A DNA stretch of 64,000 nucleotides. It comes from a phage. The translations under genes were made by a program, and so were the position numbers. The stretch lies in sequence record PZ452610.1, one strand, 5' to 3'. The notes under the pieces are model-generated. The model had not been told where the DNA came from. It was given only the letters and a program-made list of their open reading frames with translations, and did no database searches. Shown piece after piece: positions 1 through 64,000 of this stretch. How positions within the stretch are numbered: the first letter of the stretch is position 1; every line of letters starts with the position of its first letter.

Positions 1-53
1 AGTGATACAAATATTGTTAAAAGACCAATTCGGTTGGTTTCGCCTAATTTCAT
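1..53 (-). CDS. hypothetical protein, N-terminal fragment (gene runs off window start)
   Basis: ATG at 53..51 (MKLGETNRIGLL...) with GAGGAG RBS and early promoter cassette upstream; continues past position 1. Confidence 0.35.
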   Translation of the reverse strand, partial: MKLGETNRIGLLTIFVS

Positions 54-73
54 AATATTCTCCTCATGTTTTA

Positions 74-110
74 ATAGGACTACTATAACATAGTCCTATC
101 AGTTTGTACA
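74..110 (-). promoter_or_regulatory. early-type promoter with palindromic stem-loop (PeSL-like cassette)
   Basis: Inverted repeat TAGGACTA/TAGTCCTA around minus-sense TATAGT -10, -35-like GTACAA ~17 nt upstream. Confidence 0.5.
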
Positions 111-111
111 C

Positions 112-312
112 TTATTTTGACATTTCTTCGATATCACGACGATACCCGTCACGAACTTCACGAAGAGCTTCAAGGCCACACATAGGCTCGATGCCAGTAA
201 TGTGAACTTGATTAATCTGATACTCTACATCTTCTAACTGAGCGAAAATGTAACGACGTTCTGCTGCACAGCCAGGTTTAGCTTTACCGAAACGTTTATT
301 CAAAGTAGTCAT
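112..312 (-). CDS. hypothetical small early protein
   Basis: ORF 112..333; preferred start ATG 312 (MTTLNKRF...) preceded by GGAG RBS; same leader/ATG ACT start as ORFs at 4923 and 41355. Confidence 0.5.
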   Translation of the reverse strand: MTTLNKRFGKAKPGCAAERRYIFAQLEDVEYQINQVHITGIEPMCGLEALREVRDGYRRDIEEMSK

Positions 313-343
313 TTTGTATCTCCATTCACTCATTTGTTTTGAT

Positions 344-379
344 AGGTCTATAGTATCAACAACTACAGACCTTGTAAAC
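344..379 (-). promoter_or_regulatory. early-type promoter cassette
   Basis: plus gtaaac (minus GTTTAC -35) and tctatagta (-10 region) upstream of ORF 112..312. Confidence 0.45.
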
Positions 380-391
380 AGTTTGGTGAAA

Positions 392-1348
392 TTATTTGAA
401 AGGTTTTACCATATGAAAATTTTGTTTGAAACGCTTGACGTAATCGTCGTGTCCTAAGCTTTGATACATACTTACTACTTTGCCATAGTTCTCCCAGGCA
501 TACTCACGGAACCAGCCTGATGTGATTGAAGTACAGACCTTTTCTAATGCCATCATAAAACTATCACGAGGATGGATTTCAAAGCCATTAGGAATCTGAG
601 AACGTTCTAACGCTAGTACACATGTTTCTTCATATACACCGGCCAATTTGACCATTTCCGGAAGTGATTCAAACTTCTCGCGTGAGGTCATTACTTCAGA
701 ACCGTCTTTCATATAAAACGTATAAGCCGGACGGTCTGTTAGTGCAATGGCTTCATGAATAGTATCATGGTCATATGTATAGATGTCATCTTTAAAGAAC
801 GCACTTTTAGAAGTGTCAAGAACCGGGTGAGCATAGTTCAAGGTTTCTTTCTGGCGTTTCAGCATAATTTCAGTAAGTTCATCGTTAAGTGTAACACCTT
901 TACCACGAAGATACTGAATATGGTTCATAGTCTTTAAAAAGAATGGATTATTTTTCTTGAAACGATGAGACATCTTAATTGCAAGACATATCTCAGGAGT
1001 TGCCCAGTAAAACCCGTTCAAACGGTCTTTAGTCAAATTTTTCTTGGCGTATTTTAAAAGGTCATAAGAAGACGTGAAATCTTCAGGAGTGAGTTCACCG
1101 ACTAATTCACGGACATTAGTGATTGCCGGAACAATATATGCTTCAAAATGAGTTTCGCGTCCATTATGGAAGCATTTGAAAACTTGGACATCAGGGTTAT
1201 CTTGGTGAACATATACACCCATCATTTGATTTTTGAATGCATTCCAAGAACCTTGGTCCGCAATAAAGTCCCAATCACTATTTTTAATAGCGCTAGAATC
1301 AATAAGACCGTGATAGTGAAGTGCACGAGAACCAATAACTAACATCAT
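392..1348 (-). CDS. hypothetical protein, possible nucleotidyltransferase-fold N-terminus
   Basis: 318 aa ORF, ATG ATG start with GAGGAA RBS; N-terminal GS...SDWD arrangement loosely resembles Pol-beta-type NTase motif (weak, from inspection only). Confidence 0.6.
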   Translation of the reverse strand: MMLVIGSRALHYHGLIDSSAIKNSDWDFIADQGSWNAFKNQMMGVYVHQDNPDVQVFKCFHNGRETHFEAYIVPAITNVRELVGELTPEDFTSSYDLLKYAKKNLTKDRLNGFYWATPEICLAIKMSHRFKKNNPFFLKTMNHIQYLRGKGVTLNDELTEIMLKRQKETLNYAHPVLDTSKSAFFKDDIYTYDHDTIHEAIALTDRPAYTFYMKDGSEVMTSREKFESLPEMVKLAGVYEETCVLALERSQIPNGFEIHPRDSFMMALEKVCTSITSGWFREYAWENYGKVVSMYQSLGHDDYVKRFKQNFHMVKPFK

Positions 1349-1376
1349 AATATTTTCCTCGGATTAATTCATTAAC

Positions 1377-1616
1377 TTAAATTTCACGACATGCGATATT
1401 ATATTCATCCCAGAGGTCATCATGTGAAGCCTCTACCAATGGAACGATTGTACCGTTTATGTCTTCATTATAAGGGCAAATTGTACAGTGCGCATCTTCG
1501 AATCGGATGCCTTTGTGTTCAGATTTTTTATAACGCATATCGAATATCTTTGCAAACTTTTCACGAGTAATGGTTTTACCAACCACTTTGGTTCCGATAC
1601 TTTCGTAATAAATCAT
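1377..1616 (-). CDS. hypothetical protein
   Basis: 79 aa ORF immediately downstream of early promoter cassette 1636..1674; Cys-containing (CTICPY). Confidence 0.5.
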   Translation of the reverse strand: MIYYESIGTKVVGKTITREKFAKIFDMRYKKSEHKGIRFEDAHCTICPYNEDINGTIVPLVEASHDDLWDEYNIACREI

Positions 1617-1635
1617 TGTGGACTCTATTTGTTTT

Positions 1636-1674
1636 GATAGGACTACTATAACATAGCCCTATCTTGTTGTAAAC
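1636..1674 (-). promoter_or_regulatory. early-type promoter with palindromic stem-loop (PeSL-like)
   Basis: gataggactactataacatagccctatc palindrome plus gtaaac (-35 GTTTAC on minus). Confidence 0.5.
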
Positions 1675-1678
1675 TGTT

Positions 1679-1876
1679 TTAGCAAGAATAACTAGATGAT
1701 ACCCAGCCTTGAACAGTGATACTATTGTGGGATAATGAGATCGCGTCCTGGAGATTCAGACCTGCGTTATCTTCAATCCATAATGTAACTTCTTCGCGTT
1801 CTTCTGTTGCAATTTGGAACAGGTTTTCCAGAGCAGCTACTGCCGTACGTACAGCACAATCTAATTCGCGAGACAT
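1679..1876 (-). CDS. small protein with conserved C-terminal GWVSSSYSC tail (family member 3)
   Basis: 65 aa; ATG at 1876 preceded by TAAGGAA; C-terminus shared with the two upstream ORFs. Confidence 0.6.
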   Translation of the reverse strand: MSRELDCAVRTAVAALENLFQIATEEREEVTLWIEDNAGLNLQDAISLSHNSITVQGWVSSSYSC

Positions 1877-1885
1877 ATTGTTTCC

Positions 1886-2158
1886 TTAGCAAGTGTGAGA
1901 AGATGCGACCCAACCACCAGTTTCGAGGCTCAGGTTGTAGTCGTATTGGTAAACGTCAGCCCATTCAGCATAACCGTTTTTTGTACAACGTTCAAGATCG
2001 GCTTTAAGATGTCCGGGTGAATGATAGGTTCCACCCATACCATAAGCTGGGTACAAGTTGAATGTTGTGTTTTGTTTATCAGCAATTTCTTTGGCAGCCT
2101 CAATAGCTGCATAGATTTTTGCTACAGCTTCAGCCAGTTCGGTTTGTTCTTTAGACAT
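1886..2158 (-). CDS. small protein with conserved C-terminal GWVASSHTC tail (family member 2)
   Basis: 90 aa; ATG at 2158 preceded by TAAGGAA; translationally coupled to neighbours. Confidence 0.6.
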   Translation of the reverse strand: MSKEQTELAEAVAKIYAAIEAAKEIADKQNTTFNLYPAYGMGGTYHSPGHLKADLERCTKNGYAEWADVYQYDYNLSLETGGWVASSHTC

Positions 2159-2167
2159 AATGATTCC

Positions 2168-2473
2168 TTAGCACAACGCAGAAGACGAAACCCAAGCACC
2201 TTCAGTAATAACGTAACCATTACCTTCACGCTTAACATCACCACCATTATTTTCAATTTCATTTTTCATCCACTGGGATACGATTTCACCCTTAGGATAA
2301 TAAGTACGACCGCTACCATAATCACCTACAGAAAATGATACGGCATATTGGTCTGCGATCTTTGTTGCTTCTTCTTCGATGCGTTCAGCTTGATTCAGAA
2401 GTTTATAAATTGCATCTGAAGCGGATTTGGCATCATTAAACTCTGGTACTTTAATTTCAATAATCTTACTCAT
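2168..2473 (-). CDS. small protein with conserved C-terminal AWVSSSALC tail (family member 1)
   Basis: 101 aa; start overlaps stop of upstream ORF (ATGA); shares GxxYxPxG and C-terminal tail with paralogs. Confidence 0.6.
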   Translation of the reverse strand: MSKIIEIKVPEFNDAKSASDAIYKLLNQAERIEEEATKIADQYAVSFSVGDYGSGRTYYPKGEIVSQWMKNEIENNGGDVKREGNGYVITEGAWVSSSALC

Positions 2474-2829
2474 TTTCTACATTCCTTAATAAAGTTTTCG
2501 ATTGTTTCATTTTCACGTTTAGCTAGGAGTTCATTATAACTAATCATTTGAGAAGCGTAAACCTTTTTATTTTTCTTGTTATGGTTTATAAAATCGTAGT
2601 AAAAATAGACTACAGTACAAAATGATGCGATGGATGCAAAGGCTTGGGTATACCGTAAGTCCTGCCATTGGTCTGTGAATCCGCCAGTGTTCCCTATAAA
2701 TCCTAACACAACGCCGTCAATAAGAAATCCAACTAATCCAAAGGCAAATCCCATGCCAATACTCATAATAAAAATTAGAATGTTCTCACCAAGAGAAGGC
2801 CATACGGTTAAGAGTTGAGGCTTTTGCAT
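2470..2829 (-). CDS. putative small membrane protein
   Basis: 119 aa with long hydrophobic stretch (IFIMSIGMGFAFGLVGFLIDGVVLGFIG). Confidence 0.55.
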   Translation of the reverse strand: MQKPQLLTVWPSLGENILIFIMSIGMGFAFGLVGFLIDGVVLGFIGNTGGFTDQWQDLRYTQAFASIASFCTVVYFYYDFINHNKKNKKVYASQMISYNELLAKRENETIENFIKECRK

Positions 2830-3023
2830 CTTATTTCCTTAACGAATTCCATAGCTTCTTCATATTCATACTTTTTAACAGCTTCATCATACTGAGCTTG
2901 GGCTTTTGCGCACTGAACTTTCCATTCTCTTAATCGGGCTCTGTGATGACGTCCTTGGTACCAATATCCCATCCAGTTAATAGGCATTAATAAAAACGGT
3001 ACAATAAGTGGTGCGACGAACAT
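2808..3023 (-). CDS. putative small membrane protein
   Basis: 71 aa, N-terminal hydrophobic helix (FVAPLIVPFLLMPINWMGYW) then charged tail; weak RBS. Confidence 0.45.
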   Translation of the reverse strand: MFVAPLIVPFLLMPINWMGYWYQGRHHRARLREWKVQCAKAQAQYDEAVKKYEYEEAMEFVKEIRCKSLNS

Positions 3024-3064
3024 TAATGAAAATGCTGCATCAGACGATATAACTTCACTAGAAT

Positions 3065-3205
3065 CTAAAACGGCTCCCCTATAATCATAAAGATTAAAAA
3101 TGCTAAAGCTAAAATAGGGCCAAATAGTACTTCATTTGGGATTAATTTACGCTTGTATTCATATGCCCAGGGCTTAATTGGCATGTACAGGGTTGGCTTT
3201 GACAT
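3065..3205 (-). CDS. possible 46-aa membrane peptide
   Basis: ATG at 3205, hydrophobic core VLFGPILALAFLIFMIIG; overlaps 3' end of ORF 3174..3770; weak RBS. Confidence 0.25.
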   Translation of the reverse strand: MSKPTLYMPIKPWAYEYKRKLIPNEVLFGPILALAFLIFMIIGEPF

Positions 3206-3770
3206 ATTCTCTACATTCCATAATAAATTGCTCAAGGATTAAATTGTTAGTGAAATTAGGACTAACAACCATAGTTTCATAAAGCGCATCAATAGCACTT
3301 AAAGCATCAACTCTTTTAAGCAAAGGCTTGCCTTCATACATAGTTTCAGAATCGACGATTAACGTAAAGTAGTATTTTTTATTATCGACTAGAACTTCTG
3401 TATCGATATAAAACATATTAGACCTCAGAAGCTTATCTCTAAAACCATAATAATCTTCAGAGCGTTCGCTAATATATTCCCATTCGGTGTTTAAACAACA
3501 AACAGACCACGTAGGAGCAACGAAATCAGTGAATCTAATATCATGGTCTACAACTAGTTTAGCAATAGCTCCGATATCATGAATCATAATACCCGGGGCT
3601 AATAAAGATTTTCGGTTATTTGCGTATTCAGTTGTCTCATAAGAAGACGACCAGTACCATTTACGCCCGGTTGCAACATATCGTAATGAATCAACTAAAG
3701 ACGTAGGTGGATTTACCTTATCTCGGAACTCTTCGAACATTGAGTCAATATCATTATTTTGGTTTCGCAT
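3174..3770 (-). CDS. hypothetical protein
   Basis: Track ORF 3174..3791 starts at TTG; preferred ATG 3770 (MRNQNND...) with AGGAG RBS directly after terminator hairpin. Confidence 0.6.
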   Translation of the reverse strand: MRNQNNDIDSMFEEFRDKVNPPTSLVDSLRYVATGRKWYWSSSYETTEYANNRKSLLAPGIMIHDIGAIAKLVVDHDIRFTDFVAPTWSVCCLNTEWEYISERSEDYYGFRDKLLRSNMFYIDTEVLVDNKKYYFTLIVDSETMYEGKPLLKRVDALSAIDALYETMVVSPNFTNNLILEQFIMECREYVKANPVHAN

Positions 3771-3789
3771 GTTAACTCCTTTATTATCC

Positions 3790-3811
3790 AAAAGGAGGAC
3801 CGGAGTCCTCC
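3790..3811 (-). terminator. rho-independent terminator hairpin
   Basis: GGAGGAC-cgga-GTCCTCC perfect hairpin; T-run on minus strand downstream. Confidence 0.6.
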
Positions 3812-3819
3812 GTATTATT

Positions 3820-4413
3820 TTATTTCAAAGAGTTAATATATTCTTGTACATCAGCAGAAGTGGTTTCGACACCGGCTGGAGTGCCATTGAATGTTTCGAC
3901 ACGAGTCAGAGTGTCTTCGATATCAACCTTAGTCAGTGCAGCAATTTCAATCACATCATCAGCCGTAGAGATACCAAGAGCATTGGCTGCTCGAGTTTCA
4001 CGAATGTATTCGAGTTTGATTGCCAGATTCTGACGAGCATCATCAAGTTCAACCACCTTACGAGCAATTTCAATTCGCATAGCGGCATAACCGTCAGCTT
4101 TTGTATTAAGTTGTTCGGCAGTTCGACGATACAGAAGACCAAGCTTAGCATGCATGGTAACATCTTGTCCTTCAGCCAGGAGCTTACGAATTTCACGTTC
4201 CTTAGAAGCGGCTTGCTTGTTCTTTTCATTAACAAGTTCGCGAATACGTTTTTCTTCATTAATAGATTTAACAGAAGCCGTTTTTAGTTCTTTGATTTGG
4301 GTAATCAACTTATCTGCGGCTGCGTTATACTGTTCTTCGACAGTCAGATTTTTAGCCATAGCAGTACCCAGTTTAGTGCGGATGAATTCAACAAGTTTCT
4401 TCAGTGTGTTCAT
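3820..4413 (-). CDS. coiled-coil protein (PspA/IM30-like appearance, unverified)
   Basis: Track start is TTG at 4428; preferred ATG 4413 (MNTLKK...); heptad-rich, highly charged sequence. Confidence 0.55.
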
Positions 4414-4483
4414 ATTATTACCTTTCAATTGGTGGTTTATTATCCAACGAGAGCATTATACTCTGCTCTCAAGAGTTTGTAAA

Positions 4484-4711
4484 TTATTTTTTAATCAAAT
4501 TGACATAAAACTTGGCGTCTTCGGGGTGCATGCCTTCGCAGTATTCTTCAACCATGAACTTCTTAACAGCTTCATAAGGACCACTCAGATTAAGCTCAGT
4601 TGTCCAGAACTTGGAATCTTGTACTGAATCGATACGAACTTCAGGGTGACGGTTGCGAATAACTTCTTCTGTGTATTCATAATCAACGACATCAATACTA
4701 ACTGTAGCCAT
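4484..4711 (-). CDS. hypothetical protein
   Basis: 75 aa, ATG with GAGGAG RBS, promoter-like element 4736..4770 upstream. Confidence 0.55.
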   Translation of the reverse strand: MATVSIDVVDYEYTEEVIRNRHPEVRIDSVQDSKFWTTELNLSGPYEAVKKFMVEEYCEGMHPEDAKFYVNLIKK

Positions 4712-4735
4712 TTTGTTTCTCCTCTCGATTTAATG

Positions 4736-4770
4736 TGATTACTATAACATAAACTTACTTAGATGTAAAT
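4736..4770 (-). promoter_or_regulatory. early-type promoter
   Basis: minus-sense ATTTAC ... TATAGT upstream of ORF 4484..4711. Confidence 0.4.
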
Positions 4771-4923
4771 TATTTCAACGTCACCTTTAGCTGCTTTATA
4801 ACCTTCAGCCCAAGATACAACAGAGTTTTTATCTGAGGATTCAAATTCAGGCATTGGACTTTCACCAATATTCACACAGTATGTTTCTTCATTTTCATCG
4901 AACCAAATAATTAAAGTAGTCAT
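4759..4923 (-). CDS. hypothetical 54-aa protein
   Basis: ATG at 4923 (MTTLIIWFDENEETYC...) with AGGAG RBS inside the 47-bp cassette; below track length cutoff. Confidence 0.45.
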   Translation of the reverse strand: MTTLIIWFDENEETYCVNIGESPMPEFESSDKNSVVSWAEGYKAAKGDVEIIYI

Positions 4924-4963
4924 TTTGTTTACTCCTCTGTAGTTGATAAGTCTATAGTATCAC
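4917..4963 (-). repeat. 47-bp promoter/RBS/start cassette, identical copy at 41349..41395
   Basis: tagtcattttgtttactcctctgtagttgataagtctatagtatcac identical at both loci by direct comparison. Confidence 0.85.
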
Positions 4964-4991
4964 CATCCTTGGTGCTTGTACATCATTATTT

Positions 4992-5297
4992 TTAATTTTT
5001 CCAACTTAACAACTTGTAGTGTCCTTCATTCGTACGAGGTTTATCCCAAGAAATACTAATATATGATTCGCTATCAATAGAAGTCGCCGGGTTTTTCTCT
5101 ACCGTAAGACCTTCACTTTCCAGCCATTCAATAGTATTTGCGCATAAATCTGAAGAACACCTCATCGGAAACTGGCAAGATTTTTCACCTTTAGATGCTG
5201 CATCGTACATCTTTTCTAAAATACGCTTTTGCACGTTTTTAAAAATAGTTTCAGCAGATTCTTCAGATTTTTTATTCAGTTCAGTGTAAAGACTCAT
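4992..5297 (-). CDS. hypothetical protein
   Basis: 101 aa ORF, ATG at 5297 with GAGGAAAA RBS and cassette 5316..5354 upstream. Confidence 0.55.
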   Translation of the reverse strand: MSLYTELNKKSEESAETIFKNVQKRILEKMYDAASKGEKSCQFPMRCSSDLCANTIEWLESEGLTVEKNPATSIDSESYISISWDKPRTNEGHYKLLSWKN

Positions 5298-5315
5298 AAC
5301 ATTTTCCTCTATGGT

Positions 5316-5354
5316 TGATAAGTCTATAGTATCATGTCCTTAGAAGAAGTAAAC
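5316..5354 (-). promoter_or_regulatory. early-type promoter cassette
   Basis: ttgataagtctatagtatca shared 20-mer with cassettes at 4943 and 41376; gtaaac -35 on minus. Confidence 0.45.
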
Positions 5355-5390
5355 ATCTTTATGAAATATTTTTATGCCCTAGATACCAAA

Positions 5391-5414
5391 AGGCCCCAAC
5401 CATAAGGAAGGGGC
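5391..5414 (-). terminator. rho-independent terminator
   Basis: GGCCCC...GGGGC hairpin; minus strand followed by T-run (plus aaaa 5387..5390). Confidence 0.55.
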
Positions 5415-5420
5415 ATTCTA

Positions 5421-5885
5421 TTATTTAATTTGTTTAGCAGACCAGATACGGTCTTTAATAAGTTTTTGGATATCTTCAACATACTCAAGGCTATGAGCGT
5501 GAGGATTATCTTTGAAGCTATGTGCTCGTGCCAGTTTCTGGCCTTCTGTTTTGATTACTAAAAGCTCTTTAAGAATTGCTTCATACTTAGAAATAATTCC
5601 TTTGGCGATATTTTTTTCTTGAGCTGCTTTAGGGTCTGTTTTTGGCGCAGGTGCTTTACCTGTAGCTTTCTGGAACAATTCACCTGATGCAGCTAGGCTT
5701 TTAAAAACTCGGCTAACAGTATTAGCATTAGTAAAACCTTCGGCTTTAAAATCTCTAATAAAACGGAAACGTTCTTCATCAGAGGCGTCTTTGTAAGAAT
5801 ATTTACCTGCTTGAATTGCTGCAATCGCAGCGGCTTTTACATCTGAACTAGATTGTTCAGTCAAAAATTCAGCGTATGATTTCAT
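5421..5885 (-). CDS. putative capsid-packaged internal protein (CTS-like N-terminus)
   Basis: N-terminus MKSYAEFLTE resembles T4 internal-protein capsid targeting sequence MKTYQEFIAE with LxE cleavage site; basic 154 aa. Confidence 0.55.
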   Translation of the reverse strand: MKSYAEFLTEQSSSDVKAAAIAAIQAGKYSYKDASDEERFRFIRDFKAEGFTNANTVSRVFKSLAASGELFQKATGKAPAPKTDPKAAQEKNIAKGIISKYEAILKELLVIKTEGQKLARAHSFKDNPHAHSLEYVEDIQKLIKDRIWSAKQIK

Positions 5886-5930
5886 GTTGCTTTTCCTAAG
5901 TTAATTAACTTATCTATTTATTATTATGCC

Positions 5931-5957
5931 AAAAAGCCCCGACCTTTCGGAAGGGGC
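5931..5957 (-). terminator. rho-independent terminator
   Basis: GCCCC-gacctttcggaa-GGGGC hairpin; TTTTT on minus strand. Confidence 0.6.
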
Positions 5958-6269
5958 TAAGCCTTGCGGCAACCTTGTCGGGGTTCCACCTGCTAAGGCA
6001 AGTGTTTGTACGAAACGCCGGGATTCGAACCCGGTTATTAAGCAGTTGACGCTACTCAATATTTTTAAAAGGCCATATCTCGACCATATCCGAACGTTCC
6101 GTCAAAAACGCTACTCGGCTTACGGCAAAGATATTTCCTCGAATCGATAATTCTGTGCGCCGTTTCTGCTGTGATGTAAGGGGATATTAACAAATCGTAA
6201 AGATTTATTAAGACCAGTCCTTACTCAGGGAACATCAGTCCGACGACTTGCCGGTAGCGACCCGGCTTC
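5958..6269 (-). ncRNA. non-coding structured region with tRNA-like T-arm hairpin (possible small stable RNA or tRNA remnant)
   Basis: No credible ORF; minus-sense CCGGG-TTCGAAT-CCCGG canonical T-arm at 6016..6032 but no canonical cloverleaf; bounded by terminator. Confidence 0.3.
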
Positions 6270-6614
6270 TTATTTTGACATATCATCAATTTGCTCTCGA
6301 CGCCGACGCCATAGATTAATCGCTTCATTAACACATTCGGCGTTTGGTATATGACGGCAATAATATAATGATTCGCGTTTCTGGAACCGATGTTGCAATG
6401 GAATTTCGTTTAAAAGGTCTTTACGGTCAAAGTATTCAAAACCGGTTAACCCAGAACGGTTTTTAAGAAACTTCCAATGTCCGAATTAATTTTGAAAATA
6501 AACATAATCAGCATGTTGATATAACGAATTAATCAACCGGTCGGAAATAACTGTTTCACGTTCGTTAAAATAAAACGTTAAATCATGAACTACCAGATAA
6601 ACATTGCCTTTCAT
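6270..6614 (-). pseudogene. ORF interrupted by in-frame TAA (41 codons, stop at 6488..6486, then 72 sense codons)
   Basis: Same frame read through by eye: MKGNVYLVVHDLTF...YFQN*FGHWKFLKNRSG...DDMSK; second part has no ATG start. Confidence 0.45.
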
Positions 6615-6632
6615 ATTTTCCTCACTTAAAGT

Positions 6633-6709
<77 letters not shown>

Positions 6710-6712
6710 GAT

Positions 6713-6789
6713 TGGTGACCCAGACCAGATTCGAACTGGTAACCTTTCCCTTATGAGGGGACTGCTGCTAACCATTGAGCTACAGGGCC
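6713..6789 (-). tRNA. tRNA with CAU anticodon (Met or Ile-type)
   Basis: Canonical T-arm ACCAG-TTCGAAT-CTGGT, anticodon loop CUCAUAA, encoded CCA; acceptor and D stems have mismatches. Confidence 0.5.
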
Positions 6790-6794
6790 TAAAT

Positions 6795-6850
6795 AACTTT
6801 CTATTATGAAAGGCACTTTAGAGCACCTTTGGTAATAGAGGGTATGAATT
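6795..6850 (-). promoter_or_regulatory. sigma70-like promoter upstream of tRNA pair
   Basis: minus-sense TTACCA ... 17 nt ... CATAAT ending ~14 nt before tRNA 5' end. Confidence 0.3.
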
Positions 6851-6868
6851 AATAATAACACATAATTT

Positions 6869-7384
6869 TTAAAGCAAATCAATCATTTTAACAGTCGGCA
6901 AAACGATTTCTTCTTCAATATAAGCAAATTCAACACATTCAACTACACGCAAGAAATCATAATCATAATATTCAGAAGCATGGCCAAGAATATCAATGAG
7001 ACCTTCTGATACTAAATATCCGTTCTCACGGAACAGGTCAAATACACGTGATTCGTCTTCTTCAGATTTATTACCAAGGTCAACTTCAATATCAAAGACC
7101 TTTTTAATGAATTCTGGATAAAGATGGTCTGAGAACAGTCCTTCAACCAGATATTCGTAGATAATAAGCGAGCAATCACTGAATGGTGTATTACCACAGT
7201 AACGTTCAGCTTTAGTGCTAGAATGACTACTCTTAAATTTCTTCAAGAGATATTTAAACTGTTGGAGCTCATGCTCTTCTACACCAAATAATGTTTTGGT
7301 TTTATAGCTGTCGCCGTCATTTTCCGAAGTAGTGACATCAATTACGTAACCCTTAGGAATTGTACTACCTAAACAAATATTCAT
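6869..7384 (-). CDS. hypothetical protein
   Basis: 171 aa, ATG start; last gene of a 4-gene coupled operon. Confidence 0.55.
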   Translation of the reverse strand: MNICLGSTIPKGYVIDVTTSENDGDSYKTKTLFGVEEHELQQFKYLLKKFKSSHSSTKAERYCGNTPFSDCSLIIYEYLVEGLFSDHLYPEFIKKVFDIEVDLGNKSEEDESRVFDLFRENGYLVSEGLIDILGHASEYYDYDFLRVVECVEFAYIEEEIVLPTVKMIDLL

Positions 7385-7388
7385 TTAC

Positions 7389-7679
7389 TCACCGTACCAT
7401 ATTAATGTAGTTATATTCAATGCAACGTAATTTCAAAGGGTTCTTGAAAATATCATATTCAAGAGGGCCTGATTCAGTTTCAATAAAGAAATCAAAATTA
7501 ACTGTGTTAAATTTATTGTCTTCACAGAGTAATTTAACCTGTGAAGATGAACGGTCGATATAAACCTTTTCAACCTCAAAGTTAGTCAGAATACCGTAGT
7601 CATCGACTAGTGCTTTAGCTGCACGTTGGTCGCTTTCATATCCATTCTCAACGGATTTTACCTTAGCATAAAGAATCAT
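7389..7679 (-). CDS. hypothetical protein
   Basis: 96 aa; ATG overlaps stop of upstream ORF (ATGA). Confidence 0.55.
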   Translation of the reverse strand: MILYAKVKSVENGYESDQRAAKALVDDYGILTNFEVEKVYIDRSSSQVKLLCEDNKFNTVNFDFFIETESGPLEYDIFKNPLKLRCIEYNYINMVR

Positions 7680-8038
7680 GAATGTTCCACCACTTCAAAG
7701 GTATGAGCATCAACAATATGGTACCAGTCAAAATTTTCTTCCGCGTTTTTATAAATTTCGCGAAGAGCCTCAACAGTTTTTCCTGTAGCAACAAGGTCGT
7801 CAATACCGCCAAGAGGATAACAGTCGTAACCGGCAAACAGAATGAAATTAATAGTTTCTGTAGGGGCCGGATGCAGTGTACCATTGTCATCGACTACTTC
7901 AAAGAACATATAACCAGGCGATTTAGATTTAATCCAAGCCCATGCTTGAGCTGCTGAATCAAATGGTCTGCGTATCAAACGACAATCAGGGTCTTTAGAA
8001 GGATTTGCTTCAAAATCCGCATATACGTGATATTTCAT
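7676..8038 (-). CDS. hypothetical protein
   Basis: Track start is TTG at 8071; preferred ATG 8038 (MKYHVYADF...) with AAGGTGAG RBS right after upstream stop. Confidence 0.55.
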   Translation of the reverse strand: MKYHVYADFEANPSKDPDCRLIRRPFDSAAQAWAWIKSKSPGYMFFEVVDDNGTLHPAPTETINFILFAGYDCYPLGGIDDLVATGKTVEALREIYKNAEENFDWYHIVDAHTFEVVEHS

Positions 8039-8039
8039 T

Positions 8040-8225
8040 TTACTCACCTTTTGCAATTTTATCCATAACAATAGCGATTAAACCGATTAGAAATGCTACT
8101 ACCAATGAGATAGAATTTTCAGTTGTTGTCAGTAGTCCGCAAATGAATCCTACAAACATCGAAAAACTAAAAGCCATTGAAGCAATTACTACAGCAACAT
8201 TACGAATCAGTTCAGCGCGTTTCAT
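8040..8225 (-). CDS. small membrane protein
   Basis: 61 aa, two hydrophobic segments; promoter cassette 8249..8285 upstream. Confidence 0.5.
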   Translation of the reverse strand: MKRAELIRNVAVVIASMAFSFSMFVGFICGLLTTTENSISLVVAFLIGLIAIVMDKIAKGE

Positions 8226-8248
8226 TTTATTATCCTCTCATGTTTTGA

Positions 8249-8285
8249 TAGGACTACTATAACATAGTCCTATCATCATGTAAAC
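8249..8285 (-). promoter_or_regulatory. early-type promoter with palindromic stem-loop (PeSL-like)
   Basis: gataggactactataacatagtcctatc perfect palindrome; minus GTTTAC -35 and TATAGT -10 with 18-nt spacer. Confidence 0.55.
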
Positions 8286-8287
8286 TA

Positions 8288-8551
8288 TTAAATACCAGCT
8301 TCGCGTTTAACATAATCGACGTAAGCTTGGATAGCTTTCTTGCTGGTAATTTTTACCTGGCCACGACCATTGCCTTCTTTAGAGTTTTTCTTAACAACTA
8401 CATTACCATCTTTAACACCCCATACATGGACGTAAGTACCGATGTTTCGGTCGTAGAACATTGCATGGTCATTGTTGTAAGAGAATGATTCATAGTTCTC
8501 TGTCAAAGCAAAAGATTCGGATTCTGCGATAAATTCTTTATACGTTTTCAT
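8288..8551 (-). CDS. internal protein (capsid targeting sequence MKTYKEFIAE)
   Basis: N-terminus matches T4 IP capsid-targeting sequence with LxE/IAE cleavage context; 87 aa. Confidence 0.7.
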   Translation of the reverse strand: MKTYKEFIAESESFALTENYESFSYNNDHAMFYDRNIGTYVHVWGVKDGNVVVKKNSKEGNGRGQVKITSKKAIQAYVDYVKREAGI

Positions 8552-8574
8552 TTATTTTTCCGTTTGGTTGTTTT

Positions 8575-8613
8575 GATAGGACTACTATAACATAGCCCTA
8601 TCAAGATGTAAAC
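8575..8613 (-). promoter_or_regulatory. early-type promoter with palindromic stem-loop (PeSL-like)
   Basis: ttgataggactactataacatagccctatc plus gtaaac. Confidence 0.5.
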
Positions 8614-8616
8614 TAC

Positions 8617-8904
8617 TTACAGAAGAGTTTTTGCAATAATTTTAAGCTGAGCTACAGAAATATGCTTAGCTTTAAACAGTGCGGTCTCTTCAGCCGGAGA
8701 GATAACAATAGTAGCGCCATCTTTCTTAGCAGACCATCCATCCCCTAAGTAAACAGTACCTTTTACTTCTTCGCCGTCAACCAGACTAATCATTGGTTTA
8801 CCCTCACGTCCTTTATTTGCTTTAATAACTTCGGAAGTAAGGGTTGCTTCGGTCAGAGTAGAAACGTTAGCAACAGGTGATATAAATTCTTTATAGGTTT
8901 TCAT
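8617..8904 (-). CDS. internal protein (capsid targeting sequence MKTYKEFI)
   Basis: N-terminal CTS-like MKTYKEFISP...LTE; 95 aa; ipII/ipIII position next to 57B. Confidence 0.7.
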   Translation of the reverse strand: MKTYKEFISPVANVSTLTEATLTSEVIKANKGREGKPMISLVDGEEVKGTVYLGDGWSAKKDGATIVISPAEETALFKAKHISVAQLKIIAKTLL

Positions 8905-8930
8905 TTTATTTCCTTGAGGTTGTTTATTTG

Positions 8931-8969
8931 ATAGGATGATAGTATCACACCATCATACTTATGTAAACT
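8931..8969 (-). promoter_or_regulatory. early-type promoter cassette
   Basis: gataggatgatagtatcac plus gtaaac; near-identical to element at 57003..57041. Confidence 0.5.
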
Positions 8970-8981
8970 GTTTTGTGAAAA

Positions 8982-9667
<686 letters not shown>

Positions 9668-9671
9668 TTTA

Positions 9672-10406
9672 TTACCTTAAGATTGTTTCAATTTTAGAAT
9701 AAAGCTCTTCTAAAGAGCCGTCGTTTGTAATAACTAAATCGCCTTCTTCAATAGGCAACCCAGCTTCTGTAATATGTTTATCAGTGGATTCCGTACCAGA
9801 GCGAACCACATGAATAACTGTAGCACCCATCGCTCTAGCGGTTTCCATTTCATGGACTTGGCGTGTATCGGTTACAACATAGTAATCGAAATCACTTCCA
9901 ATATAATCCATATAGTTTAATGCAAAAAGTTTAACCCAATACATACGGTCAAATAAATTAACGACAACATCCGTACCGAGGGCTTGCATAAGACGGCGGA
10001 TTGACCATGTGTCGTTGATATTATTTATAGCTTCACGCAGGGCTTCATACGGTTTAATATCTAGATATGAATACCCACCTTCTAAGGATGATAATACTTT
10101 AACATTATTAATTGGTAAATATTGACTTTGTAAATAAATTAGCGCTTCTTCCAATAATTCAATAACATCCAACTTATTGAGATTTAATGGTGTTTCACGG
10201 TCATATCCGACACCTTCAAAGTATTCGTATTTCAACTCTGTGAATACATTAGGGTTTTCGGCATGTTTACGTCCCCAGGCTATTGCTAGAGCGTCTTTAA
10301 TCGGATATGCCAATTGGTATTTTACGGATTTAAAGTTTGAATTGATGTAATCAGCAGTGGTGTCTTTACCACTACGTTTGACGCCACTTAAAAAGATTAG
10401 CTCCAT
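9672..10406 (-). CDS. 1: gp1 deoxynucleoside monophosphate kinase
   Basis: 244 aa; N-terminal P-loop LSGVKRSGKDT; T4 synteny 57A-1-3-2-4. Confidence 0.85.
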   Translation of the reverse strand: MELIFLSGVKRSGKDTTADYINSNFKSVKYQLAYPIKDALAIAWGRKHAENPNVFTELKYEYFEGVGYDRETPLNLNKLDVIELLEEALIYLQSQYLPINNVKVLSSLEGGYSYLDIKPYEALREAINNINDTWSIRRLMQALGTDVVVNLFDRMYWVKLFALNYMDYIGSDFDYYVVTDTRQVHEMETARAMGATVIHVVRSGTESTDKHITEAGLPIEEGDLVITNDGSLEELYSKIETILR

Positions 10407-10459
10407 AGGTTTTCCTCATATAATTTATGAGTGATTATAACATACGGAGCTAGAAGCGA

Positions 10460-11044
10460 TTAACGCAAGGAAGGGTGTCTAGAAATGGATTTAGATTCGA
10501 CTGCTTGACGTGGTTGTTGAGATACAATGACTTCACCATCCTTTTCTATCGTCATATACGCATAGTGAATAGTTGCTACGCACGTAACGGCAGGGTCAGA
10601 ATCTTCAGTGTAACTAAATTCAATTTCGCTCAGATCGGAAATCCATGGTTTATAGAAATTTGCCGTCAAAACTACTTCTGTCTTATTGTTATTTAAAATG
10701 TGCAAAGTAACAAACTCAGGACCATCGGAGTGGGCAGTATTATGTCCGGTTATATAGTTATTAGTGCTGAGCATCCATTTATACATGTTCATCCAGGACG
10801 TCATGTCTTCATCAACTATAAATCGTACAATAAAAGGGTCGTATTCAAATGTGGTGCCTGCACGCATTGCACGTCCTAACCCCATTGTGCCTGTCACAGT
10901 TTCAACAACAGGAATTCTCACACCTGGCAACGGTGCCGTTTGAGCATTGAGCACAAAACCCGAAGTTCGTGTACTATCTGGGATATCCACAACAAAGTTT
11001 GTTATATTTGTTTGGTTAAAAATCTGTCTCGTTGGACGAGTCAT
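10460..11044 (-). CDS. 3: gp3 tail completion / sheath stabilizer protein
   Basis: Track start is GTG at 11050; preferred ATG 11044; position between genes 1 and 2. Confidence 0.75.
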   Translation of the reverse strand: MTRPTRQIFNQTNITNFVVDIPDSTRTSGFVLNAQTAPLPGVRIPVVETVTGTMGLGRAMRAGTTFEYDPFIVRFIVDEDMTSWMNMYKWMLSTNNYITGHNTAHSDGPEFVTLHILNNNKTEVVLTANFYKPWISDLSEIEFSYTEDSDPAVTCVATIHYAYMTIEKDGEVIVSQQPRQAVESKSISRHPSLR

Positions 11045-11146
11045 AAGCACCTCAAAAACGCTTTAATAAAAATGCAGTATAATGGTTTTAGGTCTCTTCC
11101 ATTAATCTGGTTCAACAGAATATCAGAAGAACGGAAGAGAATAGAA

Positions 11147-11968
11147 TTAAGATTTCCAAACAGTATTCGCAGAGAAACGTTTTCCTTTTGACATAAATTG
11201 CTGAGTAGGTAACATGATTATGTTAGCCCAGTCTTTAGGAGCTATTTCTGTTATTGTTCCTCTAATGTGGCCTGGCAGGTATGCTTTAATCATTTTGTCC
11301 GCACCTTGAAATCCTTTCACCTTGCTCCAGTCTATCTTCAACTTTGTGTTATTAGTAATAGTAGTTGTGCTAGCATATTGCTTCAGCAATTCTTCAAGAA
11401 ACTGTTGTCGTGCTTTAGGTGGGATATAGTGCAAGTTTAACCCATACATCAAATTATGTTTACCTAATCCTAAATAAATAATCAAAGGATATCTGTCCCA
11501 ATACGGCAGAGTATCTTTATGTTTAGCATCATACACGTAAGTATAAATTTTGCCTGGCGTAGGCTTGACTACTTTATGACCTTTTACACTTTTCTTAATT
11601 GTTTCAACAAACCACTTAGATGATTTGTTGTTTACTGCTGCGCCTTCATTTCTAATCTTTTCTCGTATTGAACTGCGAAACGAGTTTATCATCAGAAGTT
11701 GACGTTCTTGCTTATTGAGTTTATTTTTAGGTTTAGATTCAAGCGTTTCAATTTTCTGTGCAGTCTTAATAGATGATGCATATCTAGACATTGCAGATGT
11801 AAACGACGAGTATTTTATTCCTTTTGATTCTGCAAATGCTTTTGCAGTGATTCCTTTCTCTTTAGCTTTCTTGTATTCTAATCCTATCTCAATCCATTTT
11901 CTTTCATTCATAGACTGAGCAATCTTAGGGGCTTGTACGCCTTCAGATATAATTTGGAATATGCTCAT
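11147..11968 (-). CDS. 2: gp2 DNA end protector protein
   Basis: 273 aa (T4 gp2 ~274), basic; synteny. Confidence 0.8.
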
Positions 11969-11970
11969 AA

Positions 11971-12420
11971 TTACCCCTTGTATCCGAGTTTTCTAAGACC
12001 ATCTTCGGTTAGAACTCGAAATTTTATATTTCTCTTTTCAGCAACAGCTGAGGCAGCTTTCCATTTGTCACAGTTCACAGACCAGGTATATATTTCATTC
12101 ATATAACGTTTCTTTGCTGCGGTAGTAAGATTTGCGGGCTTAATAGGTGGTTGAGTTTCTTTCTTTGGTTTTATTTCTACAAAGAACTCTTGACCTGATG
12201 CATCTTTCATCCATATGTCCATATAGTATCGACGTTTCTTACCTTCAGCATTACAAAAATATGGAATTACTGCTGTTTCACTACCCCATGCAATAATTTC
12301 TGGATTTTTATCCAACCATTCGAAAAAGAATTTTTCCCAGTTTGAACGATACGTTATTTTGGTATGGTCTCCACGGTATTTTTTTAAATTTTTTGGGACC
12401 CATTTACCAGAGTAGGCCAT
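11971..12420 (-). CDS. 4: gp4 head completion protein
   Basis: Preferred ATG 12420 ([11 protein letters not shown]...) with GGAGGA RBS gives 150 aa as in T4; track ORF 197 aa uses upstream non-ATG. Confidence 0.85.
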
Positions 12421-12431
12421 GTTGTCCTCCT

Positions 12432-12439
12432 TATAAATA
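12432..12439 (+). promoter_or_regulatory. late promoter TATAAATA (gene 53)
   Basis: Exact TATAAATA ~43 nt upstream of gp53 start. Confidence 0.6.
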
Positions 12440-12446
12440 GTATTAT

Positions 12447-12454
12447 TATTTATA
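12447..12454 (-). promoter_or_regulatory. late promoter TATAAATA (gene 4, divergent)
   Basis: Minus-sense TATAAATA 27 nt upstream of gp4 ATG. Confidence 0.6.
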
Positions 12455-12481
12455 CCAATTTCATATTGGAAGGAGACTATC

Positions 12482-13057
12482 TTGTTATTTACATTCTTCG
12501 ACCCAATAGGATATAGTGCTAAAACAGTTGATAAGAATGCACCTACTATTCCTATGACAGACATATTTCGTAACTATAAAGAGTACTTTAAGCGTGTGGC
12601 TGCCAATTATAGATTACGTTCTTATTATATTAAAGGCTCTCCGCGTCCTGAAGAACTAGCGAATATCATTTATGGCAACCCTCAATTATACTGGGTCCTT
12701 TTGATGTGCAACGATAACTACGACCCGTATTATGGTTGGATTACATCTCAGGAAGCAGCGTATCAAGCTTCTATTCAGAAATATGCTAATGCTGGCGGCG
12801 ACCAAGTTCTTTATCATATTAATGAAAATCGTGAGAAATTTTACAATTTGGTTTCATATCCGGACGAGCCTTTAGTGTGGTATGATAAAGGTGATGAAGC
12901 TCGTAAGTATCCGCAATATAAAGGACCTTTAGCTGCAGTAGATACTTATGAAGCTGCAGTATTAGATAATGAAAAACTTCGTAAAATAAAAATTGTTGCA
13001 AAAGAAGATATAAACTCGTTTATCACAGATTTGATTCGTGAGATGGAGATTGCATAA
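12482..13057 (+). CDS. 53: gp53 baseplate wedge subunit
   Basis: 191 aa; apparent TTG start 8 nt after AAGGAG; stop overlaps gp5 ATG (TAATG). Confidence 0.85.
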   Translation: MLFTFFDPIGYSAKTVDKNAPTIPMTDIFRNYKEYFKRVAANYRLRSYYIKGSPRPEELANIIYGNPQLYWVLLMCNDNYDPYYGWITSQEAAYQASIQKYANAGGDQVLYHINENREKFYNLVSYPDEPLVWYDKGDEARKYPQYKGPLAAVDTYEAAVLDNEKLRKIKIVAKEDINSFITDLIREMEIA

Positions 13058-14790
13058 TGGAAATGATTAGCAGTAGCCTTAATTGGTTCGTGGGTGTTGT
13101 CGAGGACAGAATGGACCCATTAAAACAAGGGCGAGTTCGAGTTCGAGTCGTTGGTCTTCATCCAGCACAGAGAGCACAAGGTGATGTACAAGGTATTCCT
13201 ACAGAAAAACTTCCATGGATGACTGTTATTCAACCTATTACGTCTGCATCAATGTCAGGTATTGGTGGTTCTGTTACAGGTCCTGTTGAAGGAACTCGAG
13301 TATATGGTCATTTCTTAGACAAATGGAAAACAAACGGGATTGTACTTGGTACATACGGCGGAATCGTACGTGAAAAGCCTAATAGACTTGAAGGTTTTTC
13401 AGACCCGACAGGCCAGTATCCGCGACGTTTAGGTAATGATACGAACGTATTAAACCAAGGTGGTGAAGCTGGTTATTATTCAAACTCTAACGTAATTCAA
13501 GATAACAACTTGGATTATGGTATAAACCCGGATGATACAGATTTAGCAAATATTCCGGAAGATGATGACCCTAATTTTACAATAACAGAAATGTTACGTC
13601 GTGACGAAGGTCTTCGTGATAAAGTGTATTGGGACCATCTCGGATATCCTACCGTAGGTATTGGACACCTTATAGTAATGGAAAAAACCCGAGATATGTC
13701 TAGAATTAATAAATTGTTATCCGATCAAGTAGGGCGTGAAGTAACAGGAAATCCTGGGACTATTACATTAGAAGAAGCAACAGCGTTATTTGAGAAAGAC
13801 CTTGCTAAGATGCAGAAAGACATTCGTTCTAATTCTAAAGTAGGTCCTGTTTATGCTAAAATGAACAGATCTCGCCAAATGGCATTAGAAAACATGTGCT
13901 TCCAAATGGGCGTTGGTGGTGTAGCAAAATTCAATACTATGCTTAAAGCAATGGCCGAAGGCGATTGGAAAACTGCATACAAATCTGGACGCGATTCATT
14001 ATGGTTCCAACAGACTAAAGGGCGTGCTTCACGTGTAACAACAATTATTTTAACCGGTAACATGGAATCATACGGTGTTCCTGTTAAAACACCGCCTTCA
14101 CCAGGAGTTGGTGCTGATTTAGTTACTAGAAATACCGATCCGGAAGACCCTGCTGGTCCTCCTGTTCCATTAGATTCACGTATCCTTTTTAAAGAACCTG
14201 AATCAAGTTATCGTGGTGAGTATCCATACGTTCATGCTATGGAAACAGAAAGTGGTCATATCCAAGAGTTTGACGATACTCCAGGTAATGAACGTTATCG
14301 CTTAGTTCATCCAACAGGGTCATATGAGGAAGTTTCTCCGTCTGGGCGTCGTACTCGTAAAACTGTAGAAGACCTTTTTGACATCACTAATGGTGATGGG
14401 AACTTCTTGATTTCTGGCGATAAGCTTGTTAACGTTGGTGCTAATGAAATATATTATAACATGGCAGACCGCCTCCATCAAATAGACGGCAATGACACAA
14501 TCTTTATTCGTGGTAACCAATCTAAAACTGTTGAAGGCGATGGAACTCTTTACGTTAAGGGTAATATCAAAATAGTTGTTGACGGAAATGCAGATATTCT
14601 TGTTAAAGGTGATGCTAAAACTCAGGTCGAAGGGAATCATGATTACACCGTCAACGGAAACGTTAAATGGACTGTTAATGGTAATGTTGATATGACTGTT
14701 GCCGGTGATTGGGCAGAAAGAATGTCTACAATGAGCTCAGTAGCTTCAGGACAATACACTGTTGACGGATCTCGTATTGATATTGGGTAA
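13057..14790 (+). CDS. 5: gp5 baseplate hub subunit with tail lysozyme domain and C-terminal beta-helix
   Basis: 577 aa; internal T4-lysozyme-like segment (RRDEGLRDKVYWDHLGYPTVGIGHL) and VxGxxxxxV repeats at C-terminus. Confidence 0.95.
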   Translation: MEMISSSLNWFVGVVEDRMDPLKQGRVRVRVVGLHPAQRAQGDVQGIPTEKLPWMTVIQPITSASMSGIGGSVTGPVEGTRVYGHFLDKWKTNGIVLGTYGGIVREKPNRLEGFSDPTGQYPRRLGNDTNVLNQGGEAGYYSNSNVIQDNNLDYGINPDDTDLANIPEDDDPNFTITEMLRRDEGLRDKVYWDHLGYPTVGIGHLIVMEKTRDMSRINKLLSDQVGREVTGNPGTITLEEATALFEKDLAKMQKDIRSNSKVGPVYAKMNRSRQMALENMCFQMGVGGVAKFNTMLKAMAEGDWKTAYKSGRDSLWFQQTKGRASRVTTIILTGNMESYGVPVKTPPSPGVGADLVTRNTDPEDPAGPPVPLDSRILFKEPESSYRGEYPYVHAMETESGHIQEFDDTPGNERYRLVHPTGSYEEVSPSGRRTRKTVEDLFDITNGDGNFLISGDKLVNVGANEIYYNMADRLHQIDGNDTIFIRGNQSKTVEGDGTLYVKGNIKIVVDGNADILVKGDAKTQVEGNHDYTVNGNVKWTVNGNVDMTVAGDWAERMSTMSSVASGQYTVDGSRIDIG

Positions 14791-14793
14791 TAT

Positions 14794-15309
14794 ATGGCAC
14801 AAATACTTCCTTTAAATACCGACTTAGGAGAAGACATGGAAGGGGCGTCTATTGACGTCCTTTTTACTCCACAGTTAGAAACAACCGAAACTTTAGTGTC
14901 AATAAATATAACAGATTATGAACCGACACAAGGCATTACGGTAGACGGCAATCGTTTATATGGAACATATGAAAGTGTGTTTAGCTTTTCTTCGGATGCA
15001 TTGAAATACCGATTAAATGATGATTTTGAAACAGCATCTTCATGGGATGATTTACCAAAAGATGAATCCACACAGTTATATTTGTGGAGAGCTCCTCAGA
15101 ATCTTCGTAAAGTGTTTAGTTATACGGTTGAAATGATTTATAACTACCAAGAAGAAAGTTCATCAGGCGGTTCTAGAAGTGACTCTGGTACAGAACCTCC
15201 ACCGGCTCCAGTACAAAAAACTCTTACTAAGGTTTATACAAAAACTATAGTAGGAAATTGGAGCAAATGGGCTCATCAATTACGAAACTATGTTTATGTG
15301 AGGCCGTGA
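14794..15309 (+). CDS. 5.1: gp5.1-like protein
   Basis: 171 aa between gene 5 and PAAR gene, as in T4. Confidence 0.7.
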
Positions 15310-15311
15310 AA

Positions 15312-15605
15312 ATGTCTGGCTTAAGTTACGACAAGTGCGTTACAACAGGTCATGAAGCATGGCCTCCTACTGTAATAAATGCTTCCCAATCTAAAGTATT
15401 CACCGGCGGTATTCCTGTTCTTGTAGCAGGAGACCAAATAACACCTCATACAGAAATTAAAAAACCATACGAGACTCATGGAGGTGTTACTGAACCTCGT
15501 ACATCTAAAGTATACGTCACCGGTAAAAAGGCCGTTCAAATGGCTGACCCAATTTCATGCGGGGATACTGTTTCTCAGGCCTCGTCAAAAGTCTTTATAA
15601 AATAG
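15312..15605 (+). CDS. 5.4: gp5.4 PAAR-repeat spike tip protein
   Basis: Preferred ATG 15312 ([11 protein letters not shown]...) gives 97 aa; track ORF has N-terminal extension. Confidence 0.85.
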
Positions 15606-15613
15606 GAATTAAA

Positions 15614-17587
15614 ATGGCAAACACTCCTGTAAATTATCAATTAACCCGAACAGCGAATGCTATTCCCGAGATTTTTATCGGGGGCACATTTGCCGAAATC
15701 AAACAGAACATTATCGAATGGCTCCATGGACAGAATGAATTTCTTGACTATGATTTTGAAGGTTCACGCTTAAACGTATTGTGCGACCTTTTAGCATATA
15801 ACACTCTTTACATCCAACAGTTCAGTAATAGTGCAGTGTATGAAAGTTTTATGCGCACTGCAAACTTGCGTAGCTCTGTTGTACAAGCGGCTCAAGATAA
15901 CGGATATCTGCCTTCATCTAAATCAGCAGCACAAACAGAAATTATGCTCACATGTACGGATGCGTTAAATAGAAACTATATCACCATTCCACGTGGCACT
16001 CGTTTCTTAGCATATGCTAAAGATACTTCTGTTAACCCATATAACTTTGTTTCTACTGAAGATGTCATTGTAGTTAAAGACAAAAATAACCAATATTTCC
16101 CACGTCTTAGATTAGCTCAGGGACGTATTGTTCGTACTGAATTAACATTTGATAAATTAAAACCTATCATTATTCGTGATAAGAACATTGACCGTAATTT
16201 AGTTAAGTTGTACGTTGATGGAGCAGAATGGATTAACTGGACTCGTAAGTCGATGGTTCACGCTGGTTCTACGTCAACAATCTATTATATGCGTGAAACA
16301 GTTGATGGGAACACCGAATTTTATTTTGGTGAAGGCGAAATCTCTATTAACACATCAGAAGGTGCGTTAACATCCAACTATATTGGTGGCCTTAAACCTG
16401 TTCAGGGTTCTAAAATCGTAATTGAGTATATTTCTACTAATGGCGCAGATGCTAACGGTGCTGTAGGATTTTCTTATGCTGATACATTAGCTAATATCAC
16501 GGTAATCGATATTAATGAGAACCCTAGCAATAACCCAGACTTTGTCGGGGCCGATGGCGGCGGCGACCCTGAAGATATTGAACGTATTCGAGAATTAGGC
16601 ACAATTAAACGCGAAACTCAACAACGTTGTGTAACCGCTTCCGACTATGACACATTCGTCTCTGAGCGGTTTGGTTCTATTATTCAAGCAGTTCAAACAT
16701 TCACAGATTCGTCTAAACCTGGGTATGCATACATTGCTGCTAAGCCTAAATCTGGATTGTATTTGACTTCTGTCCAACGTGATGATATCAAAAACTATTT
16801 GAATGATTATAACTTAGGGACTATTACACCTGTTGTTATTTCGCCTGATTATTTGTTTATCAAAATGAATATCAAAGTTACGTACGCGTTGAATAAACTC
16901 CAAGAATCAGAACAATATCTTGAAGGGCAAATTATTAATAAAATTGACCGATATTATATTGAAGATGTAGAAATTTTTAACTCATCGTTTGCAAAATCTA
17001 AAATGCTAACTTATGTCGATGATGCAGATATTTCTATTATTGGTTCTTCAGCTACTATTCAAATGGTTCGCGAAGTACAGAACTTTTATAAAACGCCTGA
17101 GGCCGGTATTAAATACAATAATCAGATTAAAGATAGATCGATGGAATCTAATATATTCTCGTTTGATTCGCACAGACCTAATCCAGAAAATGCAAACGAA
17201 ACTATTAAATACGGTGTTCGCATAGTATCTTCTGACCGTAATGACCGTGGCATAGGTCAAGTTATTATTGGTCCATTTGCAGATGGCGATGTTGTTGAAA
17301 ACGAAAATATACAACCTTATACAGGTAATGATTTTAATAAACTTACTGTTACTGACGGACGAAACAAATACTATTCAATTGGTGAGGTGAATTATCCTGC
17401 CGATTCGATTTATTGGAACATTGCTAAAATTGACCTCACTTCAGACCGTTTTGAAGTTCAGACAATTGAACTTTATTCCGACCCTGCAGATGATATTATT
17501 TTTACAAAGGATGGTTCTTTAATCGTATTCGAAAATGACTTACGTCCTCAGTACTTAACTATAGATTTGGAGCCTATTTCACAATGA
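15614..17587 (+). CDS. 6: gp6 baseplate wedge subunit
   Basis: Preferred ATG 15614 (MANTPVNYQL...) after gp5.4 stop, 657 aa; track start 15557 overlaps gp5.4. Confidence 0.9.
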   Translation: MANTPVNYQLTRTANAIPEIFIGGTFAEIKQNIIEWLHGQNEFLDYDFEGSRLNVLCDLLAYNTLYIQQFSNSAVYESFMRTANLRSSVVQAAQDNGYLPSSKSAAQTEIMLTCTDALNRNYITIPRGTRFLAYAKDTSVNPYNFVSTEDVIVVKDKNNQYFPRLRLAQGRIVRTELTFDKLKPIIIRDKNIDRNLVKLYVDGAEWINWTRKSMVHAGSTSTIYYMRETVDGNTEFYFGEGEISINTSEGALTSNYIGGLKPVQGSKIVIEYISTNGADANGAVGFSYADTLANITVIDINENPSNNPDFVGADGGGDPEDIERIRELGTIKRETQQRCVTASDYDTFVSERFGSIIQAVQTFTDSSKPGYAYIAAKPKSGLYLTSVQRDDIKNYLNDYNLGTITPVVISPDYLFIKMNIKVTYALNKLQESEQYLEGQIINKIDRYYIEDVEIFNSSFAKSKMLTYVDDADISIIGSSATIQMVREVQNFYKTPEAGIKYNNQIKDRSMESNIFSFDSHRPNPENANETIKYGVRIVSSDRNDRGIGQVIIGPFADGDVVENENIQPYTGNDFNKLTVTDGRNKYYSIGEVNYPADSIYWNIAKIDLTSDRFEVQTIELYSDPADDIIFTKDGSLIVFENDLRPQYLTIDLEPISQ

Positions 17588-20500
17588 CAGTAAAAGCGCC
17601 AGCAGTCACAAGTCTCAGAATATCCAAGTTGTCCGCTAACCAAGTTCAAATACGCTGGGATGACGTTGGTGCTAATTTCTACTATTTCGTAGAAATCGCT
17701 GAGACTAAAACGGCAGACGGGGAAATAATTCCCCCTGCCAGCTACAGATGGATAAATTTAGGATATACCCCTAATAACAACTGGTTCGAAAGTAGCTTAG
17801 ACCCATTAACTTCTTATATTATTCGTGTATCAACTGCCGCTGAAGGCTTCGAGAGATCTGATTGGGTATATACCGAAATATTTGAATCATTTCAGACTAA
17901 CGCGTATACATTTCAACATATGATTGAAATGCAATTGGCTAACACTTTTATTAGAGAAAAATTTACAAATAACAACATGGCTTATGTCGATTTTAATAAC
18001 GACACTATAATGGCAGCTCTAATGAATGAATCGTTCCAATTTAGCCCTGCTTATGCAGATATTTCATCTATTAAAAATTTCATTATTGGCGAAAATGAGT
18101 ATCATGAAATTCAAGGTTCGATTCAACAGGTGTGTCATGATATAAACCGTGTTTATTTGATGGAATCCGAAGGAATTCTTTATTTGTTTGAACGGTATCA
18201 GCCTGTGGTTAAAGTCTCTAATGATAAGGGACAAACCTGGAAATCGGTTAAATTGTTTAATGACCGTGTAGGGTACCCTGTATCAAGAACAGTGTATTAC
18301 CAGACAGATTACACCACGTATGTTCTTGGGTATGATAAATTATTTTACGGCCGTAAATCAACTGACGTTCGTTGGTCTGCTGATGATGTGAGATTTAGTT
18401 CTCAAGATATAACATTTGCTAAAATTGGTGACCAGTTAAATTTAGGATTTGATGTAGAAATATTTGGTAACTACGCATCATTACCTGCTAACGTGTCACG
18501 TATTGCAGAAGCTATCGTTTGCAATGACGATTATGTGTACGTCGCTGCTCGAGATAAAGTTCGTTTTATTAAAACTAGTAATGCCCCTATCGATTCAGAC
18601 CCGTTATCTCCGACGTATTCCGAACGTTTGTTTGAACAAGAAACATTTAACATCACAGGTAACCCTAAGGCAGTTTGTTATAAAATGGATTCTGTCGGCG
18701 GTAAAATATTTGCACTGATTATCGGTGAAGTTGTTAATCTTAATGACGACCCGAGGACCACTCCTATTGTTGATTCTGCTGATAAGGGTATTTACGTTCT
18801 AGACCATGATGCTGGCACATTTAAACGTGTGTTTGGTAATACTGAAGAAGAACGCCGTCGTATTGAACCTGGGTACACCAGTATGTCTACTGATGGTGTT
18901 GAGTTATCTATTTCATCTAGTAATTTTAAATTTCTAGAATCGGATATTGTTGATGACCCAAAAACGCAAATCAAGTACGGTTTAATCGGTGCTGTTAAAT
19001 ATGAGTATCCTCGCGAATGGTTGGCTGATAAACATTATCATATGATGGCATTTATTTCAACTGAAGACTCTCAATGGGAATCGTTCACTCCTCAACCGAT
19101 GGAATACTATGCTGAGCCATTCTTTAGTTATTCTAGAAAGTCTGGTACTCGTTGTTGGATTAATAACTCAGACAAGGCCGTTGTAATTTATTCTGATTTA
19201 CTTTACACTAAGGTTATTGAGAATCATCCACTTAGTTCTTCAGACCGTGAAGTTCATGAATATTGGAAGGACGGTGACTGTACAATAGTGATGCCTAACG
19301 TGGATTTCACCGGATTTAAAAAATATGCATCCGGCATGATTTTCTATAAATCATCAGGTGAGATTATTTCTTATTATGATTTTAGTTATCGTGTTAGAGA
19401 TAATGTTTCTATAATTTGGAAGCCTACTAATATATTCTTAACAGCATCATTACAAAACCAAGAAAAAGATACCACATGGACTCCTGTAGAAGAGAATGGT
19501 ATTGCAGACCCAGATTTACGTCCATTGCTCACTACAATGATGCCGGAGTCTTATCTTTTAGATAATACAAACTTTGAAGCGTTCTGCGAGGCTTATATTC
19601 AGTATCTTTCTGACGGTTATGGGACCCATTATAACAACCTTTTGAATCTTATTAAAAATCAATATCCGCGCGAAGAACATGCGTGGGAATACTTATGGTC
19701 TGAGATTTATAAACGAAACATTTACTTAAACGCCGAAAAACGCGATTTAGTGTCTCGTTTCTTTGAATCAAGAAGTTATGACTTCTATTCAACTAAAGGA
19801 ACTGAAGCATCATATAAATTCTTGTTTAAAGTGCTTTATAACGAAGATGTTGAAATTGAAATTGAATCTAGTTCCGGGACCGAATATGATATCATCATTG
19901 AATCTGATTCGTTGACAGAAGATTTGGTCGGACAAACCATATACACCGCTACAGGACGTTGTAATGTGACGTATATCGAGAGAAGTTACTCTAAAGGTAA
20001 ATTACAATGGACTGTAACAATTCACAACCTCTTAGGTCGTTTAATCCAAGGACAGGAAGTTAAAGCTGAAAGACTCCCTGGTTTTGAAGGTGAAATTGTT
20101 CGTGGTATTAAAGGTAAAGAGCTTTCTCAGAACAACATCGATTACATAAATCGTGGTAGAGCATACTACGTAATGAAGATTAAATCTAAACTTCCGTCAT
20201 CTCGTTGGAAATCAGACGTATTACGTTTTGTTCATCCGGTTGGATTTGGATTTATCGCAATTACCCTTCTCACAATGTTTATTAACACCGGATTAACACT
20301 TAAACATGTTGAAACCATTATTAATAAATACAAAAACTATAAGTGGGATTCTGGATTACCGACTAAATATGCAGACCGAGTGGCTAAATTAGACCCACAA
20401 GGAAATGTTGAGTTTGACCCTATTACAGGTAAAGCGATATATGAAATAGGCCCTATGGCTGGTCAAGATTATCCATTGCCTGAAGATTATAACGCTGAAA

Positions 20501-20682
20501 ACAATAACTCCATATTTCAAGGTCAACTTCCATCGGAACGACGTAAACTGATGAGCCCATTATTTGATGCGTCCGGAACAACATTCTCTAGATTTAGAGA
20601 TTTGGTTGAACAACGGTTAATCGATAATGTAGGAAATCCAAGAGACCCCGTGAATCCACCACAGGTTAAATTAGATGAATGA
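17584..20682 (+). CDS. 7: gp7 baseplate wedge initiator
   Basis: 1032 aa, matching T4 gp7 length; synteny. Confidence 0.9.
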   Translation: MTVKAPAVTSLRISKLSANQVQIRWDDVGANFYYFVEIAETKTADGEIIPPASYRWINLGYTPNNNWFESSLDPLTSYIIRVSTAAEGFERSDWVYTEIFESFQTNAYTFQHMIEMQLANTFIREKFTNNNMAYVDFNNDTIMAALMNESFQFSPAYADISSIKNFIIGENEYHEIQGSIQQVCHDINRVYLMESEGILYLFERYQPVVKVSNDKGQTWKSVKLFNDRVGYPVSRTVYYQTDYTTYVLGYDKLFYGRKSTDVRWSADDVRFSSQDITFAKIGDQLNLGFDVEIFGNYASLPANVSRIAEAIVCNDDYVYVAARDKVRFIKTSNAPIDSDPLSPTYSERLFEQETFNITGNPKAVCYKMDSVGGKIFALIIGEVVNLNDDPRTTPIVDSADKGIYVLDHDAGTFKRVFGNTEEERRRIEPGYTSMSTDGVELSISSSNFKFLESDIVDDPKTQIKYGLIGAVKYEYPREWLADKHYHMMAFISTEDSQWESFTPQPMEYYAEPFFSYSRKSGTRCWINNSDKAVVIYSDLLYTKVIENHPLSSSDREVHEYWKDGDCTIVMPNVDFTGFKKYASGMIFYKSSGEIISYYDFSYRVRDNVSIIWKPTNIFLTASLQNQEKDTTWTPVEENGIADPDLRPLLTTMMPESYLLDNTNFEAFCEAYIQYLSDGYGTHYNNLLNLIKNQYPREEHAWEYLWSEIYKRNIYLNAEKRDLVSRFFESRSYDFYSTKGTEASYKFLFKVLYNEDVEIEIESSSGTEYDIIIESDSLTEDLVGQTIYTATGRCNVTYIERSYSKGKLQWTVTIHNLLGRLIQGQEVKAERLPGFEGEIVRGIKGKELSQNNIDYINRGRAYYVMKIKSKLPSSRWKSDVLRFVHPVGFGFIAITLLTMFINTGLTLKHVETIINKYKNYKWDSGLPTKYADRVAKLDPQGNVEFDPITGKAIYEIGPMAGQDYPLPEDYNAENNNSIFQGQLPSERRKLMSPLFDASGTTFSRFRDLVEQRLIDNVGNPRDPVNPPQVKLDE

Positions 20683-21679
20683 TTCAAGTGTTATCTATCG
20701 TGCAATAGTTACATCAAAATTTAGAACAGAGAAAATGCTGAATTTTTATAATTCAGTTGGGGATGGAGATGATAAGAACTCCATTTATATTACGTTTGGA
20801 CGTTCAGAGCCTTGGGCGTCAAATGAAAATGAGGTGGGCTTCGCCCCACCTTATCCTACAGATTCTGTTCTTGGTGTTACTGATATGTGGACCCATATGA
20901 TGGGTACCGTTAAAGTTTTACCTTCAATGTTAGATTCTGTTATTCCTAGACGTGATTGGGGAGATGTGCGATATCCAGACCCTTACACGTTTAGAATTAA
21001 CGATATAGTCGCATGTAATACTGCTCCGTACAACGCGACAGAAGTTGGAGCTGGTTGGTTAATTTACCGTTGTTTAGATGTCCCTGACGTAGGGCTCTGT
21101 TCAATAGAATCTTTAGATAATAAAGATGAATGTCTTAAATTAGGTGGTAAATGGACTCCGTCTGTTCGTTCTATGTCTCCTCCTGAAGGCAGAGGCGATG
21201 CTAATGGGGTCATCGAAACAGGTGATGGATATATTTGGGAATATCTTTATGAGATTCCTGCTGATGTGTCAATTAACCGTTGCACTAACGAATATCTTGT
21301 AGTTCCATGGCCGGAAGAAATTAAAGAAGACCCCACCCGTTGGGGATATGAAAATAACTTAACTTGGCAACAAGATGACTACGGTTTGATTTACCGTGTT
21401 AAAGCTAATACGATGCGGTTTAAAGCATATTTTGATTCTGTTTATTTCCCTGAGGCAGCTTTGCCTGGTAACAAGGGTTTTAGACAGATATCAATTATCG
21501 CAAACCCGTTAGAAGCTAAGAAAAATCCAAATGACCCTAATGTTAAAGCAGAAAAGGATTATTACGACCCTAGAGACCTGCAACGTCATTCCGGTGAAAT
21601 GATTTATATGGAAAACCGACCACCTGTTATTATGGCAATGGACCAAACAGAAGAAATTAACATTTTGTTTATGTTTTAA
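20675..21679 (+). CDS. 8: gp8 baseplate wedge subunit
   Basis: 334 aa as T4 gp8; overlaps gp7 stop. Confidence 0.9.
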   Translation: MNDSSVIYRAIVTSKFRTEKMLNFYNSVGDGDDKNSIYITFGRSEPWASNENEVGFAPPYPTDSVLGVTDMWTHMMGTVKVLPSMLDSVIPRRDWGDVRYPDPYTFRINDIVACNTAPYNATEVGAGWLIYRCLDVPDVGLCSIESLDNKDECLKLGGKWTPSVRSMSPPEGRGDANGVIETGDGYIWEYLYEIPADVSINRCTNEYLVVPWPEEIKEDPTRWGYENNLTWQQDDYGLIYRVKANTMRFKAYFDSVYFPEAALPGNKGFRQISIIANPLEAKKNPNDPNVKAEKDYYDPRDLQRHSGEMIYMENRPPVIMAMDQTEEINILFMF

Positions 21680-21682
21680 TTA

Positions 21683-21706
21683 GGGAGCCTTCGGGCTCCC
21701 ATTTTT
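21683..21706 (+). terminator. rho-independent terminator after gene 8
   Basis: GGGAGCC-ttcg-GGCTCCC followed by ATTTTT. Confidence 0.7.
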
Positions 21707-21711
21707 GTATC

Positions 21712-21719
21712 TATAAATA
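21712..21719 (+). promoter_or_regulatory. late promoter TATAAATA (gene 9)
   Basis: Exact TATAAATA 33 nt upstream of gp9 ATG. Confidence 0.6.
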
Positions 21720-21751
21720 GAATATAATATCGGACAACAAAAGGCAGAATT

Positions 21752-22624
21752 ATGGCATTTTTTAAGCAAACTCCTAAACAATTAATCGATACCGGCGAAA
21801 TTGGTAATGCCTCAACAGGTGATATCTTATTCGACGGTGGTAATAAAATAAATGACGATATCAACGCTATTTACAATGCATTTGGCGATCAACGTAAAAT
21901 GGCCGTAGCAGATGGAACCGGACCTACAGGTCAAACTATTCATGCCACAGGTTATTATCAAAAAGGAAAGGCAGCCGATTATCAAACTCCTATTAAACCC
22001 GGCACCATGCATGATATTGATGCTTCTGATGGCGGTGTGATTGTTATTATTGACCGTCCTGAATTAGGTGACTCTGTAGAATTCATAAACTCTAATGGGT
22101 CTATTTCTGTTAACAATCCTTTAAGTATCCAAGTAACTGATGGTTCGATTAAAGGTGTTCTTAATAATCTTGTTATTTCCACCCCTTATACCCATGTTGT
22201 TCTTCGTTGTGTTGAACTTAATGGGCCAACTTCAGTATGGAATTATTCTACTGATAGCATGTTTGGGCAGAAAGAATCTCCTGTCGATGGGACTTGGAGT
22301 CTTACAGGAAACACAGTTTCTATTCCTCTGTTTTATCGCACGGATTATAACATGGCCAAATTGCTTGTTACATGCCAATCCGCCGACGGTAGAAAAATAA
22401 AAACATGCGAAATAAATATTCTAATAGATACAATTAACTCAGAAGTTCTTTCTACCGAATTTGCAGTAATGCGAGTTGGTAATGTAGATGAAACCGACGA
22501 GATTGCTAATATTAGCTTTAGTATTATTAACAACTTTGCTACTATGACGATTACATCCGATATTATTGGATTACGTTCGGCAGTTAAAATTATCTCAACT
22601 CAGAAAATTGGGGTCGCTCAATAA
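21752..22624 (+). CDS. 9: gp9 baseplate wedge tail-fibre connector
   Basis: 290 aa (T4 288); synteny. Confidence 0.9.
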   Translation: MAFFKQTPKQLIDTGEIGNASTGDILFDGGNKINDDINAIYNAFGDQRKMAVADGTGPTGQTIHATGYYQKGKAADYQTPIKPGTMHDIDASDGGVIVIIDRPELGDSVEFINSNGSISVNNPLSIQVTDGSIKGVLNNLVISTPYTHVVLRCVELNGPTSVWNYSTDSMFGQKESPVDGTWSLTGNTVSIPLFYRTDYNMAKLLVTCQSADGRKIKTCEINILIDTINSEVLSTEFAVMRVGNVDETDEIANISFSIINNFATMTITSDIIGLRSAVKIISTQKIGVAQ

Positions 22625-24429
22625 TGAAACAAAATATTAAAATTGGTAACGTCGTTGATGACGGACAAGGCGATTACCTTCGTCGAGGTGGTGAAAAAAT
22701 AAATGAGAACTTTGACGAAATCTATTATGAATTAGGTGATGGTGAAGTTCCTTATGCAGCTGGTGCATGGAAGACTTATGATGCGGCTGATGGTCTTAAT
22801 CTTAAGGCTGCTTGGGGTAAATCTTATGCAATTAATACTACTTCTGGGCGAGTTTCGGTAAATCTTCCTAAAGGGACAATTGCAGACTATAATAAAGTTA
22901 TTCGTGCTCGTGACGTATTTGCAACTTGGAACATTAACCCTGTTACTTTAATTCCGGCAAACGGAGACACGATTAAAGGTTCTTCATCTCCGGTAGAAAT
23001 TAACGTTCAGTTCTCTGATTTAGAATTAGTTTATTGTGCTCCTGGACGTTGGGAATACATCAAGAACAAACAAATTGATAAAATAGTTAGCTCTGACATT
23101 AGTAATGTTGCTCGTAGAGAATATCTTGTTGAAACCCAAGGTCAGACCGATTTCATGGATGTTTTTAACGGGACCTCTTATAACGTTAACAACATTCGCG
23201 TAAAACATCGTGGCAACGAATTGTATTATGGTGATGTATTCAGTGATAATAGTGATTTTGGTTCTCCGGGCGCTAATCCTGGTGAACTGGTTGCACTCGA
23301 TGGATTTAATATTAGATTACGCCAACCATGTAATGTTGGGGACACTGTACAAATTGAGACATTCCTAGACGGTGTTTCTCAGTGGCGTAGTTCATATACT
23401 CGTCGCCAAGTTCGCATTTTAGATAGTAAATTGACTGCTAAAAAGTCTATTGACGGAAGTATTTACGTCACTGATTTGAGTACGTTCAGGTCTATTCCAT
23501 TTACAGCATTTGGTATTAATCCTACGGAACCACCTAACCCGAATTCATTAGAAGTTCGCTTCAATGGTATTCTCCAAGAATTAGCTGGTACTGTTGGAAC
23601 TCCTATTTTCCGTTGTGAAGGTGTGGATGCTGATTCTGAAGAGTCATGCGCTAATCTCGGTGGGACATGGACTCAATCGTATACAGATTATGCGATTGAA
23701 TATACTGATAATATCCCTAGCGCAATTCTGTTTGACCGTCAATTTGAAGACCAAGACATTATTACCATAACATGGTTTAATAACGATTTAGGAACTCTTC
23801 TTGAAATGGAAGAAATTCTTGATGTCGCTGATGAGAAATATGTTTCTCAAGGGTCTAACATTGAAATTACTGGTGACGTTGCATTAACCGATTTCGATAA
23901 AATTGGATGGCCTAATGTAGAACCTGTTCCTAAGTATGAACGTGAATTCTCGACTATCTCAGCAATATTTGACACAATTTATCCTGTTGGGACTATTTAC
24001 GAAAATGCTGTTAACCCTAATAATCCGGCCACTTATTTAGGTTTTGGTTCATGGAAAATTTGGGGGCAAGGCAAAGTATTAGCAGGTTGGAATGACGACG
24101 CGTCGGATCCTAATTTTGCATTAAATAATAATGACCTTGACGTCAATGGTAACCCTACTCATACCGCAGGTGGTACCGTTGGTGTAACAACCATCACATT
24201 AGAAAATGCTGATTTACCGGCTACACAAACCGATGAAAAGGTTCTTATTTCTGATGATAATGGTACAGTAATTATAGGCGGCTGCCAATATGACCCGGAT
24301 GAAGAAGGTCCTATTTACACTAAATATCGTGAAGACCATGCAAAGACTAATGGATCTCATGTTCCAGCGCGTTCTATAACTAATATTCAGCCATCTATAA
24401 CTGTATACCGTTGGGTAAGGATTGCATAA
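22624..24429 (+). CDS. 10: gp10 baseplate wedge subunit / tail pin
   Basis: 601 aa (T4 602). Confidence 0.9.
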
Positions 24430-25088
24430 TGACTGTACTTAATACAAAGGCGGGAGTTATTTCCCGTCATGCTGATTTTTTGAATTACAGAAAAAATCCA
24501 GATCAAATTGATGTTTTAAACAACCAAGCTGTAGGTTCCGTGACTATTTCTCAGTTAGCTCGCGGTTTTTATGATGCTAACGTAGAATCTGCAATAAATG
24601 ATGTCCATAATATGGCACGAGCTGATATTGGTACTGTTGTCACAAACACTTCAGGCGTATCGCCTGAAGGTACAGCACAAGTTGATTATTGGACTTTTTC
24701 TGGTGATGTTCTCGACGATACTTTGGCCCCTGGAACGCCGGTCGTTATTAACGTATTTGGACTTGCTGTTAAAGCAACAATCGGTATGACTGATAACGAA
24801 TTAACGGCACAAGTTCGTATAGCTTTACAAGAAGCCATTGCTAATCAAATCGCTATTTCTTCTTATAAAGACCATCCGTCCGAAGGTAATAAACTTCAGG
24901 TGACATATTTAGATAACCAACGTCATGTGTTGCCAACATATGCTTCGTTTGGTGTAACAATTTCGCAAGAAATTTTGTCTGAAGCAAAATCCGGATACGG
25001 AACATGGAATTTACTGGGTGCCCAAACGGTTACTCTTGATAACCATAATACTCCTACCGTTTTCTACCACTTTGTGAGAGCCTCATGA
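24429..25088 (+). CDS. 11: gp11 baseplate wedge subunit / tail pin
   Basis: Preferred ATG 24429 overlapping gp10 stop (TAATG) gives 219 aa as in T4. Confidence 0.9.
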
Positions 25089-26668
25089 GTAATAACAATA
25101 CATACCAACACGTTTCAAACGAATCCATTTACGTTGAATTCGACCCTACGGGGTCGAATTTTCCAGATACAGTCACTAATGTCCAAGCCGCATTAGCTGC
25201 TATTTCTCCTTCAGGTGTTAATGGTGTACCGGAAGCAACAACTACTACACCAGGAATTATTCAAATAGCTACTCCACAAGAAGTTATTGATGGACTAGAT
25301 AATAGTAAAGCTGTTACTCCGGCATCACTGAATGCTCGTCTACAATATCCTAATGCAACCGAAACTCAATATGGCTTAACTCGTTATGCTACTGAAGATG
25401 AAGCAGTAACAGGAACTATTGACGATGCATCAATTACTCCGCTTAAATTGAATCAAAAAATAGACAATGTATTCCAGACAAAAGTGTCAACAGAAGCATC
25501 AAATGGTGTAATTAAAATTTCGACTTCTGCTGCGGCATTAGCCGGTTCTGACGATACGACGGCAATGACTCCGTTAAAAACGCAACAATTGGCAATTAAA
25601 CTTATTTCGCAAATTGCTCCAAATAATAGTGACGCCACTGAATCTATTACCGGTGTTGTTCGTTTGGCTACAGTTGCTCAAGCGCAACAAGGCACCCTGC
25701 GTGAAGGCTATGCAATTTCACCTTATACCTTTATGAATTCAGTAGCATCAGAAACTAATAAAGGTGTCGTTAAACTAGGGACACAGACTGAAGTAAATAG
25801 TAACAACTCTTCAGTTGTAGTGACCGGCGCAACATTAAACGGGCGTGGGGCTACAACTTCTTTACGTGGAGTTGTTCGTTTAACTACACAAGCTGGTAGC
25901 CAATCAGGTGGTGATGGTTCTTCTGCCCTTGCTTGGAATGCTGATGTTATCCACCAACGAGGCGGACAAACTATTAATGGCACGCTTCGCATTAATAATA
26001 CGTTGACTGTTGGTTCTGGTGGCGCTAATATAACGGGTAATGTCAATATGACCGGTGGTTATATTCAAGGCAATCGTATTGTGACTCAAAATGAATTAGA
26101 CCGAATTCTCCCAGTTGGCGCTATTACAATGTGGGCTGCAGATAGTTTACCGAGTTCTGACTGGCGCTTCTGTCACGGTGGGACCGTTTCTGCTTCAGAA
26201 TGTCCGGTATATGCTTCCAGAATTGGGACACGATATGGCGGTAGTTCTTCTAACCCAGGCTTGCCTGATATGCGTGGATTATTTGTTCGCGGCTCAGGTC
26301 GTGGCTCTCACTTAACAAATCCAAATGTTAATGGTAATGACCAGTTTGGTAAGCCTAGATTAGGTGTAGGTTGTACCGGTGGATATGTCGGTGAAGTGCA
26401 AAAACAACAGATGTCATATCATAAGCATGCTGGCGGTTTTGGTGAACATGATGATTCTGGAGCATTCGGTAATACCCGTAGATCAAATTTTGTTGGTACA
26501 CGTAAAGGACTTGACTGGGATAACCGTTCATACTTCACCAATGACGGATATGAAATTGACCCGGCATCACAACGAAATTCCAAATATACATTAAATCGTC
26601 CTGAATTAATTGGAAATGAAACACGTCCATGGAACATTTCTTTAAACTATATCATTAAGGTAAAATAA
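25085..26668 (+). CDS. 12: gp12 short tail fibre
   Basis: 527 aa, identical length to T4 gp12. Confidence 0.9.
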
Positions 26669-28116
26669 TGGCTGATATAACTCTGGTAGATTTACCATAT
26701 GTTGACGGCCCGCCAGACGCGGGTCAGAGTCGTATTGAATGGATTAAAAACGATGAAGAAATAACAGGTGCTGACACAAAATACGGTTCTGAAGGTGTAA
26801 TGAACCGTCCTATTGTTGAAGTTCAACGTAACGTAGAAGCGTTAGATGTTAATATTAAAACTATAGCATCTTCTTTGAATACGGCCAATGAAGATATCAA
26901 AGCTATTCAAGGTATTTTAGATGTTTCTGGGGATGTTGATGCTCTTGCACAGATAGGCCAGAACACCCAAGATATTGATGTCATTAAAGTCACAGTTCAA
27001 ACCCATGCTAGTGAATTGAATGATTTGAATGAACATATTGATGCGAATACTGATGATATTGGTGTTTATAATCAGGAAAAAGATTCAGTTTATAGAACGG
27101 TTCGTAACGACCTGCTTTGGATTAAAAATGAATTAGGACAATATACTGGTCAAGATATTAATGGGGTTCCTACTCCAGGAAATGATAGCACTGGTATGAA
27201 ACGCCGTATTATGACTAATAGCTCCGTAATTGTTGACCACGGTGTTCGATTAACTGATCTAGAAACTAAATTTGCTGATTCTGACGTCGGCTCTTTAACT
27301 ACTGAAGTCGAACACTTGCGCGAAGAAATGGGACCTCGCACTTCTTTCACTACTCCAGTGTTTAGTCGTCTTTCCAGTATTGATTTAACTTTGTCGCGTC
27401 AAAATGCTGACTTGGATGGCATTAAACAGTCTATTGGGTATCCTAATACGACTTCTATTATTACTACCACTAATGCAAATAGTTCAGCAATAAACGACAT
27501 TAATCTTGAGCTCAATCAATCAGGTGGTATTAAACCTCGTTTGACTACAGTAGAAACTGCCATTGGCGCTGATGATTTGCCTACTACAATCCAAGGACGT
27601 ATTAAACTCAATACTGATGCTATCGGAGCATTGAACACTGTTGTCGGCTCTGATTCTTCGTCAGGACTGCGTTTTAATGTGTCATGGTTAAATAACGTAG
27701 TTGGTGTTGACGCTTCAGGCGGAAAACCGGAACCAGACGGCTCTTTGCTTTATCGTACTCGAGAGCTTGAAGGAACTATCAGTGGGATGAGTAATGACAT
27801 TCAGAACATTCAAACTGATGTTGGGACTACTTCCACAGGAATTAAGGGTTCTGTAAACACATTAAATACTCTTATAAATGGCACCAACCCAAATGGTTCG
27901 ACTGTTGAAGAACGCGGTATATTGCCTACAGTTAAAAGTCATGATACGACAATTAATGGTTTAACTTCTAGAATTGCTACTCTTGAAACTGACTTGGCCG
28001 CTGCAGAAGCTGAAATCCAAACTCTTAAGGACGCTGGATATATTGAAGATGCTCCTTCAGACGGTAAATTCTATGTTCGCAAAGATGGTGCATGGGTTGA
28101 ACTTCCTACAGCTTAA
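26668..28116 (+). CDS. wac: fibritin (whisker antigen control, Wac)
   Basis: 482 aa coiled coil ending in foldon-like GYIEDAPSDGKFYVRKDGAWVELPTA. Confidence 0.95.
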   Translation: MADITLVDLPYVDGPPDAGQSRIEWIKNDEEITGADTKYGSEGVMNRPIVEVQRNVEALDVNIKTIASSLNTANEDIKAIQGILDVSGDVDALAQIGQNTQDIDVIKVTVQTHASELNDLNEHIDANTDDIGVYNQEKDSVYRTVRNDLLWIKNELGQYTGQDINGVPTPGNDSTGMKRRIMTNSSVIVDHGVRLTDLETKFADSDVGSLTTEVEHLREEMGPRTSFTTPVFSRLSSIDLTLSRQNADLDGIKQSIGYPNTTSIITTTNANSSAINDINLELNQSGGIKPRLTTVETAIGADDLPTTIQGRIKLNTDAIGALNTVVGSDSSSGLRFNVSWLNNVVGVDASGGKPEPDGSLLYRTRELEGTISGMSNDIQNIQTDVGTTSTGIKGSVNTLNTLINGTNPNGSTVEERGILPTVKSHDTTINGLTSRIATLETDLAAAEAEIQTLKDAGYIEDAPSDGKFYVRKDGAWVELPTA

Positions 28117-28148
28117 TGAAAAGGGCCTTCGGGCCCTAAAGGATTTAT

Positions 28149-29075
28149 ATGTCAGGTTATAATGCACAAAACCCTAAAGAATTAAAGGATGTAATATTAC
28201 GTCGTTTAGGCGCTCCTATTGTAAATGTTGAATTAACTACGGACCAAATTTATGATTGTATTTCACGAGCGTTAGAACTTTATGGCGAATACCATTTTGA
28301 CGGGTTGAATAAAGGTTTCCATGTATTTTTTGTTGATGACGAAGAAAAATACCGTCACGGCGTATTTGATATGCGTGGTTCTAATGTATTTGCCGTAACA
28401 AGAATTATAAGAACAAATGTTGGCTCTATTACTTCAATGGATGGTAATGCAACTTATCCATGGTTCACCGATTTCCTTTTAGGAATGGCTGGTGTTTCAG
28501 GTGGTATGGGTAGTAATTGTGGTAAATTCTACGGTCCGAACGCTTTTGGCGCTGACCTCGGGTATTATTCTCAATTAGTATCTTATATGGGTATGCTTCA
28601 AGATATGATTGCTCCTCTTCCAGATTTTTGGTTTAACTCTGCAAACGAGCAATTAAAAGTAATGGGTAACTTTAGACAAAAAGATGTCATTATCGTTGAA
28701 TCGTATGTTCGCTCTTATATCGAGACCCATAAGATGGTAGGAAATACAGTAGGGTACGGACAGGTCGGTCCTCGTGATTCATGGTCTATTTCTGAACGTT
28801 ATGATAATCCAGACCATAATTTGGTCGGACGTCGAGTTGGTGAAGATCCTGCAACTAAACAAGGCGCATATAACAACCGCTGGGTTAAAGATTATGCAAC
28901 TGCATTAGCTAAAGAGCTTAATGGACAAATTCTTGCTAAACATCAAGGTATGATGTTACCGGGTGGCGTCACTGTTGATGGTGTTCGATTAATTGAAGAA
29001 GCTCGTTTAGAGAAAGAAGCTTTACGAGAAGAGTTATATTTACTGGACCCTCCTGCAGGTATTTTGGTAGGTTAA
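28149..29075 (+). CDS. 13: gp13 neck protein
   Basis: 308 aa (T4 309); synteny. Confidence 0.9.
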
Positions 29076-29076
29076 T

Positions 29077-29841
29077 ATGGCAACTTATGATAAAAATCTT
29101 TTCGCCAAACTAGAAAATCGTGGTGGGTATTCTAAAACTAATGAAACCGAGATTTTAAACAAATATGTGAATTTTAATAATTACGAGAATAGTCAGACAT
29201 TAGCTGATGTTCTAGTGGCAGAAAGCATACAGATGCGCGGTATTGAATGTTTTTATGTTCCACGTGAATATGTTGCCGTGGACCTTATCTTTGGTGAGGA
29301 CCTTAAAAATAAATTTACTAAAGCATGGAAATTTGCTGCATATCTGAACTCTTTTGAAGGTTATGAAGGAGCGAAATCGTTCTTCAGCAACTTCGGAATG
29401 CAAGTTCAAGACGAAGTTACATTATCTATTAACCCAGGTCTTTTCAAACACCAGGTCAACAATCAGGAGCCCAAGGAAGGTGATTTAATATACTTCCCAA
29501 TGGACAACAGTTTGTTTGAGATTAACTGGGTTGAACCATATGACCCATTCTATCAAGTAGGTAAAAATGCGATTCGTAAAATTACTGCAGGCAAGTTTAT
29601 TTACTCTGGCGAAGAAATCAATCCGGTGCTTCAGAAAAATGAAGGTATCAATATACCTGAATTTAGTGACTTGGAACTTAACCCTGTTAGAAATCTTGAC
29701 GGTATCCATGACATTAATATCGATGAATATTCTGAAGTTGAGCAAATCAATTCAGAGGCAAGTGAATACGTTGAGCCGTATGTAGTAGTTAACAACCGTG
29801 GTAGACAAAATTCACCATTTGACGATGGGTTTATGAATTAA
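29077..29841 (+). CDS. 14: gp14 neck protein
   Basis: 254 aa (T4 256). Confidence 0.9.
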
Positions 29842-29890
29842 TAAATAGATAAGATAAAGCAAACACCGGTCGAAAGGCCGGTTAGGAGAA

Positions 29891-30715
29891 ATGATGTTTG
29901 GTTATTTTTACAACTCGTCGTTCAGGCGATATATCACAATGATGGGCGATTTGTTTTCAAATATCCAAGTTAACCGTCAATTGTCTACAGGCAATAAATT
30001 AATTAGAGTTCCTATCACGTATGCATCTAAAGAGCACTTTATGATGAAACTTAATAAATGGACCTCTATAAACTCACAAGAAGATGTGGCTAAAGTCGAA
30101 ACTATCCTACCACGTATAAATCTCCAAATGGTAGATTTCGTTTATAACCCGACGTTTAAAACGAATATATTGAATAACTCTCTTTTGAGTAAATCGACTA
30201 AGGATATTGTAGACCAATACAACCCATCACCAATTAAAATGATTTTTGAACTGAGCATCTTTACTCGTTATGAAGATGATATGTTCCAAATCGTTGAGCA
30301 AATTATTCCATATTTTCAGCCACATTTTAATACGACTATGATTGAGCAATATGGGCAGGATATTCCATTTGAAAGGGATATTAAGGTCGTATGGATGGCT
30401 GCGGCAATGGATGAACAAATAGATGGTGATAATTTATCCCGTAGACGTTTAGAGTGGTCATTAACATTTGAAGTAAATGGATGGATGTATCCTCCGGTAG
30501 GCGCAGCAGAAGGTCTTATTAAAACGACTTATCTTGATTTTCATGCTAATGAACGAGACCTTCAAACAGCCGAAAGCGTTTTTGAATCAGTTGATACAGA
30601 AATTAAACCGAGAGACGTTGAAGTACAAGATTGGAATGGTGAAGTTGAACAAACTTATACTCATGATATTCCAATTCCGACTCCACCAACCCCTCCTGGT
30701 CCTAGAAAACAATAA
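29891..30715 (+). CDS. 15: gp15 tail sheath stabilizer / tail terminator
   Basis: 274 aa (T4 272). Confidence 0.9.
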   Translation: MMFGYFYNSSFRRYITMMGDLFSNIQVNRQLSTGNKLIRVPITYASKEHFMMKLNKWTSINSQEDVAKVETILPRINLQMVDFVYNPTFKTNILNNSLLSKSTKDIVDQYNPSPIKMIFELSIFTRYEDDMFQIVEQIIPYFQPHFNTTMIEQYGQDIPFERDIKVVWMAAAMDEQIDGDNLSRRRLEWSLTFEVNGWMYPPVGAAEGLIKTTYLDFHANERDLQTAESVFESVDTEIKPRDVEVQDWNGEVEQTYTHDIPIPTPPTPPGPRKQ

Positions 30716-33041
<2,326 letters not shown>

Positions 33042-33068
33042 AAATAAAGCAAATTAAGAGGAATTAAA

Positions 33069-35051
33069 ATGTCACTTCTCTCTCCGGGCGTTGAGCTCAA
33101 AGAAACTACCGTACAGAGTACTGTAGTTAATAACTCCACTGGTACTGCTGCCCTGGCTGGAAAATTCCAATGGGGCCCTGCATTCCAGATTAAACAAATC
33201 ACTGATGAAGTTGCATTAGTTGATATGTTTGGTACTCCTAATACGGATACAGCAGATTATTTCATGTCTGCTATGAACTTCCTTCAATATGGTAATGACC
33301 TTCGTGTTGTACGCGCAGTTGACCGTGATACTGCTAAGAACTCATCTCCTGTAGCAGGCAATATTGAATTCACAATCTCTGCTGCTGGTAGTAACTATGC
33401 AGTTGGTGATAAAATTATCGTTAAGTATTTGACCGAAACTGTTGAAGCAGATGGTTATGTCACTTCGGTTGATGTCGATGGTAAAATTCTTAACATTTAT
33501 ATCCCAACCGGTAAAATTATTGCTCGTGCAAAAGAAATTAATGAATATCCGGCATTGGGTTCTAACTGGACCGCCGAAGTTGCCAGTTCTTCTTCTGGAC
33601 TTTCTGGCGTTATTACAATTGGTTCTATCGTAACCGATTCGGGTATTCTGTTAACTGAAGTTGAAACTTCTGAAGAAGCTATTACTTCTCTAACTTTCCA
33701 AGAATCTATTAAAAAATATGGTGTCCCAGGCGTAGTTGCTCTTTATCCTGGTGAACTTGGCGACCAGCTCGAAATTGAAATCGTATCTAAAGCAGACTAC
33801 GACAAAGGTGCTTCAGCCCAGTTAAAAATTTATCCTGATGGTGGTACTCGCGCATCTACTGCTAAAGCAATCTTTGGGTATGGCCCACAAACTGATGACC
33901 AATATGCAATTATAGTTCGTCGTAACGATGCTGTAGTTCAGAGCGTAGTTCTTTCTACTAAACGTGGTGAACGCGATATTTATGGTAGTAATATCTTTAT
34001 TGATGATTTCTTTGCTAAAGGTGCAAGCAATTATATTTTCGCTACTGCACAAGGTTGGCCAAAAGGTTTCTCTGGCGTAATCAAACTGGGTGGTGGCTTA
34101 TCATCTAATGAAACGGTTGACGCTGGTGATTTAATGGAAGCTTGGGATTTGTTTGCTGACCGCGAATCTGTTAATGCGCAGTTGTTTATTGCCGGTTCTT
34201 GTGCAGGTGAATCTTTAGAAGTTGCTTCTACAGTTCAGAAACATGTTGTAGCAATTGGTGATTCTCGCCAAGATTGCTTGGTTCTTTGCTCACCACCACG
34301 TTCAACTATAGTCGGTATTCCTGTTAATCGTGCAGTTGATAATCTGGTTGATTGGCGTACTGCATCAGGAACTTACACTGATAATAACTTTAATGTAAGT
34401 TCTACTTATGCTGCTATTGACGGTAACTATAAATATCAATATGACAAATATAATGACGTGAATCGTTGGGTTCCGTTAGCTGCTGATATTGCAGGTCTTT
34501 GTGCCCGTACAGACAATATTTCTCAGCCTTGGATGTCTCCGGCCGGTTATAACCGTGGACAAATTCTTAACGTTATTAAGCTTGCAATTGAAACTCGTCA
34601 ACCACAACGTGATCGTTTGTATCAGGAAGCTATTAACCCTGTTACTGGTACCGGCGGTGACGGATATGTTCTGTATGGTGATAAAACTGCCACTTCCGTT
34701 CCTTCACCATTTGACCGTATTAACGTTCGTCGTTTGTTCAATATGGTTAAAACGAACATTGGTTCAGCATCTAAATATCGCCTGTTTGAATTGAACAACG
34801 CATTTACCCGTTCTTCTTTCCGTACAGAGACTTCTCAATATCTACAGGGTATTAAAGCTCTCGGTGGTGTATATAACTTTAAAGTTGTTTGTGATACTAC
34901 CAATAACACCCCAGCAGTTATCGACCGTAATGAATTTGTAGCTACTTTCTACTTACAACCTGCCCGCTCGATAAATTATATTACGTTGAACTTTGTAGCA
35001 ACAGCAACTGGTGCCGATTTCGACGAACTGATTGGTGCTGTAGGTGGTTAA
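33069..35051 (+). CDS. 18: gp18 tail sheath protein
   Basis: 660 aa (T4 659). Confidence 0.95.
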   Translation: MSLLSPGVELKETTVQSTVVNNSTGTAALAGKFQWGPAFQIKQITDEVALVDMFGTPNTDTADYFMSAMNFLQYGNDLRVVRAVDRDTAKNSSPVAGNIEFTISAAGSNYAVGDKIIVKYLTETVEADGYVTSVDVDGKILNIYIPTGKIIARAKEINEYPALGSNWTAEVASSSSGLSGVITIGSIVTDSGILLTEVETSEEAITSLTFQESIKKYGVPGVVALYPGELGDQLEIEIVSKADYDKGASAQLKIYPDGGTRASTAKAIFGYGPQTDDQYAIIVRRNDAVVQSVVLSTKRGERDIYGSNIFIDDFFAKGASNYIFATAQGWPKGFSGVIKLGGGLSSNETVDAGDLMEAWDLFADRESVNAQLFIAGSCAGESLEVASTVQKHVVAIGDSRQDCLVLCSPPRSTIVGIPVNRAVDNLVDWRTASGTYTDNNFNVSSTYAAIDGNYKYQYDKYNDVNRWVPLAADIAGLCARTDNISQPWMSPAGYNRGQILNVIKLAIETRQPQRDRLYQEAINPVTGTGGDGYVLYGDKTATSVPSPFDRINVRRLFNMVKTNIGSASKYRLFELNNAFTRSSFRTETSQYLQGIKALGGVYNFKVVCDTTNNTPAVIDRNEFVATFYLQPARSINYITLNFVATATGADFDELIGAVGG

Positions 35052-35083
35052 TAAGACGCCTGATGGGCTATTTCGGTAGCCCA

Positions 35084-35091
35084 TATAAATA
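35084..35091 (+). promoter_or_regulatory. late promoter TATAAATA (gene 19)
   Basis: Exact TATAAATA following hairpin TGGGCTA-tttcgg-TAGCCCA. Confidence 0.6.
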
Positions 35092-35163
35092 TACTATATC
35101 GTTTAAAAATTAATTCTATGGGCATCAGGTTAATCCTAAGCCCATATTACTACAGAGGCTAAT

Positions 35164-35655
35164 ATGTTTGTAGATGACGTAACTCGTGCCTTCGAATCTG
35201 GTGATTTCGCTCGCCCTAACCTGTTCGAAGTAGAAATCTCTTATCTTGGGCAAAACTTTAGCTTCCAGTGTCGTGCTACGGCTCTTCCTGCTGCGATCGT
35301 TGAAAAGGTTCCTGTTTCTTATATGAACCGTAAAATTAATGTGGCTGGTGACCGTACATTCGATGATTGGACTATTACAGTAATGAACGACGATGCTCAT
35401 AGCATTCGTCAGAAATTTGTTGATTGGCAAGGTATTGCAGCAGGACAAGGTAATGAAATTACCGGTGGTAAACCTGCTGAATATAAAAAGACTGCTATCG
35501 TTCGTCAATTTGCTCGTGATGCTAAAACGGTCACTAAAGAAGTTGAAATTGTCGGCTTGTGGCCTACTAACGTTGGTGAAGTATCTCTTGACTGGGACAG
35601 TAATAACGAGATTGAAACGTTCGAAGTAACTCTTGCTCTTGATTGGTGGGAATAA
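35164..35655 (+). CDS. 19: gp19 tail tube protein
   Basis: 163 aa as in T4. Confidence 0.95.
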   Translation: MFVDDVTRAFESGDFARPNLFEVEISYLGQNFSFQCRATALPAAIVEKVPVSYMNRKINVAGDRTFDDWTITVMNDDAHSIRQKFVDWQGIAAGQGNEITGGKPAEYKKTAIVRQFARDAKTVTKEVEIVGLWPTNVGEVSLDWDSNNEIETFEVTLALDWWE

Positions 35656-35703
35656 TCTGGTTGGGGAGAAATCCCCAGCTTCCCGTGATGACGGAGAAGT
35701 CCA

Positions 35704-35711
35704 TATAAATA
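35704..35711 (+). promoter_or_regulatory. late promoter TATAAATA (gene 20)
   Basis: Exact TATAAATA 29 nt upstream of gp20 ATG. Confidence 0.6.
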
Positions 35712-35739
35712 TAACTATAATTCCCATTCGGAGAATACA

Positions 35740-37311
35740 ATGAAATTTAATATCTTAAGTTTGTTTGCTCCATGGGCAAAAATGGACGAACGTGATTACA
35801 AAGACCAAGAAAAAGAAAATTTAGAATCGATCACCGCACCAAAATTAGACGACGGCGCTAAAGAATACGAAGTATCTGAAAATGAAGCACAGCAAACATA
35901 TAATGCTATGTTTCAGAGAATGTTCGGTAGCCAAGAACCAGGGCTCAAATCAACGCGTGAATTAATCGATACGTATCGAAATTTGATGACGAACTATGAA
36001 GTGGATAATGCAGTCTCTGAAATAGTTTCCGATGCTATCGTATATGAAGATGATACAGAAGTCGTTTCTATAAATTTAGACAACACAAAATTTAGTCCAA
36101 ATATCAAATCAATGATGTTGGATGAATTTAACGAAGTGTTAAATCATTTATCTTTCCAACGTAAAGGTTCAGACCATTTTAGACGTTGGTACGTAGATTC
36201 TCGAATTTTCTTCCATAAAATTATTGACCCTAAACGCCCTAAAGAAGGTATTAAAGAGCTTCGTCGTTTAGACCCACGTCAAGTTCAATATGTCCGTGAA
36301 GTTATTACAACCACTGAAGCTGGTGTTAAAATAGTCAAGGGTTATAAAGAATATTTCATTTATGACACATCACACGAATCTTATGCTTGTGATGGTCGCA
36401 TATATGAAGCTGGCACAAAAATAAAAATCCCTAAAGCCGCGATTGTTTATGCCCATTCTGGTTTAGTTGATTGTTGTGGTAAAAATATCATTGGTTATTT
36501 GCATCGGGCTATTAAGCCGGCGAACCAATTAAAACTTCTTGAAGATGCAGTCGTAATTTATCGTATTACTCGTGCTCCCGATCGTCGTGTATGGTACGTT
36601 GATACAGGTAATATGCCTTCAAGAAAAGCAGCAGAACATATGCAACATGTTATGAATACGATGAAAAACCGTATTGCATATGATGCTACTACAGGCAAGA
36701 TTAAAAACCAGCAGCATATTATGTCGATGACCGAAGATTATTGGTTACAACGACGTGATGGTAAAGCAGTAACAGAAGTTGATACATTACCAGGTGCAGA
36801 TAATACCGGAAATATGGAAGATGTACGTTGGTTCCGTAATGCGCTTTATATGGCTTTACGTATTCCTATTACCCGTATTCCAAGTGACCAAGGTGGTATA
36901 CAGTTTGATGCTGGTACTTCTATTACACGAGATGAATTATCATTTGGTAAATTTATTCGTGAGCTGCAACATAAATTTGAAGAGATATTCCTAGACCCGC
37001 TTAAAACTAATTTAATTCTTAAAGGAATTATTACAGAAGATGAGTGGAATGATGAAATAAATAATATTAAGATAAAATTTCATCGGGATAGTTATTTCTC
37101 GGAATTAAAGGATGCTGAGATTCTGGAGCGTCGCATTAATATGCTTCAGATGGCCGAACCATTTATTGGTAAATATATTTCTCACAGAACAGCTATGAAA
37201 GATATTCTTCAGATGTCTGACGAGGAAATTGAACAAGAGGCTAAGCAAATTGAAGAAGAGTCGAAAGAGGCTCGTTTCCAAGACCCCGACCAAGAACAAG
37301 AGGATTTTTAA
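35740..37311 (+). CDS. 20: gp20 portal vertex protein
   Basis: 523 aa (T4 524). Confidence 0.95.
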
Positions 37312-37541
37312 TGGACGATTTAATTCAAGCTATTAAATCAAACGACCTCGTTGCTACTCGAAAGTTTTTTGAAAGTGCAATGGCAGAAAAAACGGTTCGT
37401 TTGATTGAAGCACGCAAAGCAGAAATCGCTTCTCAATTTTTGATTGAAGGCGAAGAACCTGAAGAAGAAAAGAAAGCTTCGGAAGACGACGCTGATGAAG
37501 GCGATGACGACGAAGACGAAGATGATGAGGACGATGAATAA
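37311..37541 (+). CDS. 67: gp67 prohead core protein
   Basis: 76 aa with poly-acidic C-terminus ([12 protein letters not shown]). Confidence 0.85.
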
Positions 37542-37966
37542 TGTATCTTATCCCTGAATCTTATGAATTGGTACTCGAAAATGTCGAAGCACTTATTCCT
37601 GAAGCACAGGGCCGAATCGATGCATTGTCTTCTGCTCTCGATATTGACGATATAAATACTATTATCGAGAACATGCTTGAAACTGAAACGGATTTAGCTG
37701 TTGCAATGGCTTCCATTATTAATGAAGAACAGTTAAACGAGTTTATCGTTAAACATGTTTCTTCTCGTGGTGAAGTCACCCGCACTAAAGACCGTAAAAC
37801 TCGTGAACGTAACGCGTTCCAAACAACCGGTCTTTCTAAAGCAAAACGTAGACAAATCGCTCGTAAGGTCGTTAAAGCTAAAAAAGCTAACCCTTCAGGC
37901 CAAGTTAAAGGCTTGCGTAAGCGTAAAAAAGCTCTTAAACGTCGTAAAGCATTAGGATTAAGCTAA
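37541..37966 (+). CDS. 68: gp68 prohead core protein
   Basis: 141 aa as in T4; basic C-terminus. Confidence 0.85.
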
Positions 37967-38607
37967 TGAATAAACCCGAGTTACTTATTGAAACTTGGGG
38001 TCAACCCGGTGAGATTATTGATGGCGTTCCAATGTTGGAATCTCATGATGGAAAAGATTCTGGCTTAAAACCAGGGCTTTATATAGAAGGTATTTTTCTT
38101 CAGGCAGAGGTTGTTAACCGAAATAAACGTTTATATCCTAAACGTGTTTTGGAAAAAGCCGTAAGCGACTATATTAAAGAACAAGTCGCAACCAAACAAG
38201 CCCTTGGAGAATTAAATCATCCACCTCGTGCAAATGTTGACCCTATGCAAGCCGCTATCATTATTGAAGATATGTGGTGGAAAGGAAACGATGTATATGG
38301 ACGTGCTAGAATTATTGAAGGCGACCATGGTCCCGGCGATAAATTAGCTGCTAATATACGAGCTGGTTGGATTCCAGGTGTTTCCTCTCGTGGTCTTGGT
38401 TCTTTAACCGACACCAATAAAGGGTACCGTATCGTGAACGAAGGATTTAAATTAACCGTCGGTGTAGATGCCGTATGGGGTCCTTCTGCTCCAGATGCTT
38501 GGGTTACTCCTAAACAAATATCAGAATCAGAAAATTCGGTGGAAATCACCAAAAACAGTGCTGATGAAGCATTTAAAGCTCTCGCAGAGAGTTTAAAAGC
38601 ATTATAA
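37966..38607 (+). CDS. 21: gp21 prohead core protein / prohead protease
   Basis: 213 aa (T4 212). Confidence 0.9.
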   Translation: MNKPELLIETWGQPGEIIDGVPMLESHDGKDSGLKPGLYIEGIFLQAEVVNRNKRLYPKRVLEKAVSDYIKEQVATKQALGELNHPPRANVDPMQAAIIIEDMWWKGNDVYGRARIIEGDHGPGDKLAANIRAGWIPGVSSRGLGSLTDTNKGYRIVNEGFKLTVGVDAVWGPSAPDAWVTPKQISESENSVEITKNSADEAFKALAESLKAL

Positions 38608-38640
38608 ATAATAATGTAATCTAAACCACAGGACACTAAA

Positions 38641-39453
38641 ATGATCAAAGAACAACTTTTGAAAGAAGCTCAGAACATCGAGACTTCAGTTGCTCTTAAT
38701 AGTGTTTTCGAATCAGTAGAACTGTCTCCGGACGTTAAAGCTAATTTCAGCACTGTATTCGAAGCCACCGTTAAGCAGGAAGCAGTCAAACTGGCTGAAT
38801 CTCATATCAAAGCCATCGCCGAAAAGGCCGAAGAAGAAGTTGAAAAGGCTAAAGAAGATGCTGAAGAGAAAGCTGATAAAAAATTGGCTGAACAAGCTTC
38901 TAAATTCCTAGACCATCTTGCAAAAGAATGGCTCGCAGAAAACCAAATCGCAGTTGATAAAGGCATTAAAGCTGATTTGTTCGAATCCATGCTTGGTGGT
39001 CTGAAAGAACTGTTTGTTGAACATAACGTTGTTGTTCCAGAAGAATCTGTAGATGTTGTAGCAGAAATGGAAGAAGAGCTGGCCGAACATAAAGAAGAAA
39101 CCGCTCGTTTGTTCGAAGAAGTTACCAAACGTGATGCATATATCAATTACGTTCAGCGTGAAACCGCTATTAATGAAAGCGTGAAAGACCTGACTGAATC
39201 TCAGAAAGAAAAAGTTATTGGCCTGGTTGAAGGTATGGATTATTCTGACGCATTTGGTACTAAGTTAACTGCTATTGTAGAAATGGTTAAAGGTTCTACT
39301 AAAGAAGAAGCCGCTATTACCGAAAGTATAAATACAGTTGACAATGACGCTGCCGGTCTTAATTTTGTTGCCGAAGCAGTTGACACTACCACAACTCAGG
39401 TAGAACAGAATTCTAATGTAAGTTTATATGCGAAAGTCGCATCTCGTTTCTAA
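38641..39453 (+). CDS. 22: gp22 prohead core scaffold protein
   Basis: 270 aa acidic coiled coil (T4 269). Confidence 0.9.
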   Translation: MIKEQLLKEAQNIETSVALNSVFESVELSPDVKANFSTVFEATVKQEAVKLAESHIKAIAEKAEEEVEKAKEDAEEKADKKLAEQASKFLDHLAKEWLAENQIAVDKGIKADLFESMLGGLKELFVEHNVVVPEESVDVVAEMEEELAEHKEETARLFEEVTKRDAYINYVQRETAINESVKDLTESQKEKVIGLVEGMDYSDAFGTKLTAIVEMVKGSTKEEAAITESINTVDNDAAGLNFVAEAVDTTTTQVEQNSNVSLYAKVASRF

Positions 39454-39470
39454 TTTAAAGGTTAACACAA

Positions 39471-41033
39471 ATGACTACTATCAAAACTAAAGCTCAGCTC
39501 GTAGACAAATGGAAAGAACTGCTGGAAGGTGAAGGCCTGCCGGAAATCGCTAATAGCAAGCAGGCTATTATCGCTAAAATCTTCGAAAACCAGGAAAAAG
39601 ATTTCGAAGTATCCCCTGAATATAAAGACGAGAAAATCGCTCAGGCATTTGGTTCTTTCTTGACCGAAGCTGAAATTGGTGGTGACCATGGTTATAATGC
39701 TCAGAACATCGCAGCAGGTCAAACCTCTGGTGCAGTAACCCAAATTGGGCCAGCAGTTATGGGTATGGTTCGTCGTGCTATTCCTAATCTGATCGCTTTT
39801 GATATTTGTGGTGTTCAGCCTATGAACAGCCCTACCGGTCAGGTATTTGCTCTCCGTGCAGTATATGGTAAAGACCCTATCGCTGCTGACGCTAAAGAAG
39901 CTTTCCATCCGATGTATGCTCCAGATGCGATGTTCTCTGGTCAGGGTGCTGCTAAGAAATTCCCAGCTCTGGCTGCTAGCACACAAACCACAGTAGGTGA
40001 TATCTATACTCACTTCTTCCAGGAAACTGGTACTGTATATCTGCAAGCTTCTGTTCAAGTAACAATCGATGCGACCGATGCTGCTAAATTAGATGCCGAA
40101 GTTAAGAAACAAATGGAAGCTGGTGCACTGGTAGAAATCGCTGAAGGTATGGCTACTTCTATCGCTGAACTCCAGGAAGGTTTCAACGGTTCTACCGATA
40201 ACCCATGGAATGAAATGGGCTTCCGTATCGATAAACAAGTTATTGAAGCTAAATCTCGCCAGCTGAAAGCTGCTTACTCTATCGAATTAGCACAAGACCT
40301 CCGTGCAGTACACGGTATGGATGCTGATGCTGAACTGAGCGGTATTCTGGCTACAGAAATTATGCTAGAAATCAACCGTGAAGTTGTTGATTGGATTAAC
40401 TACTCAGCACAGGTTGGTAAATCTGGTATGACCCTGACTCCGGGTTCTAAAGCTGGTGTATTTGACTTCCAGGACCCGATTGATATCCGTGGTGCTCGTT
40501 GGGCCGGTGAAAGCTTTAAATCTCTGTTGTTCCAGATTGATAAAGAAGCAGTTGAAATTGCTCGTCAAACCGGTCGTGGTGAAGGTAACTTCATTATCGC
40601 TTCCCGTAACGTAGTTAACGTACTGGCTTCAGTTGATACTGGTATTTCTTACGCTGCACAGGGTCTGGCTTCCGGTTTTAATACCGACACTACTAAGTCT
40701 GTATTTGCCGGTGTACTTGGTGGTAAATACCGCGTATACATCGACCAGTATGCTAAACAGGATTATTTCACCGTTGGTTACAAAGGCGCTAACGAAATGG
40801 ATGCAGGTATTTACTATGCTCCTTACGTTGCACTTACCCCACTGCGTGGTTCTGATCCTAAGAACTTCCAGCCGGTAATGGGCTTTAAAACTCGTTACGG
40901 TATCGGTGTTAACCCGTTTGCTGAAAGTTCCCTGCAGGCTCCAGGTGCTCGCATCCAGTCCGGTATGCCATCTATCCTGAACAGCCTTGGTAAGAACGCT
41001 TACTTCCGCCGTGTATATGTAAAAGGCATCTAA
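39471..41033 (+). CDS. 23: gp23 major capsid protein
   Basis: 520 aa; closely matches T4 gp23 as recalled (e.g. GLPEIANSKQAIIAKIFENQEKDF). Confidence 0.97.
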   Translation: MTTIKTKAQLVDKWKELLEGEGLPEIANSKQAIIAKIFENQEKDFEVSPEYKDEKIAQAFGSFLTEAEIGGDHGYNAQNIAAGQTSGAVTQIGPAVMGMVRRAIPNLIAFDICGVQPMNSPTGQVFALRAVYGKDPIAADAKEAFHPMYAPDAMFSGQGAAKKFPALAASTQTTVGDIYTHFFQETGTVYLQASVQVTIDATDAAKLDAEVKKQMEAGALVEIAEGMATSIAELQEGFNGSTDNPWNEMGFRIDKQVIEAKSRQLKAAYSIELAQDLRAVHGMDADAELSGILATEIMLEINREVVDWINYSAQVGKSGMTLTPGSKAGVFDFQDPIDIRGARWAGESFKSLLFQIDKEAVEIARQTGRGEGNFIIASRNVVNVLASVDTGISYAAQGLASGFNTDTTKSVFAGVLGGKYRVYIDQYAKQDYFTVGYKGANEMDAGIYYAPYVALTPLRGSDPKNFQPVMGFKTRYGIGVNPFAESSLQAPGARIQSGMPSILNSLGKNAYFRRVYVKGI

Positions 41034-41057
41034 TCTTAATTGATTAAATCTTATTTT

Positions 41058-41087
41058 GGGAGACTTCGGTCTCCCATTTTTGGTTTT
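41058..41087 (+). terminator. rho-independent terminator after gene 23
   Basis: GGGAGAC-ttcg-GTCTCCC followed by ATTTTTGGTTTT. Confidence 0.7.
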
Positions 41088-41355
41088 ATTTCTGTGCAAT
41101 TTTGATGTAAGTTTTCAAAATATTTTGCCAATTAGGCATACCTTCTTGGACATATGCCGGAGAACCATCTTTGTTTTTGAATGATGCAAGTTTATCAGTG
41201 GCCCAATAACCTTTAGCTCGAGCTTCAGAATCAACTTTCATCCATACTTTGTTGAAGGCATTACCATTAACTTTTGCACCATATTTTTCTACTAACTTAA
41301 CTGCTTCAGCTTCCAGAACTTTTAAAGTATCTCGTAAGAAACGTGCTTTAGTCAT
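41086..41355 (-). CDS. hypothetical protein between genes 23 and 24 (T4 segD position)
   Basis: 89 aa basic protein (MTKARFLRDT...) driven by the 47-bp cassette; no GIY-YIG motifs visible. Confidence 0.55.
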   Translation of the reverse strand: MTKARFLRDTLKVLEAEAVKLVEKYGAKVNGNAFNKVWMKVDSEARAKGYWATDKLASFKNKDGSPAYVQEGMPNWQNILKTYIKIAQK

Positions 41356-41395
41356 TTTGTTTACTCCTCTGTAGTTGATAAGTCTATAGTATCAC
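41349..41395 (-). repeat. 47-bp promoter/RBS/start cassette, identical copy at 4917..4963
   Basis: Exact identity over 47 bp including RBS AGGAG and ATG ACT. Confidence 0.85.
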
Positions 41396-41415
41396 ATACC
41401 AAATACGTTGTAAAC
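41376..41415 (-). promoter_or_regulatory. early-type promoter cassette
   Basis: ttgataagtctatagtatcac ... gtaaac (minus GTTTAC -35, TACTAT -10). Confidence 0.5.
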
Positions 41416-41421
41416 AATCTT

Positions 41422-41429
41422 TATAAATA
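41422..41429 (+). promoter_or_regulatory. late promoter TATAAATA (gene 24)
   Basis: Exact TATAAATA 28 nt upstream of gp24 ATG. Confidence 0.6.
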
Positions 41430-41456
41430 ATCTATATCACATAAGGAAAAAATGCA

Positions 41457-42740
41457 ATGAGTAAAATCCAAAAATTATTGCGTGAATCTACAACGTCTAC
41501 TAGCAACTCAATTGGTCGCCCAAATCTCGTTGCTTTGACTCGCGCTACGACTAAATTAATATATTCTGACATTGTAGCAACACAAAGAACTAATCAACCT
41601 GTTGCTGCTTTTTATGGTATCAAATATCTTAACCCAGATAACGAATTCACATTTAAAACCGGTGCTACTTATGCTGGCGAAGTTGGATATGTAGACCGAG
41701 AAAAAATTACTGAACTCACAGAAGAATCAAAAGTCACACTAAATAAAGGTGATTTTTTCAAATATAATAATATCGTCTATAAAGTGTTAGAAGATACACC
41801 ATTTGCAGATATTCAAGAAAGTGATCTAGAATTAGCTCTTCAGATTGCAGTCGTTCATTTAAAGGTACGGTTATTTTCAGATGCAGCGGTAACAAGCAAA
41901 TTTGAAAGCTCTGATAGCGAAATTTCTGATGCAAGATTCCAGATTAATAAATGGCAAACTTCAGTCAAATCTCGCAAACTTAAAACTGGTCTCACGGTTG
42001 AATTAGCGCAAGATTTGGAAGCGAATGGATTTGATGCCCCTAACTTCTTAGAGGATTTGCTTGCTACTGAAATGGCTGATGAAATTAATAAAGATATTCT
42101 TCAGTCTTTAATTACTGTATCGAAACGTTATAAAGTTACTGGAATTACTGACACCGGATTTATTGACTTGAGCTATGCATCCGCTCCAGAAGCAGGTCGT
42201 TCATTATATCGAATGGTGTGTGAAATGGTATCACACATTCAAAAAGAGACAACTTATACTGCAACGTTTTGTGTAGCCTCAGCTCGTGCAGCTGCTATTC
42301 TTGCTGCTTCCGGTTGGTTAAAACATAAGCCAGAAGATGACAAGTATCTTTCACAAAATGCTTATGGATTCTTGGCAAATGGATTACCTCTTTACTGCGA
42401 TACCAACAGTCCGTTAGATTATGTTATTGTTGGTGTTGTAGAAAATATCGGCGAAAAAGAAATTGTAGGGTCCATCTTTTATGCTCCATACACTGAAGGA
42501 GTAGATTTAGATGACCCGGAACATGTTGGTGCATTTAAAGTTGTAGTTGATCCAGAAAGCTTGCAACCGTCTATCGGATTATTGGTTAGATATGCTTTAT
42601 CAGCAAATCCTTACACAGTAGCAAAAGACGAAAAAGAAGCGAGAATAATTGATGGTGGGGACATGGATAAAATGGCAGGACGTTCAGACTTGTCTGTTTT
42701 ACTCGGTGTTAAATTGCCTAAAATTATTATAGATGAATAA
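41457..42740 (+). CDS. 24: gp24 capsid vertex protein
   Basis: 427 aa as in T4. Confidence 0.95.
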   Translation: MSKIQKLLRESTTSTSNSIGRPNLVALTRATTKLIYSDIVATQRTNQPVAAFYGIKYLNPDNEFTFKTGATYAGEVGYVDREKITELTEESKVTLNKGDFFKYNNIVYKVLEDTPFADIQESDLELALQIAVVHLKVRLFSDAAVTSKFESSDSEISDARFQINKWQTSVKSRKLKTGLTVELAQDLEANGFDAPNFLEDLLATEMADEINKDILQSLITVSKRYKVTGITDTGFIDLSYASAPEAGRSLYRMVCEMVSHIQKETTYTATFCVASARAAAILAASGWLKHKPEDDKYLSQNAYGFLANGLPLYCDTNSPLDYVIVGVVENIGEKEIVGSIFYAPYTEGVDLDDPEHVGAFKVVVDPESLQPSIGLLVRYALSANPYTVAKDEKEARIIDGGDMDKMAGRSDLSVLLGVKLPKIIIDE

Positions 42741-42742
42741 AC

Positions 42743-42772
42743 AAAAAAAAAGGGACCTTACGGTCCCTTTTT
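42743..42772. terminator. bidirectional rho-independent terminator (gene 24 / rnlB)
   Basis: A8-AGGGACC-ttac-GGTCCCT-T5. Confidence 0.7.
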
Positions 42773-42774
42773 CG

Positions 42775-43773
42775 TTATGATACTAATTCAATCCATGCAG
42801 GACGCAGAACATCTTGCACCATTCGGACTAATTCTTTCTTAACAAGATTCGGATTATCGGATGATGTTAATACAATACCTTCACGAGAAGTTTCTTCCAG
42901 AATATCTTGAACAGTCAATCCCATCACTTTGCCAAAATCTTTTGGCGTTACAGTCCCAATCTTAGAAATCACATTATTAACACGGTTTAATGTAACATAA
43001 CAAGCTAGGACATCAAGCAAGTTTTTGTCAATTTCGGTTAATGGAACCTGAGTTTTAATAGGCTTATCAGACTTTTTCTTTTCACTGAATTTAGAGTTCT
43101 TACACTTAATAGCTACACGAGTACCGTTTGGCAGCCATTTAGGGAAACAAGGCTTCAGAACATAACCTTCTGCTGTATTATCACCAATAACATTAGCATC
43201 AAATACGCAATTATTTGCTTCGACAAGGTCTTCTGACGCAGTAGCATTATAAGCGGCTAAGACGGAATCAAGGTCGTTTGGAATCATGATAAGAGCATCA
43301 AATGTGCCACGACCAAGCATTGGTGCCATTTTAAAACCGAATTCATTACAGAAATCTTGCATTTCGTAATCAGTCAAATACGTATTATCACCACTTTCTG
43401 TATTGATAATGATATCGAACACATAAAAATCTTTTTCACCGTAGTCAACACCTTTCTGGATTCCACCACCAGCGAATTCACCGAATACTTGATATGATAC
43501 GGCTCGAGCTGTGTACATGAATTCCTGAACGGCTTTAATAGCTTTATCATACTTCTTGAGTACGATTTCATAACCATAAAAATCTTCTGCTGGAAGAATA
43601 GGGCCTGTGCGCTTGGCGCATGTGACGTTGTCACGTTCAATAATTAAACTAAAGTTGGTCCCATGGATTTTCTCACGTGCTACCCAAACACCAGTAGTCA
43701 AACCATTAGTGTAGAGTTTTTCAATAAACTTAGAGTTGTAGTGGTTTTCAAGACTGCTGTATTTCTTAAACAT
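42775..43773 (-). CDS. rnlB: RNA ligase 2 (RnlB)
   Basis: 332 aa; N-terminus [21 protein letters not shown] and KIHGTN ligase motif I. Confidence 0.93.
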
Positions 43774-43892
43774 AAATCACCATTATAAATAATAATATCA
43801 AAATAATTAGCAGAGACTCTGTCTCCGACCCGATGTTTAATTTGAATGGATAGAACCTAGATTCATTATACCATCAAAAAATGTAAAGCATA

Positions 43893-44144
43893 TTAGAACT
43901 TGATTTCTATCCAATGCCCATCACGTTGGTCATGATTAATTTTGTACTGAAAGCCGTTATCACGAAGCCATTGACCGACTTGCTCGGTGATAGTTAAATC
44001 ATTCTTTGATGGATAGTACGTGAATTGTGTCTGGCCTTTGTCAGCGGCTTTCTCTGCCATCACAGAGAAGTTAGTAATAAAATCACTCAACAAATTGGCT
44101 TTAGTGGCCAGAGCCCTTTCTCTTAATTCCTGTGCAAAACTCAT
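43893..44144 (-). CDS. hypothetical protein (24.3-like position)
   Basis: 83 aa ORF between rnlB and hoc. Confidence 0.55.
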   Translation of the reverse strand: MSFAQELRERALATKANLLSDFITNFSVMAEKAADKGQTQFTYYPSKNDLTITEQVGQWLRDNGFQYKINHDQRDGHWIEIKF

Positions 44145-44335
44145 TTCTTCACCTTTTTGTTAATCAAACGTTTACGGTATACAACTTTTTCTTTTGCTTT
44201 AAACTTTGACCGAGCTGTCTCGGCTTTAGTCCATAGTAATCCAACTTCTTTAGGTTGTAAACCGATTTTTTGAGCAATTTCTACGAATGAAAATCCCGCC
44301 TCATGTAATGTATAAACTTCAACTTCAGCTCTCAT
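44141..44335 (-). CDS. hypothetical small basic protein, possible HTH
   Basis: Track start is TTG at 44341; preferred ATG 44335; segment FSFVEIAQKIGLQPKEV and basic tail. Confidence 0.5.
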   Translation of the reverse strand: MRAEVEVYTLHEAGFSFVEIAQKIGLQPKEVGLLWTKAETARSKFKAKEKVVYRKRLINKKVKK

Positions 44336-44436
44336 AATCAATCCAGTATTATTTGGTTTGTGCCATTATATACATCAATCTCAAGATGTGTTTTGTATGC
44401 TTTAAAAACGAAGAAAGGGGCCGAAGCCCCTTACGA

Positions 44437-45852
44437 TTATGGATATGTATAGATGATACCAGTTTCTAAAGCAGTTTTATGGATGATGTATCCATTACGT
44501 GATTCTTGAACATCAACTTCTGGATAGTCTTTCATCATCTTCTGAAGAGTGTAACGATGCAGGTAGTATTTACTATCTGGATCGTCAATTTTCCAATCTT
44601 TACCTTCTTCAGTCATTTTTTGTATTTCATCCATAACCCACCAACCGCACCAGATGTAAGCTGAAGTACGATGTGGAAGAGGATGAACATAAGGTAATTC
44701 ACCTTCTGGTTCAATTGGAGTCCGTTCAGCAATAACAACTTCAGCGGTTGAACTAATTGTCTTTGAAGTATAATTATCTTTAGTTAATACTGCTTCAACT
44801 TTAATTGTATGAGTACCCGCTGAGGAGGTATCAATACTGTAAGTATTGGTAGAATTACTTTCTGCTACGTTGTCTTTCTTCCAAGAATATACAATATTAG
44901 TATCACCTGGAGCACCAGTAACAGATGCTGTTAAAGTTGCAGTTCCACCAACAGTAGTATTAACTGATGGCGGAGATAAAGAAATGGTGGCACTATTAAA
45001 TGTCGCATTATTAGTTACTACTGTTGCTTCTGCTGAAATTTCTTTTGTAACATAATCTGTTGCAGAAACAGATACGGTGCATTTAAGAGTTTTACTTCCG
45101 ACCTCGGTTGGAGTGAATTTATACGTAGCAGAAGTTGCATCCGGAATATTACTGTCATCCATTGACCACTGGAATGATGTAGTAGCACCTGGAGGTGCAC
45201 TAGAGACATTTGCAGTTAAAGTAATAGGAACACCAAAGACCGTAGTCGGAGACTCAGGCGTAATTTTTAGTGTTGAAGAATTAGCCTTTTTATTTACAGT
45301 CAAAGAAACCGCTGATGATTCTACTGTTTTATCAACGTAATCAGTTGCAGTCACTGTGACAGAACAAGTTATAGACTTAGTTCCTTCGGATGTTGGTATA
45401 TATTCAAAGGTTGATTGCTTTTGACCATCAACAGCGACCCCGTCAACTTTCCATGTATAAGCAATAGCAGCACCACTAGGTTGATTGCTTACATTAGCAG
45501 TGAATGTTGTTGCTGTTCCAATTTCTACTGCCGCCGGAGAAGCCGGAGTAACAGCGACGGTAGAATTATTTTCTTTCTTATTAACAGTGATAGTTGTTGA
45601 CGCTTCAGCTATTTCCGGATCTCCTGCGGAAAGTGTATTAGTTGCAACCACTTTAATTTTTTTTGTTCCTGCTGGAGAAGCAAGAGTATAATCCATTGTA
45701 GCAGCCGTAGAATCCTGTGCTATATCATCTACAGTCCAGACGTATGTAATAGTACCATCCGGAGTTTCACCTGCAGGTGTAGCAGTGAATGTTTGTGAAC
45801 CTCCAATAACCCCTGTAGGAGTTATTGGAGATAACGTGACAGTGAATGTCAT
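44437..45852 (-). CDS. hoc: Hoc highly immunogenic outer capsid protein (Ig-like repeats)
   Basis: 471 aa; repeated ~90 aa Ig-like modules plus C-terminal capsid-binding domain (GELPYVHPLPHRTSAYIWCGWW). Confidence 0.9.
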   Translation of the reverse strand: MTFTVTLSPITPTGVIGGSQTFTATPAGETPDGTITYVWTVDDIAQDSTAATMDYTLASPAGTKKIKVVATNTLSAGDPEIAEASTTITVNKKENNSTVAVTPASPAAVEIGTATTFTANVSNQPSGAAIAYTWKVDGVAVDGQKQSTFEYIPTSEGTKSITCSVTVTATDYVDKTVESSAVSLTVNKKANSSTLKITPESPTTVFGVPITLTANVSSAPPGATTSFQWSMDDSNIPDATSATYKFTPTEVGSKTLKCTVSVSATDYVTKEISAEATVVTNNATFNSATISLSPPSVNTTVGGTATLTASVTGAPGDTNIVYSWKKDNVAESNSTNTYSIDTSSAGTHTIKVEAVLTKDNYTSKTISSTAEVVIAERTPIEPEGELPYVHPLPHRTSAYIWCGWWVMDEIQKMTEEGKDWKIDDPDSKYYLHRYTLQKMMKDYPEVDVQESRNGYIIHKTALETGIIYTYP

Positions 45853-45861
45853 AAGTTATCC

Positions 45862-46530
45862 TTATTTTAATGTTATGAAAGAAGAATTACGAGTTTCACG
45901 AATTAGAACTGATCCGTCGCGATTAATATAATAAATTAAGCTAAATAATGTTTGGTGAGCAGAAGCATGTACAAAACTAGTTGGGCGAGATTTCCAATCT
46001 GGGGTTTCGGCTATCCATTGATAAATCCACCAAGGAACAGTAACATACCCTGGGCCTTTGCCTAATTTAATGAGTGTAGGACTAAAATTTTCAGGCAGAA
46101 CAAATTTTACTTCTTTATTTACCTCTGACTCAGGCTCTTTTTCAGATTCAACAACCTGAGTAATTGCTTCTTCGAATTTATCATGGTCGAATTCTTTTTC
46201 TTGTTCGACAACTTCTAATACTTCAACTTGTTCTGTTGGAGAATCAAACAACAGAATAGCTTCTTCTTTAACTTCTTCGTTGGTGAAATTAACACCATCC
46301 ACATCATCTGCGGCAGTAATTAAATCAGTGATAGATAATCCATCAGTTTCAGGTAATGGTTCATCAGCCAGTGCGTTAAGAGCTTCTTCGATATCAATAA
46401 CAATATTATCGAATGATTTTGTTTTCTTAACACTAATGCCAAATTGTTTCGCATATTCGAACAGTTTAGCTTTGGCTTCCTTTTTATCAGAAAGAGCACG
46501 TAACTCTTCAATATAGTCTTTATCGATCAT
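45862..46530 (-). CDS. inh: Inh inhibitor of prohead protease
   Basis: 222 aa acidic protein between hoc and uvsW (T4 226). Confidence 0.8.
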   Translation of the reverse strand: MIDKDYIEELRALSDKKEAKAKLFEYAKQFGISVKKTKSFDNIVIDIEEALNALADEPLPETDGLSITDLITAADDVDGVNFTNEEVKEEAILLFDSPTEQVEVLEVVEQEKEFDHDKFEEAITQVVESEKEPESEVNKEVKFVLPENFSPTLIKLGKGPGYVTVPWWIYQWIAETPDWKSRPTSFVHASAHQTLFSLIYYINRDGSVLIRETRNSSFITLK

Positions 46531-46543
46531 GGTATTTCCTCAT

Positions 46544-46551
46544 TATAAATA
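46544..46551 (+). promoter_or_regulatory. late promoter TATAAATA (uvsW)
   Basis: Exact TATAAATA 30 nt upstream of uvsW ATG. Confidence 0.55.
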
Positions 46552-46580
46552 TAACTATATTTATTACATGGTAATTTGAC

Positions 46581-48095
46581 ATGACTGACATTAAAGTACA
46601 TTTTTATGATTTTAGTCACGTGCGCATTGAATGCGACGAAAGTACGTTTTATGAACTTCGTGACTTTTTTAGCTTTGAAGCTGACGGGTATAAATTTAAC
46701 CCAAAATATCGCTATGGGCAATGGGATGGTAGAATTCGACTTTTAGATTACAATCGTTTGTTACCATATGGACTTGTAGGACAAATAAAAAAGTTCTGTA
46801 ACAATATGAGTTATTCTGTATGGATTGACCCTAAAATCTTTGAGACTGAAGACCTTACCAGGGAAGATTTTGACGCATGGCTTTCTAAACAAGAAATTTA
46901 TTCGGGCAACACCAAAATCGAACCACATTGGTATCAAAAAGATGCAGTATATGAAGGACTAGTTAATCGTCGTCGAATTTTAAACCTTCCGACATCAGCA
47001 GGTAAATCACTAATCCAAGCACTTTTAGCTCGGTATTATTTAGAGAACTATGAAGGTAAAATTCTCATTATCGTCCCTACAACAGCATTGACAACCCAAA
47101 TGGCTAATGATTTTGTTGATTATCGCTTGTTTAGTCATTCGATGATTAAGAAAATTGGCGGTGGTGCTGATAAAGCGGACAAATCTAAAAACGACGCTCC
47201 AATTATTGTTGGCACATGGCAAACGGTAGTTAAGCAGCCTAAAGAATGGTTCTCTCAGTTCGGTATGATGATGAACGATGAATGCCACTTAGCAACAGGC
47301 AAAAGTATTTCTTCAATCATCGCAGGATTAAATAATTGCATGTTTAAATTCGGTTTATCCGGCTCATTAAGAGACGGAAAAGCCAATGTAATGCAGTACG
47401 TAGGTATGTTCGGCGAAATCTTCCGTCCTGTTAGCACGTCTAAATTAATGGAAGACGGACAGGTAACTGAGCTTAAGATTAATAGTATTTTCCTTCGTTA
47501 TCCGGACGAATTCACCGTTAAATTAAAAGGTAAAACATACCAAGAAGAAGTTAAAATTATTACCGGACTAAAACGTCGTACAAAGTGGATTGCTCAACTT
47601 TCGGTCAAATTGGCTAAGAAAGACGAGAACGCCTTTGTAATGTTTAAACACGTTACACACGGTAAAGAAATATTTGAAGCTATTAAAGAGCTTGGATACG
47701 AAAAAGTTTATTACGTATCAGGTGAAGTTGATACTGAAACACGTAACGCGCTTAAAGTCATGGCAGAAAATGGTAAAGGCATTATTATTGTCGCATCATA
47801 TGGAGTATTCTCTACTGGTATTTCAGTCAAGAATCTTCATCATGTTATTTTTGCTCATGGTGTTAAATCAAAAATTATCGTACTTCAAACCGTAGGTCGT
47901 GTGCTTCGCAAGCATGGTTCTAAAGCTGTTGCTACAGTTTGGGATCTCATCGACGATGCAGGTGTAAAACCTAAATCATTAAATACTAAAAAGAAGTATA
48001 CTCATCTTAATTACTTGTTAAAACACGGTATTGATCGTATCCAACGTTACGCTGATGAGAAATTTAACTATGTAATGAAAACAATTAATTTATAA
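46581..48095 (+). CDS. uvsW: UvsW SF2 DNA/RNA helicase
   Basis: 504 aa; DECH box (MMNDECHLATGK) and helicase motifs. Confidence 0.93.
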   Translation: MTDIKVHFYDFSHVRIECDESTFYELRDFFSFEADGYKFNPKYRYGQWDGRIRLLDYNRLLPYGLVGQIKKFCNNMSYSVWIDPKIFETEDLTREDFDAWLSKQEIYSGNTKIEPHWYQKDAVYEGLVNRRRILNLPTSAGKSLIQALLARYYLENYEGKILIIVPTTALTTQMANDFVDYRLFSHSMIKKIGGGADKADKSKNDAPIIVGTWQTVVKQPKEWFSQFGMMMNDECHLATGKSISSIIAGLNNCMFKFGLSGSLRDGKANVMQYVGMFGEIFRPVSTSKLMEDGQVTELKINSIFLRYPDEFTVKLKGKTYQEEVKIITGLKRRTKWIAQLSVKLAKKDENAFVMFKHVTHGKEIFEAIKELGYEKVYYVSGEVDTETRNALKVMAENGKGIIIVASYGVFSTGISVKNLHHVIFAHGVKSKIIVLQTVGRVLRKHGSKAVATVWDLIDDAGVKPKSLNTKKKYTHLNYLLKHGIDRIQRYADEKFNYVMKTINL

Positions 48096-48120
48096 GGGCT
48101 TCGGCCCTTAGGAGATAAAA

Positions 48121-48351
48121 ATGGTACTTGAATTTAAACAATTTTTATACGAAGCATCTATTGACGAATTCATGGGTAAAATTGCTAGTTGTCATACCCT
48201 AGAAGGGCTTGAAGAATTGGAAGCTTATTATAAGAAACGTATAAAAGAAACGGAATTAAAAGATACAGATGATATTTCTGTCAGGGATGCCTTAGCAGGT
48301 AAGCGTGCCGAACTTGAAGGCGATGATGAGGATGTGGAAGAAGACTTCTAA
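48121..48351 (+). CDS. uvsW.1: UvsW.1 small acidic protein
   Basis: 76 aa directly downstream of uvsW, as in T4. Confidence 0.8.
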   Translation: MVLEFKQFLYEASIDEFMGKIASCHTLEGLEELEAYYKKRIKETELKDTDDISVRDALAGKRAELEGDDEDVEEDF

Positions 48352-48353
48352 TT

Positions 48354-48390
48354 AAAAAAAAAGGCCCGACCTTTTTGGAAGGGCCAAAAA
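48354..48390 (-). terminator. rho-independent terminator
   Basis: GGCCC...GGGCC hairpin with T9 on minus strand (A9 on plus). Confidence 0.6.
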
Positions 48391-48411
48391 CCATAGGCAA
48401 AAAAGGTAACA

Positions 48412-48579
48412 CTATAGTAAAAGTTGGGTTTCGTTCAATTGCTCTTCTGAACTTTCTGAAACCGGCAATTGTTGGACATAATTATAACAAGGACCAGGAT
48501 GTGCTGGACCTTTGTCTGTTTCAACAACCAATGCAGAATCGATTGGAGTTTTACAGACAACACAAATCTTATCTGACAT
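48412..48579 (-). CDS. uvsY.-2: UvsY.-2 small Cys-rich protein
   Basis: 55 aa MSDKICVVCKTP...PGPCYNY with GGAGG RBS; plus-strand ORF 48375..48581 is its shadow. Confidence 0.7.
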   Translation of the reverse strand: MSDKICVVCKTPIDSALVVETDKGPAHPGPCYNYVQQLPVSESSEEQLNETQLLL

Positions 48580-48611
48580 GATTGCCTCCTAAGTTGAAAT
48601 TACATATCTAT

Positions 48612-48836
48612 TTATACAACTCTCATATGCATATCAATGCCCATATCTTTAGAATAAAAATATTCATCAAGATATCCGGCAAATTTTCCTTTAATATAAA
48701 GGACGTCTTCACCACACGGGTGGTCTGCCAGGATACGAATATCCTGACGACGTAGACGATACTTTTCCATTAAGAATTTAATTTCAGTTTCAAATTCTTC
48801 GTCATTATTAAAGGCATCTTCAATTGAATAACGCAT
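48612..48836 (-). CDS. uvsY.-1: UvsY.-1
   Basis: 74 aa downstream of uvsY, T4 synteny. Confidence 0.75.
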   Translation of the reverse strand: MRYSIEDAFNNDEEFETEIKFLMEKYRLRRQDIRILADHPCGEDVLYIKGKFAGYLDEYFYSKDMGIDMHMRVV

Positions 48837-49249
48837 TATTGCCCCGCTTCAAATTCTCGCATATCCTGGATATGTTTAAGTGCAAAACTACGAGACTTAA
48901 CCGCGTCAAGTGCACCACTACAGAACTCAAGTAAAATTCCCCAGTATTGTAAAGTAGTCTCTATTTTAAGCACATCTTTATCTGCAGCCAGGACAGTTTT
49001 CATTTCAGATTTCTCATATCGGTCCATACTGAATTCATCACCGTCACCTCGTCCCGAGTAGTAGTCTAATCTTGCTTTTAGAGCAGTTTTCTTCTGAGTC
49101 TCTATACGCAACATTTCTTTACGAATAAATGAGTGCTTACGTAGCCATTTGCTGTATAACTTAACATTATTCGCCGTCTCATATTGCAACTTTGTCGTAT
49201 CAATAGCTAAGTCTGCGTCTAACTCTTCCTGTAAATCTTCCAGCTTCAT
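48836..49249 (-). CDS. uvsY: UvsY recombination mediator
   Basis: Preferred ATG 49249 (MKLEDLQEEL...) gives 137 aa as T4 UvsY; track ORF has 27-aa extension. Confidence 0.9.
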   Translation of the reverse strand: MKLEDLQEELDADLAIDTTKLQYETANNVKLYSKWLRKHSFIRKEMLRIETQKKTALKARLDYYSGRGDGDEFSMDRYEKSEMKTVLAADKDVLKIETTLQYWGILLEFCSGALDAVKSRSFALKHIQDMREFEAGQ

Positions 49250-49304
49250 AATATTCTCTCTTTTAACTAATAATCTCCCGGCTGTATCGGAAGGACCTAA
49301 AACC

Positions 49305-49330
49305 ATTATACATAGGTTGCCTTGAAGCAT
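49305..49330 (-). promoter_or_regulatory. T4 middle-type promoter (MotA box ATGCTTCA + TATAAT) for uvsY
   Basis: minus-sense aTGCTTcA, 12-nt spacer, TATAAT; MotA box overlaps gp25 stop. Confidence 0.5.
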
Positions 49331-49728
49331 TACACTCTATTGCTTGACGCTAACTGAAGTTTAATTTGTTCAATATCGTCAGGGTTGTCTACGACCGAAA
49401 ATCTAATCTCTACTATAACCGTATAGTCATCATATACTGGCGTTACACTTACAGAAAGTTTGTCGATGCGTGGCTCATAGTTACGAACAGCTGCCTGGAT
49501 ATTACGCTCAATCGTATCGGCTGTAAGTGGTGTCATGTTCTCGAAAAGTTCATCGACCAAATCACATCCAAATTCAGGGTCGAAGGGGCGTGAGCCTTTT
49601 CTAGTTGTCACTATGCCAAGAAGACTATTTTTAATAGAACGAAGTCCTACAGAACGAGCAACGTCCTTGTTCCAATCCATACGCATTTCTGGGTCGATAT
49701 CTGAATAAAGTTTATTGATATTAGACAT
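49330..49728 (-). CDS. 25: gp25 baseplate wedge subunit
   Basis: 132 aa as in T4. Confidence 0.9.
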   Translation of the reverse strand: MSNINKLYSDIDPEMRMDWNKDVARSVGLRSIKNSLLGIVTTRKGSRPFDPEFGCDLVDELFENMTPLTADTIERNIQAAVRNYEPRIDKLSVSVTPVYDDYTVIVEIRFSVVDNPDDIEQIKLQLASSNRV

Positions 49729-50354
49729 TATAGTAACTCAAAGAATTCTTTGAGGCCTCGTATTGTGTGAACGTGTGACGCCCCACATTTGGGACATTTA
49801 ATAGGGGTTGCTAGATAAATTGATGGTGATACTAAAAGATTTTTAATATTGATCATGTCATCTTCCGTTATAAGGCCATAAAGGTCGTTTATTTCTGCTT
49901 CAGTTAAATCTTCAACAGGGATGGACTCTCCATTGACAAAAACGGCCTCAATACATGAAGCAATCATTAATGCGATATTTTTATCGTCAAATAATTTAGG
50001 TTGACGGAACTTAATTTTAATACCGCTGAACGAATACCAGGGATCGGCCTGTTCATCTAATTGAGTGTGCAATAAATTCATATAGACTTGAAATGAATGC
50101 CCACAGGAACAATTCCAGGTGTGTTCTTGATTCACTTCACCTAATGAATGTGCCCACAGATTTACCAACAATAACTCGGCTTCTTGTTTAGTCAAGTTTT
50201 TAGCATTAGAGCAATTAGTGATAATATTGTTCACTGCTGATTCAATAGTACCGGTAGCCCGCGCACCTATGAGTCCTAAATATTCTTTTAAAGTAAAGGC
50301 TCTACAATTCACTTCTTTATCGCCTAAACGTACGGTAAACGTATATTTGTACAT
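49728..50354 (-). CDS. 26: gp26 baseplate hub subunit
   Basis: 208 aa as in T4. Confidence 0.9.
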   Translation of the reverse strand: MYKYTFTVRLGDKEVNCRAFTLKEYLGLIGARATGTIESAVNNIITNCSNAKNLTKQEAELLLVNLWAHSLGEVNQEHTWNCSCGHSFQVYMNLLHTQLDEQADPWYSFSGIKIKFRQPKLFDDKNIALMIASCIEAVFVNGESIPVEDLTEAEINDLYGLITEDDMINIKNLLVSPSIYLATPIKCPKCGASHVHTIRGLKEFFELL

Positions 50355-50372
50355 GTTAACTCCTTTATTGTG

Positions 50373-50384
50373 TATTTATAAATA
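50373..50384. promoter_or_regulatory. overlapping divergent late promoters (TATTTATAAATA) for genes 26 and 51
   Basis: Palindromic 12-mer reads TATAAATA on both strands, ~19 nt from each start codon. Confidence 0.6.
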
Positions 50385-50401
50385 ATAGAAAAGGAGTAAT
50401 T

Positions 50402-51154
50402 ATGGCTAATATAATTCGTTGTAAATTACCGGATGGTGTTCATCGTTTTAAGCCGTTCACTGTGGCGGATTATAGAGACTTTTTACTAGTTAGAAATGAT
50501 ATCGAACATCGTTCGCCGCAAGAACAAAAAGAAATAATTGCCGATCTGATTGATGATTATTTTGGCGAGTACCCTAAAACATGGCAACCATTTATATTCC
50601 TGCAAGTTTTTGCAGGCTCTATAGGCAAAACAAAAGTTCCCGTTATTTTCACTTGCCCTAAATGCTCTAAAGAAAAAACTGCACCATTTGAGATATATCA
50701 AAAAGAACTAGTCGAACCTGAACTTGATGTTGCTGGTATAAAAATACGTTTTTCTTTCCCTGAAAAGTTTTATGACAATAAAGCATTAATGATAAGTGAA
50801 AACATAAAAGAAATATATTATAATGATGAATGGTACCCATGGAATGATTTGACTGAAGAGAACCAAATCCAAGTAATAGAAGCAATAGACATTGACTCGC
50901 TCGAGAAGGTTATTGCTTCTATGAATCCTATTAATTTGACCCTTAGATTAGGTTGTTGTGAACGTCATGTTAAAACATACACTGATATCTTAGAGGTTTT
51001 TAAATTGTTAGTTAACCCTGATGAGATTTTTACATTCTATCAGATAAACCATTCACTAGTAAAGAGTCAATACACATTGGATTCTATTATGCAAATGATT
51101 CCTGTTGAACGTGGTATTGCTTTAACATTAGTAGAAAAGGACCATAAAAAATGA
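50402..51154 (+). CDS. 51: gp51 baseplate hub assembly catalyst
   Basis: 250 aa (T4 249). Confidence 0.9.
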
Positions 51155-52323
51155 CAGTATTCCAACGTCCAGGATATCCTAACTTAAGCGTTAAATTATA
51201 CCAAGATTATTCTGCTTGGCAAGAAAATAGATACGTTGAACTCGCAGCAACAATAACAACTTTAACCATGCGAGATTCACTATATGGAAGAAATGAAGGG
51301 ATTCTTCAATTTTATGACACTAAAAACATCCACACTAAAATGGATGGTAGACAGATAGTTCAAATCTCTGTTTCAAATTCAAACACACCTCTCCAAGTTA
51401 GAACTCGAATTTACGGATGTAGACATTATTCTGTGTCTGTGGACTCAAAAGGCGACAATATTATTGCAATTGAGCTTGGAACAATACATTCTATAGAGAA
51501 CCTTAAATTTGGGCGTCCATTCTTCCCAGACGCAGGCGAATCTATACGTGAAATGTTAGGTGTCATATACAAAGACCGTACGTTAATTACTCCGCCAATA
51601 AACACTATTAATGCTTATGTTCCTGATATTCCTTGGACAAGCACATTTGATGATTATTTGGCATATGTCAGAGAATTAGGACTTGCTACAGCGAGTGATA
51701 AGTTCGTATTCGTATGGCAAGATATTTTAGGCGTAAACATGATTGACTACGATACTCTTATTGGTCAAGAAGGCATTAAGATGATTGTAGGCGAGCCAAA
51801 TACTGTAGGTCAGTATATTCAAGAGCTTGAGTATCCATTAGTATGGGATTTCACCTGGATGACTAAAGCCAACCAATTTACAAGAGACCCTATTAAAAAC
51901 GCCACAATATTCGCTCATTCATTTTTAGATACATCTATTCCGGTTATTGTTACAGGCGATGGTGATAATGCTATTGTTGTGTCAAGATCCGGCGGATATT
52001 CCGAAATGACCTATCGTAATGGATTTGAAGAAGCAAGTCGTCTTCAGACAATGGCTCAATATGATGGATATGCTAAATGCACTACTACAGGCAATTTTAA
52101 CATAACGCCTGCTACTAAAATTATATTTGTTGACCAAAAGAACCAATTCAAATCCGAATTTTACGTAGATGAAGTTATTCATGAGTTATCAAATAACAAC
52201 TCACAAACTCATCTGTACATGTTTACCAACTCAATGGTGTTAGAACCTGTTAACCCAGTTAAGGTTAAAAATGAACTTAAATCTGATTCTACCTCTAAAG
52301 AAAATAATTCTACCACAGTCTAA
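51151..52323 (+). CDS. 27: gp27 baseplate hub subunit
   Basis: 390 aa (T4 391). Confidence 0.9.
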
Positions 52324-52804
52324 TAAAAAGGTAATGATTCCCAAATTAGGGCTCAAACATTATAATCTTTTAAAGGACGTTAAAGGCCCTGATGAAAACA
52401 TGAAAATCTTAGCTGATTCTATTTGTAAAAATATGAGTCCCGCAGATTTTGATTTTGCATGTCTACACATATTGGAATTTAATAACAAACTTAAGTCTGA
52501 AGTTGAAAAAGACGGATTCACATATAAGCTAGATGACGTCTATGTATGCCAACGAACAGAATTCCAATTCCAAGGCAATACTTTTTATTTTAGACCTCCA
52601 GGCAAATTTGAACAATTCGCTACAATCAGTGAAATGCTATCAAATTGCTTAATAAAAGTTAATGACGAAGAGAAAGAAATTTCTTTCCTTGAGATGCCTG
52701 CTTTTGTAATCAAATGGGCAGAAGACCTTTCGACAACTATTGCTATTCCAGGCCCTAATGGTCCTATTAAGGGTATAGCAGAAATTATTGGATTGCTTGA
52801 ATGA
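52271..52804 (+). CDS. 28: gp28 baseplate hub distal subunit
   Basis: 177 aa as in T4; overlaps 3' end of gene 27. Confidence 0.85.
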
Positions 52805-54573
52805 AACCTGAAGAAATGAAATCCATGCGTAGAAATAAGGTCATTGCCGATAATAAACCACAAAAAGTAGCTGCAACAGCAGCTACCGATTCATTAGAAG
52901 CATTGAATAACATTTCATCAAAACTAGACGATGTCCAAGCTGCGTCTGAACTCACATCACAAAGTGTAGAAGATAAAGGCAATGGAATTATTGAATCAAT
53001 TGGAGACTTAAAGAATTCGACAGATAATACTGCTGAAGGCACAGAGCTTATCGCAGAAGTTATTGAAAAACAAACTGAAGTCACTAAAAGTATAAACGAA
53101 GTTTCTAATGCAATAAACTCTAAGTTAGACCGATTAGCTACATTATTAGAGCAAAAATTACAAACATCTACCGCTATTCAAAATACAGGAGGCACCTCTC
53201 TTGAAGTAATTGAGAACGCAATACCTGTTAAAGTGGTTGAGAACGAAACTTCTGATGAGTTGTTTAAAGCATTACCTACACCTGAAAAGATTGATAATAA
53301 GCCAGACGAAGATTTCTTCCCAGCGCCGGTTCAAGAAAGTGCTAATTCTACTTCCGATTCTAAAGGCGGAATTAGCTTTAAATTGAGCGATAAAATTGCA
53401 ATGCTCACCAAAACAGTTCAAGCCGGGTTTAATAAATCAATATCCATTTCAGACAGAATTGCTGGAATGCTTTTCAAATACACTATAACGGCTGCTATTG
53501 AAGCAGCAAAAATGGCTGCACTTATTCTTGGTATTGTTATTGGTATTGATTTATTGATAGTCCATTTCAAATATTGGACAGACAAGTTCACTTCTGCCTG
53601 GGATTTATTTGATGAAAACTTTACTAAATTCTCCGATGAAGCTAAAGAGTGGGGTAAATTCTTAAGTGATATATTCACTTCTATTGACTCGATAAAACAA
53701 TTGTGGGAAGCTGGAGACTGGGGTGGTTTAACCGTTGCTATTGTCAAAGGTGTAGGAACAGCATTAATGAACTTAGGTGAACTAATTCAATTAGGAATGG
53801 CTAAACTCTCCGCGTCTATATTGCGTGCTATAGGTTTTGGTGATACCGCTGACGAAATAGAAGGACGTGCTTTAGAAGGATTCCAAGAAACTACTGGGAA
53901 CAAATTAAAGAAAGAAGACCAAGAGAAAGTCGCTAAATATCAAATGAAGCGTGACGATGGGGAATTAGGAACCGTTTCTAAAGGTCTTGATATGTTACAA
54001 CGCGGCAAAACATTCGTTACTAACTGGGTTCGTGGTAATGACAATAAAGAAGAGTTTAGTACAAGTGATGAGCGCGCTGCGGAATCAGCAAAATTAAAAG
54101 AGTTACCTGAAGAGGAACGTAAAGAGGCGTACATAAAAGCGAATGAAACTCGTGCTGCACTGGTTAGATTTGAGGATTATATCGATAAAATCGATATGAC
54201 TAATCCAGAAAATGCTAAAAACGTCGAGAAGTCTTATGCTGATTTAAGTAAACTTATTAAAGACCCTGAACTTAATAAAACTCCTGTTGTTAAAAAGGAA
54301 ATAGATGCTAGATTTGAAAAGCTAAATAATAAAATGGCTGAAGCCAAAAAGGCTCAGACAACAGTTAAGCCTGAATCTTCGACTAAATCTCCGGAAGCAA
54401 AACAAGTTCAGTCAATAGAGAAAGGACGTGCTTCTGAATCTAAACAACAGCAACCGGTAGCGGCGATTAGTAACACAAATAATGTCGTCAAAAAGAATAC
54501 CGTAGTCCAGAATATGACCCCTGTAACAAGTACAACGGCTCCTGGAATTTTCCATGCCACCGGTGTTAATTAA
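52801..54573 (+). CDS. 29: gp29 tail tube length determinator (tape measure)
   Basis: 590 aa as in T4. Confidence 0.9.
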   Translation: MKPEEMKSMRRNKVIADNKPQKVAATAATDSLEALNNISSKLDDVQAASELTSQSVEDKGNGIIESIGDLKNSTDNTAEGTELIAEVIEKQTEVTKSINEVSNAINSKLDRLATLLEQKLQTSTAIQNTGGTSLEVIENAIPVKVVENETSDELFKALPTPEKIDNKPDEDFFPAPVQESANSTSDSKGGISFKLSDKIAMLTKTVQAGFNKSISISDRIAGMLFKYTITAAIEAAKMAALILGIVIGIDLLIVHFKYWTDKFTSAWDLFDENFTKFSDEAKEWGKFLSDIFTSIDSIKQLWEAGDWGGLTVAIVKGVGTALMNLGELIQLGMAKLSASILRAIGFGDTADEIEGRALEGFQETTGNKLKKEDQEKVAKYQMKRDDGELGTVSKGLDMLQRGKTFVTNWVRGNDNKEEFSTSDERAAESAKLKELPEEERKEAYIKANETRAALVRFEDYIDKIDMTNPENAKNVEKSYADLSKLIKDPELNKTPVVKKEIDARFEKLNNKMAEAKKAQTTVKPESSTKSPEAKQVQSIEKGRASESKQQQPVAAISNTNNVVKKNTVVQNMTPVTSTTAPGIFHATGVN

Positions 54574-54581
54574 GGATTATT

Positions 54582-55691
54582 ATGATTAGTGTAAAAGAAA
54601 TAGTAGTAGATGCAAAGGATTTAAATAAAGCAATCCCAGTCTCAGAAAGTGCTGGGCAAAGCACTAAAACCGAAACAACTACTAAAACTTATGTTGCTCA
54701 ATTTCCTACAGGAAGAGCAGCCGGAAATGACTCCACAGGAGACTTCCAGGTAACAGACCTTTATAAGAATGGATTATTATTTACCGCGTACAATATGTCT
54801 GCACGCGATTCAGGATCCCTCAGGAATTTACGTCCGGCATACGCCGGGACTTCATCTAATGGTATCATATCAGATTTAACTGATAATGTGAAAGATGCAG
54901 TGACTAAATTCTCAAACGGATTGCTTCCTGCCGGAGCTAATAAATCTACTATAAATAAAACTCCTGTTGCTAATATACTTTTGCCACGTTCCAAATCTGA
55001 CGTTGATACAACTTCACATCGTTTTAATGATATCGGTGATAGCCTTATTACTAAAGGTGGAGGTACTGCTACGGGTGTTTTAAGTAACATTGCTTCTACT
55101 GCAGTTTTTGGTGCATTAGATTCTATTACTCAAGGGCTTATGGCTGATAATAACGAACAGATTTATACGACTTCTCGTAGTATGTATGGCGGTGCTGAGA
55201 ACCGTACTAAAGTCTTTACATGGGATTTAACTCCGCGTTCAACTGAAGACCTTATGGCTATTATAAACATTTACCAGTATTTTAACTATTTCTCATATGG
55301 TGAGACCGGTAAATCACAGTACGCCCAAGAGATTAAAAGTTATTTAGACGAATGGTACCGTTCAACGTTTATTGAGCCTATGACGCCAGATGATGCAGTA
55401 AAAAATAAGACATTGTTTGAAAAGATTACTGCGTCATTAACAAACGTATTAGTTGTAAGCAACCCTACAATTTGGATGGTTAAAAACTTTGGTTATACAT
55501 CTAAATTTGATGGATTAACTGACGTATTTGGTCCATGCCAAATTCAAAGTGTACGTTTTGATAAAACTCCAAATGGACAATTTAATGGTCTCGCTGTTGC
55601 TCCTAACTTACCGTCAACATTTACGTTAGAGATAACAATGCGAGAAATTATTACATTAAACCGTTCTTCACTTTATGCGGGGACTTTCTAA
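54582..55691 (+). CDS. 48: gp48 baseplate tail tube cap
   Basis: 369 aa (T4 364). Confidence 0.9.
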   Translation: MISVKEIVVDAKDLNKAIPVSESAGQSTKTETTTKTYVAQFPTGRAAGNDSTGDFQVTDLYKNGLLFTAYNMSARDSGSLRNLRPAYAGTSSNGIISDLTDNVKDAVTKFSNGLLPAGANKSTINKTPVANILLPRSKSDVDTTSHRFNDIGDSLITKGGGTATGVLSNIASTAVFGALDSITQGLMADNNEQIYTTSRSMYGGAENRTKVFTWDLTPRSTEDLMAIINIYQYFNYFSYGETGKSQYAQEIKSYLDEWYRSTFIEPMTPDDAVKNKTLFEKITASLTNVLVVSNPTIWMVKNFGYTSKFDGLTDVFGPCQIQSVRFDKTPNGQFNGLAVAPNLPSTFTLEITMREIITLNRSSLYAGTF

Positions 55692-56653
55692 TGTACTCTT
55701 TAGAAGAATTTAATAACCAAGCTATAAATGCAGATTTCCAACGAAACAATATGTTTAGTTGTGTATTTGCTACTACACCATCGACTAAATCATCTTCACT
55801 AATTTCGTCAATTGGTAGTTTTGCTTATAATAACTTAGGGTTGGATTCTGATTGGTTAGGATTAACTCGAGGTGATATCAATCAGGGTGTAACAACCCTG
55901 ATTACAGCAGGAACACAGAAATTAATTCGAAAATCAGGTATAAGTAAATATCTGATTGGAGCAATGAGTCAACGTACGGTACAAAGCTTGTTAGGTGAGT
56001 TCACAGTCGGAGCTTATCTGATAGACTTCTTCAATATGGCATATAATAATACAGGTTTAATGATTTATTCTGTAAAAATGCCTGAGAACCGATTATCGTA
56101 TGAAACAGATTTCAACTATAACTCCCCGAACATCCGAATTACCGGTCGTGAAATGGACCCGTTAGTAATAAGCTTTAGAATGGATTCCGAAGCATCTAAC
56201 TTTAGAGCAATGCAAGACTGGGTAAACTCGGTCCAAGACCCTGTAACAGGTCTTCGTGCTTTACCACAAGACGTCGAAGCGGATATTCAGGTTAATTTAC
56301 ATGCACGAAATGGTTTACCACATACCGCTGTCATGTTCACTGGATGTATTCCTGTTAGCGTCTCTTCTCCTGAGTTAACGTATGATGGTGATAACCAAAT
56401 AACAGTTTTTGACGTAACATTTGCTTATCGCGTTATGCAATCAGGTGCTGTAAATAGACAGGCTGCTTTAGAATGGCTGGAATCAGGACTTATTAGTAGT
56501 GTTTCAGGAATGTTTGGGAATAATCAAAATGATTCTGGGCTAGGAAGTGCAGTATCAAGACTTTCTAGATTAGGTGGGACTGCTGGAGGTGTGTCTAATA
56601 TAAACACATTGACAGGTGTGGTGAATTCTGCATCAAGAGTTTTAGGTCTATAA
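55691..56653 (+). CDS. 54: gp54 baseplate tail tube initiator
   Basis: 320 aa as in T4. Confidence 0.9.
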   Translation: MYSLEEFNNQAINADFQRNNMFSCVFATTPSTKSSSLISSIGSFAYNNLGLDSDWLGLTRGDINQGVTTLITAGTQKLIRKSGISKYLIGAMSQRTVQSLLGEFTVGAYLIDFFNMAYNNTGLMIYSVKMPENRLSYETDFNYNSPNIRITGREMDPLVISFRMDSEASNFRAMQDWVNSVQDPVTGLRALPQDVEADIQVNLHARNGLPHTAVMFTGCIPVSVSSPELTYDGDNQITVFDVTFAYRVMQSGAVNRQAALEWLESGLISSVSGMFGNNQNDSGLGSAVSRLSRLGGTAGGVSNINTLTGVVNSASRVLGL

Positions 56654-56654
56654 G

Positions 56655-56682
56655 AAAAAAAAGGGAGACGTTGTCTCCCTTT
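56655..56682. terminator. bidirectional rho-independent terminator
   Basis: A8-GGGAGAC-gtt-GTCTCCC-TTT. Confidence 0.65.
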
Positions 56683-56688
56683 AGGGGT

Positions 56689-56982
56689 TTATTTACGGAA
56701 TGAAAGAAATGCTGGTGCTCGGAATGGAGTATCATCTTTAGAGTATTTAACTAATACGACCATTGGTACCTCTGTTTCTAAATGACCTGTCAGTACACCG
56801 ATAAAAATTTGATCAGTGTGTTCAGGGTCACGAAAGTTTTTAAGAGGTTCCATAGCAATATGGAATGCACCTGGGAATACTCGATTCAATTCGTCAATCA
56901 CAGCTTCGTTAAAAACATCATCCGCTGGGATAGCATCTTCAACTACTAGTTCTTGACCATTAAAGCGAAGCATAGATTTCAT
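56689..56982 (-). CDS. hypothetical protein (alt.-1-like position)
   Basis: Preferred ATG 56982 (MKSMLRFNGQ...) with GAGGAG RBS after cassette 57003..57041; 97 aa. Confidence 0.55.
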   Translation of the reverse strand: MKSMLRFNGQELVVEDAIPADDVFNEAVIDELNRVFPGAFHIAMEPLKNFRDPEHTDQIFIGVLTGHLETEVPMVVLVKYSKDDTPFRAPAFLSFRK

Positions 56983-57002
56983 AACGTTCTCCTCATGTTG
57001 TT

Positions 57003-57041
57003 GATAGGATGATAGTATCACACATCCATGTGCTTGTAAAC
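57003..57041 (-). promoter_or_regulatory. early-type promoter cassette
   Basis: ttgataggatgatagtatcac ... gtaaac; overlaps alt stop codon. Confidence 0.5.
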
Positions 57042-59128
57042 TATCCTTGAACAAATTTAAACGGAACCGATTCCAAATCCATTAAAGATGCTAACAGTTT
57101 CAATCCTTTAGGAGCACTAGTTTTTTCTACAAATGAGGAGAACGATACCGGCTCATCCGATTCGATTTCACCCGTCATAGCAACCACCTCGCCTGTTTCC
57201 ATGAGAACATCACCATCGTAAATTACAGCTTCGTCCAACTGGTCTGAGGACATAACTTCAGCTTGAATAAATTTAAGGTTGGATTCTAAACCTGCACCAG
57301 TGTCAGATGACGCATCTGTAATTTTATTTATCTGCAAGAGAATGCCTCTAGGCAAAATAATTTCTTGCTCATTAGGGTGATTACTCAACTGTCCTGGATA
57401 AATCACGTTAACTTTATGGGCGCCGTCAATAGCCCATCCAACGTTAACACGGATTTGTTCTGGTGCATGCATAGCTGTTCTTACTTGACTAGGAGAAATA
57501 GTAACACCTTCGTCATTATTGTCAATGTTAAGCTCTTTGCGAACTTCTTCAGGAGCAAGTCCAAGGGCAACGTTCTCTTTAAACCCGCCAAAAATAATAG
57601 GAGCTAATGAAGTAGAAACATAGTTTCTGAAGTAGAATACCTTATTTTTAACCATTGCTTCGTAAATAGGCATTCTGATAGACTGGGCTCTATACAACGT
57701 TAGTCCTTCAGGTAAACGGTCTCCATTTAAAAACGCCGAATCAAGACCATCAATAGCGCGTTTAACTTCATCTTCATCTGCAACATCATAAAAATCCGGT
57801 TTATAACGGCCTAACAACATATTATTGATATCGGTATACGCAGAAGAGGCATATTCACGAATAGCTCGTTTTTCAGCAACAGAGTATTGTTTAGGGTCCC
57901 GATTCATTGTTATATTAAAGGTGCCTCTAGCCGATTCTCGTGCATAAGTATACATCACATTAGACAAGAACGCTGATTTACGTTGTTTCCAAGTTTTTTC
58001 AGATACTTCAGCTAAAACGTCGTCAGCCAGTTGGAAATTATCTCGTCTAAAATCTTCAAACCATTCGTCTTTAATAGAGTCTGCAATTTCGTTTGCAGCT
58101 TCAACAAAAGCAGCTAATGCTTTAACAGATGTTGTTTTTTCAGTTTTAATTTTCTTAGCAAACTTTTCTAAAGTTGGCTTAATAACACTACCATAAGAAA
58201 CTTCATCAGCAAATCTAAAGGATTCATCAATACGATTATAAATCTTATTTTCGATATCAGCAACTAGAGTGCCTTTTGCTGTAGACGATGCCTGGGCTAG
58301 TACGATTTCATATGCTTCAGGAAGTAATTCAGCTGTAGCTGGGCCACTAACTTCTTTAGCAGAATTTTCGTATTTCTGGAATAACTCGCCTTCTTGGCGG
58401 TCAGCTTCTAAAGATTGACTTGCTGCAATAGCGCGACGAGAAATTTTAGTACGAGCAATAACAGGCTTATCTTTACGTTTTTCTTCTACAGCAGCAATAG
58501 AACCAGCGATAGCCGTTTCTTTGGTGACTTTTTCGCCAGTCTTTTTACTCACATAAACTTCACCAACATCAGAATCTACTTTCGTGTACAACTCTGTGTT
58601 AATGTTAGGGATGCCTTTAATATCTTCAATGTTGGCATTTTTACGAACCATCATCACATAGGTGTGTTTACCTGTGAATTGATACATTGCAGACAATACT
58701 TTAAAACGACCACCAGTTTTAGTAGAAACTAAACGAGCAAGAAGAGTTTGAAGTTGTTGTCCACGTCCTTTCAATTTCTTGGTAGGGAATCGGAACAAAA
58801 CTGCATCCATACGAAGAGCTTTAACCTGTTCATACACTGTATTGAAAATGGTGTTGATTGCATCAATAGGAGCAGGACCAAGACCATTTTTTAATTCAGC
58901 GAGATTACCCTTTTCAGAAAGACTCATAATAACGACATGAGCGTATTTGTCACCAAGTTTAACTTGTTTTACAGCATCGCCTTCGGAAAGGTAAGAGAAT
59001 AAACGAACTACGATGTTTGTATCGATATCACCAATTTTCCAGACTTGTGGAACTTTAGCTTTAGGGTTCAAATTGACGACAGGAAGACTGCCTTCAGATT
59101 CAAACACTTCATTTAATTGTTCAGACAT
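57041..59128 (-). CDS. alt: Alt ADP-ribosyltransferase (capsid-packaged)
   Basis: 695 aa (T4 682); position between 54 and 30. Confidence 0.88.
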   Translation of the reverse strand: MSEQLNEVFESEGSLPVVNLNPKAKVPQVWKIGDIDTNIVVRLFSYLSEGDAVKQVKLGDKYAHVVIMSLSEKGNLAELKNGLGPAPIDAINTIFNTVYEQVKALRMDAVLFRFPTKKLKGRGQQLQTLLARLVSTKTGGRFKVLSAMYQFTGKHTYVMMVRKNANIEDIKGIPNINTELYTKVDSDVGEVYVSKKTGEKVTKETAIAGSIAAVEEKRKDKPVIARTKISRRAIAASQSLEADRQEGELFQKYENSAKEVSGPATAELLPEAYEIVLAQASSTAKGTLVADIENKIYNRIDESFRFADEVSYGSVIKPTLEKFAKKIKTEKTTSVKALAAFVEAANEIADSIKDEWFEDFRRDNFQLADDVLAEVSEKTWKQRKSAFLSNVMYTYARESARGTFNITMNRDPKQYSVAEKRAIREYASSAYTDINNMLLGRYKPDFYDVADEDEVKRAIDGLDSAFLNGDRLPEGLTLYRAQSIRMPIYEAMVKNKVFYFRNYVSTSLAPIIFGGFKENVALGLAPEEVRKELNIDNNDEGVTISPSQVRTAMHAPEQIRVNVGWAIDGAHKVNVIYPGQLSNHPNEQEIILPRGILLQINKITDASSDTGAGLESNLKFIQAEVMSSDQLDEAVIYDGDVLMETGEVVAMTGEIESDEPVSFSSFVEKTSAPKGLKLLASLMDLESVPFKFVQG

Positions 59129-59162
59129 AGTGTTTTCCTTTTAGTAATAATTTATATTTATG

Positions 59163-59185
59163 CCAAAAAGAGCCCGAAGGCTCTT
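59163..59185 (-). terminator. rho-independent terminator
   Basis: AAGAGCC-cgaa-GGCTCTT with T5 on minus strand. Confidence 0.55.
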
Positions 59186-59372
59186 AATCCACAATCAGGA
59201 ACAAAGTACGATAAACTTCAAAATTAGGGCCTTTTTCGTACTTATCAAAATTGTCCATAAAAATATTATAGGAATCGTTATTAGGAAAATCTAATACAAT
59301 TTGGGAACAAGAGGTGGAAACGTCACCACCATCTTTATTAGCGACAACTACTGTTTCTAAATAAGCTTTCAT
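59184..59372 (-). CDS. hypothetical protein (30.9-like position)
   Basis: Preferred ATG 59372 overlapping ligase stop (TAATG); 62 aa. Confidence 0.5.
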   Translation of the reverse strand: MKAYLETVVVANKDGGDVSTSCSQIVLDFPNNDSYNIFMDNFDKYEKGPNFEVYRTLFLIVD

Positions 59373-60865
59373 TATAAACCTGTCTGGGACCACGGTCCAA
59401 ATACGTCTTCAAATGAATCCGCTTCTGTTTTATCAAAACGGAACCCTTTAATAATTGGAAGGAAAATACCTACAGTACCTTCACGGCCTTTAGAATGAAC
59501 CCAACCATTACATTCGCAATCAGCAATACGTCCAATCAATTTACCTTCACGAGCTTCAGCCATTAATCGTTCACGGTCTAAATCATGACGCTCATCTAAA
59601 GGAATAAGAACCTTTACACCATCAACTGTTTTATGAGTTGTATCTTTAAACCCTGAACCACAATCGGTTGTAATACGACGACAACGTGATACGAGTTCGA
59701 CACCACCTAATTTGTTAGGGTCTTTAGAGTGTTCGTAGTATCCTACAACTTCTAAAGCGATATCAATAACTTCTTTAAATTTAATTAGGTTCTTAGAGCG
59801 TTTGTTTTCCCAATATGAATCACGGTTTTTAAGGATAATACCTTCAAGACCTTGGTCAACATATTTTTTATAAACCACTTTAGCTTCGTCAAGATTACGA
59901 ACTAACTGATTTTCAATTGGCTCAATTCGCTTAAAGCCTTCAGCCATATTTTCAAGAGCAGCAAAACGAACATCGTATTTCTGACCTTTAATTTTGCCAT
60001 CAGAATAGACTTCATCTAAAGGAACATAGTCCCAGGCTTGAAGAACCATACCTTCCGCTTCTTTAGGAGAAATAGTCCCTTGAAGAGATTTATTTGCTAA
60101 ACCGTTTGAAGTGCTACGGTCTGCAACTTGTACTTCTTCAGATTCTTCATTATCGCCAAATAAGAACGACAGGTCATTTCCTGAGCTCACAGCCTTTTTA
60201 ATATCAAATGAATGATAAACCAATTCACCGTCGATTAAAACCCCATTAGGGTGTCTTTCACGGGCTTCTTTAGTCATTTCCATTAGTTCATCTGCTAATA
60301 GGGTAAGACCATGGTATTCATTACCAGCACGAGAAAAGAATTGAACACCGTCATCACGAACTTCAGCGAAACAACGAGCACCATCTGCCTTTAATTGAGC
60401 AAATGCAGGCCATTTAATATTTTTAGTAATCAATTTCTCGTCATATGCAGATGCTAACATCTGCGGTTGCAATTGAATAAGTCCAGGCCATACCTTATTC
60501 GCGATAGACACTGAAGCACCTACTTCAAGGTCTCGCATCATTACACGGCGTAGTACTTCAACATCATCAGGTTTACCGTCGGCGATATAACCCATGAGCT
60601 CTTTAATTGCTGCATTACCAGTGAGTTTACGAGTGGCCAATGTGAACTCAATAAAATCCAACATGTCATCTAATTCAAGAAGGCCATACGCTTGAGACCT
60701 TTCACCTGGTCCTGGCCATTTCTTAATATAATACTGAATGCCACGTGCATACGTTAAACGATATACACGTTCAAGTAATTTGTTGTCCTTATTTTTCTTA
60801 AGGATTTCCTGTTTTGTTTTAGTAGAACCGATCGCAGCTATTTGGTTTAAAATATCTAAAATCAT
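59372..60865 (-). CDS. 30: gp30 ATP-dependent DNA ligase
   Basis: 497 aa; KADGAR adenylation motif (KxDG). Confidence 0.93.
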   Translation of the reverse strand: MILDILNQIAAIGSTKTKQEILKKNKDNKLLERVYRLTYARGIQYYIKKWPGPGERSQAYGLLELDDMLDFIEFTLATRKLTGNAAIKELMGYIADGKPDDVEVLRRVMMRDLEVGASVSIANKVWPGLIQLQPQMLASAYDEKLITKNIKWPAFAQLKADGARCFAEVRDDGVQFFSRAGNEYHGLTLLADELMEMTKEARERHPNGVLIDGELVYHSFDIKKAVSSGNDLSFLFGDNEESEEVQVADRSTSNGLANKSLQGTISPKEAEGMVLQAWDYVPLDEVYSDGKIKGQKYDVRFAALENMAEGFKRIEPIENQLVRNLDEAKVVYKKYVDQGLEGIILKNRDSYWENKRSKNLIKFKEVIDIALEVVGYYEHSKDPNKLGGVELVSRCRRITTDCGSGFKDTTHKTVDGVKVLIPLDERHDLDRERLMAEAREGKLIGRIADCECNGWVHSKGREGTVGIFLPIIKGFRFDKTEADSFEDVFGPWSQTGL

Positions 60866-61131
60866 TTGATATCCTCGATTTTGGTTACGGTTCTATTATA
60901 AGCCACTTCATCTAGAAGCGATTTCAGCGTTTTCTGATAAGTGGTAATCCATTTACCGAGTCCTTCAACATAATATTCTGAAATGTAGATGAACCCTTGT
61001 TCAACACACTCTTTAAATATTTCTGCGTCTTTTACTGAACGAAACACCGGCCAGTCTCGAAAGAACATGTTAACATGACCGTAGTCACGTGTGGTGTTTT
61101 TGCCATCTGTAATATCATGAACTACAAACAT
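60862..61131 (-). CDS. hypothetical protein (30.1-like position)
   Basis: 89 aa ORF coupled to ligase gene. Confidence 0.55.
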   Translation of the reverse strand: MFVVHDITDGKNTTRDYGHVNMFFRDWPVFRSVKDAEIFKECVEQGFIYISEYYVEGLGKWITTYQKTLKSLLDEVAYNRTVTKIEDIK

Positions 61132-61140
61132 AATTAGCCC

Positions 61141-61956
61141 TTAACAATTTATAGACCAAGTCCATTTAGACGAATCTAAAGGAAAGTTTTGAATCGTCCA
61201 CCATGGCTGCATATCGGTTGGTCCTGGAGTTCGCCAAGTATACGGATTCGACGGAGTGCCAATTTGATTAGGCCATGCACCTGGACTTGTTGCACCAGAT
61301 TCTTTAAGCAAATCTGCCAATCGTTTTAAAAGGTCTTCACGATCTGAATCTGAATTATGCTCTGGCGGAACTAAACGAGATTCAATATCATCCCATGTGT
61401 GTACACGTTGTGCAGTGCGAGGAATATCATCACGTTCACCACGAGCCAACCAATAAATCGGTACATTAAGAATTTCTGCCGCATGGTCACAGTGATGAGC
61501 TAAATCGTCAACGTAACAAATCACGTTATACTTTGTTTTGGCTAGTTCGAATAATTGTTCTTTTGAAGAATCATGACCACACATCATTACTTCAGAGAAA
61601 GCGCCTGGGAACAAAGCATTCAAATTAAATTGTCTATTCAATCGAGCATCAATTGAATCGCCTAGTGCCGTCACGGCTACAAAATTATAGTCTTCTTTTA
61701 GTTTATTGATAACTCGAAGAGCATCTGAATAAGGCGCTAAGTAACGAATAAAATCAGAGCTATTATATTTTTCTATTAATTGTTTACCAAGGTTATCGTC
61801 GGTATTGAACAGTTTACCAGGAGAAATAAATTTTTCGTCCTGAATCATTTTTAAAATATGTTCTAATGGAAGATTATATTTTTGGGCAAAATAAGGAAGT
61901 CCAGATTGCCAACTTAAACATACACCATCAATATCAGTCAAAATAGTAGGCTTCAT
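61141..61956 (-). CDS. HAD-superfamily hydrolase-like protein
   Basis: N-terminal ILTDIDGV matches HAD motif I (DxDG); 271 aa. Confidence 0.6.
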   Translation of the reverse strand: MKPTILTDIDGVCLSWQSGLPYFAQKYNLPLEHILKMIQDEKFISPGKLFNTDDNLGKQLIEKYNSSDFIRYLAPYSDALRVINKLKEDYNFVAVTALGDSIDARLNRQFNLNALFPGAFSEVMMCGHDSSKEQLFELAKTKYNVICYVDDLAHHCDHAAEILNVPIYWLARGERDDIPRTAQRVHTWDDIESRLVPPEHNSDSDREDLLKRLADLLKESGATSPGAWPNQIGTPSNPYTWRTPGPTDMQPWWTIQNFPLDSSKWTWSINC

Positions 61957-62411
61957 AAAGAGTCTCTTAATAGGTTTAACACATCAATAAATTCAGCTTC
62001 AGTTAGTATTGTATCATCTTTTGTTAGGTGGCTAGCCATGCTGTGCTTCAAAATTTTTCCTTTAGAGGCTTGTAAGGCATCACGAAACCCCTTATTTTGG
62101 ATCGCGGCTTCAAAATATGCATTTGTGTATAATTCTTTCCACGCTTCGGAGTATCTTGAAAATGGAACTCCTAACCAGAAGAGAGTCCCACGGTCCTGAG
62201 CTCTTGCATAAGACCTTCCAGCTTGCTGTGCAGCCAATCCAGACAACCCAAATATACGTCTTTGTTGTTCAACATTTTTCACCTTACATCCTTGGAGAAA
62301 TCCTTCAAGACCTCCGAATTGAATACCATCCATAACAAAAGGCCATTGAGCAAAGTTACTTAATGCACATGACGGCCACTTGAAATTACTTCTTATTTCT
62401 AATTCAGACAT
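61953..62411 (-). CDS. NADAR (YbiA/DUF1768)-like protein
   Basis: Track start is GTG at 62420; preferred ATG 62411; SNF...PF...DG...F signature recalled for NADAR domains. Confidence 0.55.
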   Translation of the reverse strand: MSELEIRSNFKWPSCALSNFAQWPFVMDGIQFGGLEGFLQGCKVKNVEQQRRIFGLSGLAAQQAGRSYARAQDRGTLFWLGVPFSRYSEAWKELYTNAYFEAAIQNKGFRDALQASKGKILKHSMASHLTKDDTILTEAEFIDVLNLLRDSL

Positions 62412-62619
62412 CTTTAACACTTATAATTTCAACATCAGCCCAATGGTCGTATCCGGGTATACGGTCTTCGATAGATAAATTTCCGTCATTTTTAGGTAGT
62501 TTAATCGATGTGATATACGGTTCTAAATGGTCTTCTGTATGCGGAGAAACGTCTGTCACACGATAAGTAACTTCAACCATTTCCGTACCAAACAATTTCT
62601 GGATTAGTTTATTCAACAT
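62404..62619 (-). CDS. hypothetical protein
   Basis: 71 aa ORF, ATG start. Confidence 0.5.
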   Translation of the reverse strand: MLNKLIQKLFGTEMVEVTYRVTDVSPHTEDHLEPYITSIKLPKNDGNLSIEDRIPGYDHWADVEIISVKDV

Positions 62620-62806
62620 GTTTCAACCCTTTAATAGGAGATAACTCTTTACCCATACGTATGTCAGAAGTCCCATCAACCCATTGAACAGCATACGCTT
62701 CATTGATAATTCCAGCGGCGGTTTTAAATTCATGGAGAACTTTAAAAATCATCCCAGGGATTCCAACACCTTTTAATTGGACTGTTTGTGCTATTAAAAA
62801 TTTCAT
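62609..62806 (-). CDS. hypothetical protein
   Basis: 65 aa ORF downstream of promoter 62822..62860. Confidence 0.5.
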   Translation of the reverse strand: MKFLIAQTVQLKGVGIPGMIFKVLHEFKTAAGIINEAYAVQWVDGTSDIRMGKELSPIKGLKHVE

Positions 62807-62821
62807 ATTTTTCCACTTACT

Positions 62822-62860
62822 AAAGAAATCATTATACTCTAATCCGTCCTTGGATGTAAA
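62822..62860 (-). promoter_or_regulatory. early-type promoter
   Basis: minus-sense GTTTAC ... TATAAT. Confidence 0.45.
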
Positions 62861-63475
62861 CTACTTAACGAAATTAATTTCTACCGGATGAACGACAGGT
62901 TGAGCAGTGATATATTGAGTAATTGCTTTCATGACTAGAGCTTCAGAACCAGGATTTTTCTCAACGAATTCACGTGCTTGGTTATGAGCTTCAAGTTCAC
63001 TTAGTAAACCACTTCGTTGGCATCCACGGTCTTGAGTACCCTGTTCAGATAAAAAGACGACGATGTATTTTTCATCGTCATACGGTTTAGACGGTTGAGC
63101 AAATGTTCCTTTACTTCCGAAAGGAGAGTTATGACGCCACATATCGCCGTGAGGAGTTTCAACCTTCGTATATTCGTGCGGGCCATTTTTCTTAATTTCT
63201 TGATGTGGAACTTCATAGATCTTAGGGTTAGGACATTCAATAAAATGCTCATCTAAATCAGTCGAGAATATTAAAGTAAAACAATTACTGAATTTACCGA
63301 CACCTGCCTGATAAATTTTACCTTCAGAAGTTCTAATTTCACAAACTGAGCCGGCATCAGTAACTTCTAAAACTTCAAAAGGCTCGATAAGGTCATATGA
63401 GAACATGTTTTTAAGGCGTGGAGTAATATCCCCATTTTTAAAATTCATTTTATAAAAAGTATTAACTTTAAACAT
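62861..63475 (-). CDS. hypothetical protein
   Basis: 204 aa, ATG with GAGGAA RBS. Confidence 0.6.
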   Translation of the reverse strand: MFKVNTFYKMNFKNGDITPRLKNMFSYDLIEPFEVLEVTDAGSVCEIRTSEGKIYQAGVGKFSNCFTLIFSTDLDEHFIECPNPKIYEVPHQEIKKNGPHEYTKVETPHGDMWRHNSPFGSKGTFAQPSKPYDDEKYIVVFLSEQGTQDRGCQRSGLLSELEAHNQAREFVEKNPGSEALVMKAITQYITAQPVVHPVEINFVK

Positions 63476-63510
63476 AATTTCCTCAGTGGGAGCCGAAGCT
63501 CCCAGTTAAA

Positions 63511-63876
63511 TTAGATATCAAATTCATTAAGAACTACATCAAAGATTGCTTCAAGATGTTCAGGTTTAGCTCGATGACTCAGGATATGACGAATCCAAGT
63601 TTTAACCAGAAGTTCACGATTATCACCATTCCAGCAAGGATGAGTACCTAAATCGCGCTGACGGAAATCATCATCTAATGCAATTTTAAAATTTGAACCT
63701 TCCATCGTGATTGAAACCGTGATGCCATTTTCAAATCGCATATAAACGTAATTAGGAGTCATGCACTGTTCGATTTCACAAACTGTACCGTTTTCGTGTT
63801 TCCATAAGCAAATAACTTCAGAAGAACCAGCGATACCGTTAGAAACATATTTACGTTCGAAGTTGATGTAGTTCAT
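63511..63876 (-). CDS. hypothetical protein
   Basis: 121 aa, ATG with GGAGAA RBS; promoter cassette upstream. Confidence 0.55.
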   Translation of the reverse strand: MNYINFERKYVSNGIAGSSEVICLWKHENGTVCEIEQCMTPNYVYMRFENGITVSITMEGSNFKIALDDDFRQRDLGTHPCWNGDNRELLVKTWIRHILSHRAKPEHLEAIFDVVLNEFDI

Positions 63877-63897
63877 TTTATTCTCCGGATGTTTAAG

Positions 63898-63944
63898 TTG
63901 TTTGTTGGTACAGGTCTATAATAACATAACCTGTACCAAAGTAA
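63898..63944 (-). promoter_or_regulatory. early-type promoter with palindromic stem-loop (PeSL-like)
   Basis: GGTACAGGT ... ACCTGTACC perfect 9-bp inverted repeat around TATAAT/TTATAG, gtaaac -35. Confidence 0.5.
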
Positions 63945-64000
63945 ACTGTTTTATGCAACTTTAATCCAATTGTCTAAATTTAAAACACCTTTGGCTTTCA

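Follow-up and report, generated by a model that had tools for sequence, protein, structure and literature searches.

The small stable RNAs rnaD and rnaC of phage T4, the latter tRNA-shaped, have been known since the 1970s, and T4 mutants lacking the tRNA region remain viable on laboratory strains. Non-decoding tRNA-like modules are also known from the 3′ end of MALAT1 (mascRNA) and from the tRNA-miRNA units of murine gammaherpesvirus 68 (MHV68), where they recruit tRNA-processing enzymes and thereby set the ends of neighbouring non-coding RNA. In 1987, McClain, Guerrier-Takada and Altman reportedly found that an acceptor/T-arm minihelix suffices as an RNase P substrate. In E. coli, the 3′ external transcribed spacer of the glyW-cysT-leuZ operon is an sRNA sponge. 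T4 RNAC was seen as a discrete stable RNA of about 140 nt on a Northern blot, and RNAC and RNAD were classed as late RNAs (PMC9697503). The T4 features T4s001 and T4s002 (NC_000866) served as the rnaC/rnaD reference, and the order rnaD, 6-nt spacer, rnaC, trailer and terminator is common to T4 and the phage analysed here.

Extent and identity of the non-coding block

The window, a 64,000-nt stretch of phage DNA (PZ452610.1), comes from a Mosigvirus (RB69-like T-even phage). E. coli O157 typing phage 3 carries the query sequence with 100% identity, and 819 phage records match the query. The non-coding unit occupies 5931-6273 on the minus strand, slightly wider than the bounds of the first-pass annotation, and is composed as follows in minus-strand order:

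6154..6273, minus strand: rnaD (species 2 RNA), very probable orthologue of about 119-120 nt, from the end-to-end T4 alignment
6148..6153, minus strand: 6-nt spacer GAAUUA between rnaD and rnaC, in the same place as the T4 spacer AAAUUA
6009..6147, minus strand: rnaC (species 1 RNA), very probable tRNA-like orthologue of 139 nt, from the T4 identity and the annotation of phage ATK47
5959..6008, minus strand: conserved 50-nt trailer between rnaC and the terminator, nearly invariant in 11 distinct T4-like versions
5931..5958, minus strand: intrinsic terminator AGCCCCTTCCGAAAGGTCGGGGCTTTTT (GCCCC..GAAA..GGGGC, then U5), from a terminator scan and conserved in the trailer alignment

The block aligned base for base, collinearly and over its whole length with T4 rnaD and rnaC as annotated, and the boundaries of both RNAs were carried over from the T4 annotation. 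rnaC was identical to T4 rnaC at 137 of 139 positions (98.6%), end to end. Directly upstream of it, rnaD was identical to T4 rnaD (T4 71053-71171) at 104 of 119 positions, also end to end, with the differences concentrated in the apical hairpin P4, and the trailer and terminator matched T4 at 72 of 78 positions. Overall, identity to T4 was 92.3% over 351 nt, compared with 69-81% in the flanking coding DNA. Moreover, rnaC lies on the same strand as in T4, downstream of rnaD and the tRNA genes and followed by the same trailer and terminator, and in the close relative ATK47 rnaC is annotated at the equivalent site. These results indicate that the stretch very probably holds this Mosigvirus's orthologues of T4 rnaD (species 2) and rnaC (species 1) with the folds modelled below, a conclusion that covers identity and structure. 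A small stable RNA of the T4 species 1/2 type had been among the options of the first-pass annotation and was borne out by the whole-length alignment and the ATK47 annotation; the strong terminator that it had placed at the end of the region was recovered at 5958..5931 by the scan, and a terminator is also annotated in related records. The kind of RNA is already known, being real and conserved and not new, and the covariation-backed structure model may be new. As judged from the aligned homologues, rnaD and rnaC were shown to be under strong purifying selection.

In both T4 and this phage, the RNAs lie on the tRNA strand, downstream of the tRNA genes. Whereas T4 rnaD begins 2 nt after tRNA-Arg, here a 114-codon ORF intervenes between tRNA-Arg and rnaD; it is a homologue of RB69ORF150c cut by a nonsense codon. 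The upstream ORF ends in a TAA stop (6272..6270) that is shared with the first bases of rnaD. This phage also carries two tRNAs, compared with eight in T4, and, unlike T4, an extra ORF with a second terminator copy after the block.

Because the trailer is nearly invariant in the 11 T4-like versions, its variation is too scant for a test of structure or covariation. It is present only in phages in which rnaD, rnaC and trailer form one block. Like the glyW-cysT-leuZ spacer, the trailer with its terminator (6008..5931) is a 3′ external spacer of a tRNA-type operon ending in a hairpin and U tail; in contrast to that spacer, it is known from conservation alone.

In Karamvirus, Kagamiyamavirus, Tegunavirus and Gelderlandvirus, rnaC lies directly between tRNA genes. 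A tRNA stands immediately before rnaD in T4, Karamvirus and the Vequintavirinae phage A7_1, and the Vequintavirinae carry rnaD alone, without rnaC. No homologue of the RNAs was found in 5,426 E. coli genomes. The 21 pattern matches in GTDB were attributed to chance in GC-rich DNA, as they have neither P1 nor P3, and host or other bacterial homologues were rejected.

Structure models of rnaC and rnaD

The rnaC model comprises 54 pairs and was compared across 23 distinct homologues. In this alignment, 93.6% of cells were paired, compared with 38-47% when the partners were slid. The covariation check across relatives that the first-pass annotation had proposed revealed double changes in 29 of the 54 pairs, a count equalled by none of 500 shuffles. 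RNAalifold independently returned the same helices, and the minimum free energy (MFE) was −50.2 kcal/mol (z = −4.55). The modelled elements of rnaC are:

6140..6146, minus strand: 5′ strand of the acceptor stem, CGAUUCG, pairing with CGUUUCG at 6017..6011
6139..6137 (AGG) and 6072..6070 (CCU), minus strand: 3-bp D-like stem bearing the long arm
6075..6134, minus strand: long arm, a 60-nt irregular hairpin, with double changes in 16 of 26 pairs
6100..6105, minus strand: loop 1, UUGACG, apical loop of the long arm, complementary to loop 2
6074..6073, minus strand: unpaired GG after the long arm
6036..6061, minus strand: second arm, a 10-bp stem, with double changes in 7 of 10 pairs
6051..6046, minus strand: loop 2, CGUCAA, 6 nt, in the second arm
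6018..6034, minus strand: T arm CCGGGTTCGAATCCCGG (CCGGG-UUCGAAU-CCCGG), exact and unique in the window

The two ends of rnaC form a 7-bp acceptor stem (2-8 with 131-137 in rnaC numbering) contiguous with a T arm (114-130) bearing a UUCRANY loop. T4-like phages carry two U.U mismatches in this acceptor, and that of Tegunavirus is wholly Watson-Crick (CAGUCCG/CGGACUG). At pair 4/135, 12 sequences have G-C and 11 have A-U; pair 3/136 is GC, GU or AU. The T stem also covaries (CCGGG/CCCGG, CCUGG/CCAGG and CUUGG/CCAAG). The exact T arm reported in the first-pass annotation is present on the minus strand, at 6034..6018 and thus 2 nt away from the position given there (6016..6032). It was the sole match in the 64 kb even when three mismatches were allowed, and shuffles averaged 0.03 matches. 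The same annotation had pointed to a duplicated 9-mer; GAGTAGCGT does occur twice (6116..6108 and 6057..6049), and by our own estimate about 0.17 such repeats are expected by chance in about 300 nt. The second copy lies inside a covarying stem and is absent from distant homologues. Since the repeat is compatible with chance and its second copy is an unconserved part of that stem, we regard it as incidental and rejected a functional role for it.

The sequence of the long arm is unrelated in three to six lineages, and the insert nevertheless keeps a length of 63-64 nt. Furthermore, loops 1 and 2 were perfectly complementary in 23/23 aligned sequences and in 3 further sequences/genera. In the loop-loop helix, both bases of a pair changed together on two independent occasions: in Tegunavirus C-G became U-A, and in a metagenome locus (L047) A-U became G-C. 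These two compensatory events argue that loops 1 and 2 pair, and the covariation fits an intramolecular kiss and dimerisation alike. Through this predicted pairing, the anticodon-equivalent loop would be masked. An elbow contact of G74 and G75 with the T loop is proposed from a single lineage, IME523, in which G74 is changed to C and the T loop to UGCAUGC.

With canonical tRNAs (RF00005), rnaC shares a 7-bp acceptor joining its ends, a contiguous 5-bp T stem that closes a UUCGAAU loop, a four-way junction, a short D-like stem after which GG is left unpaired, and a place inside tRNA arrays. Unlike a tRNA, it carries a 60-nt hairpin at the D-loop position, has linkers of non-canonical length, lacks a 7-nt anticodon loop and an encoded CCA, and fails both ARAGORN and the Rfam gathering score. 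An anticodon arm with a 5-bp stem, a 7-nt loop, U33 and a purine at 37 was not found in rnaC. The sole candidate is the second arm, which occupies the anticodon/variable-arm position in the model and combines a 10-bp stem with the 6-nt loop CGUCAA that would pair with loop 1. On this model, rnaC has the shape of a tRNA but no anticodon arm for decoding.

rnaD had an MFE of −38.6 kcal/mol (z = −3.35), and its homologues share the following modelled elements, with which independent MFE folds agree:

6250..6266, minus strand: P1 hairpin GCCGG-GUCGCUA-CCGGC, paired in 30/30 distinct sequences
6241..6245, minus strand: 5′ strand of P2, CGUCG, pairing with CGGCG at 6162..6158
6234..6231, minus strand: 5′ strand of P3, UGUU, pairing with AGCA at 6170..6167; paired in 28-30 of 30
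6230..6227, minus strand: invariant internal loop CCCU, with CCCUG constant in 17/17 aligned sequences
6173..6226, minus strand: P4, a long apical hairpin, variable between lineages with its hairpin fold kept

Compensatory changes were found in P1 at pairs 1, 2 and 4 (G-C/A-U/G-U; C-G/U-A), and the variants of P3 were U-A/A-U, G-C/A-U and U.G/A-U. P2 was present in independent MFE folds of 25 homologues; both its strands are invariant, so covariation says nothing for or against it. At least three unrelated versions of P4 exist, each still folding as a hairpin. According to this model, rnaD is a separate, rod-shaped RNA unrelated to rnaC. The complement of P1 scored as a terminator-like site on the plus strand in the terminator scan.

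Because rnaD sits just after tRNAs, self-cleaving ribozymes (hammerhead, HDV-like, hatchet, pistol and twister) were weighed. No Rfam match was obtained at E ≤ 10 and no conserved core motif was found, and CUGAUG, which resembles a hammerhead core, is not kept in Karamvirus (CACUUUAA). With these findings and with nested helices that form no double pseudoknot, a ribozyme or a fragment of RNase P RNA was rejected. Two further pairings of rnaD were also discarded. An obligatory pairing of its 5′ region with the trailer (GGCAAG/CUUGCC and GUCGG/CCGAC) is contradicted by A7_1 and Karamvirus, which have rnaD without the trailer, and the segments are used in P2. A pairing of the P1 loop with GUAGCG motifs of rnaC is contradicted by Karamvirus, where the loop differs and the motif is kept, and by A7_1, which has no rnaC.

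Proposed biogenesis and function

Neither a late promoter (TATAAATA) just upstream of rnaD or near the region nor a sigma-70 promoter just upstream of rnaD was found. The absence of a late promoter motif near the region was observed although the T4 RNAs are reported as late. rnaD and rnaC would be read through from the upstream tRNA-Met/tRNA-Arg transcript and excised by the tRNA-processing machinery of the host. A cut by RNase P at the rnaC acceptor would also release the 3′ end of rnaD, and exonucleases would then trim the RNAs back to their helices. rnaC would in this way define the end of rnaD, as the mascRNA and MHV68 modules do for their neighbours. Those modules are eukaryotic or herpesviral and have no sequence relationship to rnaC, which, unlike them, is itself a stable RNA of large size and has additional conserved arms.

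The literature searched reports no function beyond 'function unknown' (PMC3014915, PMC9697503, PMC12685909), and the 1970s-80s processing papers on these RNAs were not found in it. Evolution of a T4-like phage on a semi-permissive host produced a convergent rnaD SNP in three lines (PMC12685909). Both this published SNP and the fact that an unrelated phage subfamily carries rnaD on its own point to a role in interaction with the host. As a tentative reading, rnaC may mimic a tRNA without decoding and interact with a tRNA-binding factor of the host or phage, and rnaD may be a separately mobile, host-directed RNA.

A fuller and more speculative version, to which we assign a low probability as a whole, joins rnaC as a self-masked tRNA mimic, rnaD as a second, independent host-directed RNA, and the trailer as a small RNA resembling a 3′ external spacer. 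rnaC would keep the acceptor, T-arm and elbow half recognised by tRNA-handling proteins, and a hairpin grown from the D loop would lock the anticodon-equivalent loop in a 6-bp kissing interaction. With the loop locked, a tRNA-directed host factor might be bound, and perhaps titrated, without decoding or cleavage; candidate targets would be an anticodon nuclease or some other defence directed at tRNAs, or else a processing or modifying enzyme. rnaD would have been exchanged horizontally between Tevenvirinae and Vequintavirinae, and the convergent SNP on the semi-permissive host would be adaptive.

It is also conceivable, though rather improbable, that the RNAs serve as punctuation only, directing RNase P/RNase E cuts and stabilising the tRNA operon transcript at its 3′ end, and that as stable RNAs they are by-products without a trans function. 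Such a role would fit their constant location within or appended to tRNA clusters, the terminator directly after them, the roughly 50 years of work that found no function, and the comparable cases of mascRNA (MALAT1) and the tRNA-miRNA units of MHV68. For punctuation, however, the acceptor/T-arm minihelix alone would suffice, whereas at least eight genera have also kept the long arm's length, the second arm and the two mutually complementary loops. In addition, the Vequintavirinae keep rnaD with no rnaC there to be released, and the 98.6% identity of rnaC between T4 and this phage amounts to tRNA-level conservation.

Alternative identities and annotation

The tRNA searches proposed in the first-pass annotation were performed with ARAGORN and Rfam. 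At the gathering threshold, these returned tRNA-Met(cat) at 6713-6789 and tRNA-Arg(tct) at 6633-6709 and nothing else, with no ARAGORN call or gathering-level Rfam match at 5958-6273, in agreement with the earlier view that no canonical cloverleaf surrounds the T arm. At E ≤ 10, Rfam gave one match only, tRNA-Sec at 6010-6102, which scored 16.6 bits where the gathering score is 47. Both programs miss rnaC because its fold is no cloverleaf with an internal acceptor. When the long arm was removed from rnaC, ARAGORN made a tRNA-like call using the true acceptor, only at 80% of the threshold; the equivalent deletion in rnaC of phiR1-RT gave no call even at that level, so that the support from this trial is weak. 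No 3′ CCA is encoded after the acceptor (DNA ...CGTA CAAAC), so aminoacylation of rnaC is unlikely.

Given these results, we consider a genuine but unusual decoding tRNA, of class II with a long variable arm, very unlikely. In its favour are the RNA of KKP_3262, which is called tRNA-Phe (gaa) by ARAGORN and by the GenBank record, an ARAGORN call of tRNA-Phe(gaa) at L007 1247-1342, the tRNA-Sec match, and an internal ACGGAACG complementary to the 3′ strand CGUUUCGU. The internal acceptor so formed showed no compensatory change and was no better than shuffles (46/500 and 135/500), and its pair 49/135 is an A.C mismatch in 11 of 20 sequences. That 3′ substitution is compensated instead in the acceptor stem that joins the two ends of rnaC. 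The ACGGAACG/CGUUUCGU cloverleaf was rejected because covariation is absent and the A.C mismatch occurs in most lineages. Moreover, ARAGORN was negative in the window, in T4-like phages and in phiR1-RT, the Rfam score is far below 47 bits, and the missing CCA also argues against decoding.

A decaying tRNA pseudogene or relic without selected function, offered earlier as a tRNA remnant, is just as hard to sustain in view of the conservation and covariation. The canonical T arm without a cloverleaf, the adjoining tRNA genes and the loss of most of the T4 tRNA set (2 vs 8) would suit a relic, but identity to T4 is far above that of the neighbouring coding DNA, 29 rnaC pairs stay paired through double substitutions, and matches extend over 819 phage records. 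The strong purifying selection and many compensatory changes speak against a remnant and likewise against a hairpin that is linked to the terminator and nothing more.

Small protein-coding genes over the stretch are extremely improbable. Mechanical ORFs are present at 6065-6193 (minus), 5910-6059 (minus) and 5926-6150 (plus), many GenBank records place 'hypothetical protein' CDSs here, and the variant long arm has one open frame with a similar peptide in several lineages. However, the variable sites of rnaC showed no 3-base periodicity (21/19/18, p = 0.89), which upholds the earlier description of the stretch as non-coding. In the variant arm, differences fell on the three codon positions as 109/88/96, and the 17 synonymous against 150 non-synonymous changes were no better than in other frames; with no codon signature found, the peptide was rejected. 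Furthermore, no suitably spaced start codon accompanies GAGGA, and the curated T4 annotation gives RNAs here, not CDSs.

A tmRNA-like or other aminoacylatable tRNA mimic entering the ribosome, which the acceptor and T arm without an anticodon arm and the internal segment open in one frame in some lineages might suggest, is about as improbable, since the ARAGORN tmRNA search and Rfam were negative, acceptor pair 3:70 is A-U or G-C and not G.U, no CCA is encoded, T4-type arms contain an early stop codon and the coding signature is absent. rnaC resembles tmRNA and YrlA in that its tRNA mimicry would be confined to the acceptor, T-arm and elbow half. It differs from tmRNA in having no G3.U70, tag reading frame or CCA; in YrlA the RNA ends form a Ro-binding stem, not an acceptor stem as in rnaC, and rnaC matches neither family in Rfam.

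The species 1 and species 2 RNAs are among the oldest sequenced RNAs still without a known function. The covariation-backed models offer mutable handles: the predicted acceptor stem of the true ends, the strut of conserved length, the two complementary loops with their compensatory changes, and the invariant CCCU loop of rnaD. Rfam 15 has no family for rnaC or rnaD, so standard pipelines miss both in more than 800 phage genomes. The 340-nt block should be annotated as rnaD/rnaC, not as 'hypothetical protein' CDSs or a 96-nt 'tRNA-Phe'; many GenBank records carry one or the other over the block.

Identity and conservation of the rnaD–rnaC block

The first-pass annotation had proposed, among other options, that this stretch encodes RNAs related to the T4 species 1 and species 2 RNAs, and this suggestion proved correct. 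The window was collinear in alignment with the T4 tRNA-Arg/rnaD/rnaC unit, which in the T4 reference genome runs in the order tRNA-Arg, rnaD (species 2 RNA, 119 nt) and rnaC (species 1 RNA, 139 nt), and the close relative ATK47 carries the annotation 'rnaC, small stable RNA, species 1 RNA' within the matched stretch. Of 50,697 phage records searched with the region by BLAST, 819 matched, nearly all from enterobacterial T-even-like phages, with Escherichia coli O157 typing phage 3 as the top match (100% identity); the classification of ATK47 and of a second close relative, SA79RD, is Mosigvirus, the genus of RB69-like phages. A search of 5,426 E. coli genomes found no homologues, and when 185,579 species genomes of bacteria and archaea were scanned with a pattern, only chance matches came up. 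On every testable ground, the stretch belongs to the T4 rnaC and rnaD families.

Features of the block and its tRNA neighbours (tRNAs from ARAGORN and Rfam at the gathering threshold; other boundaries carried over from T4)
6713-6789, minus strand, tRNA-Met(cat)
6633-6709, tRNA-Arg(tct)
6273..6154, minus strand, rnaD
6153..6148, minus strand, rnaD–rnaC spacer
6147..6009, minus strand, rnaC
6008..5959, minus strand, trailer
5958..5931, minus strand, terminator

Identity to T4 was 104/119 in rnaD, 137/139 in rnaC and 72/78 in the trailer plus terminator. The whole block was 92.3% identical across 351 nt, whereas the flanking protein-coding DNA of the two phages was only 69-81% identical; judged from these sequence identities, the region is under tRNA-like purifying selection. 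The earlier view that no credible ORF is present held: minus-strand 5931-6273 contains no credible gene, and the rnaC substitutions show no codon periodicity. The annotated T-arm CCGGGTTCGAATCCCGG was found on the minus strand, although at 6034..6018, 2 nt from where it had been placed; it is the sole match in the 64 kb with 3 mismatches permitted (0.03 matches in shuffles). Both copies of the reported 9-mer GAGTAGCGT were located (6116..6108 and 6057..6049), as was the terminator (5958..5931, minus strand). ARAGORN and Rfam at the gathering threshold called no tRNA in the block, and nearby only tRNA-Met(cat) and tRNA-Arg(tct). In many T4-like records, rnaD and rnaC are covered by between one and three CDSs labelled 'hypothetical protein'.

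The 50-nt trailer between rnaC and the terminator occurs only in genomes that carry rnaD, rnaC and trailer as one block. It is near-invariant in 11 distinct T4-like versions, with variation too scarce for a fold test, and is recorded as a putative conserved 3' external spacer.

Fold of rnaC

In Kagamiyamavirus, Kanagawavirus, Karamvirus, Tegunavirus and Gelderlandvirus, more distant rnaC homologues are flanked immediately on both sides by tRNA genes, and an alignment of 23 distinct sequences, including IMG/VR and metagenome loci, was assembled. The minimum-free-energy fold of the window rnaC (-50.2 kcal/mol, z=-4.55), the RNAalifold consensus and the covariation agree with one another. In the resulting 54-pair model, 93.6% of cells are paired, against 38-47% in slid-partner controls, and 29 pairs show double changes, values reached by none of 500 shuffles.

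The acceptor stem is formed from the real ends of the molecule, rnaC positions 2-8 (CGAUUCG) pairing with 131-137 (CGUUUCG). Pair 4/135 is A-U in 11 and G-C in 12 of the sequences, and Tegunavirus has Watson-Crick pairs in place of both U.U mismatches. Continuous with this stem is a 5-bp T stem with a UUCGAAU loop, which covaries as CCGGG/CCCGG, CCUGG/CCAGG and CUUGG/CCAAG. Between the 5' strand of the acceptor stem and the T arm come a 3-bp stem (AGG/CCU), which carries a 60-nt irregular hairpin with an unpaired GG behind it, then 8 nt of A-rich linker and a 10-bp second arm, separated from the T arm by 1 nucleotide.

Furthermore, the apical loop of the 60-nt long arm, UUGACG (6105..6100), is fully complementary to the second-arm loop, CGUCAA (6051..6046). 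All six loop-loop pairs are kept in 23/23 sequences, through two independent double substitutions: UUGAUG/CAUCAA in three Tegunavirus sequences, and UUGGCG/CGCCAA in L047, a metagenome locus with Klebsiella phages as relatives. The same two loops occur in three more lineages outside the alignment. The covariation is also compatible with pairing of the loops between two rnaC molecules, which may occur.

The long arm is of unrelated sequence in fGh-Ecl01 (L009), PEi20 (L021), L047, Kosakonia phage 305, Gelderlandvirus and Ursula. The insert is still 63-64 nt with the same end loop in the first three, and the folded arms of the last three also end in this loop; these features fit a strut that brings loop 1 to loop 2. 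This second type of long arm (L009, L021, L047, L070-L073) is common to Klebsiella, Edwardsiella, Kosakonia, Salmonella/Proteus (Gelderlandvirus) and Citrobacter phages. One open frame in the variant arm would give similar peptides in several phages; a coding role was rejected because this frame was no better than the others by codon-position differences (109/88/96) and by synonymous versus non-synonymous counts (17 vs 150).

Like a tRNA, rnaC has an acceptor stem, a T arm and a four-way junction; unlike a tRNA, it has no anticodon arm, receives no ARAGORN call and scores below the Rfam gathering threshold. It also fails the defining tests of a tmRNA. A fold with an internal ACGGAACG acceptor, the basis of an Rfam tRNA-Sec match (16.6 bits), was rejected, as it lacks compensatory acceptor changes and is not distinguishable from shuffles. 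The same fold underlies the ARAGORN and GenBank 'tRNA-Phe(gaa)' in Enterobacter phage KKP_3262 (L007 1247-1342), a 96-nt feature that is a mis-annotation of the 3' two-thirds of rnaC. In Enterobacter phage IME523 (Kanagawavirus; L005), the T loop is UGCAUGC rather than UUCGAAU and G74, the first of the unpaired GG, is C, which could be a compensated elbow (T-loop/D-loop-like) contact in a single lineage.

Architecture and distribution of rnaD

Thirty distinct rnaD sequences share a single architecture of simply nested helices, with no match to Rfam families or ribozyme models.

Elements of rnaD
P1 hairpin: paired in 30/30; closing pairs G-C, A-U or G-U; loop GUCGCUA or AAGACGUU
P2: CGUCG/CGGCG, invariant
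P3: UGUU/AGCA in the window, AGUU/AGCU in one T4-like group, UAAU/AUUA in Karamvirus
Internal loop after P3: CCCU, invariant
P4 apical hairpin: at least three unrelated versions

The position of rnaD is not bound to that of rnaC. In Karamvirus and Jiaodavirus, rnaD follows tRNA-Asn, ~1.4 kb upstream of rnaC. A7_1 and UPEC06, two phages of the Vequintavirinae, a subfamily unrelated to the T-even phages, carry rnaD after a tRNA with neither rnaC nor trailer nearby, which suggests that rnaD moves horizontally as a module of its own. Their copies (Escherichia phage A7_1, L027 ~1503-1598) are compact, with a short P4, directly behind the tRNA. A further structured RNA of ~145 nt lies immediately behind an rnaD-like RNA and ahead of tRNA-Asp in Karamvirus, Ursula and Jiaodavirus KP182 (L033 ~486-616, L034-L036); its closing helix of ~18 bp has 4 compensatory pairs between Karamvirus and KP182, and no Rfam family matched it.

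Expression, possible roles and neighbouring genes

In T4, RNAC gives a Northern signal and both RNAs are classed as late (PMC9697503), with their roles given as unknown (PMC3014915; PMC12685909). No promoter-like site was found just upstream of rnaD, and transcription would start at the tRNA genes, cross the interrupted ORF, continue into rnaD, rnaC and trailer, and stop at 5931. Since an acceptor/T-arm minihelix is the known minimal substrate of RNase P, this enzyme would generate the 5' end of rnaC and release the 3' end of rnaD, after which exonucleases would trim down to the helices. The usual enzymes for T54 and pseudouridine-55 would act on the T loop.

The comparisons here establish the identity of both RNAs, the selection on them and their folds. 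As to function, we tentatively speculate that rnaC is a non-decoding tRNA mimic, its anticodon-equivalent loop masked, that engages some tRNA-binding factor. The main alternative, that rnaD and rnaC serve only as punctuation for the processing and stability of the tRNA operon, seems unlikely. In a T4-like phage evolved on semi-permissive E. coli, a convergent rnaD SNP arose in three lines (PMC12685909); by the coordinates of that report, and given a reverse-strand reading of rnaD, it appears to fall in the P4 hairpin. Together with the transfer of rnaD between phage subfamilies, this SNP hints at a host-directed role.

As a kind, rnaC and rnaD are already known, and they are rediscovered here, but the question of their function is ~50 years old. 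Because Rfam contains no family for either RNA and the searchable literature yielded no account of such structures, the covariation-supported models may be new, above all, for rnaC, the loop-loop helix and the pairing of the true acceptor; they add concrete structural hypotheses and make the old question of function testable.

Several neighbouring features were also observed. The ORF at 6270-6614 (minus strand), between tRNA-Arg and rnaD, is an RB69ORF150c homologue that in ATK47 is intact at 114 aa; here one in-frame GAA has become a TAA stop (6488..6486), which interrupts the ORF, and the remainder is still ~93% identical. The ARAGORN tRNA-Met(cat) (6716-6790, minus strand) is 98.7% identical to the T4 gene annotated as tRNA-Ile, and is probably not a methionine tRNA but the isoleucine tRNA with a CAU anticodon. 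No BLAST alignment of T4 tRNA-Arg with the window tRNA-Arg(tct) was obtained. Downstream of the block, a 154-aa ORF (5421-5885, minus strand) is followed by GCCCCTTCCTTATGGTTGGGGCCTTTT (~5375-5405, minus strand), which nearly duplicates the rnaC terminator; this arrangement, also present in Tequatrovirus 232Ecol030PP (L028), looks like a cassette of ORF and terminator inserted behind the trailer, and the ORF is absent from T4. On the plus strand, the complement of rnaD P1 followed by TTCTTATTTT (6250-6266) scores as an intrinsic terminator and could stop antisense transcription into the RNA genes.

What the first reader, a model, noticed from the sequence alone, without database searches (positions are those of the whole stretch)
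6270..6614. ORF next to the tRNA genes is interrupted by a single in-frame TAA
Reading the minus strand from ATG 6614, 41 sense codons are followed by TAA (6488..6486) and then 72 further sense codons in the same frame up to TAA at 6272..6270. The downstream part has no ATG of its own. This is either a recently inactivated gene, or a gene that needs ochre read-through; it sits immediately 3' of two tRNA genes in the same transcription unit.
Basis: seen in the sequence. Interest (0 to 1): 0.65.

Follow-up and report, generated by a model that had tools for sequence, protein, structure and literature searches.

The report
Strain-specific nonsense mutation in phage gene
A small, conserved but uncharacterised T-even phage gene just downstream of the tRNA genes carries one G-to-T change that turns a glutamate codon into a stop in this one isolate, which is an ordinary knockout (or base-call error) and not a gene built for stop-codon read-through.

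Summary
On the minus strand, ATG 6614 opens a 115-codon frame with an internal TAA at 6488..6486 and a terminal TAA at 6272..6270. The codon counts are 42 + stop + 71, not 41 + 72.

The window is E. coli O157 typing phage 3 (KP869101, Mosigvirus). The frame is this phage's copy of an uncharacterised T-even accessory gene (RB69ORF150c, phrog_3355, 114-116 aa). That gene always starts 18 nt after tRNA-Arg(UCU).

- All 19 other copies read at DNA level (12 Mosigvirus, 6 T2-like, one Logan contig) have GAA (Glu43) at this codon. Seventeen of them are intact.
- Both halves are under strong purifying selection (dN/dS 0.04-0.21).
- The TAA allele occurs only in this record and its RefSeq copy.
- The whole genome encodes two tRNAs (CAU, UCU), so there is no ochre suppressor.
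- The stop is UAA followed by U, a strong terminator context.
- T4 lacks the gene, and other isolates carry independent frameshifts in it, so it is dispensable.

Verdict: a young GAA-to-TAA nonsense allele giving a 42-aa stub, or less likely a consensus base error. It is not programmed read-through. The finding is ordinary and of low interest.

The parts
6270..6614 (-). Interrupted copy of the RB69ORF150c / phrog_3355 gene (115 codons including both stops). Intact orthologs encode 114-116 aa.
6486..6488 (-). Premature ochre codon TAA (codon 43), followed by T. All 19 other copies read have GAA (Glu) here, so this is a single G-to-T transversion. It is KP869101 position 77254..77256.
6486..6614 (-). 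42-aa stub plus stop. This is the only part expected to be translated. GenBank annotates it as ECTP3_00263 / AKE45141.1, hypothetical protein.
6273..6485 (-). 71 in-frame codons left untranslated by the stop. They contain no frameshift or second stop, and they hold 12 of the 16 residues invariant across the wider family.
6620..6623 (-). Shine-Dalgarno GAGG, 5 nt upstream of ATG 6614. It is conserved in T2 (spacer ATTATAAGTGAGGAAAAT).
6633..6709 (-). tRNA-Arg (anticodon UCU), ending 18 nt before the ORF start. It is not a suppressor. It is of the T2 type (62/77 identical to T2, 44/77 to T4).
6713..6789 (-). tRNA called Met (anticodon CAU). It is 73/74 identical to the T4 tRNA-Ile gene. It is not a suppressor.
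6155..6273 (-). Homolog of the T4 stable RNA rnaD (species 2 RNA), 88% identical. The ORF's terminal TAA occupies its nucleotides 2-4.
6009..6147 (-). Homolog of the T4 stable RNA rnaC (species 1 RNA), 98.6% identical.
5937..5952 (-). Terminator-like hairpin followed by a T-run, the likely end of the tRNA / ORF / rnaD / rnaC unit.

Best explanation
This is the typing phage 3 allele of a conserved, non-essential T-even accessory gene of unknown function (RB69ORF150c / phrog_3355). One G-to-T transversion has changed Glu43 (GAA) to ochre (TAA). Ribosomes start at the strong GAGG-N5-ATG site and terminate efficiently at UAA-U. They release a 42-residue fragment that lacks strand 4, all C-terminal helices and most invariant residues, so the gene is functionally knocked out. 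The mutation is young, because nothing else in the frame has decayed. It is tolerated because the gene is dispensable. The identity of the mutation, its uniqueness and the absence of a suppressor are shown here. Loss of function, and the origin of the mutation during decades of laboratory propagation of the typing stock, are inferred.
For: - The window is 100% identical to KP869101.
- All 19 other copies read at DNA level have GAA at codon 43: 12 Mosigvirus (11 in the codon alignment plus vB_Eco_F31), 6 Tequatrovirus including T2, and one Logan contig. Seventeen are intact at 114-116 aa.
- vB_Eco_F31 shares the window's local context (differing at one other base) and has GAA.
- A 40-nt megablast, which requires the T, hits only KP869101 and its RefSeq copy among 50,697 phage records, 415 of which carry the gene.
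- There is no TAA allele in IMG/VR. The 11 pattern hits in the metagenome and genome collections show no homology beyond the pattern.
- The 42-aa stub exists only in this record. All other listed members of its 90% cluster are 114 aa.
- dN/dS is 0.08-0.17 for codons 1-42 and 0.04-0.21 for codons 44-end, so the whole frame is a real protein gene.
- The window differs uniquely from the 11 aligned Mosigvirus copies at only 4 nucleotides. The two amino-acid changes downstream (S58G, P113S) are states seen in other copies: G58 in intact orthologs, and S113 in JK38 and in the frameshifted Logan copy.
- The whole genome has only tRNA(CAU) and tRNA-Arg(UCU).
- +4U strengthens termination in E. coli (PMC5289835).
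- Dispensability: T4 has tRNA-Arg followed directly by rnaD, with no ORF. Independent frameshifted alleles occur in vB_Eco_F31 and in a Logan contig (A5 to A4) and in a T2-like contig.
- Among the APCEc01 ORFs syntenic to the 64-kb window, this is the only annotated gene with an in-frame stop in the window.
- The record was assembled from deep Illumina MiSeq data (PMC4429339).
Against: - No reads were available, so a consensus base error cannot be excluded.
- The nearest copy of the gene is only 95.7% identical, so the age of the mutation cannot be bracketed by a sister isolate.
- Only 19 of about 415 database copies were read base by base.
- Nothing shows experimentally that the stub is inactive or that no read-through product forms.
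Confidence: 0.85

Rival explanations
1. Sequencing or assembly artefact: the phage really has GAA, and the T in the deposited consensus is an error or a minority variant that was fixed by the assembler.
For: The allele is seen in one deposited assembly only. It is a single-base difference from an otherwise unblemished frame. No independent assembly of the same stock was found: the 58-aa alternative call is not on record in Logan or elsewhere.
Against: The data were Illumina MiSeq 150-bp paired-end at high depth, assembled de novo with Velvet (PMC4429339). Substitution errors in such a consensus are rare. The site is not in a homopolymer-indel context. No other annotated gene in the 64-kb window shows an in-frame stop relative to APCEc01, so the record is not generally error-ridden.
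Confidence: 0.09
2. Functional ochre read-through: the full-length protein is still made, either through a suppressor tRNA or through leaky termination, so the TAA lowers the dose of the gene rather than killing it.
For: The frame downstream is perfectly open and undamaged. The gene sits beside tRNA genes, and T4 tRNA genes are known to mutate to suppressors (own knowledge of the T4 psu mutants).
Against: The TAA is absent from every ortholog, so no recoding signal has been selected. The whole genome holds only two tRNAs, with anticodons CAU and UCU. UAA with +4U is a strong bacterial termination context (PMC5289835). A gene-60-style hop from AAU would land on the overlapping AAU 4 nt on and leave the frame (sequence).
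Confidence: 0.03
3. The 42-aa product is the normal gene in this lineage, and the 71 codons after it are non-coding spacer or RNA.
For: GenBank annotates only the 42-aa CDS.
Against: Orthologs encode one 114-116-aa protein. Purifying selection is as strong downstream of codon 43 (dN/dS 0.04-0.21) as upstream. Twelve of the 16 family-invariant residues lie downstream. The AlphaFold model places residues 1-42 as part of a single sheet-plus-helices domain.
Confidence: 0.01

Closest known systems
RB69ORF150c / phrog_3355 family of uncharacterised Tevenvirinae proteins (e.g. APCEc01_156, ST0 gp236, T2_136)
   Same: The read-through translation is 93-94% identical over its full length. It hits the profile at E = 2.6e-50. 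The position is the same: 18 nt after tRNA-Arg(UCU) and directly before rnaD.
   Different: Codon 43 is TAA instead of GAA, so only a 42-aa stub can be made.
Other disrupted alleles of the same gene: vB_Eco_F31 (WBF80812.1, 55 aa), the Logan SRR23364229 contig (72-aa call), and the T2-like P0011
   Same: These are independent disruptions of the same accessory gene in otherwise complete phage genomes or contigs.
   Different: Those sequences have -1 frameshifts (A5 to A4 run, or after Gly45), not a nonsense substitution. Some of them may be homopolymer sequencing errors.
Classical T4 amber/ochre mutants and phage-encoded suppressor tRNAs (T4 psu mutants); own knowledge
   Same: A nonsense codon in a T-even gene, located next to the phage tRNA cluster.
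   Different: Here the gene is non-essential, and both tRNAs keep non-suppressor anticodons. There is no evidence of suppression.
Programmed recoding in phages: Qbeta A1 read-through of UGA, and T4 gene 60 bypass; own knowledge
   Same: An in-frame stop inside a phage coding frame with an open frame beyond it.
   Different: In those cases the stop and its signals are conserved among relatives. Here the stop is unique to one record, is UAA-U, and no matched take-off and landing codons restore the frame.

Membership tests
RB69ORF150c / phrog_3355 protein family | Full-length sequence match to the family profile | tested here: met
   E = 2.6e-50, residues 1-113 on profile 1-115/117, using the translation with Glu in place of the stop. 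It is 93-94% identical to P0001 and P0002.
RB69ORF150c / phrog_3355 protein family | Conserved position directly after tRNA-Arg(UCU) and before rnaD/rnaC | tested here: met
   The layout is the same in a20, ATK47, JK42, NHEP36, UGJNEcP2, APCEc01, T2, slur03 and PhiZZ6.
RB69ORF150c / phrog_3355 protein family | Uninterrupted ORF of 114-116 codons | tested here: not met
   TAA at codon 43. It is therefore a disrupted allele (pseudogene) of the family, not a functional member.
Nonsense-mutation pseudogene | Orthologs carry a sense codon at the site, and the difference is a single base | tested here: met
   GAA in all 19 other copies read against TAA here.
Nonsense-mutation pseudogene | The region beyond the stop is coding and under constraint in relatives | tested here: met
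   dN/dS is 0.04-0.21 for codons 44-end. Twelve of 16 invariant residues lie downstream.
Nonsense-mutation pseudogene | No full-length product is made | not testable with these tools
   This needs proteomics or a reporter assay in the propagating host.
Programmed stop-codon read-through / suppressor-dependent gene | The stop codon is conserved among orthologs | tested here: not met
   The TAA is found only in KP869101/NC_041863.
Programmed stop-codon read-through / suppressor-dependent gene | A cognate suppressor tRNA is available in the phage | tested here: not met
   ARAGORN over the whole genome finds only the CAU and UCU tRNAs. The host genome was not available.
Programmed stop-codon read-through / suppressor-dependent gene | A leaky stop context | tested here: not met
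   The stop is UAA followed by U. +4U reduces read-through in E. coli (PMC5289835).
Translational bypass (T4 gene 60 type) | Matched take-off and landing codons that restore the ortholog frame | tested here: not met
   The only nearby AAU repeat is 4 nt downstream, which would shift the frame. Orthologs read straight through in frame 0.

The most novel reading that the evidence does not exclude
Loss of this protein could be selected rather than neutral. The gene is found disrupted independently several times: the TP3 nonsense codon, the vB_Eco_F31 and Logan frameshifts, and a T2-like frameshift. T4 lacks it altogether. This could mean that on some hosts (for example the O157 propagating strains) the protein is a liability, perhaps as a trigger of a host defence, and that knockouts are favoured. 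Alternatively, a trace of ochre read-through may provide a deliberately low dose.
Probability: 0.05. Interest if true: 0.4.

Novelty: already known. Interest (0 to 1): 0.1.

Why it matters
It matters little biologically. The finding documents that one accessory gene of the T-even tRNA region is dispensable, at least under stock propagation. It also flags an annotation issue: KP869101 and NC_041863 list a 42-aa 'hypothetical protein' that is really the stub of a 114-aa gene. It may be a useful natural knockout if anyone studies the function of the RB69ORF150c / phrog_3355 family, which always travels with the T2-type tRNA-Arg(UCU).

Tried and rejected
- **Rfam.** A scan of 4500-8500 at E of 1 or less found only the two tRNAs plus antisense chance hits. 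No recoding element or other RNA was found.
- **Remote homologs.** The profile search of 1.84 billion representatives added three distant full-length homologs (P0009, P0012, P0014) and several truncated calls. The 650-aa repeat protein P0010 is a spurious low-complexity match.
- **Independent assembly of the stock.** The 42-aa stub is on record only from the NCBI record. The 58-aa TTG-start version is not on record.
- **TAA pattern scans.** The degenerate TAA pattern gave 4 hits in the metagenome collection and 7 in the genome collection. None shows homology outside the 23-nt pattern, and my estimate is about 4 chance matches per 596 Gb.
- **Gene-60-type bypass and internal re-initiation.** Both were rejected. 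There is no frame-restoring landing codon, and the only internal start-type codon is TTG 6398, which has no Shine-Dalgarno sequence.
- **Systematic stop-codon oddity or a poor-quality record.** This was rejected. The other tblastn hits that contain stops are out-of-frame or antisense ORFs inside longer intact genes, an upstream extension of APCEc01_159, or an unannotated ORF.

Full report
**1. Observation**

Reading the minus strand from ATG 6614 gives MKGNVYLVVHDLTFYFNERETVISDRLINSLYQHADYVYFQN, then TAA (6488..6486). It continues FGHWKFLKNRSGLTGFEYFDRKDLLNEIPLQHRFQKRESLYYCRHIPNAECVNEAINLWRRRREQIDDMSK, then TAA (6272..6270). The codon counts are each off by one: 42 sense codons precede the internal stop and 71 follow it.

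The downstream segment has one in-frame ATG, but only at codon 112. The only other start-type codon is TTG at 6398, and it has no ribosome-binding site. ARAGORN and Rfam confirm two tRNA genes just upstream on the same strand. These are 6789..6713 (anticodon CAT) and 6709..6633 (tRNA-Arg, anticodon TCT). The ORF has a GAGG Shine-Dalgarno sequence 5 nt before the ATG and starts 18 nt after the tRNA-Arg 3' end.

**2. What the sequence is**

The window is 100% identical to Escherichia coli O157 typing phage 3 (KP869101, RefSeq NC_041863), genus Mosigvirus. GenBank annotates only the 42-aa stub (ECTP3_00263, AKE45141.1).

With Glu substituted for the stop, the translation matches PHROG family phrog_3355 (unknown function) from end to end at E = 2.6e-50. 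It is 93-94% identical over 100% of its length to intact 114-aa proteins. ATK47's annotators call the ortholog 'similar to RB69ORF150c'.

A blastn search finds the gene in 415 phage records. About 140 are at 80-100% identity, and every such copy examined was a Mosigvirus. About 275 are at 72-76% identity, and those examined were Tequatrovirus, including T2. In every locus inspected it lies directly after tRNA-Arg(UCU).

**3. The stop codon against orthologs**

I read 19 other copies at DNA level:
- 12 Mosigvirus: a20, ATK47, ST0, ZQ3, JK42, NHEP36, UGJNEcP2, phiC120, APCEc01, two IMG/VR contigs and vB_Eco_F31.
- 6 Tequatrovirus: LF73P3, PYps32T, T2, slur03, PhiZZ6 and DalCa.
- One Logan contig (SRR23364229).

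All 19 have GAA at codon 43. Seventeen are intact ORFs of 114-116 codons. The other two carry a frameshift further downstream. The window differs by a single G-to-T transversion. vB_Eco_F31 has the same flanking 40 nt as the window apart from one other base, and it has GAA.

Several searches looked for the TAA allele elsewhere:
- A 40-nt megablast query centred on the T cannot seed without it. It hits only KP869101 and NC_041863 among 50,697 phage records.
- A degenerate pattern requiring TAA finds nothing in IMG/VR, whereas the GAA version finds two contigs.
- The same TAA pattern gives 4 hits in the metagenome collection and 7 in the genome collection. None shows homology beyond the pattern itself. 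My estimate is about four chance matches per 596 Gb.
- The exact 42-aa product is on record only from this genome. The other listed members of its 90% cluster are all 114 aa.

More distant full-length homologs also have a sense codon at this position (Lys, Ser or Glu).

**4. Is the whole frame a real gene?**

Nei-Gojobori estimates on the codon alignment show strong purifying selection on both sides of codon 43:

| Comparison | Codons 1-42 | Codons 44-end |
|---|---|---|
| Within Mosigvirus | 0.079 | 0.040 |
| Within Tequatrovirus | 0.168 | 0.213 |
| Between genera | 0.084 | 0.114 |

Synonymous divergence reaches 0.3 within genera and 2.2 between genera. Twelve of the 16 residues invariant across the extended family lie downstream of the stop.

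AlphaFold models (pLDDT 72 and 75) show one compact domain. It consists of strands 4-9, 12-17, 37-41 and 47-51, a helix at 25-34 and C-terminal helices up to residue 111. The stub would lack strand 4 and every C-terminal helix.

**5. How recent?**

Against the 11 aligned Mosigvirus copies, the window has only four private nucleotide states in the gene:
- the nonsense change itself;
- one synonymous change (Thr57 ACT to ACC);
- S58G;
- P113S.

Both amino-acid states are seen in other copies. G58 occurs in the Tequatrovirus copies and in P0003 and P0004. S113 occurs in JK38 and in the frameshifted Logan copy. There is no second stop or indel. So there is no sign of decay after inactivation, and the lesion is young. 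The closest copy is only 95.7% identical, so no sister isolate brackets the date.

**6. Read-through?**

I scanned the rest of KP869101 in three further pieces. The complete genome has only the two tRNAs, with anticodons CAU and UCU. The 'tRNA-Met' is 73/74 identical to the T4 tRNA-Ile gene. There is therefore no phage ochre suppressor.

The stop is UAA followed by U. +4U is reported to reduce read-through in E. coli (PMC5289835 abstract). Because the stop is absent from all relatives, no recoding signal can have been selected. A gene-60-style hop from AAU would land on the overlapping AAU 4 nt downstream and leave the frame (sequence).

Read-through at background level cannot be excluded without an experiment. 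Nothing suggests it is needed or programmed.

**7. Dispensability and context**

In T4, tRNA-Arg is followed after one nucleotide by rnaD (species 2 RNA) and then rnaC (species 1 RNA). T4 has no such ORF. In the window, rnaD (6273..6155, 88% identical to T4) and rnaC (6147..6009, 98.6%) follow the ORF. Homology to T4 resumes exactly at the last base of the final Lys codon, so the ORF's terminal TAA sits at nucleotides 2-4 of the rnaD homolog. A terminator-like hairpin lies at 5952..5937. The tRNA-Arg that accompanies the ORF is of the T2 type, not the T4 type (62/77 against 44/77 identities).

Other disrupted alleles exist. vB_Eco_F31 (GenBank, 55-aa call) and the Logan contig (72-aa call) share an A5-to-A4 frameshift. 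A T2-like contig is frameshifted after Gly45. Some of these may be homopolymer sequencing errors. Together with the absence of the gene from T4, they show that the gene can be lost.

**8. Artefact control**

I took the ORFs of APCEc01 (97% identical at the locus examined) across the region syntenic to the 64-kb window and searched them against the window by tblastn. Fourteen APCEc01 ORFs aligned across a stop. Only this one is an annotated gene. Of the others, eleven lie inside longer intact genes in another frame or strand, one is an upstream extension of APCEc01_159, and one is unannotated. So the record is not generally riddled with stops.

The genome came from Illumina MiSeq 150-bp paired-end reads assembled with Velvet (PMC4429339). 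A consensus substitution error is therefore unlikely, but it is not excluded. The reads (PRJNA252693) could not be examined here.

**9. Function**

**10. Verdict**

This is a strain-specific GAA-to-TAA (Glu43 to ochre) nonsense allele of a dispensable T-even accessory gene. It yields a 42-aa stub. Confidence is about 0.85. A base-call artefact has about 0.09, and functional read-through about 0.03. It is an ordinary pseudogenisation event of a well-known kind.

Its only practical value is as an annotation correction and as a natural knockout of an uncharacterised family. The most novel reading not excluded is that repeated loss of this gene is selected on certain hosts. I put its probability at about 0.05.

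Noticed in passing
window 6273..6155 and 6147..6009 (minus strand): These are homologs of the T4 stable RNAs rnaD (88% identical) and rnaC (98.6%). Rfam 15 has no family for them, so the Rfam scan was silent here. rnaC contains a tRNA-like T-arm (GGTTCGAATCCCGG). The ORF's terminal TAA lies at nucleotides 2-4 of the rnaD homolog, so 5' processing of rnaD at the T4 position would cut the mRNA just before its stop codon.
   Followed up: partly
window 5910..6059 and 6065..6193 (minus strand); L002 1515..1661 and 1667..1795: Short ORFs of 49 and 42 aa lie inside rnaC and rnaD. Some GenBank records (e.g. phage a20: a20_250 and a20_251; NHEP36 CDS0264) annotate them as hypothetical proteins. These are probably mis-annotations of the stable-RNA genes.
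   Followed up: no
window 6713..6789 (minus strand): The tRNA called Met (CAT) by ARAGORN and most records is 73/74 identical to the T4 tRNA-Ile gene. It is most likely the AUA-reading tRNA-Ile with a modified CAU anticodon. One relative's record (ChristianSchoenbein) already labels it tRNA-Ile.
   Followed up: partly
window 6633..6709 (minus strand); L014 1407..1482; L019 1674..1748: The tRNA-Arg(UCU) next to the ORF is of the T2 type (62/77 identical) and unlike the T4 tRNA-Arg(UCU) (44/77). The T2-type tRNA-Arg and the RB69ORF150c-like ORF always occur together with an 18-nt spacer, which suggests a two-gene module. T4 has instead segB plus a different tRNA-Arg.
   Followed up: partly
L038 (OP870147.1 vB_Eco_F31) about 646..813; L026 (Logan SRR23364229) 1201..1419: The same gene carries a -1 frameshift in the A5 run (CTTAAAAACCG to CTTAAAACCG) in two other phage assemblies. 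This is either a recurrent slippage hotspot or a recurrent homopolymer sequencing error.
   Followed up: partly
window 4992..5297 (minus strand) against L024 9234..9737: The gene two positions downstream of the RNA cluster is 101 aa in the window and in a20, but a 167-aa CDS occupies that slot in APCEc01. This is a variable accessory slot and was not examined further.
   Followed up: no
KP869101 87637..88481 and 89665..90674 (L020 3896..4740 and 5924..6933): The record annotates four adjacent CDSs as 'endoribonuclease RegB', in two pairs. This looks like a Prokka over-annotation, or split or duplicated genes. It lies outside the window and was not checked.
   Followed up: no

Follow-up and report, generated by a model that had tools for sequence, protein, structure and literature searches.

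The four genes and their relatives

The window, by which we mean the whole 64,000-nucleotide stretch of phage DNA that was analyzed (sequence record PZ452610.1), is 100% identical to NC_041863 (E. coli O157 typing phage 3, a Mosigvirus). It carries four minus-strand ORFs, which the original prediction had delimited to the nucleotide and which the RefSeq annotation of NC_041863 gives, with matching coordinates, as gp099-gp102:

8040-8225, minus strand: ORF 1, 61 aa, orthologue of T4 trna.4, phrog_1692
7676-8038, minus strand: ORF 2, 120 aa, orthologue of T4 trna.3
7389-7679, minus strand: ORF 3, 96 aa, orthologue of T4 trna.2, phrog_2023
6869-7384, minus strand: ORF 4, 171 aa, RB69 ORF151c family, phrog_2290

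The junctions are also as described, being, from ORF 1 to ORF 4, TAA-A-ATG, an ATGA overlap and TGA-GTAA-ATG; Shine-Dalgarno sites (GAGG, GGTGAG and GGTGG) precede the starts, each within the upstream gene. The four genes are real, since their dN/dS against a close relative is 0-0.19, their homologues number in the hundreds (779, 750, 800 and 562 phage records for ORFs 1, 2, 3 and 4) and all four have PHROG family matches. The view that none of the products resembles a T4 protein has to be abandoned, because ORFs 1-3 are T4 Trna.4, Trna.3 and Trna.2 (84%, 39% and 86% identity; BLASTP E values of 7e-36, 5e-27 and 8e-55 against NP_049748/47/46, UniProt P13322-P13324) and share their synteny. The four genes are thus already known, being annotated in NC_041863, RB69 and T4; those of T4 were sequenced in 1985, and the RB69 annotation carries tRNA.4/.3/.2. 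A search of the literature for trna.2, trna.3 and trna.4 returned mentions in supplements only and nothing in main texts. These supplementary data are those of T4, the early-type promoter alone being seen in the present window: trna.2 and trna.3 are represented by early RNA and early protein and trna.4 by early RNA (PMC9697503 supplement), and all three are non-essential by transposon insertion, with 23/25, 39/40 and 16/17 sites across the three (HIDEN-SEQ supplement).

The cluster shares with that of T4 the order, strand and position 57B - ipI - trna.4 - trna.3 - trna.2 - tRNAs, the sizes of the products (61 aa, about 120-136 aa and about 96 aa) and a T4-early-type promoter upstream; the placement of trna.4-.3-.2 between ipI/57B and the tRNAs, on one strand, recurs in JS98, SA21RB, CIP9 and S16. 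It differs from T4 in the presence of a fourth gene after trna.2, in an extra internal-protein-like ORF ahead of the cluster, and in Trna.3, which here is a strongly diverged allele whose C-domain lacks a 7-residue insert. T4 carries a deletion that removed ORF 4 and rewrote the last ~9 codons of trna.2. Directly upstream of the cluster and on the same strand lie the homologues of 57B/Acb1 and ipI (85% and 88% identity to T4); 57B is Acb1 and is adjacent to ipI (Hobbs et al. 2022, PMC9117128).

An early promoter within a PeSL-type element

The remaining features of the locus, also on the minus strand, are, in the direction of transcription:

8241-8287, minus strand: PeSL-type element, an early promoter overlapping a palindrome with a 12-bp stem (GATAGGACTA..TAGTCCTATC)
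6852-6875, minus strand: MotA-type middle promoter GCTT-N14-TATTAT, overlapping the ORF 4 stop codon, read from the sequence
6713-6789, minus strand: tRNA-Met (CAU), ARAGORN, Rfam tRNA 54 bits, 79 nt downstream of ORF 4
6633-6709, minus strand: tRNA-Arg (UCU), ARAGORN, Rfam tRNA 71 bits
5926-6275, minus strand: homologues of rnaD and rnaC (species 2 and 1) with 3' flank, by BLAST to T4
5937-5952, minus strand: intrinsic-terminator-like hairpin and U-run, from terminator scans

The single palindromic early promoter predicted upstream of the four genes lies at 8284-8256, with a -35 box TTTACA (8284-8279), a spacer of 17 nt and a TG-extended -10 box TATAGT (8261-8256). It scores 10 of 12 consensus matches plus the TG, a near-consensus promoter of the sigma70/T4-early type, and the promoter scan returned no comparable promoter inside the four-ORF cluster. 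Folded as RNA, the palindrome gives a hairpin with a dG of -20.6 kcal/mol (z -6.35). The palindrome is not unique to the cluster: it belongs to a 47-nt repeat present in three copies (8241-8287, 8569-8615 and 8924-8970), found ahead of ipI, of the following ORF and of the four-ORF cluster. Another of the copies folds into a hairpin with a dG of -18.0 (z -4.9), and the third is weaker.

The element resembles the PeSL (promoter-early stem-loop) cassettes of the hyperplastic regions of T4-type phages (Arbiol et al. 2010, PMC2839356; Comeau et al. 2014, PMC4122927). Common to both are a repeated intergenic element with a strong sigma70-like early promoter (TTTACW-N17-TAYWAT for T4/PST) and a stable hairpin, the position beside small non-essential ORFs, and the Shine-Dalgarno site and start of the next gene at the 3' end of the element. 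We assign the element to this class, as repeat, promoter and stem-loop are found together, in several copies, next to small ORFs. However, the element here serves four genes in place of one ORFan, and its hairpin, at most a putative terminator, overlaps the -10 box and is not followed by a U-run. Between two Mosigviruses dS shifts sharply across the element, which hints at recombination.

A probable transcription unit extending through the tRNAs and stable RNAs

Terminator scans detected no terminator between the early promoter and the hairpin at 5952-5937, which is the first terminator-like site downstream of that promoter on its strand and probably the end of the transcription unit. The claim that the four genes form an operon is borne out: they have a single early promoter, with neither a promoter nor a terminator inside the cluster, and every junction is overlapping or abutting with a Shine-Dalgarno site. 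The missing terminator also suggests that transcription reads through into the tRNAs. T4 and SA21RB have the MotA motif at the same position, under the annotation of a T4 middle promoter, and by its sequence we take it to be the tRNA cluster's own promoter. The rnaD/rnaC block is 92% identical over 351 nt to T4 (L003 5174-4826: rnaD, rnaC and the downstream flank); in this region Rfam returned the two tRNAs only, rnaC and rnaD having been found by BLAST to T4.

In T4, one primary transcript runs through the tRNA cluster and ends after the species 1 RNA gene (PMC2330249), and a middle promoter of the tRNAs has been described (Broida and Abelson 1985, as summarized in PMC2330249). The two units have the same plan, with a middle promoter just upstream of the first tRNA, followed by the tRNAs, rnaD, rnaC and a terminator. 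The unit in the window differs, however, in having two tRNAs (Met-CAU and Arg-UCU) where T4 has eight and in the absence of the segB homing endonuclease gene; moreover, the upstream ORFs were formerly not counted in the unit.

Junction spacing and co-occurrence of the four genes

The tight coupling had been taken to suggest that the four proteins form one stoichiometric complex, for which coupling would supply equimolar subunits. The overlapping or abutting Shine-Dalgarno-bearing junctions, the single promoter and the collinearity of all four genes in 279 records (Mosigvirus, Dhakavirus and some Tequatrovirus) are in line with such a complex, but genes in this genome are tightly spaced as a rule. 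Within the 28 kb around the cluster, 18 of 38 pairs of neighboring same-strand CDSs are joined by a gap of at most 4 nt or by an overlap; when the three junctions of the cluster are left out, the share is 43%, for which p^3 = 0.08. Further runs of three to four tight junctions occur nearby, and the dNMP kinase, 57A and 57B genes are joined in this way though unrelated. Tight junctions, which here do not exceed the genomic background, thus say little about a complex.

The phylogenetic distribution also argues against the four-protein complex, as co-occurrence is not all-or-none and each gene is found without the others in some lineage, largely the outcome by which the original prediction was to be refuted. 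ORF 4 is missing from T4 and from many Tequatroviruses, in which ORFs 1-3 are present, and it occurs without the other three in Klebsiella, Enterobacter, Aeromonas, Proteus and jumbo phages. In all, ORF 4 lies beside ORF 3 in only 279 of 1067 records, and even within one species it is polymorphic, being present in SA21RB and absent from ime09. No conserved protein partner of ORF 4 emerged across 50 clusters: in 39 of them, all non-T4-like, ORF 4 stands alone with no recurring protein neighbor, and a profile search revealed no hidden Trna.4, Trna.3 or Trna.2 homologues beside the solo genes. Trna.2 is found alone in Vequintavirinae and jumbo phages, Trna.4 lies near ORF 4 without Trna.3 and Trna.2 in Karamvirus-like loci, and phages naturally lacking Trna.3 (IME340) or Trna.2 (PSD2001) exist. 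Finally, Trna.3 has diverged on its own (dN of 0.53 vs 0.10-0.13 for the flanking genes; 39% identity to T4 vs about 85%), which is unlike the pattern expected of co-evolving subunits. Thus, a fixed four-protein complex is unlikely, and coupling as a means of making its subunits in equal amounts seems to us highly improbable.

A looser association within the Trna.4-Trna.3-Trna.2 trio is conceivable. In 707 of 826 records, from Tequatrovirus, Mosigvirus, Dhakavirus, Kanagawavirus, Gelderlandvirus and further groups, the three genes are collinear at one place, their order never varies, and their junctions are tight in several genera, a strictness that would also fit a functional partnership. Trna.4, with its two transmembrane segments, could, for example, anchor or regulate the soluble Trna.3 and Trna.2 at the inner membrane, with ORF 4 as an unrelated passenger. 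Yet the co-occurrence is confined to one related clade and can for that reason be mere inheritance. Trna.3-less and Trna.2-less phages occur naturally, extra ORFs separate trna.4 from trna.3 in CIP9, phi1_146055 and S16, Trna.2 is found alone outside the T4-likes and Trna.4 without the other two in Karamvirus-like loci, the divergence of Trna.3 is unmatched in its partners, and each member is individually non-essential in T4. We regard cooperation of the trio as improbable.

The individual proteins

Trna.4 is predicted to be a small membrane protein with two transmembrane segments, as a hydropathy scan shows two hydrophobic helices (about 9-31 and 36-56); the dN/dS of its gene is 0. Trna.3 is acidic and consists of two domains; its N-domain varies, whereas its C-domain is conserved and bears the motif NF-LF-G..P-GG..DL..LR..W..I..T. 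Trna.2, also acidic, has the motifs ENGY, I-RSS, NSVNF-F and EYDIF-N, and its relatives bear the precomputed Pfam label PF27001.

ORF 4 is acidic too (pI 4.5; the range for Trna.2 and ORF 4 is 4.5-4.8) and matches the phrog_2290 profile over its full length (residues 1-170, E 4.9e-65). With the RB69 ORF151c family, named as such in JS98 and 44RR, it has in common the position after trna.2 seen in Mosigvirus, Dhakavirus and some Tequatrovirus, and the motif (W)ENDGD-Y..GN..YD-DF-RV. The family, which extends far beyond what has been annotated (836 clusters at 50% identity, jumbo phages included), is marked by a near-invariant acidic loop, E-N-D-G-D, and an invariant Arg. ORF 4 keeps all the family motifs except W20, which is replaced by Ser; as this is the near-invariant Trp before ENDGD, the protein encoded here may be functionally weakened. 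The family has no Pfam entry, we found no solved structural analogue for it, and a Pfam scan of 100 diverse ORF 4 relatives revealed no fused domains.

Structure and profile searches did not connect the proteins to a known fold or family. Scans of all four against Pfam (a set without PF26894 and PF27001, both precomputed labels on relatives), NCBIfam and PADLOC gave nothing above noise, PADLOC returning no matches at E<=1 for any of them, and profile searches of the PDB, run for the three soluble families, brought up an RPA32 winged helix, SafD and FliJ, all at E>0.1. Homologue searches, even with a concatenated profile, found close relatives only. Likeness to known tRNA-processing, repair or modification enzymes (CCA-adding enzyme, Pnk/Rnl, RNase P/Z, TilS-like) was not found, nor was there a profile match in PADLOC or Pfam to catalogued anti-phage-defense or anti-defense families. 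One candidate assignment was rejected: Trna.3 as a type I phosphoribosyltransferase (IDDLVATGKT) rests on weak 21-residue NCBIfam matches (E 0.03-0.2, for families with cut-offs >125 bits), the TG-T is absent from T4, JS98 and other homologues, and the protein has just 120 aa.

Proximity to tRNA genes in unrelated phages

An unplanned result of the survey was that the ORF 4 and Trna.2 families recur in or beside the tRNA arrays of unrelated large phages. Among 50 dereplicated clusters of the ORF 4 family, 23 have a tRNA no more than 2 kb away, including 13 of the 39 that are non-T4-like. The tRNAs found in these loci are all on the strand of ORF 4; several are 9-90 bp away, the shortest gaps (9-34 bp) occurring in four unrelated contigs (L054, L072, L074 and L084), and in KpV477 and PG7 the ORF 4 members are embedded in the tRNA arrays. 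Trna.2 homologues are found inside arrays of 11-12 tRNAs in two jumbo contigs (L127 and L128, 357-371 kb) and 5 bp from a tRNA-Met in a third contig (L125), and in Vequintavirinae Trna.2 adjoins the gene for tRNA nucleotidyltransferase, the CCA-adding enzyme.

These positions suggest that Trna.2 and the ORF151c protein could be dedicated helpers of tRNA arrays, acting in processing, CCA maturation or stabilization or as a shield against anticodon nucleases, and co-transcribed with the tRNAs for that reason; the E-N-D-G-D loop and Arg of ORF 4 might form a metal-binding or catalytic site. The strength of the association depends on the background, however: the enrichment has P = 7e-5 if 10% is assumed and P = 0.04 if 20% is assumed. 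The tRNA regions of large phages are hyperplastic and rich in small ORFs, and the true background may therefore be well above 10%. Some jumbo-phage loci may, in addition, be non-independent through shared ancient synteny. Roughly half the ORF 4 clusters lack a tRNA within 5 kb, T4 and many relatives do without ORF 4, likeness to an RNA-binding or RNA-processing fold was not found, and both proteins have an acidic pI, unusual for RNA binders. With these points on either side, we hold a helper role to be doubtful.

Alternatively, the cluster may extend the Acb1-IPI anti-defense island, with each protein independently inhibiting a different host immune system and the nearness to tRNAs reflecting hitch-hiking in recombination-prone DNA. 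Like that island in T4, the cluster belongs to an early variable region, and it lies directly downstream of the 57B/Acb1 and ipI homologues on their strand; unlike Acb1 and IPI, the four proteins are not known to have anti-defense activity or homology. This alternative is possible, if still on the unlikely side.

Discussion

The cluster is probably the Mosigvirus version of a T4-type early accessory cassette, which forms the 5' coding part of a tRNA/stable-RNA unit and is made up of separable modules. Host sigma70 polymerase would start at the T4-early promoter within the PeSL-type element, and ribosomes could re-initiate at each ORF, because every start has its own Shine-Dalgarno site within the preceding gene. 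Early transcripts would then read on through tRNA-Met, tRNA-Arg, rnaD and rnaC as far as the hairpin at 5952-5937, and later the MotA-type promoter at the ORF 4 stop codon would drive the RNA genes alone. The distribution of the genes suggests that the four products are separable, dispensable modules and not one fixed complex. Trna.4 would be a membrane peptide with two transmembrane segments and Trna.3 would be soluble, with two domains; the rapid change of its N-domain suggests that it binds a variable host or defense target. For Trna.2 and the ORF151c protein, the most likely role we can propose, though with low confidence, would be linked to how phage tRNAs are expressed, matured or protected; the chief competing view makes them ordinary counter-defense or host-takeover factors in the Acb1-IPI island. 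More specifically, and speculatively, Trna.2 (PF27001) and the ORF151c family might be unrecognized accessory families of tRNA arrays that act on the phage tRNA pool, for instance by maturing precursors or by guarding the tRNAs against host anticodon nucleases; the ORF151c family would in that case have a new fold and a metal-binding E-N-D-G-D loop.

The four-gene finding itself adds little, since the genes were known, are early and dispensable in T4, and are spaced with ordinary tightness. The analysis does, however, correct the record, in that ORFs 1-3 prove to be T4 genes and all four to be modules that can be separated, and it delimits a transcription unit consisting of the PeSL early promoter, the four ORFs, the MotA promoter, two tRNAs, rnaD/rnaC and a terminator. 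That two families in the cluster track the tRNA arrays of unrelated large phages is a testable lead. In the current view, phage tRNAs counter immunity directed at tRNAs, which makes proteins that travel with them reasonable candidates for a part in that process, and the cluster adjoins two proven anti-defense genes, those for Acb1 and IPI. If the link to tRNAs or to anti-defense is true, it would provide the first function for proteins encoded in many hundreds of the phage genomes that were searched.

Gene content of the cluster

ORF calling places the four ORFs exactly where the original prediction had them, joined by GAG-TAA-A-ATG, an ATGA overlap and TGA-GTAA-ATG, and the prediction's anatomy of the cluster is accurate:

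8040-8225, minus strand, ORF 1 (Trna.4)
7676-8038, minus strand, ORF 2 (Trna.3)
7389-7679, minus strand, ORF 3 (Trna.2)
6869-7384, minus strand, ORF 4

Shine-Dalgarno sites (GAGG, GGTGAG, GGTGG and GGTGAG) precede the four starts, and RefSeq labels the products hypothetical proteins gp099-gp102. All four ORFs match PHROG families, and their dN/dS of 0-0.19 relative to phage 308Ecol101PP shows purifying selection; they are real genes. The 2.4 kb around the cluster are 100% identical in Escherichia coli O157 typing phage 3 (a Mosigvirus; KP869101/NC_041863) and 92-96% identical in many other Mosigviruses.

The statement that the ORFs resemble no T4 protein is incorrect. T4 carries trna.4 (61 aa), trna.3 (136 aa) and trna.2 (95 aa) between ipI and the tRNA genes, in the order and on the strand seen here, and both order and identity (84% to ORF 1; 39% to ORF 2, E 5e-27; 86% to ORF 3) equate them with ORFs 1-3; the names are already in use for RB69, JS98, JS10 and others. 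ORF 4, a member of the RB69 ORF151c family (phrog_2290), is not in T4, but JS98 (Dhakavirus) and some Tequatrovirus members, for example SA21RB, have it at the corresponding position. In T4-type genomes a deletion takes ORF 4 and the last ~nine codons of trna.2, joining the remainder to the tRNA promoter; it is polymorphic even inside the species Tequatrovirus ime09. At codon 20 of ORF 4 (7325-7327), a single TGG to TCG change puts Ser in place of the Trp that is nearly invariant in the motif sWENDGD of this family; copies from other coliphages carry Tyr, Leu or Gly there. The Trp loss, the varied residues in coliphage copies and the loss of the gene in T4 suggest relaxed constraint on ORF 4 in E. 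coli phages.

Trna.4 (61 aa) has two hydrophobic helices and is predicted to be a small membrane hairpin, and Trna.3, Trna.2 and ORF 4 are acidic (pI 4.5-4.8). Pfam, NCBIfam and PADLOC scans of the four proteins gave no match above noise; relatives of Trna.3 and Trna.2 bear the precomputed labels PF26894 and PF27001, respectively, both newer than the Pfam copy scanned. By exhaustive profile search the ORF 4 family comprises 836 clusters at 50% identity; its members are nearly always 140-190 aa long and consist of one domain, and no Pfam domain was found in 100 diverse members. The only fused form of Trna.2 seen is a 173-aa ORF in two viral loci (L129, 4179-4700; L130, 4764-5285), with a C-terminal Trna.2-like domain and an unrelated 80-residue N-terminal extension.

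Transcription unit

A single palindromic early promoter had been proposed ahead of the cluster, and the only strong promoter-like site there, TTTACA-N17-TATAGT with an extended TG (8284-8256), does lie in a palindrome (12-bp stem, dG -20.6 kcal/mol, z -6.35 relative to shuffles). A promoter and terminator scan inside the cluster gave no comparable promoter and no terminator-like hairpin of note. The palindrome belongs to a 47-nt repeat present in three copies, and this repeated promoter-plus-palindrome is the same arrangement as the promoter-early stem-loop (PeSL) elements known from T4-type hyperplastic regions (PMC2839356, PMC4122927). The elements, in the direction of transcription, are:

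8924-8970, 47-nt repeat copy, precedes ipI
8569-8615, 47-nt repeat copy, precedes the next ORF after ipI
8241-8287, 47-nt repeat copy, precedes the four-ORF cluster
6875-6852, MotA-type middle promoter GCTT-N14-TATTAT, overlaps the ORF 4 stop codon
downstream of this promoter, tRNA-Met(CAU), then tRNA-Arg(UCU)
after tRNA-Arg(UCU) and before the rnaD/rnaC block, short decayed ORFs
after the short decayed ORFs, rnaD/rnaC block, 92% identity to T4
5952-5937, terminator-like hairpin, first on the minus strand of the unit, after rnaD/rnaC

T4 and SA21RB have the same MotA-type promoter ahead of the tRNA cluster. As the work of Broida and Abelson is summarized in the SegB paper (PMC2330249), a middle promoter lies just upstream of the T4 tRNA cluster, and transcription crosses all tRNAs and stops after the species 1 RNA gene. 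Given this precedent and the lack of an earlier terminator-like hairpin, we place the four ORFs at the 5' end of a tRNA/stable-RNA unit, as its early, protein-coding portion, and infer read-through into the RNA genes. An operon of four genes was a reasonable reading but too narrow, as the unit probably extends to the tRNAs and rnaD/rnaC. In T4, trna.2 and trna.3 are early as RNA and protein and trna.4 is early as RNA (PMC9697503 supplement); transposon insertions in all three are tolerated and the genes classed non-essential (HIDEN-SEQ supplement).

On the minus strand of 5926-6662, ~360 nt between tRNA-Arg and rnaD/rnaC hold only short ORFs (among them gp270, 42 aa), and a segB homing-endonuclease gene is absent. 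No Rfam family detects rnaC or rnaD.

Junctions, co-occurrence and divergence

From the tight coupling, a stoichiometric complex of the four proteins had been proposed. Tight junctions are, however, the default in this region: within 28 kb surrounding the cluster, neighbouring CDSs on the same strand overlap or lie at most 4 nt apart in 18 of 38 cases, and without the cluster's own three junctions 15 of 35 are tight, giving p ~0.08 for three consecutively. Further runs of three or four tight junctions occur nearby, and the functionally unrelated dNMP kinase, 57A and 57B genes are joined equally tightly. Co-occurrence across phage genomes is also incomplete. In separate tblastn searches of 50,697 phage records, ORFs 1 to 4 matched 779, 750, 800 and 562 records, respectively; ORF 4 has a different host spectrum from ORFs 1-3 that includes many Klebsiella and Aeromonas phages. 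When ORFs 1-3 were joined into one query, at least 80% of it was covered at a single place in 707 of 826 records; for ORFs 3-4 joined in this way, the figure was only 279 of 1067. Some naturally occurring phages lack Trna.3 (IME340, Pu-Krd-SF7) or Trna.2 (PSD2001 and relatives, in which ORF 4 directly follows Trna.3), and CIP9, phi1_146055 and S16 have extra ORFs between Trna.4 and Trna.3. Karamvirus-like loci carry Trna.4 near ORF 4 without Trna.3 or Trna.2, and Trna.2 stands alone in Vequintavirinae and jumbo contigs. Homologues of ORFs 1-3 were not found within 4-5 kb of ORF 4, profile search included, in KpV477, PG7, 44RR2.8t, SJ_PmiM, the 337-kb phage PHA46 or P19; among 80 IMG/VR loci, which form 50 clusters at 60% identity, no family other than ORF 4 itself is present in more than 10 clusters.

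The evolution of Trna.3 is discordant with that of its neighbours: between this phage and Tequatrovirus its dN is 0.53, against 0.07-0.13 for Trna.4, Trna.2, ORF 4, IPI and 57B. Its identities are bimodal (128 records at 90% or more, 616 below 60%), and at least three N-domain sequence types are found on a conserved C-domain. Taken together, the default junctions, incomplete co-occurrence and discordant evolution leave the complex unsupported and make a four-subunit assembly very unlikely; a looser partnership within ORFs 1-3 is somewhat less improbable, though still doubtful.

Trna.3 is a two-domain protein whose C-domain is highly conserved across genera (homologues in T4, L003, and in loci L004, L007 and L012-L014). 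Salmonella phage S16 has the C-domain only, as a separate 70-aa ORF after an unrelated 68-aa ORF, and in this Mosigvirus even the C-domain has diverged, with 7 residues missing. Relative to 308Ecol101PP, dS is 0-0.015 for 57B and ipI, 0.10 for Trna.4 and 0.20-0.27 for Trna.3, Trna.2 and ORF 4, shifting sharply at about 8040-8620; there appears to be a recent recombination boundary near the PeSL element or Trna.4.

Genomic neighbourhood and possible roles

Upstream, the cluster adjoins homologues of 57B and IPI. In T4, 57B is the anti-CBASS nuclease Acb1, which together with ipI has been assigned to an anti-defence island (PMC9117128); IPs block GmrSD-type restriction (PMC12373910), and in Bas37 another gene at the ipI locus inhibits McrBC. 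Position beside these genes makes a counter-defence role plausible for some of the four proteins; of the specific roles considered, we rank it highest, though on balance improbable.

The 57B homologue (8982-9437, minus strand; 85% identity to T4) is publicly labelled 'RNA ligase' or 'cyclic phosphodiesterase', which is outdated, since T4 57B is the cyclic-oligonucleotide nuclease Acb1. Between ipI and the cluster, an 87-aa ORF (8288-8551, minus strand; phrog_13302), at the same locus as Bas37_0260, starts MKTYKEFIAE, almost matching the IPI start MKTYKEFIS, and shares with the IPI gene a 30-nt repeat that spans the start codon (8529-8558 and 8882-8911, 90%). The product is probably a further internal protein, targeted to the capsid and injected, and hence a candidate restriction inhibitor. 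Just 3' of the rnaC terminator, a 154-aa ORF (5421-5885, minus strand) has a start, MKSYAEFLTEQ, resembling the internal-protein capsid-targeting signal; its homologues recur in other T4-like loci.

Relatives of ORF 4 unusually often adjoin tRNA genes. Among the 80 IMG/VR loci, a tRNA lies within 5 kb in 39, within 2 kb in 34 and within 1 kb in 25, and all of these tRNAs share the strand of ORF 4. Dereplication leaves 50 clusters, 23 of them with a tRNA within 2 kb. In unrelated contigs (L054, L072, L074, L084), as little as 9-34 bp separates the two, and in KpV477 and PG7 the ORF 4 homologue sits inside the tRNA array. The 23 clusters with a tRNA within 2 kb include 13 of the 39 that lack a nearby T4-type marker (57A, 57B, gene 1) or Trna.4 homologue (P = 7e-5 at a 10% background, P = 0.04 at 20%, the background being an assumption and not a matched control). 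Trna.2 independently shows the same tendency: it lies inside 11-12-tRNA arrays of two 357-371 kb contigs without other cluster genes, and 5 bp from tRNA-Met in another locus (L125). In Vequintavirinae (SSE121, BIS47, Iguana and IMG/VR relatives; L015 3028-4581, L016/L017 4001-5813, L120-L124), the sole Trna.2 homologue is directly upstream of, or one gene away from, a tRNA nucleotidyltransferase gene, and tRNA genes are absent from the 3-5 kb around it. The tRNA neighbours of the two families favour an action of Trna.2 and ORF 4 related to the tRNA pool; however, because tRNA regions are ORF-rich hyperplastic zones and the P values rest on an assumed background, the ORF 4 association is suggestive only, and we regard such an action as unlikely. 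In L084, ARAGORN calls a 'tRNA-Pyl' (4916-4992; anticodon CUA, amber-suppressor-type) 9 bp upstream of the ORF 4 homologue of a 116-kb viral contig.

The cluster as such is already known, and it is likely a dispensable early accessory cassette of separable, independent modules heading the tRNA operon. The association of the Trna.2 and ORF 4 families with tRNA arrays is the only part that might be new.

Follow-up and report, generated by a model that had tools for sequence, protein, structure and literature searches.

An 89-codon open reading frame (ORF) on the minus strand between the major capsid and capsid vertex genes of a T-even phage is a genuine gene, and comparison of its neighbourhood across T4-like phages indicates that it is exchanged between them as a promoter-to-terminator cassette whose allele class is out of step with the phylogeny of the adjacent gp24. 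The sequence analysed here, referred to as the window, is a 64,000-nucleotide stretch of phage DNA (record PZ452610.1) belonging to a Mosigvirus, an RB69-like T-even phage; over its segment 40900–41600 it shares 100% identity with E. coli O157 typing phages 3, 6, and 13, and 99.3–99.7% with the remaining best matches. The gene itself is already known as a long-annotated hypothetical protein in PHROG 6003, and what is new is that its allele classes are described, that it is seen to stand in tandem with segD-like genes, and that the boundaries of the swap are mapped. The features of the region are as follows.

39471–41033, plus strand: gene 23, major capsid protein, the left border of the slot
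41057–41076, plus strand: terminator of gene 23, a hairpin (z about -4 on both strands) with an 8-bp G+C-rich stem, a UUCG loop and TTTTTGGTTT directly behind it
41086–41355 (stop codon counted), minus strand: the 89-aa ORF, with an ATG start and a product beginning MTKARFLRDTLKVLEAEAVKLVEKYG, of 10.1 kDa and pI 9.8; within the PHROG 6003 family it is a class A allele
41349–41395, minus strand: 47-nt exact repeat containing the -10 box, the leader, the ribosome-binding site and the first 7 nt of the ORF, with its copy at 4917–4963
41364–41369, minus strand: ribosome-binding site GAGGAG, 8 nt upstream of the ORF ATG, read from the sequence
41386–41414, minus strand: T4-type early (sigma-70-like) promoter, with a -35 box TTTACA (41414–41409), a 17-nt spacer and a TG-extended -10 box TACTAT (41391–41386)
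41422–41429, plus strand: gene 24 late promoter TATAAATA, back-to-back with the ORF early promoter, read from the sequence and an invariant block in the alignment
41457–42740, plus strand: gene 24, capsid vertex protein, the right border of the slot

The earlier note on this DNA had placed a minus-strand ORF at 41086–41355 between the major capsid and vertex genes, and both the coordinates and the peptide proved to be exact. The product matches the phrog_6003 HMM with an E-value of 2.9e-45, residues 1–89 falling on profile positions 1–90 of 90, and this significant full-length match places it in PHROG 6003, a family of unknown function; it is the same family as the hypothetical protein of Mosigvirus and Dhakavirus, with no difference between them. 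The ORF or a homologue is found by tblastn in 240 GenBank phage records, 121 of them at an identity of at least 80% (the Mosigvirus type) and 119 at less than 60%, and the match is unbroken over at least 80% of its length in all but two (238 of 240). Where it has been annotated it is a hypothetical protein, and named family entries include YP_009592782 of O157 typing phage 3, orf173 of JS98, and RB69ORF188c and RB69ORF189c. The description of the ORF as novel is thus not sustained, given a family of this breadth, its own PHROG, and fragments in the RB69 record. Carriers include the BASEL phages AlbertHofmann and ChristianSchoenbein and many phage-therapy isolates. In the searchable literature there is no mention of RB69ORF188c/189c, phrog_6003, or the JS98 locus tag, and the sole text match is to unrelated ORF188c names in other phages.

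Some copies are broken or oddly recorded. In the RB69 reference record (NC_004928) the gene is split by a +1 and a -1 indel into RB69ORF188c and RB69ORF189c, and at 6292–6532 of the corresponding locus (L007) the indels are accompanied by a short run of mismatches between the two fragments; this could be a real pseudogenisation in the laboratory strain, or could reflect sequence errors made in 2003. In phage mogra the ORF is present as a 51-aa fragment. One 90-aa family member (P0006, contig ena:ERZ27245996:k123_278436) bears the JGI-source name 'NADPH-dependent curcumin reductase CurA', evidently a mis-annotation, and a 160-aa entry (P0021) consists of a class B fragment fused to an unrelated protein and looks like a chimeric assembly.

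Within a class the ORF is under purifying selection. The dN/dS ratio is 0.09–0.10 at a dS of ~0.4 for JS98 compared with F2 or ATK48, and 0.13–0.14 for more distant within-class pairs, the full range of 0.09–0.14 covering pairs in which dS is unsaturated. Because the phrog_6003 match is full-length, several T4-like lineages have homologues in this slot, and dN/dS is low, we regard the ORF as a real gene and not a chance reading frame. Its GC content (34.8%) and GC3 (23%) are the same as those of the phage, and recent foreign acquisition is not supported, given this phage-typical composition.

The junction of genes 23 and 24 was surveyed across T4-like phages by tblastn with a fused gp23 plus gp24 query, which gives the span between the two genes, in records sampled evenly down the ranking. 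An empty gap (~90 nt) is found in T2 and in many Tequatrovirus, and likewise in those T4-likes of Salmonella (KM16, Melville), Klebsiella (KpV477), and Proteus that were sampled. A gap of ~425 nt containing the 89-aa ORF alone is seen in Mosigvirus and Dhakavirus, and JS98 has orf173 in the same slot and the same orientation, between genes 23 and 24a; the ORF appears to be a long-term syntenic resident of the position and not a recent insertion. Homing endonucleases are present in the gap in T4, Yersinia phage phiR1-RT, and several Klebsiella and Cronobacter T4-likes such as GAP161, with T4 carrying segD alone, on the minus strand. In ATK48 (a Mosigvirus) and F2 (a Tequatrovirus) we read directly the order early promoter, ORF, segD-like gene, hairpin; the segD-like gene encodes 219 aa and starts 3 nt past the ORF stop, so that the two lie in tandem behind one early promoter. 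A homing endonuclease also adjoins the ORF match, by annotation, in JM10 and the LF82-x phages, and the endonuclease of the F2/ATK48 type, which is about 58% identical to T4 SegD, is found at an identity of at least 80% in 38 records. In Acinetobacter phage MD-2021a (OV298649, locus L009) the slot is occupied by a further uncharacterised cargo, a 475-aa ORF at 1796–3223 on the minus strand, which is unrelated to the 89-aa ORF and has no Pfam match.

With empty, ORF, ORF plus endonuclease, and endonuclease states all represented, the survey supports the suggestion made previously that this junction is an insertion hotspot, and the 23/24 gap is a polymorphic slot. The accompanying proposal, that the ORF occupies the place where T4 carries segD, holds as far as position is concerned; T4 segD lies in the same gap and on the minus strand, and shares a homologous promoter block and terminator hairpin, but it is a free-standing GIY-YIG homing endonuclease whose protein is unrelated to the ORF product. 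As a statement that one replaces the other it does not hold, because a class B ORF and a segD-like gene stand in tandem in ATK48 and F2; the ORF and segD are thus not mutually exclusive, and the ORF is not simply an alternative to segD.

In T4-like phages the family falls into two deeply diverged classes that are about 27–39% identical to each other, with the following members.

Class A: the window, P0004, P0005, P0006
Class B: JS98, F2, ATK48, P0016

The distribution of these classes is out of step with the gp24 phylogeny. The gp24 of the window is 99–100% identical to those of F2 and ATK48, whereas the ORF products are only 32% identical, and JS98 and the P0006 contig likewise have gp24 proteins that are 94% identical and ORF products that are 30% identical. 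The converse is seen with JS98 and F2, in which the ORF products are 93% identical and the gp24 proteins 70%. When the window is compared with ATK48 in 60-nt windows, identity is mostly 95–100% until the final codons of gene 23 and regains that level at the promoter -10/leader. Relative to both ATK48 and F2, all of the sequence between the end of gene 23 and the promoter -10/leader has been replaced, inside flanks of 98–100% identity. These boundaries show exchange of the gene between phages as a cassette extending from promoter to terminator. Because both the promoter block and the hairpin are conserved in the window, JS98, and T4, they are likely to be the substrates for recombination. Within gene 23 itself there is a 6-nt indel and a local dip in identity at 40051–40105 relative to ATK48, F2, and T4, the gene 23 product being 520 aa in the window and about 522 aa in those three phages; a small patch of mosaicism within the capsid gene could account for this.

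The finding of class B together with the endonuclease in both Mosigvirus and Tequatrovirus backgrounds is consistent with co-conversion by homing. Flanking markers are reportedly co-converted by Seg endonucleases, and T4 SegD is said not to have driven homing of its own gene. Exchange modules bounded by endonucleases have been described in phages (Barth et al. 2023, PMC10448857), and the locus described here resembles them in that the ORF class tracks the neighbouring endonuclease and not the capsid-gene phylogeny, and in that the replaced tract ends cleanly in the flanks. An ORF moving in this manner might be a passenger or selfish cargo of little benefit to the phage, persisting between essential genes in a cassette prone to recombination and hitch-hiking with the segD-like endonuclease. 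The tandem arrangement in ATK48 and F2, the annotated adjacency in JM10 and the LF82-x phages, and the 38 endonuclease records are all in keeping with this, as are the pairing of class B with the endonuclease in two genera, which co-conversion predicts, and the lack of the gene in many phages. However, dN/dS values of ~0.1 and conservation of fold and motif across classes A and B and a third class (C, below) point to selection acting on the protein, an adjacent endonuclease is lacking in roughly 200 of the 240 carriers (240 minus the 38 endonuclease records), and homologues in unrelated phages have no endonuclease annotated or called nearby. Cargo status is therefore improbable, and we favour, tentatively, an intact accessory gene that is maintained for its product.

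The signals upstream of the ORF suggest early expression. The promoter fits the PeSL consensus TTTACW-N17-TAYWAT published for the PST/T4 pair (PMC4122927), which is present six times in the window compared with 0.21 expected, all six on the minus strand. A 20-mer spanning the -10 box and leader, TGATACTATAGACYTATCAA, is present in four copies where none (0) is expected, the -10/leader core of the 47-nt stretch being found also at 5315–5334 and 339–358. The earlier note had recognised a mobile promoter cassette with the ORF, and the consensus match, its over-representation, and the 47-nt exact repeat all bear this out. The promoter block is common to the window, JS98, F2, T4, and three metagenomic T4-likes. 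The second 47-nt copy lies upstream of an unrelated 54-aa ORF (MTTLIIWFDENEETYCVN...; 4759–4923, minus strand) and includes its first codons (ATGACTA), and the small minus-strand ORFs at 4992–5297 and 112–333 share the -10/leader core with the 89-aa ORF. A shared early promoter and leader of this type could lead to recombination between distant loci.

PeSLs are mobile regulatory cassettes of T4-type phages (Arbiol et al. 2010, PMC2839356; Comeau et al. 2014, PMC4122927), and the window promoter is similar to them in matching the consensus, in being repeated in the genome, in lying at a gene-replacement boundary, and in adjoining an ORFan. The canonical arrangement is a stem-loop terminator followed by an early promoter, whereas the window promoter has no upstream stem-loop, the gene 24 late promoter being located there, and the hairpin is at the opposite (3') end of the ORF, where it doubles as the gene 23 terminator. 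The ORF cassette thus has the promoter consensus and the repeated, boundary-associated character of a PeSL, and does not have the composite of stem-loop and promoter. In T4 (NC_000866, locus L004) the sequence at 2734–2823, upstream of segD, aligns with the early-promoter block as ATTTAC-N17/18-TG-n-TATTAT and adjoins the gene 24 TATAAATA. No segD-specific promoter could be identified, according to the review of Edgell et al. (2010, PMC2988022). T4 may keep a weakened version of the cassette early promoter upstream of segD, with a G to A change in the -35 box.

These signals also bear on whether the product is a capsid-assembly or capsid-associated accessory protein, as its position between genes 23 and 24 might suggest, and for which there is a weak, non-significant PHROG match to an 'internal virion protein' family (E = 0.13). 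The ORF and the late capsid operon are on different strands, and the ORF has an early-type promoter and not a late one, with the only TATAAATA in the gap facing gene 24; moreover, it is missing in many phages with near-identical gp23 and gp24, and its homologues elsewhere are in arrays of small early-type genes and not in head modules. A role in the capsid is thus very improbable.

The hairpin at 41057–41076 is flanked by the stop codons of gene 23 and the ORF, is conserved in T4 and JS98, and is assigned as the gene 23 terminator because the T-run is on the plus strand only. A terminator is located after gene 23 in all six T4-like genomes compared by Nolan et al. (2006, PMC1524935). The earlier note had described terminators on both sides of the ORF, but we find one hairpin only: the spacer between the ORF and gene 24 (41356–41456) has no significant structure (z = -0.4 and -0.1), and an Rfam scan of the gap gave no match near threshold. 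On the minus strand (41034–41085) the ORF transcript runs into the hairpin with no U-run behind it. Because the hairpin is not followed by a U-run in this direction, early transcription that starts at the ORF promoter may continue past it and give RNA antisense to gene 23. Early 'anti-late' RNA is a classical observation in T4.

The 89-aa protein is predicted by AlphaFold2 to form a compact single domain with an alpha-alpha-beta-hairpin-alpha arrangement (pLDDT 91). Comparison of this model with solved structures gave no match, either enzyme-like or otherwise specific, and searches of Pfam, NCBIfam, PADLOC, and PDB sequences returned nothing informative, the only Pfam hit being a sub-threshold DUF4859. 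The cargo had been described as uncharacterised, and this remains an apt description in that remote homology searches with Pfam, NCBIfam, a HMMER profile, and hhalign against SegD yielded no function. There is no match in PADLOC, which covers defence proteins only, and no likeness in fold or sequence to characterised anti-defence proteins with solved structures; nor does the peptide turn up in the supplementary data of two accessory-gene screens and of one machine-learning study predicting anti-defence proteins.

The earlier note would have been refuted by the ORF being a degenerate or truncated remnant of a known seg or mob homing endonuclease. There is a likeness over 17–25 residues between the C-terminus of the ORF product, GSPAYVQEGMPNWQNIL, and the linker of SegD, GNPVIVHLQDPSYRNML; BLASTP against T4 SegD aligns 17 residues with an E-value of only 0.022 in a single pairwise comparison, and hhalign assigns the family a probability of 0.8% when it is set against SegD and of 1.2% against a SegD-family alignment. 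Pfam finds no GIY-YIG, HNH, or NUMOD domain, confirming that GIY-YIG and HNH motifs are absent as reported previously, and there is no match to a Mob-type HNH motif or domain in Pfam, NCBIfam, or PHROG. A Pfam negative alone is not strong, as the ATK48 endonuclease used as a control scores 20.3 bits with SegE_GIY-YIG compared to a cut-off of 25, and the SegD profile comparisons outweigh it because this control is itself sub-threshold. At 89 aa the product is also well short of SegD-like endonucleases, which are about 200–250 aa in length and include a C-terminal DNA-binding region. ATK48 and F2 each carry an intact ORF as well as a segD-like gene of full length, and the predicted structure is that of a compact, independent fold. 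The remnant reading is ruled out by the Pfam, BLASTP, and hhalign results and can be considered effectively refuted, and the protein is presumably a small domain in its own right.

Beyond the T4-like phages the family is sparse. An exhaustive search of 1.84 billion representatives with a HMMER profile returned 10 matches at E ≤ 0.001, of which about seven are small proteins of phage type or pieces of such proteins, two are long, rich in repeats and to all appearance spurious, and one is the apparently chimeric 160-aa entry; no bacterial homologue family emerged from this search, and no plasmid homologues, such as leading-region anti-restriction genes, were found. Members of a further class, C, are about 34–40% identical to the window protein and are present in Acinetobacter phage ABPH49 (Vequintavirinae, 150 kb) and in related myophage-like contigs of 36–141 kb, where they are located within long arrays of small co-directional ORFs with few or no Pfam matches. 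One class C homologue follows the tail genes of a siphophage-like contig that is a distant relative of 42-kb Serratia siphophages. Residues K3, F6, G31, N32, N35, and Q70 are invariant across classes A, B, and C, and L11, L14, L21, N30, A45, S57, G64, and I79 are nearly so.

We infer from these features a role as a binder, perhaps in counter-defence, and our preferred, although still tentative, interpretation is that an intact and selectively maintained accessory gene in a swappable cassette encodes an early protein that binds a host factor or a defence component. Host RNA polymerase would transcribe the ORF right after infection, antisense to the late capsid genes, and the strong ribosome-binding site would direct synthesis of a soluble, basic protein of 10 kDa that is compactly folded as helix-helix-beta-hairpin-helix and lacks any catalytic motif. 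Such a protein would act by stoichiometric binding and not by catalysis, presumably through a family-invariant polar patch formed by the N30-G31-N32 loop at the start of helix 2, N35, and Q70. Its target would be a host component, probably a strain-specific anti-phage defence or an object of host takeover. The protein is dispensable for the core lytic cycle, because nothing fills the slot in T2, in many Tequatrovirus, or in phages of other genera, and because the gene is frameshifted in RB69 and reduced to a fragment in mogra. The sporadic distribution among virulent phages, the exchange of cassettes, and the presence of class C in arrays of small ORFs all count in favour of an accessory role.

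The lack of any likeness to characterised anti-defence or host-takeover proteins counts against this interpretation. The basic pI counts against a host-protein binder to the extent that it is equally compatible with nucleic-acid binding, and a small basic nucleic-acid-binding protein, whether it regulates transcription or translation in phage or host or is associated with DNA, has to be considered. Isoelectric points across four family members range from 8.0 to 9.8, with three of the four clearly basic, and the window protein (pI 9.8) has 17 Lys plus Arg residues and 9 Asp plus Glu. It is also small and helix-rich in the AlphaFold2 model, and phosphates could be contacted by its conserved Gly/Asn loop, which lies where a helix begins. 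We nonetheless think nucleic-acid binding unlikely to be its function, and an early binder of host or defence components remains the interpretation that we prefer. A more ambitious version of that interpretation, offered as a rather doubtful proposal, is that PHROG 6003 represents a new type of early counter-defence or host-takeover effector with a new small fold, which would engage a host protein or a nucleotide-derived immune signal via the Asn-Gly-Asn loop and Gln70; classes A, B, and C would then differ in target specificity and be swapped as cassettes, sometimes carried along by a segD-like endonuclease.

As it stands, the ORF is an ordinary, already-annotated ORFan of the RB69-like phages, and plastic loci of this kind are known. 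What is useful here is a clean case of modular exchange in nature, in which two ORF allele classes of 32–36% identity lie in flanks that are 99–100% identical and the boundaries fall on regulatory elements. If the product does prove to be a counter-defence factor, the locus would show homing endonucleases spreading host-range alleles among therapeutic T-even phages.
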